Below are positions 1 through 64,000 of a DNA stretch of 64,000 bases, one piece after another; positions within the stretch are counted from its first letter, which is position 1, and the number at the start of each line of letters is the position of its first letter. The stretch is from Magallana gigas (lineage: Eukaryota). Both the position numbers and the translations under genes were made by a program. The stretch is from NCBI RefSeq assembly GCF_963853765.1, contig NC_088857.1, positions 42,036,001 to 42,100,000 of the forward strand, read 5' to 3'. The notes under the pieces were generated by a model. It saw only the letters and a list, made by a program, of their open reading frames with translations, did no database searches and had not been told where the DNA came from.

Positions 1-99
1 GACATGAACATTGATAGCATTTTTGAGATTGCTGATCTGAATGCACCATCTTCTACTCACAACATCGGTCATGTGGAAATGTACATTAGTCCACTATGA
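1..99 (+). CDS. Possible 3'-terminal coding fragment of a gene entering from the left
   Basis: Frame 1 is open from base 1 to TGA at 97-99 (DMNIDSIFEIADLNAPSSTHNIGHVEMYISPL*). It is followed by AT-rich UTR-like DNA with AATAAA near 559. No family recognised. Confidence 0.3.
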   Translation, partial: DMNIDSIFEIADLNAPSSTHNIGHVEMYISPL

Positions 100-1112
100 A
101 GCTGTCAAACAGACTCCATGTGCAGTGTTTACTATAGCACATTTCCTACACAGAGTGTTTAAATTTAAATCATTCATTGAATATATGCATTTATTGTGGT
201 GTCTTCTGTGACAGAGAAAAACAATAAGTGGCTAGGGCTTGATGATTGTAATTGTCTAAAGAATATTGTTGTGACGTGCATGGTAATTCAAGTTTTAGAT
301 GTGTTCCATTATATGCAAATCTAAAACAGTAATTAGAAGATCCAAGATTTATGAAATAAGAAACAAAAGTTTAATTTAAAGGAAAAAAATTCAAAATGAT
401 ACAGAAATCAGGCATTTGATTATAGAAGGACTTCTGTAATATGCAGTTCACGTAGGAATGTACTGGTGTATCGGTTGAATCATTTACAGCACATTTCTTT
501 TTTTCACATAGCATATGTACATGTACTGATTTTGTACACACTATTTATTCATATTCAGAATAAAGTTTTTAATATCAAAATTCTTTCTTTTCATATTATG
601 TTTTTTACTTCATTTGGAAGATGAATTTCCATCAACAAAAGAAATATAGTACTGGTAGACATTATTTTCCTCATAATAGTGAAAAATTAAGAAATATCAC
701 TGAAATTGTTGGGTTAACAAATAATTGGCAAGTAAAGTAATTTGCTGTGGACAACTTTGTTCCAGAAATGAATCATATAAAAGACAACAATGTTAAGTTC
801 ATTGCTTCTTAATCATTTATTATTACACGTATAATTCAAAATGACATATATCACAGACCAAGTTTTCTGAGAGAGTTGTGTTTAAAATTCATAACATCAA
901 ATGACGTTGAGTTTAAATAGCTATTTTACAAACCCTTGTCAAATGATATTCTGATATAAAAGTGCTGCAACATAAGTTCAATCTTATGGTTTACGTTTGC
1001 AAGATTTCTGAATCTCCAGTGACCTCCCTTTATCCTGTTTCATTTTGGGAGCCCCAAGCTTATAGCCATTGCATCTATAGGGTAGTTTTTTGTTGTATCT
1101 TCAAATATATGA

Positions 1113-4100
1113 TTATGGCGGCTTTCTACTGTCCGGCGAGTTTCCTTCTGTGGTGACAGATTTCTGTTGATTTTCTGACATATTGAAATACATGTTCCTG
1201 AAGGATGAGTTCAAGTAATGATCTACATGTGTCTGACTGGCCAGTGACTCGTCTTCCTGAAACAAAACATCCAACATCAATTTAATTATCAGTATGAGTG
1301 AACTTCATGTTGATTAGGAGATGAGCTCGGATTTTCGTTACATCAAAAAATTCATAGCCATTTCTTATCTAGTCAATAAAGACATATTTCTAGTCATAAT
1401 AATTTTTTAAACGCAATAATATTATTTGTTAACTCTTATACATTGAGGAGATATTTTTTGTAGATTATTCTTTTATACATAAAAATACAAAATCTTAAAG
1501 TGTTTTTTTTTATGGCATGGAAATCATTGACATTATCTCATGAGTTCAAACCCAAGTGGGGCTTTTATAATTTTTACCTTTCCAACAAATTTTAAAACAA
1601 ATTTTTAGGTCAAATATTGTAAAATATGAAAATTCTACACCAGTGAAAGTATCTTGATAAAAAAGCACTTTTATCCACATGACATATAATGTTGACAGGT
1701 GTCCCATACTACCTTAATAAAGTTCAAAGAACAGACAACATCTTTTATGATAACACTTTGGAGCATATGAAGTGATGAAAAACCATAAACAAATAGACCA
1801 CCAAATACAAGTAAAAGCATATTTCAGTACTGACCCTGTATGGCTGAATCTTCTCCATGGTGATCAGACGACGAGATATTCGGAGGTTCATTGTTTGTTC
1901 ACAGTTCGACACCAGCCTCATACTCGGGTGATGCGGAATGTTTTCCTCCTTGTAACTATTTGATTATGTGAATGAAAAAATGGCTAGTAAAGCATTATCA
2001 AACTCAATAGTAGAAAAGTTGGTAAAAAAAAAAACCCAGCAGTATAAAAAGTATTTATTCAAGAGCTTAAAGGGGCATGGTCACGATTTTGGTCAAATTC
2101 TATTTTTGTATTTTTTACAATGTTTTAGAAATGCATCTAATGATCAAATAAAATTTGAGAGTCTTTCCTGGAGTTATAAGCAAGATACATGGCTCACAAT
2201 TCTTTGTCATGTAAACAAGGCTCGTACCCTGTTTTTGTTTACATAGGTTCAATATACCAGTAAAAAATCTTTTTCCAGCTTATTTGTGTATCTTTTAATT
2301 TAATTTAAGAATAGATAAACAGTTCCAAACATTTAACACATTCGTTTTAGGTTTAAAACTGAAATTTTTACTTCAACTTTCAAAATGTAAACAAACGCTA
2401 TGTTTACATAGCAAAGAACTTCAAGCTCTGTAACTTGCTTATAACTCAAGAAATGACACTCAAATTTCGGTTGCCTATTAAAAATGCCTTTCTGGAGCAT
2501 TGTAAATACTAATATCGGAAAAATAATTTTTGAACAAAATCGTGACCATACCCCTTTAAAACTAACTGAGATATTGCAACCATTAAAAAAGAGACACAAT
2601 CTATTGCACACTGTTTCAAAACTTACTTAGCTCTATGTACCGGGAACCAGTAAGTCAGTCGTCCACCAGTCCGCAAGAATTTGTATGCAAAGTTTAGAAG
2701 GTCGGTGAAAATATTGGACAAATCATATTCTACCTTCTGTGGGATGTGATCTACTCGTCTGAAAAAAAAAACCAATTTAATAATTTAATTTTCATTAACA
2801 ATGTCTTATTATGAAAAAAAAATAAATTGACAACAGGCACTGCCTACATAACTTGCATGCAGCAGCCAAAATGAAGCTAAATGTATGCAAATGAGTATGC
2901 CTACATCAAACAAGCATGACTACTAGTATTGCTTACTGATCTGGGGTTAGTGTGACAGCCTCTTCTTTCCCAACTTTCTTGGCCCCTTCCCTGATACCAT
3001 AAGGTGCTGAAATTGATCCAACGCTTTAGATGTACATCTATGTCCTACCACATTATACTTAGTATCTAAATGACGATTTGCTTTTTAAATTTATTATTTT
3101 TTCTACTAGCACTGGTATCTAATGCTAAATTAGTTTAGCAACCAAGTCCAATTTGATAATCCTTAACAAATGTGATATTACAGGAACGGTTTGCATTGAG
3201 AAATATTTGTCTTGACAAAAAATCTTCCCGCAGACAGTATTAAAATAAAATTAGGTTTACAGTAAGCATTGATATCAAAATTATGTTTGTAATGAACATA
3301 CGATCTGTGATGATGGCATCAAATATCTCGGTTGTTCTCCACATGGTGTGTCGCGAGGCATCGGCCACCATAATGTCGCCGTAGTATGCCTCCAATCCGT
3401 AGCCTGCTAGGTTGTTCCTGATGCTCTCGTCGGGGGACCTCGTCTTCTGTTTATGTCTGCTGGGCTTAGCTACAACAGTTACAACCTCTTACTATTTTAT
3501 AAAAACATTGTGTATACAGCCTATCTATCATGTAACAATAGGAATCAGACAATTTAGGGTCTAATACCAAAATACATGCATGTGAGATATACTGATAATC
3601 AATTCATGGCAAAAATTGTACATGTAATATAAAAATTGTATATACAGTGCATCTGTCTTCTAATAACAGGAATTGGAAAATTCAGAGTATGTAAATCTAT
3701 ATTAATGCATGGATAGGAAATACATTTTCAATTTATAATTTTAAAATATTGTTAACTTGTAAACATATGATAAAATGTAAGTTGATAAAGACATGCACAA
3801 GATTTTCTGGCCATCGATCTAGACATTCATTAGGTTTTCCATAAAAGGATGATGCACTTTTCTGTTGGAACCAATACCTACTGAGTAATAATTATCAAGT
3901 GATATGTAAACAAACCTTTTGCATGTAGAAGCAAGTAATTGATATCTGTTCCCATGACATATGCTTGGTGATACGCACAAGGCACAAGAATGCTTCCTAC
4001 AAAACAACATTCATATAATAATATCGATACGTGTATTACATACATGTATTTGTTTTAGTTGGTGTTCTATCTTTATATCTTTGATACTTAATCCTCAAAA

Positions 4101-7100
4101 TTTACTATTCCCAGTTATCATAGAAATAAAAAATTCACCTGTCCCAACAAATGGATCAATCACCAACATATTTTTCTGGACTTTTGATAAGTTGGCCATC
4201 AGGAGTGAAAGGCTTGCTTCCATACTGGTATTACCTGATATTTAAAATAAGAAAAAATCTTCAAAACTTGGCTAAAAAATTGTATGTTAGAATATCAGTT
4301 TGTAACAAATAAAAATATACATGTTCCATACCTATAAAGGATCTTTTATTGACCTCCTGATTTTGAATTTCATTTCTATTTCCATCTGCAACCTGTAAAA
4401 ATAAGGATGTACCGTTAACTGAAACAAAAATGTTGGAGAAAAAACATTGAACAACCAGATTTTAATGTACCGTACATGTAATGCATAAAAAATAAATGTA
4501 TATGTACATCTTATTTTATTGCATGTTGGAATTCTTGCAAAAAAAGTAAATCTTTAAAAAATATTACTGTATGACGTTTTTATTAAATAGTAAAAAAAAA
4601 TTATGTTTGAATGCAATAAACAAGTAATAAAATATTACATGTACAGAATGTATCAAAAACACATTTGCATGCACAGGAATCATAAACTAATCAATGAAAG
4701 CTGCTTTTATAGAACACTTACCCACCTACCAAAGTACACGTGTTGTGGGACTGAATCAGCATTCTTGGACTGTTTCCCATAATCCTCTAGTAAATAGTAC
4801 AGTTGATCGGGATTTTTTAAATCGATTTTACCACTGAAAGGGAGAGCATCCTCTGTAAGTCTCTGAAAATGGATAGACTTCTTTCAATTAATACCTATCA
4901 TATTGTTGACACATTTAAACTTCTTACATAAAGGCCTTTCTCTAATGAATGATTCTTGACAGCTTTAATTTATATACTGGCATTTTAATAATTGTCAAAT
5001 TGTATTCAATCTGGGCCCAAATTGAAAAATACATTATCTTTATATCTATTCTCAGACTCACTAAAAAGTATGGTTCGCATTCATTTTGTACATTTACCGG
5101 TACAATAAAAGCCATATATGATGCCCATTTTTTCACCCATCATTGCTGTGTTACTAAATACCTGTAAAAATTACAGATTTAATTTGGTATTTAACATTAG
5201 GATTCTTGTCAGCTCCAAAGATGTAAACAGTGTCATGCACAAGAAATACACTACAGTTATACATAAATAAAAAGTATGCAAACCTCAATCCTCTGGACTT
5301 TGTATTTTTGAGGGAGTGACTTATTGAAACCATCAACAACAATTTTAAATGAAGCAGTGTCCATTAGATGTGACATCTGAAAGATAAAGAGCAGTCCGTA
5401 TTCACTTAAAAGAATTGGCCAATATTTTAAAAGGCTGAAAACTTCTTTTTTATATATATATATATTTTCAAAATTATTGTTCTGACTTTGAATCACGGAA
5501 TATGAATAGATTACCACTGAATCCTTAGATTTTCTGAGGTCTTCAAACAAATCCTCATGAGTAATCCCATGGCCCCACAATTCAATAATAGATCTAAAAG
5601 TAGATCAATAAATTAACACACAACTACAATGTATGTGGTATTTGTTAAAGACTATAAAATAAATTCAAAAACACAAATCTTTGTTAGATTTGCCACCCAA
5701 ACACTGAATTGAAAGATAAGTGCTTACTTAATCAGCACACTTCTACTGGCTAACTGCTTGGCATCTGCTTCTGAAGAAAGATGGACAACAAAAAATGGAC
5801 ACTGAAAAAGAAATAATGAACGTCATTGATTTAAAATAAATATATTATCAGTCTTTACACCATAAAAATGACATGACCACAGCATTTAATCCAGTGTACA
5901 ACAAATATGTTCATGTGCATCCACATTTTATTTAAACAATTGTACATACTTTCCCAGTTAAAACATAATCTGCATTCAAATTTCACACAAGATGAAATTG
6001 TGGCCATTTAGGGGTTTATCCTCTTTTTAAAGCAAATAAAACTTATAGCAAAACCCATTTCTGATGCATGAAGCTAGTGATGGGCAATTGGACCTAAATA
6101 CTGATCATTTATTGGAAATTATAAATAGTACCAGTAACGGACACCAAAGTGTACCATTGCATGTGATTGGGTAGACTAAGACAATGAAAAAATTGTGTAA
6201 GGTTCAGGACTTAAGACTAACAGAACAATAAGAACCACTTGGCTACATTATTTGACTTTAGATGCCATGGGTTGGCAAAGTGTATCAACTTTTTGTTCAT
6301 GGCTAATAAGAAATTTAATCAAACAACTAGCATAACAGACATTACCAAAAGTAATTTTTTAAAAATTAAAAATACCTCTTTATCAAGAAACTTCAAATCT
6401 GCCACTGGAAGGTCAATACCAAACATGTCAGCAAGTGCAACCAACTCCTGTGTGTTTAGAGAAAAATGAAATATTAGGATATTAAAACTTGCATATTATA
6501 AATCAATACTGTTACAGTAGATTCCTAATTAAACACAAGGAATTAAAATCTGTGTAAAATTGTGAGAAGCACATCTCCGAATTTCAAAATCTCCCTTTTA
6601 TTTTTTGGACATCTGTAAACTACATGAAACTATGATAAAAATTCTGCATTCGTGATTTTATGTTCTTGAGATATGATGGAAAACATTTGAATTGTGGAAT
6701 TAAGTACTCAGTCAAAATAAGGAATCTACAGTAACATTCTATAAATTATGAACATGATAAAAAAGTCTTTTTCAAGACACTTTCATGTACTTATATATTG
6801 TTTTTCTAAATGAGACTTACTGGTATATGCTAAACAATTTGATAATGGTACAGACCTAAGACTTATACTCTTCTTAAGTCCTATTAATGATCTACCAGGT
6901 AGGATTCTCAATCCACCCATTCCCAGACAATTGCTCATTGCAAAATTAGAAACTGTGATGGTCATTTATTGTTGCAGGGGAAACACCTACGCCTATATAA
7001 ATCACCTAATCTGACATCAAGAATGTTACCACAAGACCAAAAGATCCAGACCAGTTGCACTGGTTACCCGGTACTCACCGTTAGTAATCATCTCTATCCA

Positions 7101-8137
7101 TAACCTCATCACACTCCCTCACTCCTCCGATTTAACTACATAAGTGAATGGAGCCACTCTACTTCACATCTAATAATGGGTCGGATGAGACCCCAATTAG
7201 TAACATGGAAGGAAGAACAACTCGCAGACAGTGGTGACTGACTTAACCCAAGTGAATTTGTCAGATGACAGGAATGTTACCACCAGAGAAAAGATCTTGA
7301 CTAGTTGGAGAGGTTAATAATCATCCCTATGTACATATTGTACCTAATCCCCATTATACCCATACTCTGTCCCAAGATATCCTTGACTCACAGTTTGCTT
7401 AATTACTTGATATTTATAAATACCTTAGGGTTTAAACGATGTTCTTTCAAAAGTATGAAAAATTTCAAAGATTTCTCAGTTAAAAGGCCCCCATTAGCTT
7501 ATCAAGTTTATAAATAATTGGCAAAAAAACGTGATGTCAGGGATTTTGTATTGCAGTGAGCCCGGATGATAACGTTGAAAAATTGCGCAAGGTATTCTGA
7601 GAGACTTTCGTATAGGGAAAAGATGTAAACATTCCCCATTATGATTATAAATCTCCAAAAGAAATCCATTTTAGTTCCTCTGATTTTTTTACAGTGAAAA
7701 ATGACAATGTGTCAATGAAAATATCTTGGAATATTTCCCTTTTATCTATTTCAATTGCACTTCTTTCACAAATATAAAGGCCTATATATTTTCATTCAAA
7801 ATTGCCCAAATGTGCTGCATAAATATATTGAGGGAGAGCATAAACCCCATTTACAAGTTATATGCTTTCCTTCAACCATCAGCTCCAATTCTAGAATTGA
7901 TCATCTGACATAGCCCAAGAAGATTGGGAGACTGAACATACGTTGAGTCTGTTATGTGTTTATCATGGAGGTTTGTAATCATGGACTGGGGAATTCAATA
8001 TTCAATACTAACAAGTTGAGATATGTCATACGTACAGCAACTCGGAAGTCTGTGTGATGATTTGCAAAATACAACAAGTATGTTTTTCCATATTTGCACT
8101 GTAGACTACTCGCGTTTGAGTTCATGGGGGCAGCCAT
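1113..8137 (-). CDS. TRMT11: tRNA (guanine(10)-N2)-methyltransferase TRMT11, 14 exons, 477 aa
   Basis: Exons: 8036-8137, 6376-6447, 5728-5801, 5515-5593, 5284-5376, 4722-4862, 4332-4392, 4139-4234, 3916-3996, 3302-3469, 2937-3006, 2627-2758, 1835-1955, 1113-1256. All GT-AG and phase-consistent (1434 nt). Motifs: YLLYFANHHTDFR, ELWGHG, YFGRW, GNTSM, SAM-binding DPFVGTG, catalytic DAIITDPPYGIRE, GGRLTYWFP, SRRLITMEK. Confidence 0.96.
1500..1717. mobile_element. Partial Kolobok-like non-autonomous element (right end only)
   Basis: Ends CAGGTGTCCCATACTACC|TTAA (1714-1717). Interior is homologous to the element at 38666-39168. Left TIR not found. Confidence 0.55.
2071..2555. mobile_element. Kolobok-like MITE, 485 bp, in a TRMT11 intron
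   Basis: 20-bp TIRs with 1 mismatch: AGGGGCATGGTCACGATTTT / AAAATCGTGACCATACCCCT. Flanked by TTAA at 2067-2070 and 2556-2559. TTAA TSD with purine termini fits Kolobok; piggyBac starts CCC. Confidence 0.8.
6830..7330 (+). mobile_element. Degenerate LINE (CR1/L2-like) reverse-transcriptase remnant in TRMT11 intron 1
   Basis: The + frame reads GTDLRLILFLSPINDLP, resembling the RT motif GTVLGPLLFLxYINDLP, and then decays. An imperfect ~45-bp direct repeat lies at ~7010 and ~7262. Confidence 0.4.
7363..7840. mobile_element. Diverged copy of the ~475-bp TACTCTGTCCCAAG MITE family
   Basis: Starts TACTCTGTCCCAAG. Shares internal blocks (GCCCGGATGATAACGTTGAAAAATTG, AAAAGATGTAAACATT, AATGAAAATATCTTGG) with 10466-10938 and 42139-42612. 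Confidence 0.65.
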
Positions 8138-8335
8138 TTTTAATCTGGTTCTCTTTAATCTGAAAACAAAATTAAACGACAAAAAATAAATAAAATTCAA
8201 CACTTTCATCAGTACCATTTCATTACCAAACAAACAAATAGAAATTATTAAATTTGCAAGAATGAAGAGATATATGAATTAATAAAAACAAAAGAAGCAA
8301 TTCACGAAGACATTTGTTTAGAGATTACTTTCACA
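8138..8335. promoter_or_regulatory. Putative bidirectional promoter / shared 5' region of TRMT11 and PSMF1
   Basis: Divergent ATGs at 8137 (-) and 8336 (+), separated by 198 bp. TSSs cannot be seen. Confidence 0.7.
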
Positions 8336-11300
8336 ATGGCCTCCCCTGGCTTAGAACTTCTGTTTAACAGCATTAAGAGTCAAATCAAGACAAGTCAGGA
8401 TGCTTTGATAGCTGTTCTTCATTGGGAGCTAATATCAAAGGGATTTAAATGTCTAGGAAATGGAGAGGAGGTAAAATCTGTTGTGTCAGTTTTCATAATT
8501 CATACTGCGTTGTCAATGTCTATTTTCACTTTGGATGTTTGGAAAAACAAAAAATGAAAAGCTATTGATAATTCTATTTACTTGATTAAATAAGTATCAT
8601 TCTCTAACAACGTTTCCATTTGTTTGATTGAGATAACCAAGGTTTCTAATGTTGATTACCATATCACTCAGGGCTGTTCAATTTTTGGGAGTTGATTTTA
8701 ATCAACTCTCCTATGCAGTTACTCTGGCAAACCAAAAGTGAAACAGTGTTTGGACCCAAGCACAAATCATCACCGCTGACAAGACTAAGTTCTTGAAAAT
8801 AATAGAAAAAAATTCAATTTAATGTATACTGAAGCATTAATTGTTTTTCAAGGAAATTTATATACAGTCGTTTGACCAGTTCCGAATAGGGTCAGATTTG
8901 GAGGTGCTGTAAATGTTACTGCATTTAATTTTTTTAAAATAAAATTTCATTCTAACAAATTACGTGGGAAGCCATTTTACCAGTTGTGAATAAGCCGATG
9001 GGTTCCGAATAACATAACTGTTCCTATACATATGGAATGCAGATAAAAAAGTTTCGGCCCTAAAACTATTGATTGAACCTGTTGAATAACAGGTTTAATG
9101 CAAACAAATCAGTTATTGGTATTTTCTTAACAAGACAGTTTGATTTGCACGGAAATTTCAGACAAAATCACCGTAACAATAATTTAGCCTGGTTTCTAAC
9201 ATCTTGTCGGAATACAGTCACAGCCCCTCCACTTATCATTATTGTGGTACAATATGATTTATCTAAGACGGAGAAAGACATTTAATGAATTCCAGAAGTA
9301 TTTGTTTTAATCAATCCCTTCATTAAATAGGGAAACAAATTGGGTATTCGGAACTCGTAAAATGACGGCTCAATAAAATTCTGCTTCTAACTTGCGTTTT
9401 TATTTTATTTTTTATCCTGTTTGCTTTTGGGTATGTTAGAATACATACTAAACCTACATTTAAAAAAAGAAATCTTGTTACAAGTGAAAATTTAAGGCAC
9501 CGACAGACGATTTTACGTGCATATTAGCGTTGCAATGACCTGGATTTATTAAAAAGCGAAAGTAGGTCGAATAATCTAAGACCGATATCAAATACATGTA
9601 TGACCGCAAAAAATGAAACTACAGCAGAATTCAAACAAGCATTGATAGGTGTTTATATCAAAGGTATTGACTTTTTCCTCCATGTTTTATTTCATTAATT
9701 TTTTGCTATTTAACTTCTGAACTATTCGGAACTGGTCAAAATTCGGAACTGGTCAAAAGACTGTACAAACATTTTGAAAATAGTCAAATTTTATATACTA
9801 CGAACAATTTAGATATTTTTGTAGTCTCATGTATTCCTAAGCCAGAGTTCAACCAGACATTCGGCTGTCTCCGTAAATCTGCGACAAGCAGAGAGGGGGC
9901 TCTCTTGCTTGTCGGATATTAATGGAGACAGCCGAGCATCTAGTTAAACGAGACTAGAGTTCGATATCAATAGCTAGCGCTTTGATCCATACAATTTTTA
10001 GAATTGTTTCGATAACTAATACATACACGTACTAGTAGTTGAAATCTGTCTTTAGATATTACACAACATTATTCATATAGGGTTTCTCGAAATTCTTGTT
10101 GGAAAAGTCTAAAAATTCATATTATAAAAAAGTGCATAATTCAAATACAAACTAGAAACTAATTGCCATGCAAGATAAATTGATTTAAAATAAATGATAA
10201 TCGTTAAAATCGACTCCCGTCAGTAATCAGTACTTTGATTTGAAATAAGAATACTGACGCCAGTAGAGTTTTGCAAATCAATCACAAAACCCAACTATAC
10301 AGTACAGCTGAGGGTAGTGACCAAAATCAATCAATGACATTTAGAATAGATGTGGAAAAGAACATTGTTGTAATAGAAAAATTTTTTCAAATAGTTCCTT
10401 CTTTATATAACTATATGATATATACTGAAGGTAGCGTTTGCCATATCCTCACAAACTCTTCTCTATACTCTGTCCCAAGTTTTTGCTTCCACCATTTTTT
10501 GCTTGATATTTCAATAATCATAAATATACCTTTGTGCTCAAACTACATTCTTCCACTAATATCAAAAATGTCCAGATTATCTGTTTTGAAACGCCCCCTC
10601 TATCGCTTCTGGTTTCAATACACAGCCAAAAATAGAAAGTCTCGCATTGCATCAGCCATTAATAAGCCCAGATGATAACGTTGAAAAATTGCATGAGGTA
10701 GGCCTATATCGAGTACTTTCAAATGGAGAAAAGATGTTAACATTTCCCTTTATAAATCTCTGTAAGAAATTTGATTTCGTTCCTGTGAACTTTTATGAGT
10801 GAAAAATGATAATTGTTCAATGAAGATATCTTGGATATATTCCCTTTTATCGATTTCAACTGTATTTCTTTCACAGGTATGTGTATTTTTATTAAAAATC
10901 ATCAAAAAGTGATAGAAGCATTAACCTTGGAAAGACTATAGTCAGAAATTTTAGTATCTGAGGTTTTTCTGGCTTCTTTAATGATTAAATATTTTACCTA
11001 CCAGGAAAAGGTCAGAACTGGACTCACAGAAAATGGAAATTTGCCGCTTCCAACAGGAGGCGGCATGAGTCAGACAAATGTTTAACTGACCCAACTAATT
11101 AATAAAACAGCAATATATTAATACTGACTATCGGTCATATTGCTTTAATGGGTTCTTACATCATAAGCAGACTGTTGAACACATTTTATCAAACTGTCAA
11201 GATTTGTTTTGATTCTTGCATTTTTGAAATCTCGCAAGAATATAGGGTCTACTACAATTGATTATCAGTGTGATTATCAAAATTTGGAGTAGAAATTATT

Positions 11301-14148
11301 GACTAGTTAGTGTTTGCTGCATGTTTGATTTTATCACATGTTGCTCTTTGCTACAAATAGGTTCATACTTGTAAACTGTTATTAAATACACATGTTGGAT
11401 TCTTGTTTGATATGCAAAGTATGCTATTCATAGCATCCTTGATCAAACAAACTGATGCACTGTTAGTGGAATGATAGAATTTGTATTAAAGTCATCATAT
11501 AACCACCTCCTCAAAAGACATAAACATTTGATTATGTGCATATGTAAAATATTTTAATATTGTGTCCATATACTGTTGTTTTATCTGTATTCATTTGTGA
11601 CCATACCTGTTAATAATGTTCTTGTTCATCTTTTAGTCATCAGATACATCAACAGAGCAAGGATCTGAGAGCCTACCCACAGGATGGAGTTCCTCCCCCA
11701 GCTTTTATGCCATGCGTTATTCCTCAAAAGCTGAGAAAGATGCTGTTTACATTCTTAAAGTGATCCAGATTGAGGATGATTTTCTAGTTCATTTCATGGT
11801 ACTGAAAGTTTATATTTAGGTAGTCCTCAATTTATCTCTATATTAATGTATTTTTAGATATGTGAATTTAATAAGATATTAATGCATATAATATCATAGA
11901 TACAATGGGTTCTTAATTTTGGATTATAGAAGAAGGGAACAGAAGCAGTGGAGAGTTTAAATGTGAGAACAGCTGACTACACAACTGGAAGTGTTGAATC
12001 TTACGACAGGTAATAACACTGACTACACTAGAAATAATGATGACTACACAAGAAATAACAATGACTGCACAGATAATAACACCCAGACTGACTCCATAGG
12101 TAATAACAATGACTGCACAGGTAATAACAGGTAATAACACCCAGACTGACTCCATAGGTAATAACAATGACTACAACTACTGATATAATTGAATCTCATG
12201 ACAGGTAATACATGTACACTGAATACACAGGTAATGCACTGGATACAAAGGTAACATCAATGACTCCATAGGTAATAACATTGACTGCCAGTATGCATGT
12301 AATAACACTGACTAGTGACTACAGTACACAGGTAATATCACCGACTACAGTACACAGGTAGTAATACTGACTACACAGATAATAAAACTGAAAAATTGCA
12401 CACAACTGAAGTATGGAATCTTAGATATAATGCTAAATTCTCTTTATGAGCTGATTTCATTCCCCCGCCTATTTTTACTCTGCTAAAATATATGAAGATA
12501 TAACACAATATTATCTACATAGTAAACTACTGTAAGTTATTATAATTCTAAGGTGTTCAATTTCATGATTTCTCATAAAGTACCAATTGTGATAATTTTA
12601 ATTTCATGCAGCTAGAAAATCAATTGATCAGAATATAAGCATTGAAACGTTTTTGAAAACTTACTATAATATCCACGATGGGTTTAATTTTTGGGGGAAA
12701 TGATAAATCGCGAACAAAGTGAAATTAAACCATCTTGATTATTTGCCAATCTAATAATCTTTCCCTTTTTTCTTGCAGGACATACAAAAATTTAGATGAA
12801 TTGTGTGCCTTGTTTAAATCATCTATTGTGGATCCAGTACTAAAGCCCCAAAGTACTACTAGAAGTCAACCAAGTCAGGAAAGGAATCGGGGTCAAAGGT
12901 CAAGGTTAGAGGAAGAGGATCCTCTCCGAGTTCCTACAAGAAGACCACCAATGCGTAACCCTGGTGGTTGGTATGTACATATACATTGAATCGCAGTTGT
13001 CTTTCTTTTTACATTTTACTACCTGTATTTTACATACAAAAAATGCATCAACATGTTTTATATATAATTTTTGGAGGTCATATATAATGGCATAAAATAT
13101 TACCAGTTCTGAACTTATGCTGTTTAGAATGAAGATTTCAAAATATGGCTAATGTGTTGACATATAAATTTCATGTCACCATAACCTCCCCTTATTTTAC
13201 ACTTTTCAGATGAATATGGAGAAAATTTGAAATGAATTTTGTTTTACATAAATGTTTTATTGCTTAAAATACTGTAAATTTAAGATTTAGTGCACAAAAA
13301 GAACAAGCTTTTACATGTACTGTATAATGTTCTTTTTTAAAAATATAAGGAATGAACCAGATGACCCATTTTCCATTGGAAGAGGTGACCTTGATCCGTT
13401 TGCTGCAGGACGAGGCGGAGGAATGATGTTTGACCCACTGAGGACTGGTATACCGGGCATGCGGCCTGACCCCAGCGCTGGACTCCCCAGCAGACTCCCA
13501 CCGTCAGTACTTTCTCTATTCTGTTGTTGACATTGTTTACCATTATACATGTTGAGCATAGTTTTTGTCATGTATTAATGTAGACCATTTACCGGTATTT
13601 AATTTTTGTTTGATTGTTACATTTACAAAAACTGATCTTTCATTCAGAATCTAATTATATCAATATGGAAAGATTATAGAAATCAATATAGAAGTAAAAA
13701 AAAAACAGATTTGAAAGTGGTTTGCCATGTGCATATTATAATTTACAGGTAACGAAGAAACTATTATGCCTTTGATTTATTCTTGTAGTCTTATGCCACT
13801 GTTTTTATCCACAGGGGTGCTGTTCCCCCTGGAGCCAGATTTGACCCCTTTGGACCCCCTGGAATGAGGCCTGGGTGAGATATTGTTCTATAACAGCTGA
13901 TAGCACCACTATAACAGCTGATCACACCAGTAGCTGCCTGCATAACATTGATATCACTTTAATGTACATTTATTGAAATTATGTAAATGTTATTATGATT
14001 ATGGCTCAATGTTTGATTAGACCAAATAAGCATTATCGGAATACCCATATTAGATTTACACAGTATATATATATAATTGTGTAACCTTATTTCCAGGCCT
14101 GATCCTGACCACATGCCTCCCCCGGGCTATGACGACATGTTTATGTAG
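8336..14148 (+). CDS. PSMF1: Proteasome inhibitor PI31, 7 exons, 277 aa
   Basis: Exons: 8336-8470, 11637-11798, 11930-12009, 12779-12970, 13350-13502, 13815-13874, 14097-14148. Phase-consistent (834 nt). N-terminal FP domain (DALIAVLHWELISKGFKCLG, LPTGW..FYAMRY). Pro/Gly-rich C-terminus with IGRGDLDPF, GGGMMFDP, GAVPPGARFDPFGPP, PDPDHMPPPGYDDMFM*. Confidence 0.96.
8865..9763. mobile_element. Tc1/mariner (pogo/Tigger-type) non-autonomous element, 899 bp, PSMF1 intron 1
   Basis: TA|CAGTCGTTTGACCAGTTCCGAATAG ... CTATTCGGAACTGGTCAAA(ATTCGGAACTGGTCAAA)AGACTG|TA. TA TSD at 8863-8864 and 9764-9765. Confidence 0.8.
9822..9956. mobile_element. Small palindromic MITE (~135 bp)
   Basis: TAGTCTC...TCGGCTGTCTCC...CGACAAGC-AGAGAG / CTCTCT-TGCTTGTCG...GGAGACAGCCGA...GAGACTA. 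Fold-back over its whole length, with a ~17-bp insertion in the left arm. Confidence 0.7.
10466..10938. mobile_element. ~475-bp TA-flanked MITE (Tc1/mariner-like), PSMF1 intron 1
   Basis: Left end TACTCTGTCCCAAGTTTTTGCTTCC, right end GAAGCATTAACCTTGGAAAGACTA. High similarity along its length to 42139-42612. Confidence 0.8.
11985..12400 (+). repeat. Degenerate ~20-bp minisatellite starting at the PSMF1 exon 3 donor
   Basis: Unit approximately ACACTGACTACACAGGTAATA. About 11 AG|GTA sites between 12008 and 12360. Confidence 0.85.
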
Positions 14149-15963
14149 GATACCTGTAACAGAGTTGTCATCGTGGAAACTTCAAACCAGGTGGAGAACA
14201 GTTAAAAAATCTCAATAGCTGTGTCGGGGTATCCTCGTTTTCATTTGATAAACTGCCAACTATCTTGTACATGTAGCCATGTGCATGTATGAATATTAAA
14301 GATCAAGAAAATTATTTCTAAAAGCAACTTGCACCAACATTAACTATATACATGTGTAATACTTTAAACCAATGAACTGAAACATTGTTATAAGAGACTA
14401 TGAGGATACTAAGTGTAAAAAATTACATTGTACTTTGAATTCTTGATCCATATATTTCTGTGTCATTAATTATACATGTATTTTCAAGTTGATCCAATTT
14501 AAAATCCATTGCTAATGACATGTTTTAAAGATTCTTTCTCTGTCATTACTGCTCATTGTGTACATGTGTTAAGATTCAATGCATGTAAAATGGATGATCC
14601 TAATACAATTTCAGTAGTGTGTCATACATCACCTTGTCACAGAATACAACATTAATGGTGTTATTGAAACCCTATCTGTTGTTACCTAGAGGTGTTTTTC
14701 TTTTTTTCCAATCAAAATCAATACCCCATAATGAACATTGATATTTAGCCTATGAATTATAGAGTGCTGTTTTATTGTCATCTATTATTATCCCGAGATT
14801 TCACAGGTAGATTCGTATCACCAGATTATAAAGAAAAATCAATTTTCCGCTGATCAAGATTTGGATAAAGGGGAGTAGAAAATATCTGAGGGATTCTTCT
14901 TTGTTTAAAAAACAATGCTGGTTTAATTAAAATACCATTGAAAACAACTCATGATGTTAATTTGTTTTTTCATTTTTATTGTATCTTTTCTATGCAATAG
15001 AAAATGGGGTTTAAACATTCCATTCTTAAATAACAAATAAAACTCTTTTAGAGTTTGTTGAGAAATAAAACAGACAATGCATGTACTGTGTCTCAATAAA
15101 GCAAAGCTAGTCCAAGAATTATTCATGCCCTCTTTGGACTGCTATATGGAAAACAATTAAGCAACATTGATGACATATGATCTTAAGCATCTCATTAACA
15201 TAAAAACTTATTAAAATTATGTGTTGCTGTTAATCAAGTTTTGTCATTTGGAAAACTAGAAGCAACTAAAAGATTGTGTGCTTTAAGTGTGCAGATTGGC
15301 ACTGAAATATGAAGTAACTTCTCTTGAGTATTATAATGGTTTTAAATATTTGGCACAATTATGGTATGCTGCAAAAGTTATGAATTTATGACTATTTTAA
15401 CAGAGATATTAAAATTCCTGATTTATGTCATTAAAAAGAATAGTTTGTCATGGTAACTGCCAATAATTCCTGTTGATGGGTTAAAATTCACCCCTTTATG
15501 CCTTTAGAGCTTTAACACTTTTGCACCAAATTGACTTGCGCTCTATGAACATGCACTGTGTGATAGGCATCATACAGATACTGGTTTAAGTTTATGGATT
15601 CCCATGGTTTCTTCATGAATTAGAAATCCCTGCAACAAGTGCTTCCCTCCTCGCCGTCCATCAATCACATGACCTGTCATTTTCCCCAACATCTGCGTGG
15701 ATGGAGTGAATGATGACTCCTCGTCCATGACTCTCCTAAACCAAATACAGCTTGTTGCATGTTAAAACTTTTGCGTTCAAGTGCTCCACTAAGAATTGTC
15801 TGGTATGCACCAACAGATGATGAACACTTTGTTCTTTAGAAACAGGGGGCTTCTCATTGATTTTTCTGGCAGATGAACACTTTTGGTTGTTTAAGCAGCA
15901 GTGGCATGCCGTTGCGGTAGGAACTTGTCTCGGATGACAGCGATGTTATGTGTTGGGCTGATA

Positions 15964-18900
15964 TCAGGAAGTTACTTCTGCCACATTAGGTGAAATATCT
16001 AATGTCTTTCCATTACAAGATGGAGGAAGGTCATCAATTATCTCCCCTTCTTTACACCTCCTGTCAAACTCTGAAAAGGATCAATAGATGCATTAAGATA
16101 CTAGTACTGGTAGCTTGTAACAACAATGCTTAAAAGTGTTATGCTGTTGCTAAAAAACAAAGTTGTTTTTTTTTATTCTTCGTCTAACATATGGTATTTT
16201 TTGCTGTGTATAAATAGGCTGTATGCAGTGGCACAATTACAAATTTATTATCACGAACAAGAAAAAAAAAGTAGCTATTGAAATGCATCTGCTATCTTGA
16301 AACAGCATTATTTTCAATCTATATTTTTTTATATTCTGGTAAAATTCTGAAAATATCAAGAATTTTTCAATGTTAATTAGATTGTAAGAATATTGCTAGT
16401 CATTAGGAATGCTGTGGTTCACAGTGTAGAAAATTACTCAGTCGGAATAGCTTAATGTGCATTGGAATGTACAAGAACCTAAATGACATAACACATGGCT
16501 GAGATCTTTCACTGAACCCTACTTGTAGTTGGAAGGGGAGTGGGGGAGAAAATATGAGTGTGCATGATCTGCCATTGTTCATTACAGGTAATAGCAAGGA
16601 AAGCTGGAAGAAAACCACTAGCTCATAAATCTCATACCCAGTCAGAATATCATCTGGCAGTGTATCAAATATCATATTAACACGGAACTTTATGAGAGAT
16701 CTCTGGTAAAAATGATGAGAGAATGTTCAATTTATTGACCTCTCAGCCTTGGAGTTGATGGCCTAATGTAAACATAACTTTCCTGTCCAGTTAATTATGC
16801 TTTGAAGTGGGGAGAGATATAGTAAGAGCATTTTTGAGGATCTATGTATTACAGCTAACTTTTAATTAAAATTTGCTTACCATGGCATACCAGAGATTCT
16901 GGAGAGCCTTACCCACAGCTTACGATGAATCTTCCTGACTTATGTTTGATATCTAGTTCAGTTACAGATTTACAGTGTACTTAATTGTGATTGAGATGAA
17001 TCTAGTTCAGATAACGTTCAGTTTAATTAAGCTAGCTAGAATATGTACCTCAAATAATCCCATTGATCATGTGCGGATCGGTTGGGGGGGGGGGGGGGAT
17101 ACAGACTCCTTCAACTCACATTGTTAAGTTACCAAATAGAAGCATTGGACCCCCATGACAAACACCATGGCCATTGTTCCTTGGACACCCCCCCCCCCCA
17201 CCCCCCCTTGGACAATTTTTTTCTGAATCCGCACATGATTCAGATCCGCACATCAACCTATATGTTGAACTGTCGCAACCCCCCCTCCCCCCCCCCCCCC
17301 CAGTTGGTGGCTACAGCTGTTTCACTATATTTCCCAGCCCTCCCCCCTCCCCCAGCGTGACGCTACAGCTGTTAACCTATTATAACCTACCCACAGGCCA
17401 GTGGGTACACCTGTTCACTACCTGCGATCTCCATTGCCCCCCTCCCTCCGGACAGTGGGATATACATTATTTATACCTGAAAATACCCCATCCCCTCTCC
17501 CCCCATCCCGCGCGGACGATTGGTACGCTGTCAGTGATTTACCTGCTATCTCCCAGTCCTCCCAGTGACCCTCCTCCTCCTCCTCCTCCCCGTCCTCCAT
17601 CTCCTCGGACCGCTGCTTCTTGATCACCTCTATCGTGTCCTGGCATCGCTTCAGCTGAGACAGAAGAACCTTGTCCTGGGCCCGTAGTAGACCCTGAAAT
17701 ATAGGGATACCAAATATTATCGATAATAATTACCGGTAAAGCGTTCTTTACAGAAAGAAGCGAAATAATAATGTATTTGTATGTTAATGTCTTTTGACAT
17801 TCCTTTTTTGAATCACACATATTTTAATGCGCATAGGTAAAAATGAAAACAAAAAGTAGATATCTGAAATAAAATTGCCTCCGACACCACCCTTGTACAT
17901 TTACCATCCTATGTGAAATTAAATTCATGTTTACTCGAGCTCTGCTTAATTAGAAAAAAAATAATCAAAAGCTAAAGCAACCTTGTTTTGTTTATCATGT
18001 TTATATTGATGTCGGCAATAAAAAAGACTAAATGTATTTTTTAAGCTTGAAAAAAAAAATGGCTGGAGTCGCGCGACTGTTTTGGAAAATTGAAAATGCA
18101 ATTAAATCTCCAAGCTATAGAAATGCTATGTAAATAGGTTACTGCTGTGCAAAACATCTGTCCCAATTTGCCTATTTATAGTTTTTTTTTTTCAAAAGAA
18201 AGCATTTTATGTCCCCGGCAAACAACGTGTTTACCCACTCAGCTGTAATATTGAGACTGGGTGCCAAAAAGCACGCGAGAGTCTAACAACTTCTCTTTGT
18301 TGATTGTGTTATGTCATTTTAACACAATGCCATCTCCAAACAAAATGGAAGAGATATGAAGTCAAATGAACAAGGTCGGTGTAAGCTAGAACAAGGAGGG
18401 GTGGTGGGGGAAATCCTTCTGAATTATCAGTGGAATCTTGACGTGATCAGATTGGCGTGCGTTCAAAGCCGTAACACTTGCTGCGATACACACCTATCAA
18501 CTGAAGACGTTTGGTGAACTGGGGACGCGCTGAACAGCTTACAAGTCATAAAACTCTCAATTTGATATTTCCCTTATAGATAAATCATTGTAATAAAATA
18601 GAGAGAAGTTCAGATATAGAATCTACTTTACGGTGTATTTCATTGAGTTAAATGAATGGGGTCGGGGATCCGCCAAGAGATCGAGTGATACCGTGATACA
18701 CTGTACGATTAGGACAGCGCTCACGTCACGCTCCTCATCCAGATAAAATATAACATCATGTTGCGAAACCCTGTGGATCAGTTTCTTTTTCTATGTGAAT
18801 AACAGGTGTCAACTCCAACACTTATTGTTGGCGTATTTAACACCGGAGATTTACTTAATTTTGAAGACTGACATCTACGGGTAGATGACACTTCGGTGGA

Positions 18901-20108
18901 ACATGTAAATGAAAACGAAACTGAAATGTGATACATTTATTTACACACCGCAACCGGTTTATTTTGTAATCACAGAAATAGGGAGGGTTGGTCTTTAAAA
19001 TTCCTTTAATTTTACGAATTTGTAAATATGGAATAACCATTCTGTTGATCAATTTACTTCCTTATTTGAAAAGATATCAACATTTAACCCCCCCCCCCTC
19101 CTTTTCCACCTTATTCCTGTAATGATATTGCTTGAGAAAAAAAAAACTCGTATTGATTTATGTTTGTAAAGTCCAACAGTTGTTAGTTGTGATCCATCAA
19201 ACAACAAATGCGTAAAATAGGCTTACCAGTTCAGACCTCAGCCACTTTAAGGCACCCTCTATACGCCCCTGTCTTTCGTCCCAAGACGGTTGTTCACCCT
19301 TTTCGCACCCCACCTTTGGAACATTTGGAGGCAACGACATCCGGTCTGTCCTCAAGACATCCGGAAGACTTTTGGACTGTTCATATCTCCTAACGTTACA
19401 CAGCTCCGGAGGAACCGATCTCCTGTCTTTCTGATTCGAATCACTTTCATTTATATTTTGTAAGTCGGTAGATTTACTGCGAAAGCCCCTAGAATTTGAG
19501 CCAGTGTTCATATACAATACACGTTCCTCTGGTTTGGGAGACATGGACTGTGGTCTTCTCTCGTTTAACTCATTTTCTAATTGCGTGTACAACTCATGTG
19601 GTACTGAACGTTTTTCATTTCCGGTAAAATCTTTTTCGTGTGTTTTTGATAACCCGGATTTAAAGTTTTTATTTGACGTGACGTAATGCTGCACAGGAAT
19701 TTGTCGAGTGATGTTGACTTTTCTCGGATTACTTCGTGTTGACGAAGCGTCCGAAACCGTCTCCCCGGAACTTGTGGTGTCATGACTAGACGTGGAGTAG
19801 GTCGAATCCGATCTCCGAAAAGATTTCGAGTTGAAAATTTCGTCTCCAGAATCTGTCTCTGAAGATTCTGTTGTCGAGGTCGATTTTTTCGACGAATTCG
19901 ACGAGAACTTTGGAAATCTCGATGTTGACGATTCCCCACGAGTTCGGTTTCTGTTTCGAGTGAAAAATGGAGAATCGAATATTTTCTCGATAGGTGTGTT
20001 GAAGAATTTCGACTTCCTTAAATCATAACCCGCGGATTTGATGTCCTCTAACAAATCGAACGTGCCCGAAAATAGATCCTTGTCATCGAAATCATCGAAA
20101 TCACCCAT
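15964..20108 (-). CDS. Uncharacterised 379-aa protein: Ser-rich disordered N-terminus plus FAM167/LURAP-like leucine-repeat coiled coil
   Basis: Exons 19227-20108, 17543-17693, 15964-16070, GT-AG and phase-consistent. The junction-spanning motif IEGALKWLRSEL|GLLRAQDKVLLSQLKRCQDTIEVIK resembles FAM167 (ALEWLRKELxEMRxQD) and LURAP1/FAM89 (LRxEMxxLRxxDxxLxxQL). An acceptor (TTTCATCAG) 1 nt before the ATG suggests an upstream exon. Confidence 0.75.
17066..17239. mobile_element. Short MITE with poly-G/poly-C tracts
   Basis: 13-bp TIR ATCATGTGCGGAT / ATCCGCACATGAT enclosing G and C homopolymer runs. Confidence 0.6.
17290..17545. repeat. Degenerate ~55-bp C-rich tandem repeat at the exon 2 donor of the FAM167/LURAP-like gene
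   Basis: About five units with CCAGT..CTACAGCTGTT/TACACCTGTT..C-runs. One unit copies the exon end plus donor (ACCTGCGATCTCC at 17420-17432 vs ACCTGCTATCTCC at 17542-17554). Confidence 0.6.
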
Positions 20109-21838
20109 CCTGATGAAATAGAGTTATATCAATCAACGGTCCCAATAGACGTTGTCTTTCAGCAAAAATATAATCAAATCCAGGATTACCAATATCCCAT
20201 AAATAACTCCACATCAGATAGAATTCAGTGAACAGGCGTTTTGATGTTAGCTCCGTTGAAATACAGAAGAAATCGCTTTCAGATCAGAGGCGAAAAATGA
20301 GTGCATATATTTTGTTTTTCTTGTTTCTACAACAACGCTACACAGAAGCATCCGTAGGAGAATGGAGCACCTCTCTTCTTCTTCTTTTTTTACATTATGT
20401 TAATGATAAGCAGTACACACACACACACGGAATATATCGCTAATCATCCCTCATCTAACAACACCCCCCTCTTCTGGTTGGAGTCTGGCGATTCCTCTTC
20501 TCTGCAACATTAGCTGTCGTTCAGCGTTATATGTAATTCCAAGGAACCCAATTAACTTAATTGATTCGGGTCGCCTCTGGAGCCCGCAGCTGTATGACAC
20601 AGTACCAACCAAATATCTGAAACACAGAAAATTGCAGCATTGGTTATTGTCAAATAATATCCTTAGTTTGATTTGAGCAGGCAGTTATAGTATTGATTGT
20701 TGCTGTCATATCTCCATGGCGCAACAGTGTTAGAGACGAATCAAATATCACACTGGAAATTCCGAGTCCTGGATTGTTTTCCCCTCGGAGTGCAGTATCA
20801 AGCTACATAGGCACACATTGTCATTATTACAAGGGTTCAACTTCTGAAAGACTATTATGTGCTAATTCTCTAATGGGTAGCGGACCATGCAAATGAATGT
20901 CAACATGGGCTATTCTCGGCGACGTATTACGGAAAGTTACGTCACTTTCCGATTCCTTAGATAACCGGGCACCATTGATCCCCGTCCACCCCTTTATAAG
21001 TATGCATTGTAGTTGTTATAAATTAACGAATGTTAATAGCCCGAGACCCCGGGGAGTAGACGCATGTTGATCTTGTGGCATGTGAATTTCAAAGCGAAAA
21101 AAATAATGAAATTAGGGTTATTGGCAAAAGAATGTTAGTGCGACAGGTGGGTTACGAATAACCTTAATTTGTTTTCTTCTCGGTATATTGGAAACTTACC
21201 GATAACAAAAGTTTAAGAAATATTATTTCAAATGAACTTAGAATATGAGTTTGATATACTATAATTAAGTGATAATAAAATAAGAAATGAAGGGATAAAT
21301 GGAGTCGATGTTTTTTTTTAAGTCATTCATATGATAAAGGCCTGTGTAAAGGCTCTGTGTTAAACATGTTACGTTTATACATTCCATACTATTCAAATTC
21401 ACATGCACGTATGTATTTTTAGCTGGTATGAATTTTAAAAGTTTTGGTAGCTTATTTACATGTATAAAGAGCAATATATTATTTGAAAAACGCAGGCCTG
21501 AAAGTTTTTTCTGCTATTGGTTGAACACTGACCTTAATGAAAAAGGCTGTTAGTTTAATGCAAAAAATAGCATAATTCCCCCAAAAATAATTTAAAACGT
21601 GTGTCAAAAAAATTATCACACCTTGGACGCAAAGTCTGAACTGCTGTTCTTGTGTTTGTATACCGGTAATTTGTTTACTTTCATGCTTCGAAGAGCAACA
21701 CTACTTGCACAGAAAGTAATATGTGTATTCAGAAGCAATGATGTTATCGAGCAAAATAAACCAAGTTACTGTCCATTTGACCAAATACCTGTAAATAATC
21801 GTTCTATTGCAGAAGGAGAGAGAATGTTTATATTTCTG

Positions 21839-21842
<4 letters not shown>

Positions 21843-21911
<69 letters not shown>

Positions 21912-22000
21912 CGTTTTTAACTGATCACTGTGTTTAAGTATCACAAGTTTAAGTATCTTCTTATCCACAAAGGGGAGAGAGAGAACGTGGTAATCTCATC

Positions 22001-22050
<50 letters not shown>
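21843..22050. repeat. Two (AG)n microsatellites
   Basis: About (AG)33 at 21843-21908 and about (AG)23 at 22005-22050. Confidence 0.95.
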
Positions 22051-22053
<3 letters not shown>

Positions 22054-24024
22054 AACTCACCGTGTACAGCTCACAGCCAGGGTTTCAGAAAATGTCGGAT
22101 TGTTGTCTGACTTCTACACATCTCCTTACAATCAATAACAGATTAACCAGGTTTAGTGGGAATCTGCGAAAGTACTATCACAACAAAATGTACATTCCTT
22201 TCTGGATCACGAAAAAACAATCTCTCGTTTTTTTCCTCCCTGTAATCGGATAGGATTACAATCACTCTGTACCGGACGGGTTATTGTAAGGAACCTAAAT
22301 CCTCATCCAACGTGTTAAAACTACATGTATTTATACATTCTGGCCAAGCGCTAGTTCCAGTGGACTTTTAAAATAAACATTACCCATTAAAGGTATAGTA
22401 GATAAAATATCTCAGATGTTTACCGGGTGGATAATTTTATGTCAAATATAAACCACCAATTGGGTCACATTCAATCTAGCGTTGGTTGAGATCTGAATCA
22501 ATTTTAAACAATTCTCTTGAAGGCTTTGGCACATACTCTAGAAATTTTACGGCTTGGGTCAACTCCATGAAACGACCCAGGGAAGAGTAGTAGACTTGTC
22601 AAATCTAATTAAAATTTTGTTCTAATTATTTCCTTAGTACAATAATTGCCTACGCATCACCGAGGGAGGCCATTGAATAATAAGTAATTTGTATACAAAA
22701 ACACCGGGGGCGTTAGGAAAACAATGTGCAGATATATTCTTCTTCGGACAATACTTTTTAAATGGCTTTATCCCTAAATCCGTTCAGTTTTTGAGAAGTT
22801 ATGACAGCAATTATTCGTATTATTTTGATTGTAGATATTTCTTATACAAATTGCCCCTTCAAAAAATGTCAAGAACTTCGAGAATTAGAAGAATATGCTG
22901 TGGTGGGCGAGGAATTTATATTTATCCTGAAGAAGATAGAGAATTTCTACCCCTTCGTATATTACGTTTTTTATAACACCCCCCCCCCCCCCGCCACTAT
23001 ATATCTCTCTCCGATATTAGAAGTTTGATAATTGGGACTTTCTGCTGCTCCTTTCATCTGCCATCTCGATACGATGTGTTTCAGGAAGCAGACAAAGATT
23101 CCAACGAAATTACCCATAATTAGTCAGTGTTGCAACATCAGCTTTGTTCCAACTGTCAGGAACCAATGCTCTTGGATCGTCCAACATACACAAGGTCCTA
23201 CAGAATACAAGATGTGTCGTCTTACTGAAATATAATATCCATAGGAGTGTTCTATAGTTATTATAGTTATATAAACATAGTTGTCTATGTATATATGAGT
23301 GTACATGTGTGTGTGTGTGTGGGGGGGGGGGGGGGTAATAAATATACATGTATGTAAAAATAAACTTGTTGGTTTTATTCATTTAAAATAATAAATGTCT
23401 ATGCGATACATATTGAATGATTGTAGACTTAATATTAATTTAAACATTTTTTATTAAAAAATTCAATTAGGTAACAGACAAATCCTACATGTATGTAACC
23501 CCTCTCCAAAAAACTTTTGTTCTTTCCTATACATGTATGTTTGCAACTAGAACTGGGGAGGCGAGTTTGAGCAGATAACATGTTTGCCCCATCCCCTAGA
23601 TATCTGTGTGATCGTTACTCCTTGACATGATCTGTCCAACTTCCTAGATAAAATACCGCACTCAGTAGGAACAAGGCCAACATATGGCGTCAGGTTAACT
23701 TTGATATTTTTCCTTTACCTCTGTGGGTCTCAAACATTTTCATCATAGTTAATCAGTACAATGCACACGGTACATGTAATGTTTAAATATTCTGTGAACA
23801 AATCATTAAAAGAAAACTCAGCTTGGTTAAAAAATATTATTATTATTTAGTCAAACGTTGGTTTTCTCAATCCCCCTTTTTTCACTTGCTCCGATATCGG
23901 TAAGGATTGAAAAAGAATGTATGAATAATTTATTTAAACCCAATTTTTTTCCCCCGTCACTATGCTGGAGAGAACAAACAAATAATATGTAAAAAGTGGC
24001 CCAAGAGAAGATAAGTCTCAGTAA

Positions 24025-24316
24025 AAGTTAAATCCTTCTCCATGGCATTAGGCGCATTAGGCCAGTGCTTATCCCCGGTTTCCGTGGTGCTAAACGGAAG
24101 AGAGTTATTGACTCTCCCTGGATGGAACACCAGTCCATAGCAGGTTATAACCCCCCAGCGTAAGCCGGTACCCAATTTCAGCTGCGTGAACTGAGACAAT
24201 GTAGATAAAGTGACTTGTTTAAGTACACAACACACAACATCAAGTGACCACAGCGGGGTTTGAACCATCTTTCGGTTACTGGCCAACGTCTATGACCACT
24301 GAGCCATATGCTCCAC
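24025..24316 (-). mobile_element. tRNA-derived SINE with conserved central domain(s) (CORE-like plus Deu/Nin-like)
   Basis: Minus strand: A box TGGCTCAGTGG (24296-24306) and B box GGTTCAAACC (24257-24266). Then CACTTTATCTACATTGTCTCAGTTCACGCAGCTGAAATTGGGTACCGGC and ACCTGCTATGGACTGG..CCATCCAGGG..GAAACCGGGGATAAGC, resembling invertebrate SINE2 central domains (recalled, not searched). Confidence 0.75.
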
Positions 24317-25408
24317 TGATAAGTCCAACAGAGTCCAAAAAATTGTGACCCTATGTCTTAAGACTACGGTATACATGTAAACCGAAACGGTTTTCTCTGG
24401 GGGTTTTTAATGCAAGCAAAAAGCGTAAGATTTTTAAAATTCATTTTTTATAAACCAATAAAACACAATAAAGTAAATCTGTCGTAATGCAGTAAATTAT
24501 TCATCTGTAATGAACACGTACCAGAAAAATAAAAACCAAACGCGAGTAAAAATGGCAGAAAACTCACTATATCACTATTGGTATCTACATTATATTGTAT
24601 ACCACTCGAGTTTTAGGAGGTATCAAATAAAAATATTCCAACAGCTATTTCAAACATTAAAAAGATAAACAACAGCAACAAATAATGCATTCCTTATTAC
24701 TCTGTCTTAACTTTATAATTATTTCTGATAAGCAAATAAGTTATATAATACTTAAAAAAAATTATTTACATCAATATAAAATTCAATACAAAAAGATGGG
24801 AGTATCTGTATTAACTGAAAAAAAAATACATAATGTAAACAAGAATTGTAATTTCTTAAAGAAAAATAATAAATTGATTTTAATAGATTTGTATTTTCAC
24901 AATGTCAAACGTTCTTAGCTTTTTTTGAAAGACAAATCTCATGCTGAGCAAATTCAACATCACAAAAGACCAAATAAAACCAAGTTGAATATTTACAAAA
25001 AAATCCTTCAAGTAATAAAACCCTTGATACAGCATACTGAGTATTCAAGCAGATATCAAACTAACAATGCCTATCAGACAGATAATATGAGATTCAATAC
25101 CAAATAAATACGTTACGCCCATTCAAATATGCATAGAGTTAACTAATACCTGTATATTGTTATTGCTAAATAACAAAATTGCTTTTTGAAAAAGTACACA
25201 CTGACAGAAAATAAATCTAACCTGTATACTTAGTACAGACCTATATAATACCTATATATTAATACTATTGTTAATTTTGTATAATTAGTACAATTATTTC
25301 CATCCCTTTGTTTGTCTTTTTCTGGTGGAATCATCACTCCCCTGTCCAAAGCTTATGAGCAGCCATTTCATGTACAGAGTACATTTTGAAAAATAATTTA
25401 CTATCTGT

Positions 25409-25748
25409 TTAATCCGTCTCTGGATGCTCCATTTTCTTCTTGGAGCTGATCAGTAGCTTGGCTACCTCCGGATGTTCAAATCTCTCTGCCTCCTCCAAGG
25501 GAGTGAACCCCCACCTGTCAAATTGAGACAACTTCATAAAAAAGTCTTCATAACCATTTTTAATCATATCTTTTTGCTACAAAAAGCTGTATACTATTCA
25601 TAAATATAATTCTTCAATTGGTCCACCTAAAGTGAATGCAACAAATTTATTCATTACAAAAACTGTGGAGAGAATTAATAGTCAAATAAAACATGATGAA
25701 AAATTAACATTCACTTGGGTACATGTATTAAAACAAGTTATAGTGACA

Positions 25749-25783
<35 letters not shown>

Positions 25784-28700
25784 ATCTCTAACAAAGACCA
25801 ATGATTTAACTTTCTGAACTGTTTTCTTACTAGACAGATAGAAGAACCTGTCTCACTACTATGTTTATGAAATGATTTCTAAGAAAACTTTTGCTGAATT
25901 TGATTTGAACATGTTGTTACCGCAAATGTCCTATTACACATATATACAGAGATGCCCCATATCAAACCTATGTCAACTTTTTGAAAATAAATTTTCCGCT
26001 AAATATCATACAGGGTAAATATTACATGTTTACAGTAATTAGACTGTGTTTCACCTGTCTTTGGTGTTCACGTTGACGTTACACATCTCTAACAGGAAGC
26101 GAACAGCTTGCTCTTGACCCTCCGCAGCCGCTACGTGTAACGCTGTTCTGCCATCGTAGTCTGCAATGTTCATGTCTAATCCAAGCAAATAGTACCTGCA
26201 AATAACAAGGCCAAGTTTTCCAGTCAGCTCAATTTCACTGTCTCACGTTCGACAAAGCGTAAAATAAGTTTCAATAAGAATTTAGTTTGGTCATAAGAAG
26301 TACAAAGTTATAATGGATTGTTAAAAACAAAAATAACTTGGAGATGATCAAGCAAGAAAAATTCAGACTATATATTATTGTGTTTTTACCTCCTTAATGC
26401 TGATACATCTCCATTGAAAGCTCCAAACAGAATGTTCACAACATCCTGAGAGAGTGTGTCTATTCGGAGGCGAGTGGGGTCCATCTTCTTCTCTGTATGC
26501 TTAAGATTGTCATAGTTATGGAAGTTGTAGACATTCACTAGTTCCTGAAAGTCATACACAAGTTTCATGGATTAACGGGCATAAATTTTGTTTATTCTAC
26601 AAAGTATAATATTGTGATACACCTTATAATAATGATGGCAGAATCAAAATAAATCTTAAGAATTAATTGTTAAAATTTTCTTTTCATTAATATATTTTAA
26701 TCTCTGTCTGAAGATTTACACCATTACGTAACACTGAGTTGAGTTTTATTTTGTTTAGCATCAGGTAGGTTTTTAATCATACTTCTACGGATTGGCAGAT
26801 GTTAATGTATTTATTGTTTTGGTTTAATTATGTAGAAATTATCCACACAATGTGTGTGTATACATGTGTACATAGAGTTTCAGGATATTACCTGACAGAA
26901 CTGGATGCCTCTACAGCTGTTACCCCACATATCTAGCGGCGGGGACCACAAACAGATGCCCATTATATTTGGCACCACCAACAGAACTGTCCCAGATACA
27001 CCGGATTTAGCTGGAAGTCCAACCTACAAGAGATATATAGTACATGTAAATGAAACGATCTGAAACTGTTGGTCTTTGAATCAAAAGCTCACAGGTGGAA
27101 AATCTCCTTTTCACTAACAAATATGCACTACCAAAATATAGTTTGACAGAGTTGTCTTTCTTTCATTGAAAGCTTTATATGTAAATAAAGGAAATTTACA
27201 GTGCACAAATTTGTATGACATTATCAAAAATATATATAGGTTGAAATATAGAAAATATAAAATATAGGTGTAAGTTTGCCAAATGGAGCATTTGATAATG
27301 GTTCGTACCCTGAAAGCAAACTCTCCGGAGTAGTCATACATTCCACAAGAGTGCATCAAGGAGAGAGTGTTTCTAACGGCCGCTGAGTTGAAGACTTTCT
27401 CCCCCGTCATTGGACAGATCCCGCCATTAGCGAGGGTAGCAGCAATGACCGAGGCCGACTCACAAGTCACTTCAATGGAGCACAGCTGTAATACATACAT
27501 GAAGATAAGAGTATATTTCTAAGTAATAAAAATATATATTTTTCATTTGAAAAAATGTGGATGTAAATACGGCACAATTAAGAAAATTTTTAGTCATTAT
27601 GTTTCTGAGAATTAAATCATAAATATTTTGAGCCTTAAAGTTATTTACCATATGTTACCAGTAAACCTATAATAAAGAAAAACATGAAAAAGAAACTTAC
27701 TTGGAAATAGAAGTCAAGCACCTCATGTAATTTTGTCCCTTCTGGGAAGCACTGTCAAATAAAGAGAAAGAATATCATACAGTCTAACCAAAGAAAACCC
27801 ATTTTCACAACAACAAGCAAATGCATGGTACAAGTACAGAGATGATTTGATCCAGTTGGAGTGCACTGTGAAGGAAGCAAGGCTCTATGTGTTAATCTCT
27901 CGTACACCGTTAGAACTGAAACAGACCCGTGTTCAGCATGTTTTTAGCCATTGTCCCAGGTTAGCTCACTCCATCAGATTGCAGCCAGTACTGTGCACTA
28001 CATGTATATGTATATTGTATAATAAAAAAACCTTGTTTTCTCTCATGTAGTACGCCAGGGCAAAATTTCTGTCTGCCGTTTCTCGTTCTGATAAAAATCT
28101 ACAATAACGAAAAAATAGAACTGGATTAATAATTATGCCNNNNNNNNNNNNNNNNNNNNNNNNNNNNNNNNNNNNNNNNNNNNNNNNNNNNNNNNNNNNN
28201 NNNNNNNNNNNNNNNNNNNNNNNNNNNNNNNNNNNNNNNNNNNNNNNNNNNNNNNNNNNNNNNNNNNNNNNNNNNNNNATAACTCATTGGAAAACATTTA
28301 AAACTATTGTCCCAAGATAAGAGATAACATCTGGGAAACTGCTGCCCAAGGTCGTAAGATGAGGATTACAGTATCCTAGAGCTTTTCTCCCATCCAGGGG
28401 CAGTATGTATTATATATATCATGCCTGTTTGGGAGGGTAACAGTTGTAATTGACACCTCAAGAAAACCATTGTCAAACTCCGCTTTGGGTCGGTTGAAAA
28501 TGTTTTTTGAGGGGTGTCATTTTCAACTGTTACCCTCCCAAACAGGGACTTTTTACTTTACTTTATTATACTGAATGTCTTAATTTGAAAGAAAACTTTA
28601 CTGCTTTTTTCATATGTTAATGATGTGAATTCTACTTCAAACCGTACGTGCATAATTTATGCGCTTGTAACAATTCGTTGTATTACCCTTTGTCAAGAGT

Positions 28701-31700
28701 GATGCTAATGCTGAGGGTAATACATGTAGAATGGATTATTAACTATGTCTTAACCAATCATATTTCAGTATTTAACACGAAAGTATAATAAAGGTTGAAT
28801 GTGTCCCTAGAAGACATGACACATGATCCATGATACCAAATAACTGCCCTTATTTTTACCATTTTCTAAGTACTGTGGAATCATTTAAATTCGTGGATTA
28901 TGGGATTTTTGCTTATTTGCGTGATGTAATTTCAAGGCTGTGCCGGTTTTCAGTTTTAGTACGAAAATTAACTTTATCAAAATTTGTTCTGGTCGTGGAT
29001 GTAAATTCGCAGGGGAGGGCTACCCACGAATACCACCAAAATTGGGCCACCACAAAATCTAATGATTCCACAGTACCTGGGGTAATAATTTAAAGATAAA
29101 TACCTTGTAGTCATAAAATATTTTTTTTCTGTTGAAATGTTACGGTAATTACCAATGAAAATAGTTTTAAATGCTTAAGAGGGTACAGCACCTTTAGAAT
29201 GTGTTTCATTACCGAAAGAATATTGAATTTACACTGAATATTGCATTTAAAAAAGGTTTGGAATTACAAATTAGCAAATTTTAATGAAATTTAGTGTTTG
29301 TTATGGTTAATGAAACAATGCTTGAAATATCAGTGACCAAATAAGCCCCTCTCCGTGAATCCACCTCTTCTGAAATATTGATACCGGTATACATTATATA
29401 AATAGTGCCTGTTTGGGAGGATAACAGTTGAAATTGACACCCCGAGAAAACCATTGTCAACCGACGCGAAGCGGAGGTTGACAATGGTTTTTGAGGGGTG
29501 TCAATTTCAACTGTTATCCTCCCAAACAGGCACTATTTATTTTGTTATACTGAATGTCTTAATTTTTAAGAAAATTTTTCTGCTTTTGAATAGGAATAAC
29601 GTGAATTCTACAGCGAACCGTACGCACATAATTTTCGCGCATGTAACATTTTTTAATGTTACTCATTGCTAAGTGCGTTGCTAATGCTGAGGGTAATAGA
29701 AAATATTATTAACTGCGTCTTAACCAATCAGATTTCAGTATTTAACATGAAAGTATAACAAATACTAATACTATACTACATGTACATCTATGGTGCATTT
29801 GGTTACTTACACTGCATTGTTGAAAGATAGATGTTCACCTCCTGTCATTTTAGACAACATTTTGGTAGTCTGCAAAAAATTTAAATTACGGATAAAACAA
29901 TTTTTTAAAACTTAACTATTATTGCTTTATTCACTACATGCAGTTCACCTATAGATTTAGATTAAGTACATGTGCCAAAATTGAAGACTGAAAGATAAAA
30001 CTGATTTAAGAATGAGAGGTCCAGGAGTCACATCACACTCACCTAGTAGAGCATATATCTTGATTTTCAAAGACTTTCAAATTTTTCTCCACATATTCAT
30101 AAGTTAAACATTGAGCTCCTTTTGTTCTTTAAGTTTTTGAGAATAAAATTTTTAAAGATTTTTTTCTATAGATTCACCCCTTATGTGGCCCCCAACTCAT
30201 CTCTGGGAATCATGATTTAAACAAAATTAAATCTACACTACCGGAGGATGCTTCCACACAAGTTTCAGCTTTCTGGCCAATTGGTTTTTAAGAAGATGAA
30301 TTTTAAAGATTTTTCTCTATATGACTTGACTTTAGCCTTTATCACTTCCCTATGGAGCAATGGCCACAGACAATTCTTTTTCACTCCCACTTCACTATAC
30401 CGGTATATATCTATGTAAAAATTCAACCCACATAGTGGCCCTACCATAACCCTGGGATGATGATTTAAACAAATTCGAATCTACAGTACCTGAGAATACA
30501 TCCACATAAATTTACAGCTTTCCTGGCCAAATGGTTTTTGGGAAGATTTTCTTTATATATTCCTGTGTAAAATTCAACCCCTATTGTGGCCCCATCTTAC
30601 CCCCGGGGATGATAATTTGAACAACTTTGAATCTACACTACATGAAGATGCTTCTACACAAAGTTACAGCTTTTCCGAGCAACTGATTTTTGAAATTTTC
30701 TCTATATTTTCTTATGTAATAATATGCCCCCCCACCCTACCCCTGGGGATGGTGATTTCATGAAACTTAAAGCTACAATACCCCGAAGATGCTTCCGCCA
30801 AATTTTTAGTTTTTCTGGTCGAATGGTTTTAGAGGAGAAGATTTTTGAAAAAAAACCAACACATATTCAGTAATTCAAAATTATCTCCGTTTTAAGAAAG
30901 TATGACCCTTTATTTAAACAAACTTGAATCCCCTTCCCCAATAATTCTTTGTTCAAAATTTGGTTGAATTTGGCCTAACAGTTTTGGAGAAAAAGAAAAG
31001 ATAAATAGGAAAAGTTAACAACAACAACAGTGAAGACAACACAATGATGACAGACAACAAACACATTTTTATCAGAAAATCTCACCTGAGCCTTTGGCTC
31101 AGGTGATTTAAATTTTTTTTTTTTTATTCTAGACACAGTTGGAGCTAAATAAATATTTTCACCCGTAAAACATTCCTTTAATGTCTTCCCTATTTGTTTT
31201 AGCTTATACATGTAGTTAGGCTCTGCTGAAAATATTAGTTCCTTAGATTCCGTTTTTCATAGGAAAAATGCAAAGGAAGATTGTCACAAATAAAAGTTAG
31301 TTTAGAGTATAGCAAAGAGATTACCCAGTCGAAGCGATCAGGGAGGGCTAACTCAGGTTTCAGGAGCGAGCTGACAATGATAGCTCCAGAGTTTATCATT
31401 GGGTTGTGTGGTTTCTCTGAAATAAGCCCAACTTCATACCTCAGATTTTGACAATAAAGCAAGGAATTGAATGATACAACATGTTTATTTGAGTCATTGC
31501 TAGTACATTGTAATGACATTCTCAGCATCAACAGAAAAGAATCGAACTGATCCAAAATTTTTGCCAGTTCACTTTTTGAATTGAATTAACTATTGTATGG
31601 AAATGTGGACATGCATATGGACAATTGGAATTTAAATTGAACCAAATTGATTGAAATGATATATCTTTCCATACTTTGATAATCCAGTGAAATCTCATTA

Positions 31701-33818
31701 AAGCTCCTCCCACTTGGCTCATGGCCGACGTATTTATGGACCCGCTCAATGTTGTCGTCATTGCTTTGCACCATGCAGTAAGTCAGGGGTTTACTGCAGG
31801 ACTGGAGGGAGAAGGGAACATTGGTGTCACCACTGGAATACCTGGAAAACAAAAGTCATAAAATGTATGCATAACATTTACACACAGATGATTTCTTCCA
31901 TGAACATTCTAATAGACAAGGGATTTAATGGTTGTCAAGACGTCAAACAAGAATGTGTTTTACAAAACAGCTCTCAACAAAGTTGTGAATCTTTTCAGTA
32001 AAGTGAAATGATTTTTAATGCACAAAATGAACTACAATTTACATTGGCAAAAGTATGTTTGACTGAAACTGAGAAATTTAATAGTCAGTTTCTTAAATAA
32101 GCAATCAATAATTTCAGTAAAAGGCAGATATTTTATTGAAGCATCCAAGCTGTTCCACGTTTATCTAAAAATTGCTAGCTGGCAAGTACTGTGTAAAGCA
32201 GCTTTACAACTAAAGATGTTACGTGCGAGTGAAATGTTCTTGAGGGGGATGTACAACAACAACAAAATTTCTGAACATATTTAAAAAAAAATCTTTGATG
32301 ATGCATGTCAAAAGAGAGGATTGTATAATGAAATAAACAATGCATGTATCAGATATAAAGTCTATAATTATCAGACATGAGTGTTTTGCAGTTTATGTAA
32401 ATCAAAGTAAATATTGTTTTCTCTTTGTCCTGAATATCAAGAAGAAAACAAGGCTATATTTCAATTGGCTATAGAAATTACTATTATAATAAGAAAGGGT
32501 CCCACTTATTAAAAATGTATATGATATGTACAGTGTACATATTTGCATGCATCACTGAGCATATACTGGCATAAAAGCCGTTGTTAGGAGTGACAGCATT
32601 ACTCTGTGTTTACATGTATTACAGCCAAGGTCAATGCTGATGGCTAGTGGTTAATTATGATAATTTCAAGAAAAAATATACTTAGTCTAGTCTTAAATCA
32701 CATTTTTAGAAAATAAGAGTGTGCAGCTCTATCTACAAAAAGAGAAATGTTAAAGCACTTCTTATGTGTAGTAACCCTTCAGAGGTGTCATATTATGTTA
32801 CTTCCTTCAACGGAATCTACATAAAAATAAATAAGTGGGGAAATGGTACTTAAACCGACAGATTACGACTAGAAGTATATACTGTACACTTAGTGAATAT
32901 ACATGACATTTGTATATTAAACTCGATTCTATGATCATCCCTTAACGTAAAATCTATAGATAAATGATCTATAAAGTGTATTTATATGCATATATATACA
33001 TGCACATTTATTTTCTTTTAAATTACATTTATAGAGAATCCTGGTGAGCAGGTTAATTCTAAAAAAAAATTCTTCAGGAATATTATAATATATAGGATTA
33101 ATTTAGTATCAAATTTTTGATGCACAAATGTCTTAAAATAACCACTTGCTTGAATTGTCACTTGGTCAAAATAAACAATACAGCGCAATGAGTATATGTA
33201 ATACAATATATCACTGCAAAAGAATATACACAGCTGTCACAGAACTTTTACTGCAAATGACAAATAATCATACATCTATTATATTGTCTAATGCAGGCAT
33301 TTTTTTTCACTGCTGACAAGTTTAATTAACTTAGTTTGTGATCCATGCACTTGCAAGCAATCGTAAATACTACACACTGACACATCAGCAGTGTTCACTG
33401 ACTGTAGAAATCATAGAATGGGTAAAAGTTCTCCGCAGTGTCCAAGTTCTATGGCAGATGAGAATATATTACATTCTACCTGTAAACACTTAGCAAACAC
33501 ATACTTAATATTACTTTTGGAACACAACAAAATGCTACACGGAATATGAACTTTGGACTCAGCTGTTTTTCACTTTGTATGAATATATTTAAAAATTTTT
33601 TTTTACCTTTGACCATCAACACTGCAAACAGACACTCCCCAGAAGTCAGGGCTATATCTGGCCAACTGTGGAATGTAGGAAGCCACCTGTTAACAAGGAA
33701 AATTATATTCAACTTTTCATTCCAATATTTTAAAATATCTCATGATATCTGATAAAAACCTCAGAGGATTGAACATTTATTAAACATGTATAAATAAGCG
33801 TTCCTACACATTTTTGGG

Positions 33819-33880
<62 letters not shown>

Positions 33881-36659
33881 CTTATATATATATACAGTGG
33901 AGCCTTATTTTTTCATTCAAACATCATTGTTTTCTATCAAATCATTGGAATAAGTATTTTAAAACCGTTAGGTATCCAGGTATTTGGTTGCAGGATCTCT
34001 GAAGTTCCACTGTACATGCCTAGAAACAGACTATCACCTACATTTCCGTTTGTGTTGTTCCGACAGTTTCTGTAGATTTTGTCAATCTCCTGCTTGAAGT
34101 TTTGCCATTCTGGAATGATGAAGTCATTTTTCAAGGATTTGCTGATGAGGATGATATTGTCTTGAATACATCTATAAAAGAAATCAAAATATTATCTCAT
34201 GATATACAAATGGTGTTAATACATGTAATTCAATCTAGTTTTGGCTTGTTCCTCCTACTACTATAGCTTCCAAAGTACAACTTGGTAATACTAAACCTCT
34301 GACAGAAATGTTTCAATTCTGCCCTAATTCTGAAAAAAACTGATTATTCAAACAGAATAAAAACAAAACGATGGACAGCTTAAGAATCTGTTACATAAAG
34401 GAATCTGTTCAATAAGTAATGTACACATTTGTAACGGGATAATAATCTAAAATCTTTTTACTCTTTGAAGGTTTTTTTATCCACGGACAAGCCGCCATAG
34501 TAATCTGTGTTCTTTGAGTCATGGTCCGGCTGGTTTAACTGAAGAACGTTCTCAAAATTTGTCATACATTCTTTGAGTCGAGGATCTGTGTCTCTTAAAC
34601 CAGAAAATGCCAGCATCTAAAATTAAAGCACAAACATTATACAGTGAACTAAAAGCACAGAAACTTGTTTCTGTGATGAAGTTTCCCTAGAGTATTCAGG
34701 GAAATATATGCCCATTTTATTTTTGTCCTTTTCACCCTCATTGTCAGCTGCCAAATTTAAGACGGCAAATTCCAATGTCTCAAATCATATCTCTTTCAAC
34801 ACGTCAACTGCGTCTGAGTGAATTTTAGGTGGGGAGAAACCATTTTGCAAGTGTAGAGGGGCAAAAAAACCAAACATGGGGCAAAAATATAACCCTGTAT
34901 ACTGAGTATAAATAATAATATGGGGAAAACTTCATAGCAGAAACAAGACTAGTGCTTGTGATTTAAAAATATATATTAAAATATAAGGACCAAAGTTTTT
35001 CAAAGGTTTATCATAAAAATTAAGACATCAGAGAAAGCTCAAAGATATTCAAATATAACTGATAGTAAGAGTAATTGCAGACATTTAATAAAGGAGTTTA
35101 ATTTATTGTTCTTTAAATTACCATAGCTAAAAAAAATTACAAAGCTAATGAAACTGTGACTGTAAATGGTAATCAAAATATTCACTTTTAAAAAGGCTTT
35201 ATACCGGTAAGCAAATCAAAATGATAACAGTGGCTTCATACTTTGAAAACTTTAAGCTTCAAACTACCACATCTATTCAATATTTAACTGAAAGATTATA
35301 ATCAAAGTACACAGTTAAATTTTGCTTGTTAGGAAATATCTAATACATACAAATGAAACACTGGCATAGTAAGCTATTTTTAACTTACAGATTTAAATTT
35401 GGCGACAGATACTCTTCCATTTGGATCACTGAGAATTTCAAACAAACGATCCTCAAACTGGTCAATATTCCATTCTGCATCAGAGCTGAAAAAAAATAAG
35501 AAAACATATATTAGATTAAAGGTTAAATATTGAATCAATTTTTGGACACTCTAGTATTTTAGTACCTCTCCTCTTTTTCCCCTTGAATAACATTAATACT
35601 GGCATTCTTCATCACAGCATCACTTTTTTGAAAGGTACAATGATTTTAAAAAAAAGTTAGTATATCCATAAGCTCCAACTCCAAAACATTCCAAATAAAT
35701 TTACCGGTAGTGTCTTATCCCAAACTTTTACTCTCCATTTAATAATAATATATGGGAGTCTGAATCAGACTTGTTTTTTCTCTATCTAAATTCATGCCTA
35801 CATTGTAAAATTGACAGGTCTGATTTGTTTTGACATATGTACATATTTATTTTACTAGATCACCTGACCCATGGCAAAAGAGGTATTTGGTAAGACTACT
35901 GTTTTTCAGTGCAGTTAGATACATGTGGATGCCAGGGTTTATAATAATTGCCTTTCTGATCATGGAAAAGTAAGGGGTAGATTTTTAAGATATTTTAAAG
36001 CAATTTAATACAATTGAAGTATTAAATACACTGTAGTTCATGGAGAAGTCATCCTCTCTTTGCTCCTCCTTTGGAATGATTTTTTTCCACAACTCAATTC
36101 AACACTTTCTTGTTATCTACGCTATCTGTTACAGAATACATCTCTCTCTCATAAAAACCGAAGAACTGTAATTTTTTAAATTCAAAAAAACGCTTCCTTT
36201 TTAGCTGGGCTTTGCTTGGCTTAGCTAAAAGCAAAGTCCTGGCTGTAGGCATGTAAATTGCCAGTGTTTCTAAAAAACCGAAGAGCGTCGAAGTAAAAAC
36301 TTACGTTATACCAAATATTTACCCAGAGAGTCATGTTTTGTCAAAGCCGATGTTCTTTTTTGTTGCAAAGAAATTAAGTGAGAAGTTTATTTGTTTAAAT
36401 TACATGTTTTAAAAACAAGACTATGCATTTTGGGCACTTAAACAATGCGCATCAAAAGTCACTGGGACAAAAGTTAGTGATTTAACCACTTCTTTACAAA
36501 GCATTGATATTTGGCTGCACATTGATGAAATGGGGGGGGGGGGGGGCGGGGGGGGGGGGGGTCAATTTTATAACATTTGTTTCAAAATTTGGTCCAGTGT
36601 TGATTTTTATTATACTAGACAACCACATTTTTGTTGATAGCTGCTTACAAAATTTAGCA

Positions 36660-36707
<48 letters not shown>

Positions 36708-39700
36708 TGCCAGCCTTTACTAAACAATAGGCACAGCCATACATTAAAAGAGCCCGGCTTTCATTACTTCAGTACTTTGATTTAATACTTTATTCTAGAA
36801 TATATATATATGCCTGATTTTTTTTTCATCCCTTTAGCCCTTGTTGTAAGCGGGAGATTTTTGGACTGGGCGGTATTCAAAAAATGTTTTAAATAGCTGT
36901 GTTTTTTTTGAAAAAGTATTTCATTTAAACCATGTCTGAGCGAATTTAGTGTAGAAGGGCAAAAAAATGTTTTAAATAGCTGTGTTTTTTTTGAAAAAGT
37001 ATTTCATTTAAACCATGTCTGAGCGAATTTAGTGTAGAAGGGCAAAAAAATGTACCTGGTACATTTATCCTAATGTCTATAAATTACATCTTCCCAAGTC
37101 AAGGGTTTCTGAATTAATGAAATATATTGTTGAAATACCTTATTCGCCTAAGTGGGCAGCATAAAAATCATTAATACTTATTAGTCTATTGTTTTTCTTC
37201 AGACTGAAATGTCGAACTTCCATTGGTTTAAACATGGCATGTGACTGACGGATATATTTCTATGTCTGGCTGATTGGATTTATTTTCGGCAATATGGCCC
37301 ATGCTTCGCCTACTTATCTCAACATTTCATAATATATTGTATTTAATACAGAAACCTTGTTTTGTAAGTTTTTAAAATATTTGGAGTACGGTAATTGCCC
37401 TCTGAAATTTTATTTAAATTAGAGTACTGTGAATTCCTAATTAGACGCGAGTAATTTATCCGTATAAAATCGCGTGAAGCACCCGTCGTGAATTTTAAAA
37501 TCTCGCCTTTATTTTCTGAGAGTTGGGAACTATAATAAATATGGATAAACCTTCCGTGTTAGCGATTTTATATTCTCGCAATTTTATACAAAACAGCGTG
37601 ATCGCGGAATTAAGAACTCGCGTAATATAAGGAATTTACAGTAGTTACCCTTTGAAATTACCTCACTTTGTTGTATCTATAGCAGAATAAAATAAAATGG
37701 AAGCGTCGAGATTTGCTAAAACCTCTGCAGAGGAAAGAGAGAAAACATATAAGTTCTGCTCCCTGACATATGTACGCTACATGTATTGTAGTCTAATTAC
37801 ATGCATCAATGCTTGCCCAAATGTACTTTCCTTTTTTCAACCAAATAATCGGTGAATCTGTAATTATGCAATATGCAGCTACCCTGATTACTCAAACAAT
37901 AAATACACAATCTGCACAATGTCACAGAATTTCACAGAGGAATTTCACAGTTGATATTACCCAGGCTTAGAATTTCCCTGATATCAGCATGTAGTTTTAA
38001 CATGCATGCAAACATGCATCAGGCTAATTTTCTTGTGACACAGAGATCAGACAATGACTTCCTCTGTGAAACATTAAGTTTGATTAACATAAAGGTAATT
38101 TTTAAACCTTTTTTTCAGACTATGACACTACAAAGTTTACCTAGGAATTGATCCAAATACTTAATGTTCATTCTGCTGTGAATAACACGTTTTGAGAGTG
38201 TCAAGTCAAAAAACAGTTTTCAGACAAACCCAGAGCTTGCATATATACATCATATCCTGGATAACTAAGGTGTTACTAAATTTAAAAAAATATACAAGGG
38301 GACATTTCTATGTTCAATTGGAAATCCCATTACATTATCAAACCTTTTATATACAGATAAATTATTCTTCCTCCTTTTTTTTTTTAATGCAACTCAAATC
38401 ATATAGATATACATGTATGTACATACCAAACTTAGTATATTAGTTTCCATAATGTCTTCTTTTTTTGCATTTACTCTCAATATCTGAAGTTATCATAAAT
38501 ATGTAATATTAAGAACATGTATTTACTTTTGATTTTATCAACAGAGGGTTTTAAATTGTCAGCATGTGGAATTAAATATAGTTTTTGCTAAGTAAATCTT
38601 CTTCAAATACATTTCTAATCAATATTAGAATTAAGTGTCATTTTTTCTTCACAATATCAATTTAAGGTGGTATGGGGCACCTCCATATTGTGACATATTT
38701 CCAGGGTTTTGAAATCACTAATGAAATCATTGGCAAGTATAATTTTAAAAATGTTTTTATTTTCCTATATTTTTACCTAACAGTGGTTTAGAGTTTCATC
38801 TACCAAATGAATCTGAAGGTCATGAGTTTGAATCCTGCTGGGAGTGAATTCTATAACTTTAAACTTTCCAAAAATTTTTAAAACATATATTTTAAGGTCA
38901 AATATTGTAAAATGTGATAATTTTAAAATGGTGAGAGTATTGTGATTTTAATGTACTTTATCTACTTTATTAACAGATATTCCATGTACAGTTGAATTTT
39001 AATATCTCAAACACTAATACATTGAATATAATGAATATGTCAAAGTGATTTGTAAGTCCCAACCACTTATTTTAAAAGTATTTTACCCTTGATATCTCGA
39101 ATACTCAGATATCGAAGTTTTTAAACGGCCCCATCTAGTTTAAGAAAACAAAGGTTGACTGTACTACCTTAATTCATAGGGATACTAAAATAAGATCATA
39201 GGGATTACAGTCTGATTAAAACAACCCCCATTCTCCTGACTGTAGAGATTCATGACTGGTAAATGAAGTGGACATAATTTTGGAATATTGTAACTGTGTG
39301 ATATTCTTTGACAAATCTACCTTTTTCTTAACAATTAAAGTTATTCCTAAAGTAACATTAAAAAACTCCTTGACTATGCACTGATAGTCATTTACACAAC
39401 CGTGCTGTACCTAACATATTTTGCATTGACTTTGGTTTGTTGAAGCCTGGATTCAAACCCGCAACCTAGCGATAATAAAATTAAGAGTAATATCATTGAG
39501 CTACATTATTTATAAAGGGAGAATACTCAAAATAGATACATTAATTTGAATAGCTTATCCGCACAGAATATCGGATTGGTTTTATTTTGTTTTATCCTGC
39601 AACTACCCCTTGCATTGACCGAATAAAGATAACCCAATAAACCAAAGCTATATTCGGTCAATGCCCCAATATAGCCTTGTGCATTTAACCGACGTTCAAA

Positions 39701-42700
39701 TGCATTGAGACGTCATCTTTCTTGTTTCGTTTACACAATGGCATCATGGTCTCAACTGCAGATAAGCAGCGAAATTTGTCAAAAAAAAGCAAGCAAGAGG
39801 TGGAAAATGTGATACTATATCTTGCAGGATAAACAAAATACATGATCATAACTGTCTTGAAATATAAGCAATATTTGGGCTCGGGTCAAAAACGTGAAAA
39901 AGGCTTGGCAAGCCTCGTCCTCTGCCGCGTTTTCTTACCCTCGCCCAAATATAGCTTATTTTTCAAGACAGTAACCATTTAATTTTTATTTCTTCCCTGT
40001 GCTTAACTATTGTTATATTTTTATTGACTCATATTCTGCAGTTTTTTATAGCTATCAATTAGGAGTTAGGTTTGCAAAATTTTTTAATAATTTAAATTGG
40101 TTCATCAGTTGAATGTTATGTTTCCAATTAATTCTGTTTAAATATAAATGTACACCTGTGTGAATTGATATATCTTTTGATCAAAGCAAGCTGGTCCTGG
40201 TATATTTGCACTTTGAAAGATAATTAAATGACAGATGAGAATTTGGAAAAACCTTAGGTAAATTTGTGATTGTGCACCAATTGTCACCTATGTTAATGCA
40301 TATATTATTCATTTTTTATTTATATATTACCAGTATTTCTTCTTTGTTGTGCTTGATTTGTACAAGTATATAAAGTCTATAATTTGTCAAATATATAAAT
40401 ATAGTTAAAAAGATAACATTTAAAATTATATCTTTTTTCCATTTGATCTGATACATGCATCTCAATTGTTGCCCTGTCATAACTTTATTCTTCATCATTT
40501 CACCGAAACTTGGTTCATTCATTCATTATTTCATTTATTCATTAATATTCCAAATATGTTACTGTCTCGAGGGATAATAAACTTGATATGTAGTCCTTAT
40601 AGCCAAATGTGTATAATTATACTAGTATTTGAGGCATTTGATTTGGATTTTGTCATTTCAGCACATTATTACTGCGGCCAGCCATACACACAGACCCTCA
40701 TTGATTAGCAGAATATCAAGGATTCTTTTTCATTAGAGCTTTTTTAAAAAGCGTGTCATCTTAAAAACCGTCACAACTCCAAACTGATATAAATTATCAA
40801 AGAAATTTCAATTCTATTTTAGGCATAGCAAATGATTAGTCTGCATTACTCAGCATACCATGCATTTAGCATTTTTTCAGAAGGTGTTTAACATATTGTT
40901 ATCAAATGCAATTGTGACAAGTGTATCATTTTTCATATGTCTAAAGTATGTAAACAATGTAAATAATTGACAATGCCTATTTCCAGACTACATGAAAATG
41001 GATCCAAATCACACCCTATACCCAGTAATTTGTTAAATCTACCCTTAATATAATATGAATTCAGCATGCACTTTTTCCCAACCTCACTAAAATATAAAAA
41101 TATTTCCTACATGTGTTCCCTTAGAGTCAATTAACAGTAAGAAGTAGTTAAGCTAATCCAAGCCAGCCATATTTTGAAAAGTCAATGTAAGAGATGTTTT
41201 TGGTTGAATAAAACCAGCATTACATTATCTACACTTTGCATTTGTTTGAGTACACGGACACAGTGACATTTCATTTAATGGCACTTTCTGTCATTATTTT
41301 CTGGCACATTATAGGGATTGAAAAAAAAATACTGCTTTTAAAAGATAGCTATGCTGCAGATTTATGAAAAATAAATAAATAAACAAATAGCAAATGCAGG
41401 TAAATAAATGGAAATAAATACTTAAAGCTATGAGAAGCATCTAGCTAAAATCTGTAGGGATGAATTCAAATGCAACATTCCTAGATTGTTTTGATCATTA
41501 TTCAACCTTAGTCTTTACCAAGTCACTGTTTACCTTACTTTTTGATGATTTTAAACCAAAATTATTTGAAAGTCGCTGAGAACACCTCACCTCATTTTTC
41601 AAGTATTTTGCAATATGCAAAATTCCCACGGACTTTTTAGATTATTTGTTTTGTATTGAAATCTGGCAATTATTAAGCTAGCTAAATAGATTAATATATC
41701 TTGGTGCATGTGCAGTGCATTAATATATACTGGTGCATGTGTGGCATTAATAAATATTGGTGCAGACTGAAAGTATAATTTATTCAAATGTTGCACTGAG
41801 CACTTTAGTGTAGATACATGTAACTCTGTTTATCTGTGAATATCTGCAGATGAATACTGCATGTACATGATTGTTTGTTAAAACCCTTTTTTCTCAAACA
41901 TTTTAGAGAAATGGTTACTCAGCAAGAATTTCCCAATTAGACATTGACAAAAGTGGGGAAATAACTTGGACAGAAAAACATGTCATAAGAAAAGATTATC
42001 TCCCTGCGAACAGGGCCTGACCATTCGAACAAAGTTAAATCCCTATCATTAATAAATCATGCTTAACACGTAAATCTGTTTTGGTTGAAAATAACCTGCT
42101 GGTTTTAATAAAGGAAAAATAAGGCAGATTACCAGGTATACTCTGTCCCAAGTTTTTGCTTCCACAGCTTTTTGATTGATATTTCAATAATAGTAAATAC
42201 CTTTGTGCTCAAACTATGTTCATCCACTAATATGAAAAAAGTCTAGATTATCTGTTTTAAAACGCCCCCTCTACTGCTTCAGGTTTCAATACACATTCCA
42301 AAATTGAAAGTCTACGGAGATTTTGCATTGCATCAGCCATTAATAAGCCCGGATGATAACGTTAAAAAATTGTGCGATGTATTCCGAGTGTATTCCGAAT
42401 GGAGAAAAGATGTAAACATTTCCCATTATAAATCTCCGTAAGAAAATTGTTTTTGTTCCTGTGAACTTTTATGAGTGAAAAGGATAATTGTTCAATGAAG
42501 ATATCTTGGATATATTCCCTTTCATCGATTTCAATTGTATTTATTTCACAGGTATGTGTATTTTAATTAAAAATCATCAAAAATTGATGGAAGCAATAAC
42601 TTGGGACAGACCATAGTAGACCCCATTGATCAGAGAAGCTCACAAGCTTACAGCTCAGGTGAGCTAAAAAGAGGATGTTTATAACCTTTTTTTCTATAAG

Positions 42701-43246
42701 AGAACAATCTTAAGAATTAAGAAATTTGAGATATGAAGGTTAACTGAAGGAACTGTTGTCATGATTACACAAAATTTCACATGACAACCTAGATTTAATT
42801 AATTATAGTGTAAAATAATAGTACTGCATTTAGTATGTCCCATAATCCAGCATCAATCACATTATTTAATATATCAAAATTGTAAAATATGTCTCTGCCA
42901 TGATGAAAAAAAAATAACACTAAAATATGTTATAACGTTACAGCTGTTATATCTCAACTGTAGTGTATCATGCTGTACAATGTACATGTATCCTGTCAAT
43001 GAACATGGTGAATACTCACTGTTCTACATGCTGTAGAGCTTCGTGTACAATACTGCTGATGAAGCGAACATGGAATCGATGGACTTGGTTGGCAGGATTG
43101 AGGATCGACGAGGAAATTCGACTGTAATAATGGGCTGGTGTTCTTCTACATAAGGAGGGAACCGCATGGAACAACCTCTCAAAGTTTGTTCCTGAAATTG
43201 TCAGACTTCTGTGTAATAATTTTAAGTCACGAAGGTATTTATACAT
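25409..43246 (-). CDS. GLS: Glutaminase, kidney-type (KGA-like, C-terminal ankyrin repeats), 15 exons, 611 aa
   Basis: Exons: 43020-43246, 35389-35485, 34462-34616, 34042-34171, 33607-33686, 31675-31841, 31325-31416, 29811-29869, 28032-28098, 27701-27751, 27309-27485, 26892-27023, 26390-26544, 26055-26195, 25409-25514. Phase-consistent (1836 nt). Arg/Ser/Leu-rich mitochondrial presequence; DPRLKECM; VASYIPQLA; catalytic LQSCSKP; [12 protein letters not shown]; [13 protein letters not shown]; [11 protein letters not shown]; ankyrin [15 protein letters not shown] and [11 protein letters not shown]. Confidence 0.97.
25750..25781. repeat. Poly-G homopolymer (~32 nt) in the last GLS intron
   Basis: Direct reading of the sequence. 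Confidence 0.9.
28140..28278. other. Assembly gap (139 N) in GLS intron 8
   Basis: N run. Flanking exons 29811-29869 and 28032-28098 join in phase, so no coding sequence appears to be missing. Confidence 0.99.
28410..28795. mobile_element. Hairpin-bearing non-autonomous element (Crypton-like), copy 1
   Basis: Long imperfect palindrome at 28422-28547, followed by ~250 bp homologous to 29540-29760 (TATACTGAATGTCTTAATTT...AACCAATCA.ATTTCAGTATTTAAC). Family assignment is inferred from the hairpin architecture. Confidence 0.6.
28873..29073. mobile_element. ~200-bp TA-flanked MITE
   Basis: TA|CTGTGGAATCATT ... AATGATTCCACAG|TA, perfect terminal inverted repeat. Confidence 0.8.
29398..29760. mobile_element. 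Hairpin-bearing non-autonomous element (Crypton-like), copy 2
   Basis: 143-nt palindrome at 29398-29540: 65-nt arms with 3 mismatches and a 13-nt loop GACGCGAAGCGGA. Shares its tail with copy 1. Confidence 0.65.
30011..31112 (+). mobile_element. Helentron-associated non-autonomous element (HINE) carrying about 4 satellite monomers, GLS intron 7
   Basis: 5' end AATGAGAGGTCCAGGAGTCACATCACACTCACC. Tandem ~150-165-bp units start near 30165, 30411, 30563 and 30712 (core GTGGCCCC..CCCCGGGGAT.ATGATTT.AACAAA.TTGAATCTACACTA). (ACA)n/GACA tract, then terminal hairpin TCACCTGAGCCTTTGGCTCAGGTGA (31082-31106) before a T run. Confidence 0.8.
33821..33878. repeat. (GA)n microsatellite, about 29 units
   Basis: Direct reading; GLS intron 4. 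Confidence 0.95.
36665..36704. repeat. (AG)n microsatellite, about 20 units
   Basis: Direct reading; GLS intron 1. Confidence 0.9.
36878..37053. repeat. Near-perfect 82/83-bp tandem duplication
   Basis: CAAAAAA(A)TGTTTTAAATAGCTG...GTGTAGAAGGG occurs twice (36878-36959, 36960-37042), followed by a terminal CAAAAAAATGT. Confidence 0.9.
37425..37643. mobile_element. ~220-bp TA-flanked MITE
   Basis: TACTGTGAATTCCT ... AGGAATTTACAGTA termini. Confidence 0.7.
38666..39168. mobile_element. Kolobok-like element (TTAA TSD) with a nested MITE
   Basis: TTAA|GGTGGTATGGGGCACCT ... CAGATATTCCATG-TA-[insert]-TA-CTACC|TTAA. TSDs at 38662-38665 and 39169-39172. Confidence 0.75.
38989..39161. mobile_element. 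173-bp Tc1/mariner-type MITE inserted in the right TIR of the Kolobok-like element
   Basis: TA|CAGTTGA ... TTGACTG|TA. TA at 38987-38988 and 39162-39163. Confidence 0.7.
39590..39975. mobile_element. Hairpin-rich non-autonomous element (Crypton-like)
   Basis: Inverted pairs TTTATCCTGCAA/TTGCAGGATAAA, GCATTGACCGAATA/TATTCGGTCAATGC, and CTGTCTTGAAA..ATAAGC.ATATTTGGGC / GCCCAAATAT.GCTTAT..TTTCAAGACAG. Confidence 0.5.
42139..42612. mobile_element. ~475-bp TA-flanked MITE, GLS intron 1
   Basis: TA|TACTCTGTCCCAAGTTTTTGCTTCC ... GGAAGCAATAACTTGGGACAGACCA|TA. Followed by a HINE 3'-end fragment (GCTCAGGTGAGCTAAAAA, ~42655-42670). Confidence 0.8.
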
Positions 43247-44479
43247 CGGGATACCGCGAAGACGAGCAGTCGGCTAATACCGTGAAAAACAAAAATGTCT
43301 GTGTACAACGAAACGCGTCAACAAAAGAAAAGCAACCCTTTTCTAGAGCTCTTTCTTATCATAACACGTAACGTTATGTATTAAAATCCAAACTCCTACA
43401 AATAGCTTACACTCCTTTTTCTCTGAAAAGACCCTAAATTACTGTTACATGCTAAGTCGGACTCCAATGTCAACATAAACTCGATGAGTATTAAATATCC
43501 GGAGGTGTGTATACATTGCAGGATTGTGATTGGCTAAAATACCAGGAAAGATAACTCTACACATCAAGTTGGAAGGGGGGGGGGTATATTATTTCTTCTA
43601 CCCTTTCGCGTATGTGTATACCGGGTTATCAAGTTATTTTCACTTTCTCGATTACGATATTAAAGCTGAATTTCCTGTATGTTTTGTTTGCATATTCCTT
43701 TATCTATGCCCTAGAATATCAAACCATTAAGTCTATTATAACAAATCAATTAAGGAACATTAGACATTGTGTCAAAAGAATCTGGGGGAATAAGCCGTTG
43801 CAAATGCACACGACCTTCTCATACCTCTAATAAGAAGTAATAAACGTACGAGTTAACTGGGCATTTAAACGGTGGACAGTATTGTCCAAATGAAAATGTC
43901 CAAAAAGGCGTAACTGTGCTTAAATTTTATAGTATTTACATATACTTTAAACTGGCAAATTTGAAATGACAATCACGTACTCATTTAAAGAGTTTAAATA
44001 CAAAAATGTTGATTACTTTCTAAAAATATTTTATTTACTAATTTACCTCAGTCATCATAAACAACCCCTAACGCAGGGGAGCCGACAAAGAGTATGGGGG
44101 AGTCGATTCCACCATTTGTAGTAGTCGATTTTTTCCGCTTCGGAAACAGGAGGAATTTAGGTAACACCTTTTGTAGGTATGTAGGCTAGACTTGTACAAA
44201 ATATTGACAAGCAAAAAAAGGTCTTTGGTATGTATAAATTTTGCAAAAAAAAGTTAGCGTCCCCCCCCCCCCCGGTTCCGGCGCCTATGATATATACCAC
44301 ACGGAAGACAGCGGTAGTCAAACCTCTAACGTATAACAAAGGGACTTGTTATTCGTCACTGGTCATACTTTGTGTTGGTCATTGGTCCGAGTGGTCTATG
44401 TGTCTTCTGGTACAACTACTATGCTTTTTCTTTCACAACAAAACACGCATTTGTAATGTGATTTTCCTACTGATACAAT

Positions 44480-44562
44480 TGTGGCGGCCGCCAGAAAATT
44501 ATGTGGCAGCTGCCAGATAATAAGTGGCGGCCGCCAAATAATTATCTGGCGGCCGCCAGATA
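44480..44562. repeat. Four ~23-bp tandem units containing the palindrome TGGCGGCCGCCA
   Basis: GTGGCGGCCGCCAGAAAATTAT-type units (one variant TGGCAGCTGCCA). Probably the internal repeat of a decayed DNA element. Confidence 0.75.
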
Positions 44563-47500
44563 AAATATTTTTCTACGTGGCACCAACGGGCTTACGTACG
44601 TTTGACTTAGCTTCTATTCTGCATTTTGAGCACAACGCTTTTGTCCATTTATCTTGCCGTTTAATAGTTTCTTGCATGCACAACAACCATCTGTTTACAA
44701 TATGAAATCGTGCAATCTTAAAGAGAATAACATACATTTCATATTTTATAAAAGTAGTAGAAAACGCATATCAAATAATTTCAAGTTATTATTAGCAAAT
44801 TTTTAATTATTAAGAAAAGAAAAGAAAAATACATTTTAACAATGTATATTATTAAGTATAAAAAGAAAATTACATTTTAACAATGTAAACAAAAAGATAA
44901 ACAAAAAAAAAACCGCGTATGATTCGAACACCCGCTTTTTACACTGACATATGTTCAAAGAACTCCTCGCTTACCACTACACCACCGATTCGCTTGTTTA
45001 GAGGGTATAATATAGCTGATTGTATTGTTATCAGTATTATGCAAACAACTGGACTTAGCCATTTCAAAACCAATCTTAAAAATTAAAAGAAGAAAACTTA
45101 CTTTTTACCATAGAGTGGGTTTTCGTACCATTTTTTGGAAAATCGAAAAAGATAGACGTTAATATGTGTTACTAATCAATATTAATATTCGTTCTTTAAA
45201 AAATTGTACGATGACCCACTCTATGAAAAAATATAATTTGAACATCCGATTCCTATATCATTTTGTTGCCAAATTAGCATATAACTACTTTGTTGTCTTA
45301 AAAACAATTAAATGTGAAGTTACTTTTTGTGGGTTATGGCAGCACTGAATGTATATGTTTACATATGTTTAATAAATGTAACAAAAGTGAAATTTGTTAG
45401 AAAAAAAATGTTAGTTTTTTTAATGGGCCTATGTGGTTTTTTGCCTCGGCTTATTCCACCAGATTCTTTGCTTTCAGAGTTATGGTGTACGATTTCAATG
45501 AAACTTAACCTACACGTATAGCTTTATAGCTCGACACCACATAATTGTCAATTGACACTGGATGCAAAATTGTTGTGCAATTTCTACCGTGAGGAAAATC
45601 GGCTAATTGATTTTACTTAGCAAGAAACCAATATTATGTACATTTTAGTGACCCTTGGCCCAATAAGAAAACTACAGAAATGATTCAATGTTTATTTATG
45701 TAATATGATTATGATCAAACAGTTTTCAAGTCTTAAATTAATTAACTATTACATTGTTACAATTCGTCAGTAGCATTACAATTCAAGCACCTCGATACAG
45801 CGTATACTGATTTTTTTTTCAAAACTGCTATGGGATCTCCATACCTATTGCAGGACCGAATGGCCATTCGAGAGATGCTAAGTTCTTCATGTACAGGGAT
45901 TAGAGATCGATTTATTCGGAAAAAATAAGTATTGGGTTTAAGTGGGATATAGAGCTTTCAATTCTTTGTTACGTAAAAAAGGCCCATGCCATGTTTTTGT
46001 TTACATTTAGGTTCTTGAATAGAAAAGTCGCTTTAAAAAATGTAGAAAACCCCAGTTGAAATTCTTAAATTTTTTGCATAGTTCACCAGCATATAGAAAA
46101 AAATATCTGATTTAAACGATTTTACACTATTATACAACGGATGTAAACTTGCAAAACATTACATGAGCTTTATTTACAAAAAAAATAAAAATGCAATGAC
46201 TATATCTCGTTTGTAAATCGACTGCTAACATCCAAATTTCGGTTAAACATTAAAAATATCTTGATAAAGCATTATTAAACAAAAAATTAAGAATTCATCT
46301 AAAGTTCAAATCGTGATGAAATGTGACTAAAAATGTGATTCAGGGTTTTATATAAGAAAATATATTAGGGGTCACAAGAATTACCTCTCGCGTTGCTGCT
46401 AAGGTGAGCAATGTGGCACATGGGCCTCTTCTTTCAATTTTATATCTTTTAGCTAAGAAAATGCTATCCAACCATTTGCATCTTCCTTGTTAGCCCCAGA
46501 AAATCAAGTGTCAGTGATAAATTTAAGTAAAATCCTATTAGAATGGAGTTTAAAAATCTTAAAAATACATTTAAAAAAAAACTACCAATTATTTGTTTTT
46601 ATAATTAAAAAAAATTCTTGTATTATCATGGGAAAAATACGTGCTTAGCCTTACAGTAAATGTCTAAAAAATTAAAATACGAAGGAGAATTATAAAAGTA
46701 GCTAAAATATAACAACCTCGAATCGTTTGCACGCACTTTTTTACACCCGATAACCACACAAGACCAAGAATCGAAAGCAATAAACTGAAAATAACACTAA
46801 GTGTAGTGTATCAATACTTCCAGTTTTTTGTCTTAGTATTTAAATAAAAACACTTCAAATCATACATGCACTTGAAATATACATTTAATCAAAATATGTA
46901 ACAAAAAAAAACCCCACTCACAAGATAAAACGATACCGACTTCCTTGATATTATCGTATTTTTATATTTTTTAAATTGACGTAAACTATAGTTAAATCAA
47001 ACTGTTTCATATCTTATTCTTAACCATTAATGTTAAAAAAATATTCGGATGATAACGGATTTTTTTTAACAAAATGTTGGATATTCAGAGGACATTTAAG
47101 GAAGTCCTATACTCGGCACTAAATGGGCTCAATCATTAAAAACTTAGCTTTAAATGATAATTATACATTCTAGCAATACATATACAAAAGAAAATATGTA
47201 TGTTTACATGCTAGTTTGTTTGTTATCACCTCTCAGACGGGTGTACCCCCTTGCGAAAATCATTTACAATTATGAAATTTGGCAGACGTTCGTTTTTCCT
47301 AAAAATAATTACCAATTTTGGGAAAATTAGAACTGAACATACAAAATAGAGTATAAATATTTATTTAAGCCATATCTCATCAATAATTTTGCGCAAGTTT
47401 TTGTAAGTAAGTACGCTTTATGGACCTGATGTATCAAAAGGGAATACAAAAAATGCAATGCTAGTATCGCGTTTGGTAAATTTTTTTACCATTTTATGGA

Positions 47501-48195
47501 CTCAAACTTAAATTCATGGTGTTTATTCTATAGATTGACATCTTAGAAAAAAGATTTGGTAAAATAAATCATATGTTGACGGATTACTTTTCACGCTATA
47601 AGCTCTAAACCACGAAGACCCTGACGAAAAAATATGTAAAAATCACATTTTGCTACAGTTTTCTGCCTAGATCTGTCAACAATGTCAGATATCATTTAAA
47701 CATTAATTAGTTGACAATTGATTAAATTCGAAATAGCTTCTGTCTCTAAATTTAAACCGGTTTCAGTAAAAGAAAAAGAAAAATTCGGGAGGGGGGGGGG
47801 TCAAAACAAAGAAGATATAAGCATACCTGAGATCCTGGTTAATCAGAAACTTCTTTAACAGAATCGAGTTTCTCAACATTAATCATTTCTATCTCTCATA
47901 GAATACATATATTACCGTTCTAATTGCTTATTATTGCCATTGTTTACAACAGCGATGTAGAGCAAAATCAATACCGGGTATCTAAAAAGCTTTGTAAAAG
48001 TCGAACCAATATTGTAAAATCCGTATTATGACGTAGTGCGATACTCGGACTACTTTAATAAACTCTGCTTCTGATTCAAATACTTGGGTTGACAAATCAA
48101 AACTTTATTTTCTTAAATAATAGTATTAGTAGTATACAACTTCCACTAATAATTTTCTTGACAGAACCGTTCACAGTATTCTTCAGTCATGCAAC

Positions 48196-49200
48196 TATTC
48201 TCTTTTGAGAAGTGGACAGGCATAGCCTACATCCACTTCTCTTCGCAAGCTCTCATGTTTTGATTCTGGAAAATGTGTAAATGTCGGAACCAAAGACGGT
48301 TTACACTTCGAGCCATGTTTCGACTCCAGTTTCACAGAATTTTCGTAAGAGACCTATTATTTCTACATTTTAAACATAAATGCATCCATATATCACAAAC
48401 AAATCACCACTAACCCACTTTCAAACCATTTTCTCAACCTCTACATTCCGGGTTTAAATTATGAGATCACTCGCCTTAGGTGGTGCAAAAAGTAGAAATT
48501 TTAGAGTCGGAAAAAACGGAAAATAGTGTTCCGATTGTAGACTTTAGATTAAAGGTATTTTTCTTAAAATTTACAGAGCTATATAGAACGGTTTTACAAT
48601 TTAAGACAAGTTAACAAAATGCATACGATAAAATAAGTAACTTTGTCACATAAAACAATGAAAACTCTTTATTCTAATCTTTCTTGTATGCTACATTAAT
48701 CAATGTACGTTTTATTCTTAAAAATAGATGTAGAACAAAATTTGTCACCATAAAAGATGGTTAAAAGGGAAGAAATACCACTTTGTAATGATTTGACTCA
48801 TTATTTGTTTGTATGTTGTAAGATTGAATTGATTCAGTTACGTCTTTGACATTATTGTCTTAAATAGGTTTCCAATTTTATCCGAAACATAAACATTTAA
48901 TCTGCGCTGACCTAGATAAACAATGTGATACACAAAATTTAAACCCGGGATGTAGAAGTTGCGAAAATGATTTGAAAGCGGGTTAGTGTTGATTTTTTAT
49001 TGATATATGGATGCATTTATGTTTAAAATGTAGAAATAATAGGTCTCTTACGAAAATTCTGTGAAACTGGAGTCGAAACATGGCTCGAAGTGTAAACCGT
49101 CTTTGGTTCCGACATTTACACGTTTTCCAGAATCAAAACTTGGGAGCTTGCGAAGAGAAGTGGATGTAGGCTATGCCTGTCCACTTCTCAAAATAGAATA
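48196..49200. mobile_element. 1005-bp fold-back / Mutator-like (MULE) non-autonomous DNA transposon
   Basis: Outer TIRs 48196-48395 vs 49001-49200 differ at 4 of 200 positions. Weaker inverted similarity continues to about 48480/48910. Perfect 9-bp TSD TCATGCAAC at 48187-48195 and 49201-49209. Confidence 0.92.
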
Positions 49201-49221
49201 TCATGCAACAGCAACCGGAAT

Positions 49222-52200
49222 TCAAACAGATGTAGGCGTTCCCTGCTTATTTTCCTGCGTGACATTCGGTTTTTGAACAATTTTAACTAATTCATACTCC
49301 AAAGTTACACATTTTGTGTCGTTGTCATTCTCTGATTTCGTTGTCTTTTCACACGGTTTATCCATTTTCCCATTATCATCACCTACTAATGCACCGTCTT
49401 CAATTTTTACCCGATCTTCGATCATTGCTTTATTTTCGCCCGTTGCCTTGTTTTCGCCCGTTGCCTGGTTTTCGCCCGTTGCCTTGTTTTCGCCCGTTGC
49501 CTGGTTTTCCACTGATGCCTTATTTTTGTCCGTTGACTTATCCTCGACCGTTGCCTTGGATTTGACCACTGCCTGGTTTTCGACTGATGGCTGATTTTTT
49601 ACCATTGACTTATTGACTGTTGCCTTGGATTCGACCGATGCATGGTCTTCTTTCGGTGTATTGTTTGTAACCGTTGCCTCACCTTCGATCATTGGCTGGT
49701 TTTCGACCGTTGCCATGTTTTCGACCTTCGTCATATTTTCGACTGTTTTCTTGTCTTCATCTGTTTTGTCGTCTATTGCCGCGGTCTTGTTTTCGACTGT
49801 CGTTTTGTTTACGACCGTTAATATATCTTTGATTGTTGCCTGGTCTTCACTGTTTTTGTTCTTATCTTCTCGATTCTCTTCGGCCCTGACTTGATCGTAT
49901 ACTTTTGAGTCAGCTTTCATTTCTTTGGTTTGATTTTGAGGTTCAGTCTCGTCCCTGGTGTTCACGTTTGAAAGATTTTCAGCCAAGTGTTTCCCACCAC
50001 AATTCTCGTGCTTCTTATTGCATATTATTCTGTTACACGTTTCGGTTGTATCGTAAGTATCGTTATCCAAGTCTTCCACGGAATTTTTAAACTCGGCACA
50101 TGCATATTCGCTTTCGCGATTCTTCATCTTATCATCATCATTTAACAGATCATAATCGCTATCTTCTTCATCAACACTACGCTCTCTGGCTTTGCTTGAT
50201 TTTGTTCCATCGGCGTCCTCATAGTCTGGATCTGTGACGTCATATAAATCACTTGTGCGATCTTCGGGCTCCTCGTCTTCACCGTGTACATTCCTGCTGA
50301 CAGAGCTAAACTCTTTGTCAACCTTTCCCACAGAAAACTTCACCTCGGATATTTTTCTGCCGTTTACTTCACGCATTGATAACGCACGTTCAGCGTCAAA
50401 TTGAGATTTGACTCGAGATCTACAACAGCGGAAGATTTTTATTAAAAAAAAAAAAAGTAAGCAATGCTGGTAACGGATAATCTGATCAATTATTACGATT
50501 TAATATAGAAAATGAATGCCTCAATTGAGCGCTACGTATACAGAGCTGTAAGCACTTCTAACAATTATCTCAATCTTTAACACAATGCGTAATACTTACA
50601 ACTTTCTTCTATACCAACAACACAGACAAGAGCTCCAAATGACAGCAAGGAAGACGGCGGCGCCTGCCACTATAAAGCCCGTTGCTGAAAAATGGAATTA
50701 AAAATGGCATAACAAAATTGGAATCGGCACATGAAATGACATTTGGGTAGAGGGAATGTTAACACGACCTTTTATCTTATTTTTTTTTTATTTATGAGAA
50801 CCATTATAAGTGGTCGTTTTTGGACTACATAAATCTTCTTGAGAAAAAAGAGTTCTGTATAAAAAATAAACGTAGTAAACTAGTCAAATTTTAAAACTTC
50901 TTTTAAAAAGAATCCTTACTTACTTACTTATTCCATAATTGGAATAAATCAGAGTACATATTTAATGGGAAATTGTCGACCTCTTTTACAATACTAGTAG
51001 TTATATGTACACGGGTCTACTTTTTAGTCTTTGTAACAGATCAACCCCTCCACAGATTTAATTTACACTGTGTTTATCAAATGACTTGTTTTTTTAGGAA
51101 ATGCACAAAGTTAGGGAAATGGAGCAGGTCGAGTAATTATGAACCTTTGGAGCGGCTTTTTATTGTAGGTTCTAAAGCATCATATATTTTGTTATGTATT
51201 TATTCGAATACATAACTATACATTCTATAAATAATCGACACTTGTATAATTCGGAAGTAAATGCAAAACTCAGTAAATAAATGATTAAATAAATTAATTA
51301 AATAAATCAAGTCCTACACCAATTAAAAACAATGTAAAATATGTTGGGAACACTCATTTTGAACACATTTTTACCATACATAATGCTGGGGAAATAAATT
51401 TAGACCCTGTTAGAAGCCGGGACGGTTTGAGATCAACCGGACTGCGATCCGTATTTTATTTATCATAGTTGGGTACTAAAACTTACTTAATAATTTAAAC
51501 TAACAAGTGCACTTAAATAAATATTTTAACATGTAAATGAAAAATACTACTAAATGACAAAACCGTCCTGGTTGTAAGATTGATTTGTTGGTCTGTGATT
51601 TTACACTTACTGTTCCACGGACACACCATGGGGACTGCTCTAGAAGTGGTTTCAACAATTATGCTTGTCCTTTCTGTGGTCCGTTTTGTGTTGTCTGTTT
51701 TCAATATTCTGGTTGCGGTACTGCCAACATTTTCTGTTGTATTTCTATCTGTTGTCGTAGTGTTTGGTGACGTCACAGAGGCTGGTAATCAAAGAAAATG
51801 TCATCAAAACAAGTAACGACAATGTTGAAAACTTATTCAAAACTTCCGAAACAAAGCAGTGCATAATTACATTGTACTGTACAGAGGCATTTATAGCGCG
51901 AGTCGATACTTATGTATATACATGTTGATATCCCCTCACGTCTGTTATCTATTAAATGGGGCTTCATACCAGTATTATTATATTCAACCTTAGACTTAAA
52001 TAGTACTCAGTGAAATTAAGGACGTCTTTCCTGTACTACGAGTTACGAAACTATATTTACGGAGTCTTATACAAAGAGTTACTTCATCCATTTTTCTTTT
52101 TTTCGTCGAATGAAATGGTGAATTCTCGCCTATCAATGGGGCGCTTGACTCACAATGCTGCAAACAATACTTACAGTCTCCCACTATATTACTGGTTGTG

Positions 52201-52282
52201 GTCCCAGCCAAAGTCGAACTGTTTGTGTCCGTTGTACTAGCATTTGGTGTACTAAGAGCCACTGTGTCATTTTCACTACTGA
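49222..52282 (-). CDS. Type I single-pass membrane protein (Thr/Ser-rich stalk, TM helix, long Tyr-motif and repeat-rich tail); 5' exons unresolved
   Basis: Phase-consistent exons: 52175-52282 (..STPNASTTDTNSSTLAGTTTS..), 51611-51781 (..TSPNTTTTDRNTTE..), 50600-50684 (TGFIVAGAAVFLAVIWSSCLCCWYRRK), 49222-50419 (399 codons). No signal-peptide exon could be linked confidently. Confidence 0.8.
49400..49820 (-). repeat. Coding 18-bp (6-aa) tandem repeat
   Basis: Four near-perfect units TTTTCGCCCGTTGCCT(T/G)G at 49433-49504 (TGENKA/TGENQA alternating). Degenerate units (VENKT, VENQP, VESKA, VEDKS) on either side. Confidence 0.9.
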
Positions 52283-55200
52283 CTGAAGTAAATGGCGTCG
52301 TTATCGTTATATTGTTTAAATCTTATAATAAAAGAAATTTAGAAAGATACTCAAATCTTTATCTGAATAACAATTAGAACGAAAAAAAAGAAAAATGGTC
52401 AGATCAGAGATCTAAACCTACCGACAGAGGCACTGACCACCAGAATAAAAAAGCCCCAGAATGCCTTCATTTTACAGCACAGCAAGTGGTCCCTGTTGCT
52501 TTCATAACTATCCCTGACCCAACAAGGAAGTAAACAGTTAGCGTTGTACATTAAACTGGAAAATTGTGTTTTGTTTAACCCTCTTCAAAACTGCAAACAT
52601 TTTTCTTCCTTGTCTTAAGTTGCATTAAAGAGACATTCTTGATTATAAAAAGATAAAACTATTTAAAAACATCTTTTCCTTTTCTGAAGTGGAGATGGTT
52701 AAGTTTACGATAAATAAGATGTGGGTTTCTCTTGGCTAGGTATAAAACTATCAACGCCCATTTGCATAAGTAGTTTCAATTGTATGATGGGGTCCGATTA
52801 GAAATTGGTACGCCATTGCAAGTGAAATGAGATAGAATACGGAGATAACGCAATCTTTTGTAAAACATACATCTTTCATTAAAATCTTCTGGATGCAATA
52901 AAGATGTATCACCAGTATTTTCAGAGCATTTCTGATCTTTGTATATATTTTTATAGGACATAACATGTAAATGGCACATATCTGGTTCCATAATATGAAG
53001 CATGTTTTTGTTGTTAAATCAAAATTCGCACCAAAGGCTTGGACATTATTTTACAAGACTTCCTTTATCTCGTAATATAGTTCAAAATAGTTTCCTCGTT
53101 CTTCAGTAGATATAAGAGTATAGTTTTAGCTGTATCAAGATCCATTATATAATATAGCGCATTTGGCAGACAACAAGTGATTTTTTTTAACCACTAAATA
53201 TACAAAATTATACAAAATAAGTTTATGAACGTGAGAACTTAAAATTGCAATATTGATGTGAACAATTTCAGGGACTGTAGGTTTTTGGGTACTGAAGAAA
53301 TCCACCCATATATGAAATAGGTAGGTATGTGCAAATGACAAAAATATCCCCTAGCAGAAGAAACCGTCGTCAACTATTATATCGGTATTTCTCGACTTAA
53401 TTTTTTGATTAAATGTAGTCTTAATTAATTTGAAATTAGCATCTTCATCATCTATACTCCAAACATAAATGGTGATCTTCATTTTTATGAAATAAAATTA
53501 AAAGTATCATTATATCAAGTATAATCATGCAAAATGGACGCTTAGATATAGGCAAATACATGTATAGTATAAACCTATAACAAACGCGCTATAACTCTTT
53601 CTTGACACACCATTGAGGGCAAGCAAGTTTACGTAATTTATATGAAAAACTGTTATACCCTTATCTCGGAATAAAATCCCGTTCACAAAGTTTGCATATT
53701 TTACAACCAAAATTAGGTCGAAGTTTCTATTATCGAAGTTAAAACCTAAAAAAAAAAATATTGATCATGTATGCGTTTGTGTTTTTTGTTTTTTGGGTTT
53801 TTTTTTGCCTTATCGAAGAACGAAACTAAAAAGTCTTCCGTAACAAAAATTAAATAAATAAGATATAGTAAATATATGAAATAATAATCGAAATAATAAT
53901 CACCAAATGCTTAATATATTAACTAACGACTACATGTAAATGAAAAATGATTTAGTTTTTGCTCCTGGAATGAGAATAAGATAAATATAAAATAAAAGTG
54001 GGCGAAATGATAAAATCTCTCCCGGGTTGACGTTGTATATGATGTCTGACATTTACAAAATAGATACATCGAAACACCGTATATTGTTGACATTTGCATA
54101 ACCAAACTTCAAGCCTAAAATAATGCTATTAATTAATCTAACTGCGTCTTGGGAAAGGCCTTCACCACACTCAGTTAAAATGCCTCCCATATACCCGTTT
54201 ACGGTTATGTGGCAGAAAATTGCAGAATCGCTCTGGAGAAATTTAATAAAGTTGCATTGAAAGTAACAGTCAAATTGTTCATAACAAACCATTTTGAAAC
54301 TGTATAAATACATTTCTTTGAAAAAATTAATTCTATAATTGCAGAATTCAACATATTTCAACAACGTTTTTTACACACCATGTTGACATTCGAAACTCTC
54401 GGGATTTTTTTAATCTGTTAATAGTAAATGCACTGTGTTAGAGTTATCTCCCGAATTTTCTTTGATGAACAGAAAAAAAAATTCCAATGAAAATTAACAC
54501 GCCTTTGTTTTATCGTTTCCAGGTTTATCCATGTAAATTTGAGATTGTGGAAACATAAAATAAAGAGCCTCTCGTGATTTAGTATGAATGTAATGCGCAC
54601 GCGCAAGATTGTAAAATCCAAAAAAATCAGATGATTTCCGGAATTGTTTCAGGAATTTTCGTTGATTATTTATTAACGAAGCTTGTTTAAGAAAAAATAA
54701 AAACAAATTGGTACTCTTCAAGTACCAATGATGTTTAAAATATATAAAACAAGAGACATTACTCTTCCGATTTATCGGTATTAAAGCCCAAAAATTAAAG
54801 TCTATTTTTTTAATATAGTAGTATAGATAACAATAAGGCAATTAAAGTTTAACGAACCCTATCTTTTATCAGCGGCCCCTTCTTTTTGATAAATACAATT
54901 ATAAAGTATTATATATATGCTTCCTTGTGGCATGGATCGATACAATAACCTTTAATTCACCGATGATTTTGAGAGAAAATATGCGATATTTGCCATAAAA
55001 TTAATTTCCATTATCACGGATTGTGTATGCAATGCTAAATTAGCCCAATAATTCTATTATGAGAAAAAGGTTCTTTCTCTGATGATCACCAATTAAGATC
55101 CCATGTAGCATGTGTTAAAAAAAGAGTATCATCAGTAGTCTGAAACTTTCCTATGATTTATAGAGCAAGGACATTCCAAATAGCGTCCCTCACATATATA

Positions 55201-55499
55201 CTGGCAAATACAAACCGTGTACAAGATGTCGTCATTATCATGAGCAATCCTTGATGCAACTTTACGAAGTCACTATTCCAGTCTTGCCCATTTGTCTTTT
55301 TATTCATCCAATCGAATGTAACAAAAGGGACAACAGAGTATCAAAGTGAACAATGTTGTGCTTCAATCCTTTTTAAGTCCTTTCGTATCTACAAAAAATC
55401 CTGTTTATATTCAATGGACAGTTGCCTGTCAAGATGATTAGAATCAACGCTAAAATTGTTTGTTTGAATTCGATTTTAAAACAAGTCCTTTGCTAGACA

Positions 55500-55800
55500 A
55501 CAGAAACTAAAGTTTTGAAAACGGTAGGGGGAGTTATCCATACAATAATAATACAGTATTCTATATGTAATATTCTCCGAGAAAATGACAAAGTTCAACA
55601 GCTGATATTTTCCCCCCATAAATTATCAAAAATCCAATTACTATGACATCTCTAATATATGTACAATTGATCAGCAAAAAACATCAACCTCTTATCTTGA
55701 GAACTGTAGGAGGAGTTATCCGTACAATAGGGATACCCTTTTGGCAGCCGCCCGCCCGCCAATTCGATGACCGGATTTTCCCTTTGGAAAATCCAGTTAA
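55500..55800 (+). mobile_element. HINE-like fragment (two related units, (CCGC)n tract, terminal hairpin)
   Basis: GTAGG.GGAGTTATCC.TACAATA at ~55523 and ~55706. GCCGCCCGCCCGCC, then hairpin GGATTTTCC-CTTT-GGAAAATCC at ~55774-55795. Confidence 0.55.
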
Positions 55801-57014
55801 TTAATTCAAGGAAGCAAGTGAGGTTGCATGAAAAAACCTAGATAATATATGTGTATTCTTTTTCCAAGACAAAGGGTTAATTTGCTTGCCACGCATTCTA
55901 TTTTAGGATTCTCGGTTATTTTATTCTTCATTCAATCACCTCTGCCGTGTTTATGAGGCAAAATAATAAATTGATATTCACAGATTCGAAATAAATCTAC
56001 CAACGATTTAAAAAAAAAATTAATCGTCTTATTGGTACATTTTTGCATTTTTGATGAAATAATAAAGGCAATTATTAATCACAATAAATCTCTAAATTGT
56101 CTTATTATCCTCCAAATTAGTTTTAAAGCGTTTTCCAAGAAACAAATAAAAAATAACTGCATGGAGCAAAATGGATAATACAATATAATATACAATTGTA
56201 TTATATATGTAGAGGGTCTGATTTTTTAAAAATGTTTGTTTTAAGTAATTTTGGGCAATGAATGTATAAATTAGATTAGAAATATGTCATAAAAGGATAA
56301 TTTAATAATAATAATAAAAAAATAAAGTCCCGGGGGTCTATATACTTTTTTTTGGGGGGGGGGGGTCGATCCTGTCATCAAGCACCTGTGATGACGAACA
56401 TATATCCGCTGCATCGAGTCACATATTGATTTCTGGTCCCAAAAAACGTGTGTCGGTGGTATCTTCAGGCGAAAAGCCACAACTGTGTTGGTATTACATT
56501 AACAGTTTTTATGATGATACCTGTACGTGTGTTAAACTACAATCAAAGCTATCAGGCAATACAATCTATATAGGATGGATATACATAGGTTTTTTTACCT
56601 TCGTAAATGAACTATAAACCATCGTAAGATAATATGGAATTAACATACTGCCCACCAAAAATTGCCGTATTTTAAATGTAACCGAAAATGAAACCACTTT
56701 AAAACACGAGTCAGGTTGTTTGGGTTCCACGGAGAACAGCATTAGACTTGTTGGTGGCGAGCGAGAGGCATATATCCGCCTGTATTGGTGAGTACTTTGC
56801 ATGAAATATATTTATATAAATATCGTTGCGCCAAATGCTCCACAATTTCTTATCAAAGCTGTGTAAATATTATGCTATCGTTCCATTTTAAAATGATTCA
56901 TACTCTTCATGGACGTTTGTGTTTTTTAGAACCAAAGATATTTTGAGTTAATACACTACACGTGTGTTATATGTTGCACATGAGATAAACAAAACCCCAA
57001 CAAATGTCGTAACG

Positions 57015-59859
57015 ATGAGAGAGAGAGGGAGCAAATATCGTTATGTAATGTTGATAGGTAAGTGTTTACAAGAATATTTAAAGTTTAAAAGACACCCTCA
57101 TTGTGCACATGTAAAACTATATAGATATGCATTAATTCTACTCGTATAATGTAAATACAGAGCCACACCAGCCGTTGTATTTTCAATCAATATTCTGCAC
57201 TTGCTATTTATGAGTCAGTCGGAAAACGTTATTAATAACGGTACATTTGCAGCGAGGGTTCCTAGCTTTTTTTTTTGTTACAATACGTTACATGATAAAT
57301 GGCGTAAGCTAGGGCACATTTGAATGAAATTTAAGCGGTAAATAAACAAAAGATAGGCTATAACTAAGTCCACAAAGTGATTCATTTTATGTTTTGCACT
57401 AATTCCCATAACCCTTTTGATGCTCTGTTTCTTTCTAGCTTCAACACTAATGGCCATGATAACTGTGGGAGGTCTGAATTCGTTCAGCATTCTTTACAAG
57501 GAACTTTTGGATTTCTATGACACCAGAGCAGGAGACACCGCGATCATCTCGAGTCTTTGTATTTTTCTAAATTTTGCTATAGGCAGGTAGAATAGAAATA
57601 TTACATTTAATATCGTTTTACAAATAACGGCAATTTTTCTATATATATGCACGTCGAAATTCGTTTTGATTATAGATTTTTGTTAAACATGGATGCATAT
57701 TAAGACGTCCATAGGCGTATTGGTATTCAACAATAAATTTAAAGTAACCTTAAATTCATTTTCAGGACCATTTGCTAATTATGCCTCCGAAATCTACAGT
57801 TTTCGCGTTGTCATGTTTGTGGGGGGTTTCTTCGGATTTCTTGGGCTTTTTCTCAGTGCCTTTGTTTTAAGAATGGAACTTTGGATCCTGACTTACGGGG
57901 TGTTCTCAGGTATGCACTTTAAAGTATCAATAGTTATGTATGTTGTATATGTTGCATTGGCGTGTCGATTGTTGGTTTTAAACAGGAAATAGTGAAAATA
58001 ATAAGAATTTATATGTCAGTTAATTTTTTTCTCAGTAAAGAAGCAAGAGTTTTGAATTGTGTAATACTAATTGACAGAAATTAAATATTTCTTAAAAAGC
58101 TTTCTATTCTGTTACAGGTATTGGGTTTGGATTGGTTTACAGTCCATGTTTTACTGTTGTAAACTTTTACTTCAAGAAAAGACGAGCTCTTGCAATAAGT
58201 TTCGTTCTGCTTGGCACTGGGATCGGTTCCGTTGTCTTCCCATTCATCTACCATTCTCTGATACACTGTTACGGACTACAGGGCGCAGTCCTAGTGATCA
58301 GTGCTCTCTCCCTGAACATCTGCGTTTGTGCAGCACTGATAAGACAACCACAAGAGCTCCAAAAGGGCAAAATACCTTTAAGCAAGCAAACTAGCACTGA
58401 AACCAACTCATACGAGCTGGAAAATGATATCATCAAGCCAAGAAGATCTTGCTGCGAGTGTAGCACACGTCGGCCAATACGAGAGATATTTCATTTCTCG
58501 TTGTTTCGGAAACCTTCTTTTTTCATTTACGCCCTATCATTTATGTGTAGCATTTATGCGTATTTTTCAATTTTTACCATGATACCAGGCCATGCTCGCG
58601 TACAGGGTATGAGCAGTGCTCGCGTTGCCGTTTTACTTTCCGTAAATGGCGGCGTAATGATCTTTGCCAGACCTGTCGTAGGGTTGCTCGCAGACTCTGA
58701 GATTATTCAGAAAAGAAACATCATTGGAACTTTTCTTATTCTTGGAGGAGTTTCCTCCATTATTTTGCCATGGTTTACGGGATATTATCCCTTGTTGGTT
58801 TATTCAATAACACAAGGGCTGTTCCCCGGTTCTTTCTTTATGTTCATTCCCCTTTTATTGCTGGAAATAGTTCCCCTAGAAAATCTTCCGCAGGCTCAAG
58901 GACTTTTGAATCTTTGTCTATCGTTACCTGTCGGCATTTCACAGCCACTTCCAGGTATGTGAATACTTTAACATATAAATTTTTTCATCATAAAAACTTA
59001 TGCTTTATTTCGTTAAATTAATGAAATCCGTTTCATTTCAGTGGGTGATTAGTCCATTTTGAACTATAAGTAATACTAGTAATTAACAACTATATCTGAA
59101 TGAAGATAAACCTTGAAAATCCATGTCACAAACCTAACCCCTGTTCCCTTTGATCGATAGTGCTGGCTTAGAAGTTAATGAATGATATGTTTTTCTTTGA
59201 CTGTTTGTTACAGCAGGAAGATACTGATTTTTTGATTGATTTGTCAGAAGTCAATGTGCAGTCTACTAGTCCATCAATTACAGAGCTATATCACAATATT
59301 TTATGCAGCATGAGAGTTTACATATTTGACGATTGGCAAATAGATCTAGGCTGCATTTGATGTCGCATTTCACTAATACTGATCATCAATACAAACCGTA
59401 GAGTATCCAAATATACACTCTCCATTCTTCTAATAATACATGCACGAAAACGTAGAAAAAAACCATCATTATGATAACACAAACTGTAATTGTGTTTGGT
59501 AAATGAGATTTGACATATATTTGGTAAACTAGTATATATATGCTTTGACCTGTGTATTGTAGGATACTTGGGTATACTAGTATATTGTAGGATTCTTGGA
59601 TATTCCAGTATAAGCTTTAGGGTACTTGGATATACCATACCATTTTATGCATTGATCTGTGTATAACTAGTGTAGAGTACTTTGGTATACTGGTATATAC
59701 TCCGCTCTGTGCGTTGTAGGGTGGATCAGAGACGTGACGGGAGACTGGACGGTATCGTTCCGCGTGTCCGGGGGCGTGGCTTTGTTGGCGGGACTGTTGT
59801 TTTTTGTAGAACCAGCGTTTCGTACAAAATGTAAAAGAAAACGCAATACATCTCGGTGA
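57015..59859 (+). CDS. SLC16/monocarboxylate-transporter-family MFS protein, 5 coding exons, 435 aa
   Basis: Exons 57015-57057, 57439-57582 (GC donor), 57766-57909, 58118-58954, 59720-59859 (1308 nt, in phase). Motifs AIGPFANY, GIGFGLVYSP, YFKKRRALA, GTGIGSVVFP, FARP, GWIRDVTGDW. Twelve-TM-like hydrophobicity pattern. A probable non-coding exon donor (TTG|GTGAGT) lies near 56788. Confidence 0.92.
59540..59719 (+). repeat. Degenerate ~25-30-bp repeat at the 3' end of SLC16 intron 4
   Basis: Units TATTGTAGGATACTTGGGTATACTAG / TATTGTAGGATTCTTGGATATTCCAG / CTTTAGGGTACTTGGATATACC / TGTAGAGTACTTTGGTATACTGG. Confidence 0.7.
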
Positions 59860-60914
59860 AAGAGAATATAGACAATGATATAAACATTGTCATCTATAGT
59901 CTTGTATATTACTTTGTGACGACTTTGATGCATCTTTTACTTTTTTTGGACAACAAAAACGTACAAGTAATACTGTTTTTCATTTTATGCCATAACAGTA
60001 AATGTAATTAATAAATATGTGTGTGTTTTTTCATTTAATTTCTGTCCCAATATCTAAACCTTTATGATATTCATGTATATTTGTATTGAATATCATATTG
60101 AAACCAAATATATGTACTTTTATTTTAGTTTTTTAATCTACATTTTTGACTTCATGACATCAAAGCAAATAGATAGGGATCATTTACTTTTCATGACTAC
60201 AGATAGACTAAGTTTTATGTCTGCAAGGCGCAAGTTACTCAAGATATGAATCTAAAATGCCCACCAATTGGTGTACCAACTGACAAACAGGTGCAAATCT
60301 AGCATTCTTTTGTTAATTTTTTTTAAAACGTTGAGATTATAATGATTAAGTATCTATTTGAAACGCAACATGTTTCATTGTTCTCTTCAATATTGTATTA
60401 TTAATGATCATTTTTAAATTTGAACTATTTATTAGAGGTTGCATTATTGAGTCTGAAGGTAAAATGAAGGACCACCAATTTAACCACTTTATTCAGGTAA
60501 TTCAACCGTTGTCGATCGTTTTCTTTTCCTGTGATTAAAATTCAGAACCTAAACGTAAAGAAGAAAATAAGGTTGAAAGTAAACTTCTAAATACCATGCA
60601 GTCATATTCATAAAAAAACAACAACCGACATTACAATTATTATTATTTTAATGCATTAAGTTATCATTTACGTGCATGTTGGAAATGAGAGCTATCAAAT
60701 AAACGACGTACGCAATGCTTGTTTAAGTTCATTTCAAATCCCTATAATACCATTCATGTAAAAACGGAAGATGAGTTGTCGCTACAGCTATGATAAGAGG
60801 CCAATAGCGAAGAACACTAAGGTTTTAACAAGTAATGTTATTCTTGTTTACGAACTTCTTTGACGCCAATCTTAAAACTCTCGACTGAAAAATATCACTC
60901 ACATAACAACGTAC

Positions 60915-63086
60915 CTGATGCTTCACACAAGACTTAATATGCTTTCTTGCAGATATCGTCGTTCCAGAATCCTTTCACATAATTATTAATGGCACAGCTT
61001 TCTTTCCCAACGTTATTATCGGGTTGTCCTTTGTACCATCTTGTGTTCTCACTTTTCCCAGTTGATAATGTCACCCATTTTCCCTCCGTACCAATGTCAG
61101 TAAAATCAATCCAGTATGCAACTGTTTGTAAAAATTTATTAATGAAATTTGAGATTGTACAATTTTTAAGCTTCATTCATTCAATATGGGTAATTTGAGG
61201 TATGGAAACCGAAGGAAGCAGACTGATTGACAAACTTTAACAGTGGTGAAAGAGTATAGCCACCCCCTCCGGTTTCGTCGTTAAGGTATCTCACTCCTCA
61301 CGTTTTGATTTCTTTGCGCAGATGTTCATTATATTTTAATGCAGTATGATTTTATTCATTTAAACCTCACAGAAAGATCATCATTTCATAATTACATATC
61401 ATTCATAAAGAAAATTCATTTGATTTCAAAAAACAAACAAGTTTTGGGGAAACTATTTTTTTTAGTGGAAAATGACAGAAACAAGCAATTTTCAATATAC
61501 TTTTCTTTTTATCATACTTTATTCAATATTCACATTTTTAACATTTGATATGTTTATGACATGTTCTATAGGTCCTGTGTGACTTGTATAAAACTAAATG
61601 TTGAGAGCGTGAAAGATGTTTAGCATTAAATCATGCAAATATATAGAAAATGTGTGAATTTTTTTTTGCCAAATTTTGCGAGAAATTTACCATTGAAGCT
61701 CCATATATCTAAAATTTGACATCACTGACTCCTATGTTGTTGGTTTTTTTTAATGTCAAAATGATACTGAATACATATCTAGGCAAACTGGATTAATCTT
61801 ATAAAATTCTTGATTTTTAAAATATTTTTATTTTAAATCAAATTGTAACTATTATAGAAATTGTCTATATAAAGTGCAAAAATGTCACACAAAAATTTAT
61901 GCAGCTTCATGCAATTTTTTCCGTTATCCCTCTATTCAGTGTGACCATTGTGTATAATTCAAAACAATACTTCAAGAAAAAAGTTTGCTCAATCAAAAAT
62001 ACTGACAACAAATCCTAATCAGGTCAAAAAGGTCAAATTTAATTTGCCATAACTCAGAGGGATGAACACTGACCTCCCATTATCTTTGTATTTTTTAAGT
62101 CTGTTTGTCTACAAATTTAAATGATATATTTCTCAGGAAATTCTTGTTACAAGTTCATTGAGGAGTGGAATAATTTTAAAATTTTAAATATTTTAAGAGA
62201 CCTTCTGAAACTGCTTCGTTCTAGTTACATAATTCAATCTAATCAATATATTAGATTCACAATTGTCGTTTCTCACAGTTTTCAGAAATAAGAAGTATTT
62301 ACGCAAGTTGTTGTGAGGAATACACGTACCAATTGGAAAATTCTTTGTGAGCCAGTTATTTTCATTTGCATCATTGATTTGAAGCAGTGTTGTCTTTTGG
62401 TTTCTGCAAAAAACCTTAAAAAAAAAACGTGGTTGTTGAAATAATACAGATTTATAGAAATATATAGAAATATTTTTGAACCCGATATATTTGAAATGCA
62501 ATGAAATCTTAAAAGAATTTACCCCCCCCCCCCCCAGTATAATTCAATTCTTTAAGACCCAAAGTATTTCAAAATGTATTAATAATTTTAGATTTAATTT
62601 CGGGATTTTGTTATGAAAACGTTATGCTGTGGAAATTACTAGTATTTAGTATTCAATACATGAAGTTTATCAAATACTTTTTACCTGTGCTTGAAACCAG
62701 TTCATTTTTTTGCTGAATAAATGGTAGCAATGACCGTTGTAACGTTTCCATCCTTTTTTACAAACTGTGACAATGTTAAATAATCTAAGTGACTTGGATT
62801 TTTTTTTGTTATTTAGAGATAGGGACGACCATAGATAGATTGAGTCTGTTAAAATTATTAAATATAGATACATACCAAATTTTTACAATTAGAAGACACA
62901 TATTTTATTCTTGTTTACCTTTATCATCTTTGTTTTCTTTTGAATGGAAGAAAACAGTTGAAAATGAAGTTCTGATATATTTTTCATCAAAACATCGTCT
63001 TCATTGAATTGTTCTGCCTCAGATGGTATTGAACGGAAGACCAGCGCCAAGAATACACAAAAAATACAAATCTCAAACGTTCTCAT
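60915..63086 (-). pseudogene. Perlucin-like secreted C-type lectin with a premature stop (pseudogene or null allele)
   Basis: Signal peptide MRTFEICIFCVFLALVFRSIPSEA (62919-63086). CTLD exons 62685-62764 (CKKGWKRYNGHCY..MNWFQAQ), 62330-62414 (VFCRNQKTTLLQINDANEN) and 60915-61121 (WIDFTD..EGKW..WYKGQPDN..ESC..WNDDIC). TAA at 60934-60936 lies in frame before VLCEAS. Confidence 0.7.
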
Positions 63087-63591
63087 TATAATGTGGCATG
63101 CACTGTACAATAAGATAGTATTCATCTGTTGGATCGTTCCAACATTGATTCTTTATATAGAGGATAAAGCTTGTAATGTGTAGCAGGTGCTAGCTCACTT
63201 ATATTTTGGGACATCTCGAGAGATACAATTTCATTTTAATTATGTCTAAAGTTGGACTGGTGTTTTATATCATTGTAAAGGCTATGTTCAATGAAACAAT
63301 ATCTCGATTCATTTCCCATGGGGGTGAGGGAGTGGGAGTGGCTGTAATTAGACTTGTGGGGAACTTATTAACCAACAGGAATCGTAATATTTCTTTTCTG
63401 TGATTGGTTTTCCATCCCAGGATAAAGGTTCACAAGTTTTATTATAGATGATTGATGTGAAAATGAAACTTGTACTAATTCACTCACGGTACAATATTAA
63501 TAATATAATTTCAATTATCAAATAGATATGGAATTATCACTTATATTACAGTAGTATCCAAAGATTCCGCAAGGTATCTCTTAGGAAAACT

Positions 63592-63691
63592 CATCATCGC
63601 TAGCAAAGGGTTTTCGGTCCACTTTGCTCTCCATAAACCCTTGGGTTTTTGGGGAGCAAAGTGGACCGAAAACCCTTGGCTAGCGGACATG
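63592..63691. mobile_element. 100-bp fold-back MITE
   Basis: Near-perfect hairpin GCTAGCAAAGGGTTTTCGGTCCACTTTGCTC..AAACCC / GGGTTT..GAGCAAAGTGGACCGAAAACCCTTGGCTAGC. Flanked by direct repeat AGGAAAACT (63583-63591, 63692-63700). Confidence 0.85.
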
Positions 63692-63858
63692 AGGAAAACT
63701 GCACTGTAGAATATATCTCGCAGGAGACCATGGGAAGTATCGTATTTGCTACTGTCATAAAATCATAAGAAAAACTAGCGCAGAGGTATCTATATCATAT
63801 GTCACAGGTGCGTACTCAGTAACCACACCCAACTACTCTCACAAACAACATCTACAAG

Positions 63859-63903
63859 ACAATCACGTGACACAAAAAAAATTTAAACCACAATCACGTG
63901 ACA
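63859..63903. promoter_or_regulatory. Tandem E-box/CLEAR-like sites
   Basis: ACAATCACGTGACA occurs twice (63859-63872, 63890-63903). Confidence 0.4.
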
Positions 63904-64000
63904 TCCGAAACAGTACTCAACCATTAAAAATCAATGCCTGTTTGAATGAAAAAGATGAATGAATTGAATTTTACTACAACAATACTACTAATATTACTGA

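What the first reader, a model, noticed from the sequence alone, without database searches (positions are those of the whole stretch)
48187..49209. Young 1-kb fold-back transposon inserted 21 bp after a receptor's stop codon
Seen: 200-bp arms differing at only 4 positions (weaker pairing extends to ~290 bp) and an exact 9-bp TSD (TCATGCAAC). The element begins 21 nt downstream of the TGA at 49222-49224, and each TIR contains its own palindrome GAGAAGTGGA/TCCACTTCTC. Established: long TIRs with a 9-bp TSD typify Mutator/MULE elements. Inference: the insertion rebuilt the gene's 3' UTR. Either the mRNA ends at an element-supplied AATAAA (minus strand, 48996-49001, present in only one arm, or 48668-48673), or it reads through to the next signal at 48104-48109 and carries a ~200-290-bp dsRNA stem. 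Such a stem could be an ADAR, Dicer or dsRNA-sensor substrate in a putative immune-receptor mRNA.
Basis: partly seen in the sequence, partly recalled or inferred. Interest (0 to 1): 0.7.

Follow-up and report, generated by a model that had tools for sequence, protein, structure and literature searches.

The report
Polymorphic AcademH-type transposon in oyster 3'UTR
A real 1-kb non-coding jumping gene sits 12 bases after the stop codon of an oyster membrane-protein gene and is absent from other oyster haplotypes, but it belongs to the helicase-carrying Academ group rather than Mutator and is an ordinary kind of insertion.

Summary
There is a 1005-bp element (48196-49200) with 268-nt inverted arms, an exact 9-bp target duplication and a subterminal palindrome. 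It lies 12-21 nt after the stop codon of a spliced minus-strand gene.

It is one copy of a non-coding family with at least about 110 copies in this ~564-Mb oyster genome. Copies carry 9- or 10-bp duplications. A 7.8-kb element with the same termini encodes a RecQ-like helicase and a DUF6589 protein, which I show has a DDE-transposase fold. It has no MULE domain. That fits AcademH, not Mutator.

Arm similarity is a family trait, with mirrored substitutions in both arms, so it is not an age clock. Recency is shown another way. RNA contigs from two runs, a 97.5%-identical genomic contig, and contigs of a ~87%-identical oyster all carry the exact empty site. The same haplotypes also lack a second ~960-bp repeat next to the ancestral poly(A) signal.

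The insertion lies inside the transcribed 3'UTR. What happens to mRNA from the filled allele is unresolved. Four poly(A) hexamers precede the second arm, and contig topology hints at partial read-through. "Immune receptor" is unsupported.

Other notes of this scan report AcademH elements elsewhere in this genome.

The parts
48187..48195 (.). Left copy of the 9-bp target site duplication TCATGCAAC
   Evidence: Only one copy of this 9-mer is present in the empty-site contigs.
48196..48463 (+). Left terminal inverted repeat (268 nt)
   Evidence: The terminal 50 nt are 99% conserved across 26 copies.
48207..48241 (+). Subterminal palindrome of the left end (10-bp stem, 15-nt loop)
   Evidence: It is invariant in at least 84 genomic termini.
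48464..48932 (.). Non-coding internal region. It has no similarity to the inside of the 7.8-kb partner, and on the gene strand it carries ATTAAA at 48896-48901 and AATAAA at 48711-48716 and 48668-48673.
48933..49200 (-). Right terminal inverted repeat (268 nt)
48996..49001 (-). AATAAA found only in this copy, created by two adjacent private substitutions at 48999 and 49000 (family consensus TTTTGT on the plus strand)
49155..49189 (-). Subterminal palindrome of the right end
49201..49209 (.). Right copy of the 9-bp target site duplication
49222..50419 (-). Last exon of the host gene (cytoplasmic tail with an 18-bp repeat array, ending TPTSV, stop codon at 49222-49224)
   Evidence: The splice joint at 50419 appears in RNA contigs.
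48054..48186 (-). Rest of the ancestral 3'UTR, with AATAAA at 48104-48109 and ATTAAA at 48054-48059. It is single-copy in the genome.
47100..48053 (.). Second, unrelated high-copy repeat of about 960 bp, flanked by TTAAA and inserted right after the ancestral ATTAAA. It is also absent from the empty haplotypes.

Best explanation
The stretch is one copy of a non-autonomous, non-coding DNA transposon family of the AcademH lineage (Academ superfamily). The 268-nt inverted arms end in a conserved ~50-nt terminus with a 10-bp palindrome. This terminus is presumably what the family's DDE transposase recognises, acting together with a RecQ-like helicase encoded by a full-length element. Integration through a 9-nt (sometimes 10-nt) staggered cut duplicated TCATGCAAC. 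The copy landed 12 nt after the stop codon, inside the roughly 120-190-nt ancestral 3'UTR of an oyster-specific mucin-like single-pass membrane protein gene. The insertion is derived and still absent from other haplotypes. Shown: the element's anatomy, the family, the TSD rule, the coding partner, the empty sites, and transcription through the site in the empty allele. Inferred: trans-mobilisation by the partner; and that mRNA of the filled allele mostly ends at one of four element-borne poly(A) hexamers before the second arm, with a minority reading through to the old signals and then carrying a ~268-bp stem.
For: Family: at least 30 full-length copies at 86-95% identity and 224 termini. TSDs in 26 full-length copies are 16 exact 9-bp and 8 exact 10-bp, and four longer elements each have a perfect 9-bp TSD. 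Partner L031 is 7772 bp. Its terminal 46 nt are identical to the family's, its arms are ~85% like the family's, and its own TIRs are 99.6% identical. It carries DEAD and Helicase_C exons whose best solved relatives are WRN, BLM and RecQ, plus colinear DUF6589 pieces and a PHD finger. The same two genes recur at 41-80% amino-acid identity in a second element. DUF6589 ORFs also lie beside RecQ-like helicase ORFs at two further loci. The DUF6589 model has pLDDT 86.8, and its top structural matches are P-element transposase (Z 10.7), Hermes (Z 9.6), then integrases, RAG1 and Tn5. Literature: AcademH makes 9-10-bp TSDs and encodes a helicase (PMC10045372, PMC10799480), and Academ is expanded in bivalves (PMC10294476). 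Empty site: the joint 48186>49201 skips 1014 nt with 9 shared letters in RNA contigs of X19 and X15. Contig L041 (97.5% identical, introns included) and L042-44 (~87%) hold one copy of the 9-mer and no element. Both flanks are single-copy. The gene is spliced, introns have zero RNA depth, and the X19 contig runs from the coding region through the site to beyond 48054. Four poly(A) hexamers precede the second arm. In X15, contigs break exactly at both TSD/element borders; depths are 21.3 upstream, 10.2 downstream and 3.7 for the empty joint.
Against: I could not compare the DUF6589 protein with reference Academ transposases, because Repbase, Kojima 2020 and Yuan & Wessler 2011 are not held. 'Academ-type transposase' therefore rests on architecture plus the TSD rule. 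Mutator also gives 9-10-bp TSDs and long TIRs. L031 is the only copy of that partner and its arms are only ~85% like the 1-kb family's, so cross-mobilisation is not demonstrated. No read or contig specific to this copy's interior was seen in RNA: at 48251, 48999 and 49000 the RNA contigs show the family consensus letters. Both the internal-termination and read-through statements are therefore inference from hexamers and de Bruijn-graph topology. This copy has 16 private substitutions (1.6%), which is odd for a very recent insertion.
Confidence: 0.8

Rival explanations
1. It is a non-autonomous Mutator-like element (MULE), mobilised by a MuDR-type transposase.
For: It has 9-10-bp TSDs and long TIRs. 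MULEs do occur in bivalves: 39 curated families in PMC10294476.
Against: The one coding element with identical termini and a perfect 9-bp TSD has no MULE or Transposase_mut hit in any ORF piece. Instead it carries a RecQ-like helicase and a DUF6589 DDE protein. That pairing recurs at three other loci and matches the published AcademH description.
Confidence: 0.1
2. In carriers, the mRNA reads through the whole element to the old poly(A) signals and carries a ~268-bp dsRNA stem that is edited or processed (ADAR, Dicer or a sensor), changing the gene's expression.
For: The element folds at -516 kcal/mol against -200 for shuffles. In X15, RNA contigs break at both element borders, and the downstream flank has more depth (10.2) than the empty joint (3.7) while introns have none. 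Repeats, especially DNA transposons, are the main A-to-I targets in metazoans including this oyster genus (PMC9989829).
Against: Four poly(A) hexamers lie between the first and second arm. No RNA contig or read carrying this copy's private letters was seen. The gene is almost silent in the only raw-read poly(A) run laid (X21). No A>G excess could be tied to this copy.
Confidence: 0.3
3. The inverted structure is an assembly artefact or a local inverted duplication rather than a mobile element.
For: None beyond the general risk that long inverted repeats pose for assemblers.
Against: Independent DNA contigs cross both junctions without mismatch. More than 100 dispersed copies share the same ends and have unrelated TSDs. 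Empty sites are precise.
Confidence: 0.01

Closest known systems
AcademH DNA transposons (Academ superfamily; Kojima 2020, as quoted in PMC10045372 and PMC10799480) and their non-autonomous derivatives
   Same: 9- or 10-bp TSDs; TIRs; a full-length relative encoding a DDE transposase plus a DEAD/Helicase_C (RecQ-like) helicase; abundance of Academ in bivalves.
   Different: This copy is a 1-kb non-coding derivative sharing only the ~270-300-nt ends with the coding element. The transposase was matched to Pfam DUF6589 and to a DDE fold, not to curated Academ references.
Mutator-like elements (MULEs) and Pack-MULE-type non-autonomous elements
   Same: Long TIRs and TSDs of 9-10 bp.
   Different: No MULE or MuDR transposase domain in the partner, and a helicase gene is present.
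Drosophila Foldback (FB) elements
   Same: Large inverted arms, a 9-bp TSD and a strong snap-back structure.
   Different: FB arms are built of tandem subrepeats. Here the arms are unique sequence with no internal tandem array and make up only 53% of the element.
Inverted-repeat TEs in 3'UTRs as ADAR substrates (e.g. inverted Alu pairs; repeat-derived editing across Metazoa, PMC9989829)
   Same: A transcribed inverted repeat in a 3'UTR could form long dsRNA.
   Different: Here both arms belong to one element, and formation of the stem in RNA is not shown.

Membership tests
AcademH (Academ superfamily) | Target site duplications of 9 or 10 bp | tested here: met
   Of 26 full-length copies, 16 have exact 9-bp and 8 have exact 10-bp TSDs. 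L031-L034 each have a perfect 9-bp TSD. The rule is quoted in PMC10045372.
AcademH (Academ superfamily) | Autonomous elements encode a superfamily-II (DEAD/Helicase_C) helicase beside the transposase | tested here: met
   L031 has the same termini and carries DEAD and Helicase_C exons, with best solved relatives WRN, BLM and RecQ at E 4e-16. The same gene pair occurs in three other loci.
AcademH (Academ superfamily) | Academ-type DDE transposase (clusters with reference Academ transposases) | tested here: inconclusive
   The partner's second gene matches Pfam DUF6589. A DUF6589 paralogue folds as a DDE/RNase H transposase: Z 10.7 to P-element transposase and 9.6 to Hermes. It has conserved GDN, GGDQLT and D..E motifs. 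No Repbase Academ sequence was available for comparison.
AcademH (Academ superfamily) | Terminal inverted repeats | tested here: met
   268-nt TIRs in the 1-kb copies and in L031.
Mutator / MULE | TSD of 9-11 bp and long TIRs | tested here: met
Mutator / MULE | MuDR/MULE-type transposase (Pfam PF10551 or PF00872) in the autonomous partner | tested here: not met
   No such hit in any ORF piece of L031, even at E up to 0.1-1.
Foldback (FB) elements | Arms composed of tandem subrepeats | tested here: not met
   No direct-repeat family lies inside the arms.
Polymorphic (recent) TE insertion | Precise empty site with a single copy of the target in other haplotypes or species | tested here: met
   The joint 48186>49201 in X19 and X15, and contigs L041 and L042-L044. 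The flanks are single-copy in this genome.

The most novel reading that the evidence does not exclude
The reference haplotype and the empty haplotype form a natural allele pair in which one mRNA gains a 268-bp self-complementary stem. The copy-specific AATAAA, made by two adjacent private substitutions in the first arm, would then be a selected escape that ends the mRNA before the stem can form. That would be a visible case of host or allele adaptation to a dsRNA-forming TE in a 3'UTR.
Probability: 0.08. Interest if true: 0.5.

Novelty: new member of a known kind. Interest (0 to 1): 0.2.

Why it matters
This matters mostly as housekeeping. It corrects the superfamily from Mutator to AcademH. 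It shows that arm identity in long-TIR elements cannot be used like LTR identity to date an insertion. It also documents a gene whose 3'UTR carries two derived TE insertions in one haplotype and none in another.

That allele pair could serve as a simple natural test of what a TE-borne hairpin, or TE-borne poly(A) signals, do to an oyster mRNA. A side result is that Pfam DUF6589 folds as a DDE transposase and travels with a RecQ-like helicase, which gives the domain a likely identity.

Tried and rejected
- Kojima 2020 (AcademH) and Yuan & Wessler 2011 are not held. The TSD rule is therefore cited second-hand from PMC10045372.
- Foldseek against PDB gave no significant match for the DUF6589 model; Hermes appeared only at E~0.15. 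VIA-align wide was needed.
- phmmer of DUF6589 against PDB sequences found nothing.
- The bacterial promoter/terminator scan is irrelevant for a eukaryote and was ignored.
- An exact look-up of the reference last-exon ORF in public contigs found nothing. Homologues had to be used instead.
- The related 8.2-kb element on C6 has 505-nt TIRs but no recognisable TSD. The TIR of L037 runs off the fetched piece. Neither could serve as a second TSD test.
- L032 (5.8 kb, non-coding) and L033 (a LINE nested in a family copy) were rejected as autonomous candidates.
- The raw poly(A) run X21 barely covers the gene, so no 3' ends could be read (table 6: none).
- Many joints inside the element (e.g. 48226>49165) come from short deletion derivatives elsewhere in the genome, not from splicing at this locus.

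Full report
**Observation**

- Arms 48196-48463 and 48933-49200 are 268 nt long and 95% complementary, with 469 nt between them.
- The first 200 nt of the arms differ at four positions, and pairing fades after about 265-275 nt.
- TCATGCAAC flanks the element on both sides.
- The minus-strand ORF of the neighbouring gene ends with TGA at 49222-49224. The element therefore begins 21 nt after the stop codon, and the original target 9-mer began 12 nt after it.
- Each end contains a 10-bp palindrome that folds as single-stranded DNA at -11.1 kcal/mol, z about -4.7.
- The element has no ORF of 70 codons or more of its own.

**Family**

The genome is about 564 Mb in roughly ten chromosome-sized pieces, and public runs that hold the stretch are labelled as oyster.
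- The 1005-bp element has at least 30 full-length relatives at 86-95% identity.
- Its first 46 nt occur 224 times with up to 3 mismatches, against 0 for the reversed control. That corresponds to at least about 110 elements.
- Of 26 full-length copies, 16 have an exact 9-bp TSD and 8 an exact 10-bp TSD, all with unrelated sequences.
- The terminal 50 nt are the most conserved part, with 99% majority frequency.

**Superfamily**

Among terminus pairs spaced more than 1.5 kb apart, one (L031, 7772 bp) has a perfect 9-bp TSD, and its own 268-nt TIRs are 99.6% identical.
- Its ends are about 85% like the 1-kb family's over 270-300 nt, and the terminal 46 nt are identical.
- On one strand it carries exons of a RecQ-like helicase. 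These give DEAD and Helicase_C hits, and the best solved relatives are WRN, BLM and RecQ1/4/5 at E 4e-16.
- Divergently, on the other strand, it carries a gene whose pieces match Pfam DUF6589 in colinear order, with an inserted PHD finger.
- No piece matches a MULE or MuDR domain.
- A second element on another chromosome has the same two genes, exon piece by exon piece, at 41-80% amino-acid identity.
- Two further loci have an intact DUF6589 ORF beside DEAD, Helicase_C or RecQ_Zn_bind ORFs.
- DUF6589 occurs more than 100 times in this genome.

DUF6589 is listed as a domain of unknown function, so I tested it.
- I built an alignment from 29 of its 2145 homologues and modelled a 598-aa paralogue. 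The model has pLDDT 86.8 and pTM 0.86.
- An exhaustive structural comparison put P-element transposase first (Z 10.7, 312 residues aligned). Next came Hermes (Z 9.6), retroviral integrases (Z 8-9), and then ISCth4, RAG1, Tn5, Sleeping Beauty and Mos1. This is a uniform list of DDE/RNase H enzymes.
- Conserved GDN, GGDQLT and D..E motifs fit a catalytic triad, and corresponding motifs are visible in the L031 pieces.

The literature I could read states that AcademH generates 9- or 10-bp TSDs and encodes a helicase, whereas AcademX gives 3-4 bp (PMC10045372; PMC10799480). It also states that Academ is expanded in bivalves, with 100 curated autonomous families against 39 MULE families (PMC10294476). 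The family is therefore best filed as a non-autonomous AcademH derivative. The missing test is a direct comparison with reference Academ transposases, which I could not obtain. Other notes of this scan report AcademH elements elsewhere in this genome. I reached this reading before seeing them and treat them only as agreement.

**Age**

Arm identity is not a clock here.
- Across 26 copies the mean within-copy arm identity is 0.94, and this copy's is 0.95. The arms of different copies are about as similar, at 0.93.
- Several differences from the consensus occur at mirrored positions in both arms: 117/889, 139/867, 141/865, 154/852 and 56/950.
- Two copies have arms 98.5-99.2% identical to each other, though each arm is at most about 95-97% identical to the arms of other copies. 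The arms therefore appear to be homogenised within element lineages.
- This copy is 4.6% from the sample consensus and has 16 private substitutions. By divergence it is mid-aged for the family.

Presence/absence evidence nevertheless shows that the insertion is derived and not fixed.
- Laying reads and contigs gave a joint from 48186 to 49201 that skips 1014 nt, with 9 shared letters. It appears in a 455-nt RNA contig of run X19 (depth 69) and, weakly, in X15 (depth 3.7).
- DNA contigs of X10 cross both filled junctions without mismatch.
- Both flanks are single-copy in this genome, so a paralogue cannot explain the empty form.
- Through homologues of the last exon I recovered a 5.6-kb genomic contig that is 97.5% identical, introns included (L041). 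I also recovered three contigs of an oyster about 87% identical (L042-L044).
- All four run from the coding region straight into the downstream flank with a single copy of the target 9-mer.

**Host gene and 3'UTR**

RNA contigs define minus-strand introns 50420-50599, 50685-51610 and 51782-52174 with GT..AG ends.

The spliced ORF encodes:
- a signal peptide;
- an ectodomain of about 105 aa rich in Ser, Thr and Asn;
- one transmembrane helix (exon 50600-50684);
- an acidic tail of about 400 aa with hexapeptide repeats, ending TPTSV.

It has no Pfam domain, and its only relatives are 'uncharacterized' oyster proteins. Calling it an immune receptor is conjecture.

In the empty haplotypes the 3'UTR has AATAAA about 95-108 nt after the stop and ATTAAA about 144-158 nt after it. 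In L041 the first signal reads GATAAA, and X15 and X19 carry the same T>C change at 48109. The X19 transcript contig runs through the insertion site to about 36 nt past the ATTAAA. The insertion site is therefore inside the transcribed UTR.

The reference haplotype carries a second derived insertion. It is a high-copy repeat of about 960 bp at 47100-48053, flanked by TTAAA, directly after that ATTAAA. It is absent from the same four contigs.

**Consequence for the mRNA (inferred)**

A transcript entering the element from the gene meets, in order:
- AATAAA at 48996-49001, 221 nt after the stop, created by two private substitutions;
- ATTAAA at 48896-48901;
- AATAAA at 48711-48716;
- AATAAA at 48668-48673.

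All four lie before the second arm, which starts at 48463.

If the transcript does read through, the RNA folds into a near-perfect ~268-bp stem, at -516 kcal/mol against -200 for shuffles.

In X15, contigs stop exactly at both TSD/element borders, which is what a mix of filled and empty alleles would produce. Introns have zero depth. Depths are 21.3 just upstream of the element, 10.2 just downstream, and 3.7 for the empty joint. This suggests that many transcripts enter the element and fewer leave it, but it is not proof. No RNA contig carrying this copy's private letters was seen, and the one raw poly(A) run laid hardly expresses the gene.

**Comparison and verdict**

This is an ordinary, well-preserved, polymorphic insertion of a non-autonomous DNA transposon in a 3'UTR. 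Polymorphic TE insertions, including Academ, are reported as common in oysters (bioRxiv 10.64898/2026.02.10.705023). Repeats are the main source of editable dsRNA in metazoans, this oyster genus included (PMC9989829).

The Mutator label and the use of arm identity as an age measure are not. The dsRNA consequence remains an open, testable idea.

**Limits**

Run and organism names are coded, so I cannot say whether X19 ('organism B') or L041 come from the same species or a very close one. Read laying was limited to one call.

Noticed in passing
window 47100-48053: A second, unrelated non-coding repeat of about 960 bp, with more than 690 candidate copies at 92-97% identity. It is flanked by TTAAA on both sides and sits directly after the ancestral ATTAAA poly(A) signal. 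It is absent, with one TTAAA left, from L041 and L042-L044, so the reference haplotype's 3' end carries two derived TE insertions. Its class was not determined.
   Followed up: partly
L031:501-8272 (G000:C1:54951526-54959297): A 7772-bp element with a perfect 9-bp TSD and 99.6%-identical 268-nt TIRs. It has divergent RecQ-like helicase and DUF6589+PHD genes with introns. It is the only copy of this coding element in the assembly and the likely AcademH partner of the 1-kb family.
   Followed up: partly
element positions 56/950, 117/889, 139/867, 141/865, 154/852 (window 48251/49145, 48312/49084, 48334/49062, 48336/49060, 48349/49047): Substitutions relative to the family consensus occur at mirrored positions in both arms. 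Copies L006 and L025 have 98.5-99.2% identical arms, though each arm is at most about 95-97% identical to the arms of other copies. This suggests gene conversion or snap-back repair between the arms.
   Followed up: partly
Pfam DUF6589 (e.g. L037:4059-5852, minus strand): This 'domain of unknown function' models confidently as a DDE/RNase H transposase (P element and Hermes are the best matches). It sits next to RecQ-like helicase genes at four loci and has more than 100 genomic matches. It is probably the Academ transposase core.
   Followed up: yes
window 48109: A T>C variant in the alleles of X15, X19 and L041 turns the gene-strand AATAAA into GATAAA. The ~87%-identical species keeps AATAAA.
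   Followed up: partly
window 49407-49860: An 18-bp tandem array in the last exon encodes ATGENK/ATGENQ-like hexapeptides. Homologous ORFs differ in length (401, 409 and 360 aa), so the array probably varies in copy number.
   Followed up: no
L041:3976-3990, matching window ~49216: The empty haplotype has a 9-nt insertion (CCATTTCCG) in the 3'UTR, 6 nt after the stop codon, relative to the reference.
   Followed up: no
G000:C9:25416408-25416740 and C3:28189620-28189905; joints such as 48226>49165: Very short deletion derivatives of the family, about 70-330 bp and essentially the two termini, exist elsewhere in the genome and are present in RNA and DNA runs.
   Followed up: no
L033 (G000:C1:23491706-23495592): A family copy with a perfect 9-bp TSD is interrupted by a LINE-like insertion carrying endonuclease and reverse-transcriptase ORFs of 590 and 314 aa.
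   Followed up: no
L039+L040 (G000:C6:37118658-37126881): A related 8.2-kb helicase+DUF6589 element has 505-nt TIRs (98.6% identical) but no recognisable TSD at the apparent ends.
   Followed up: partly
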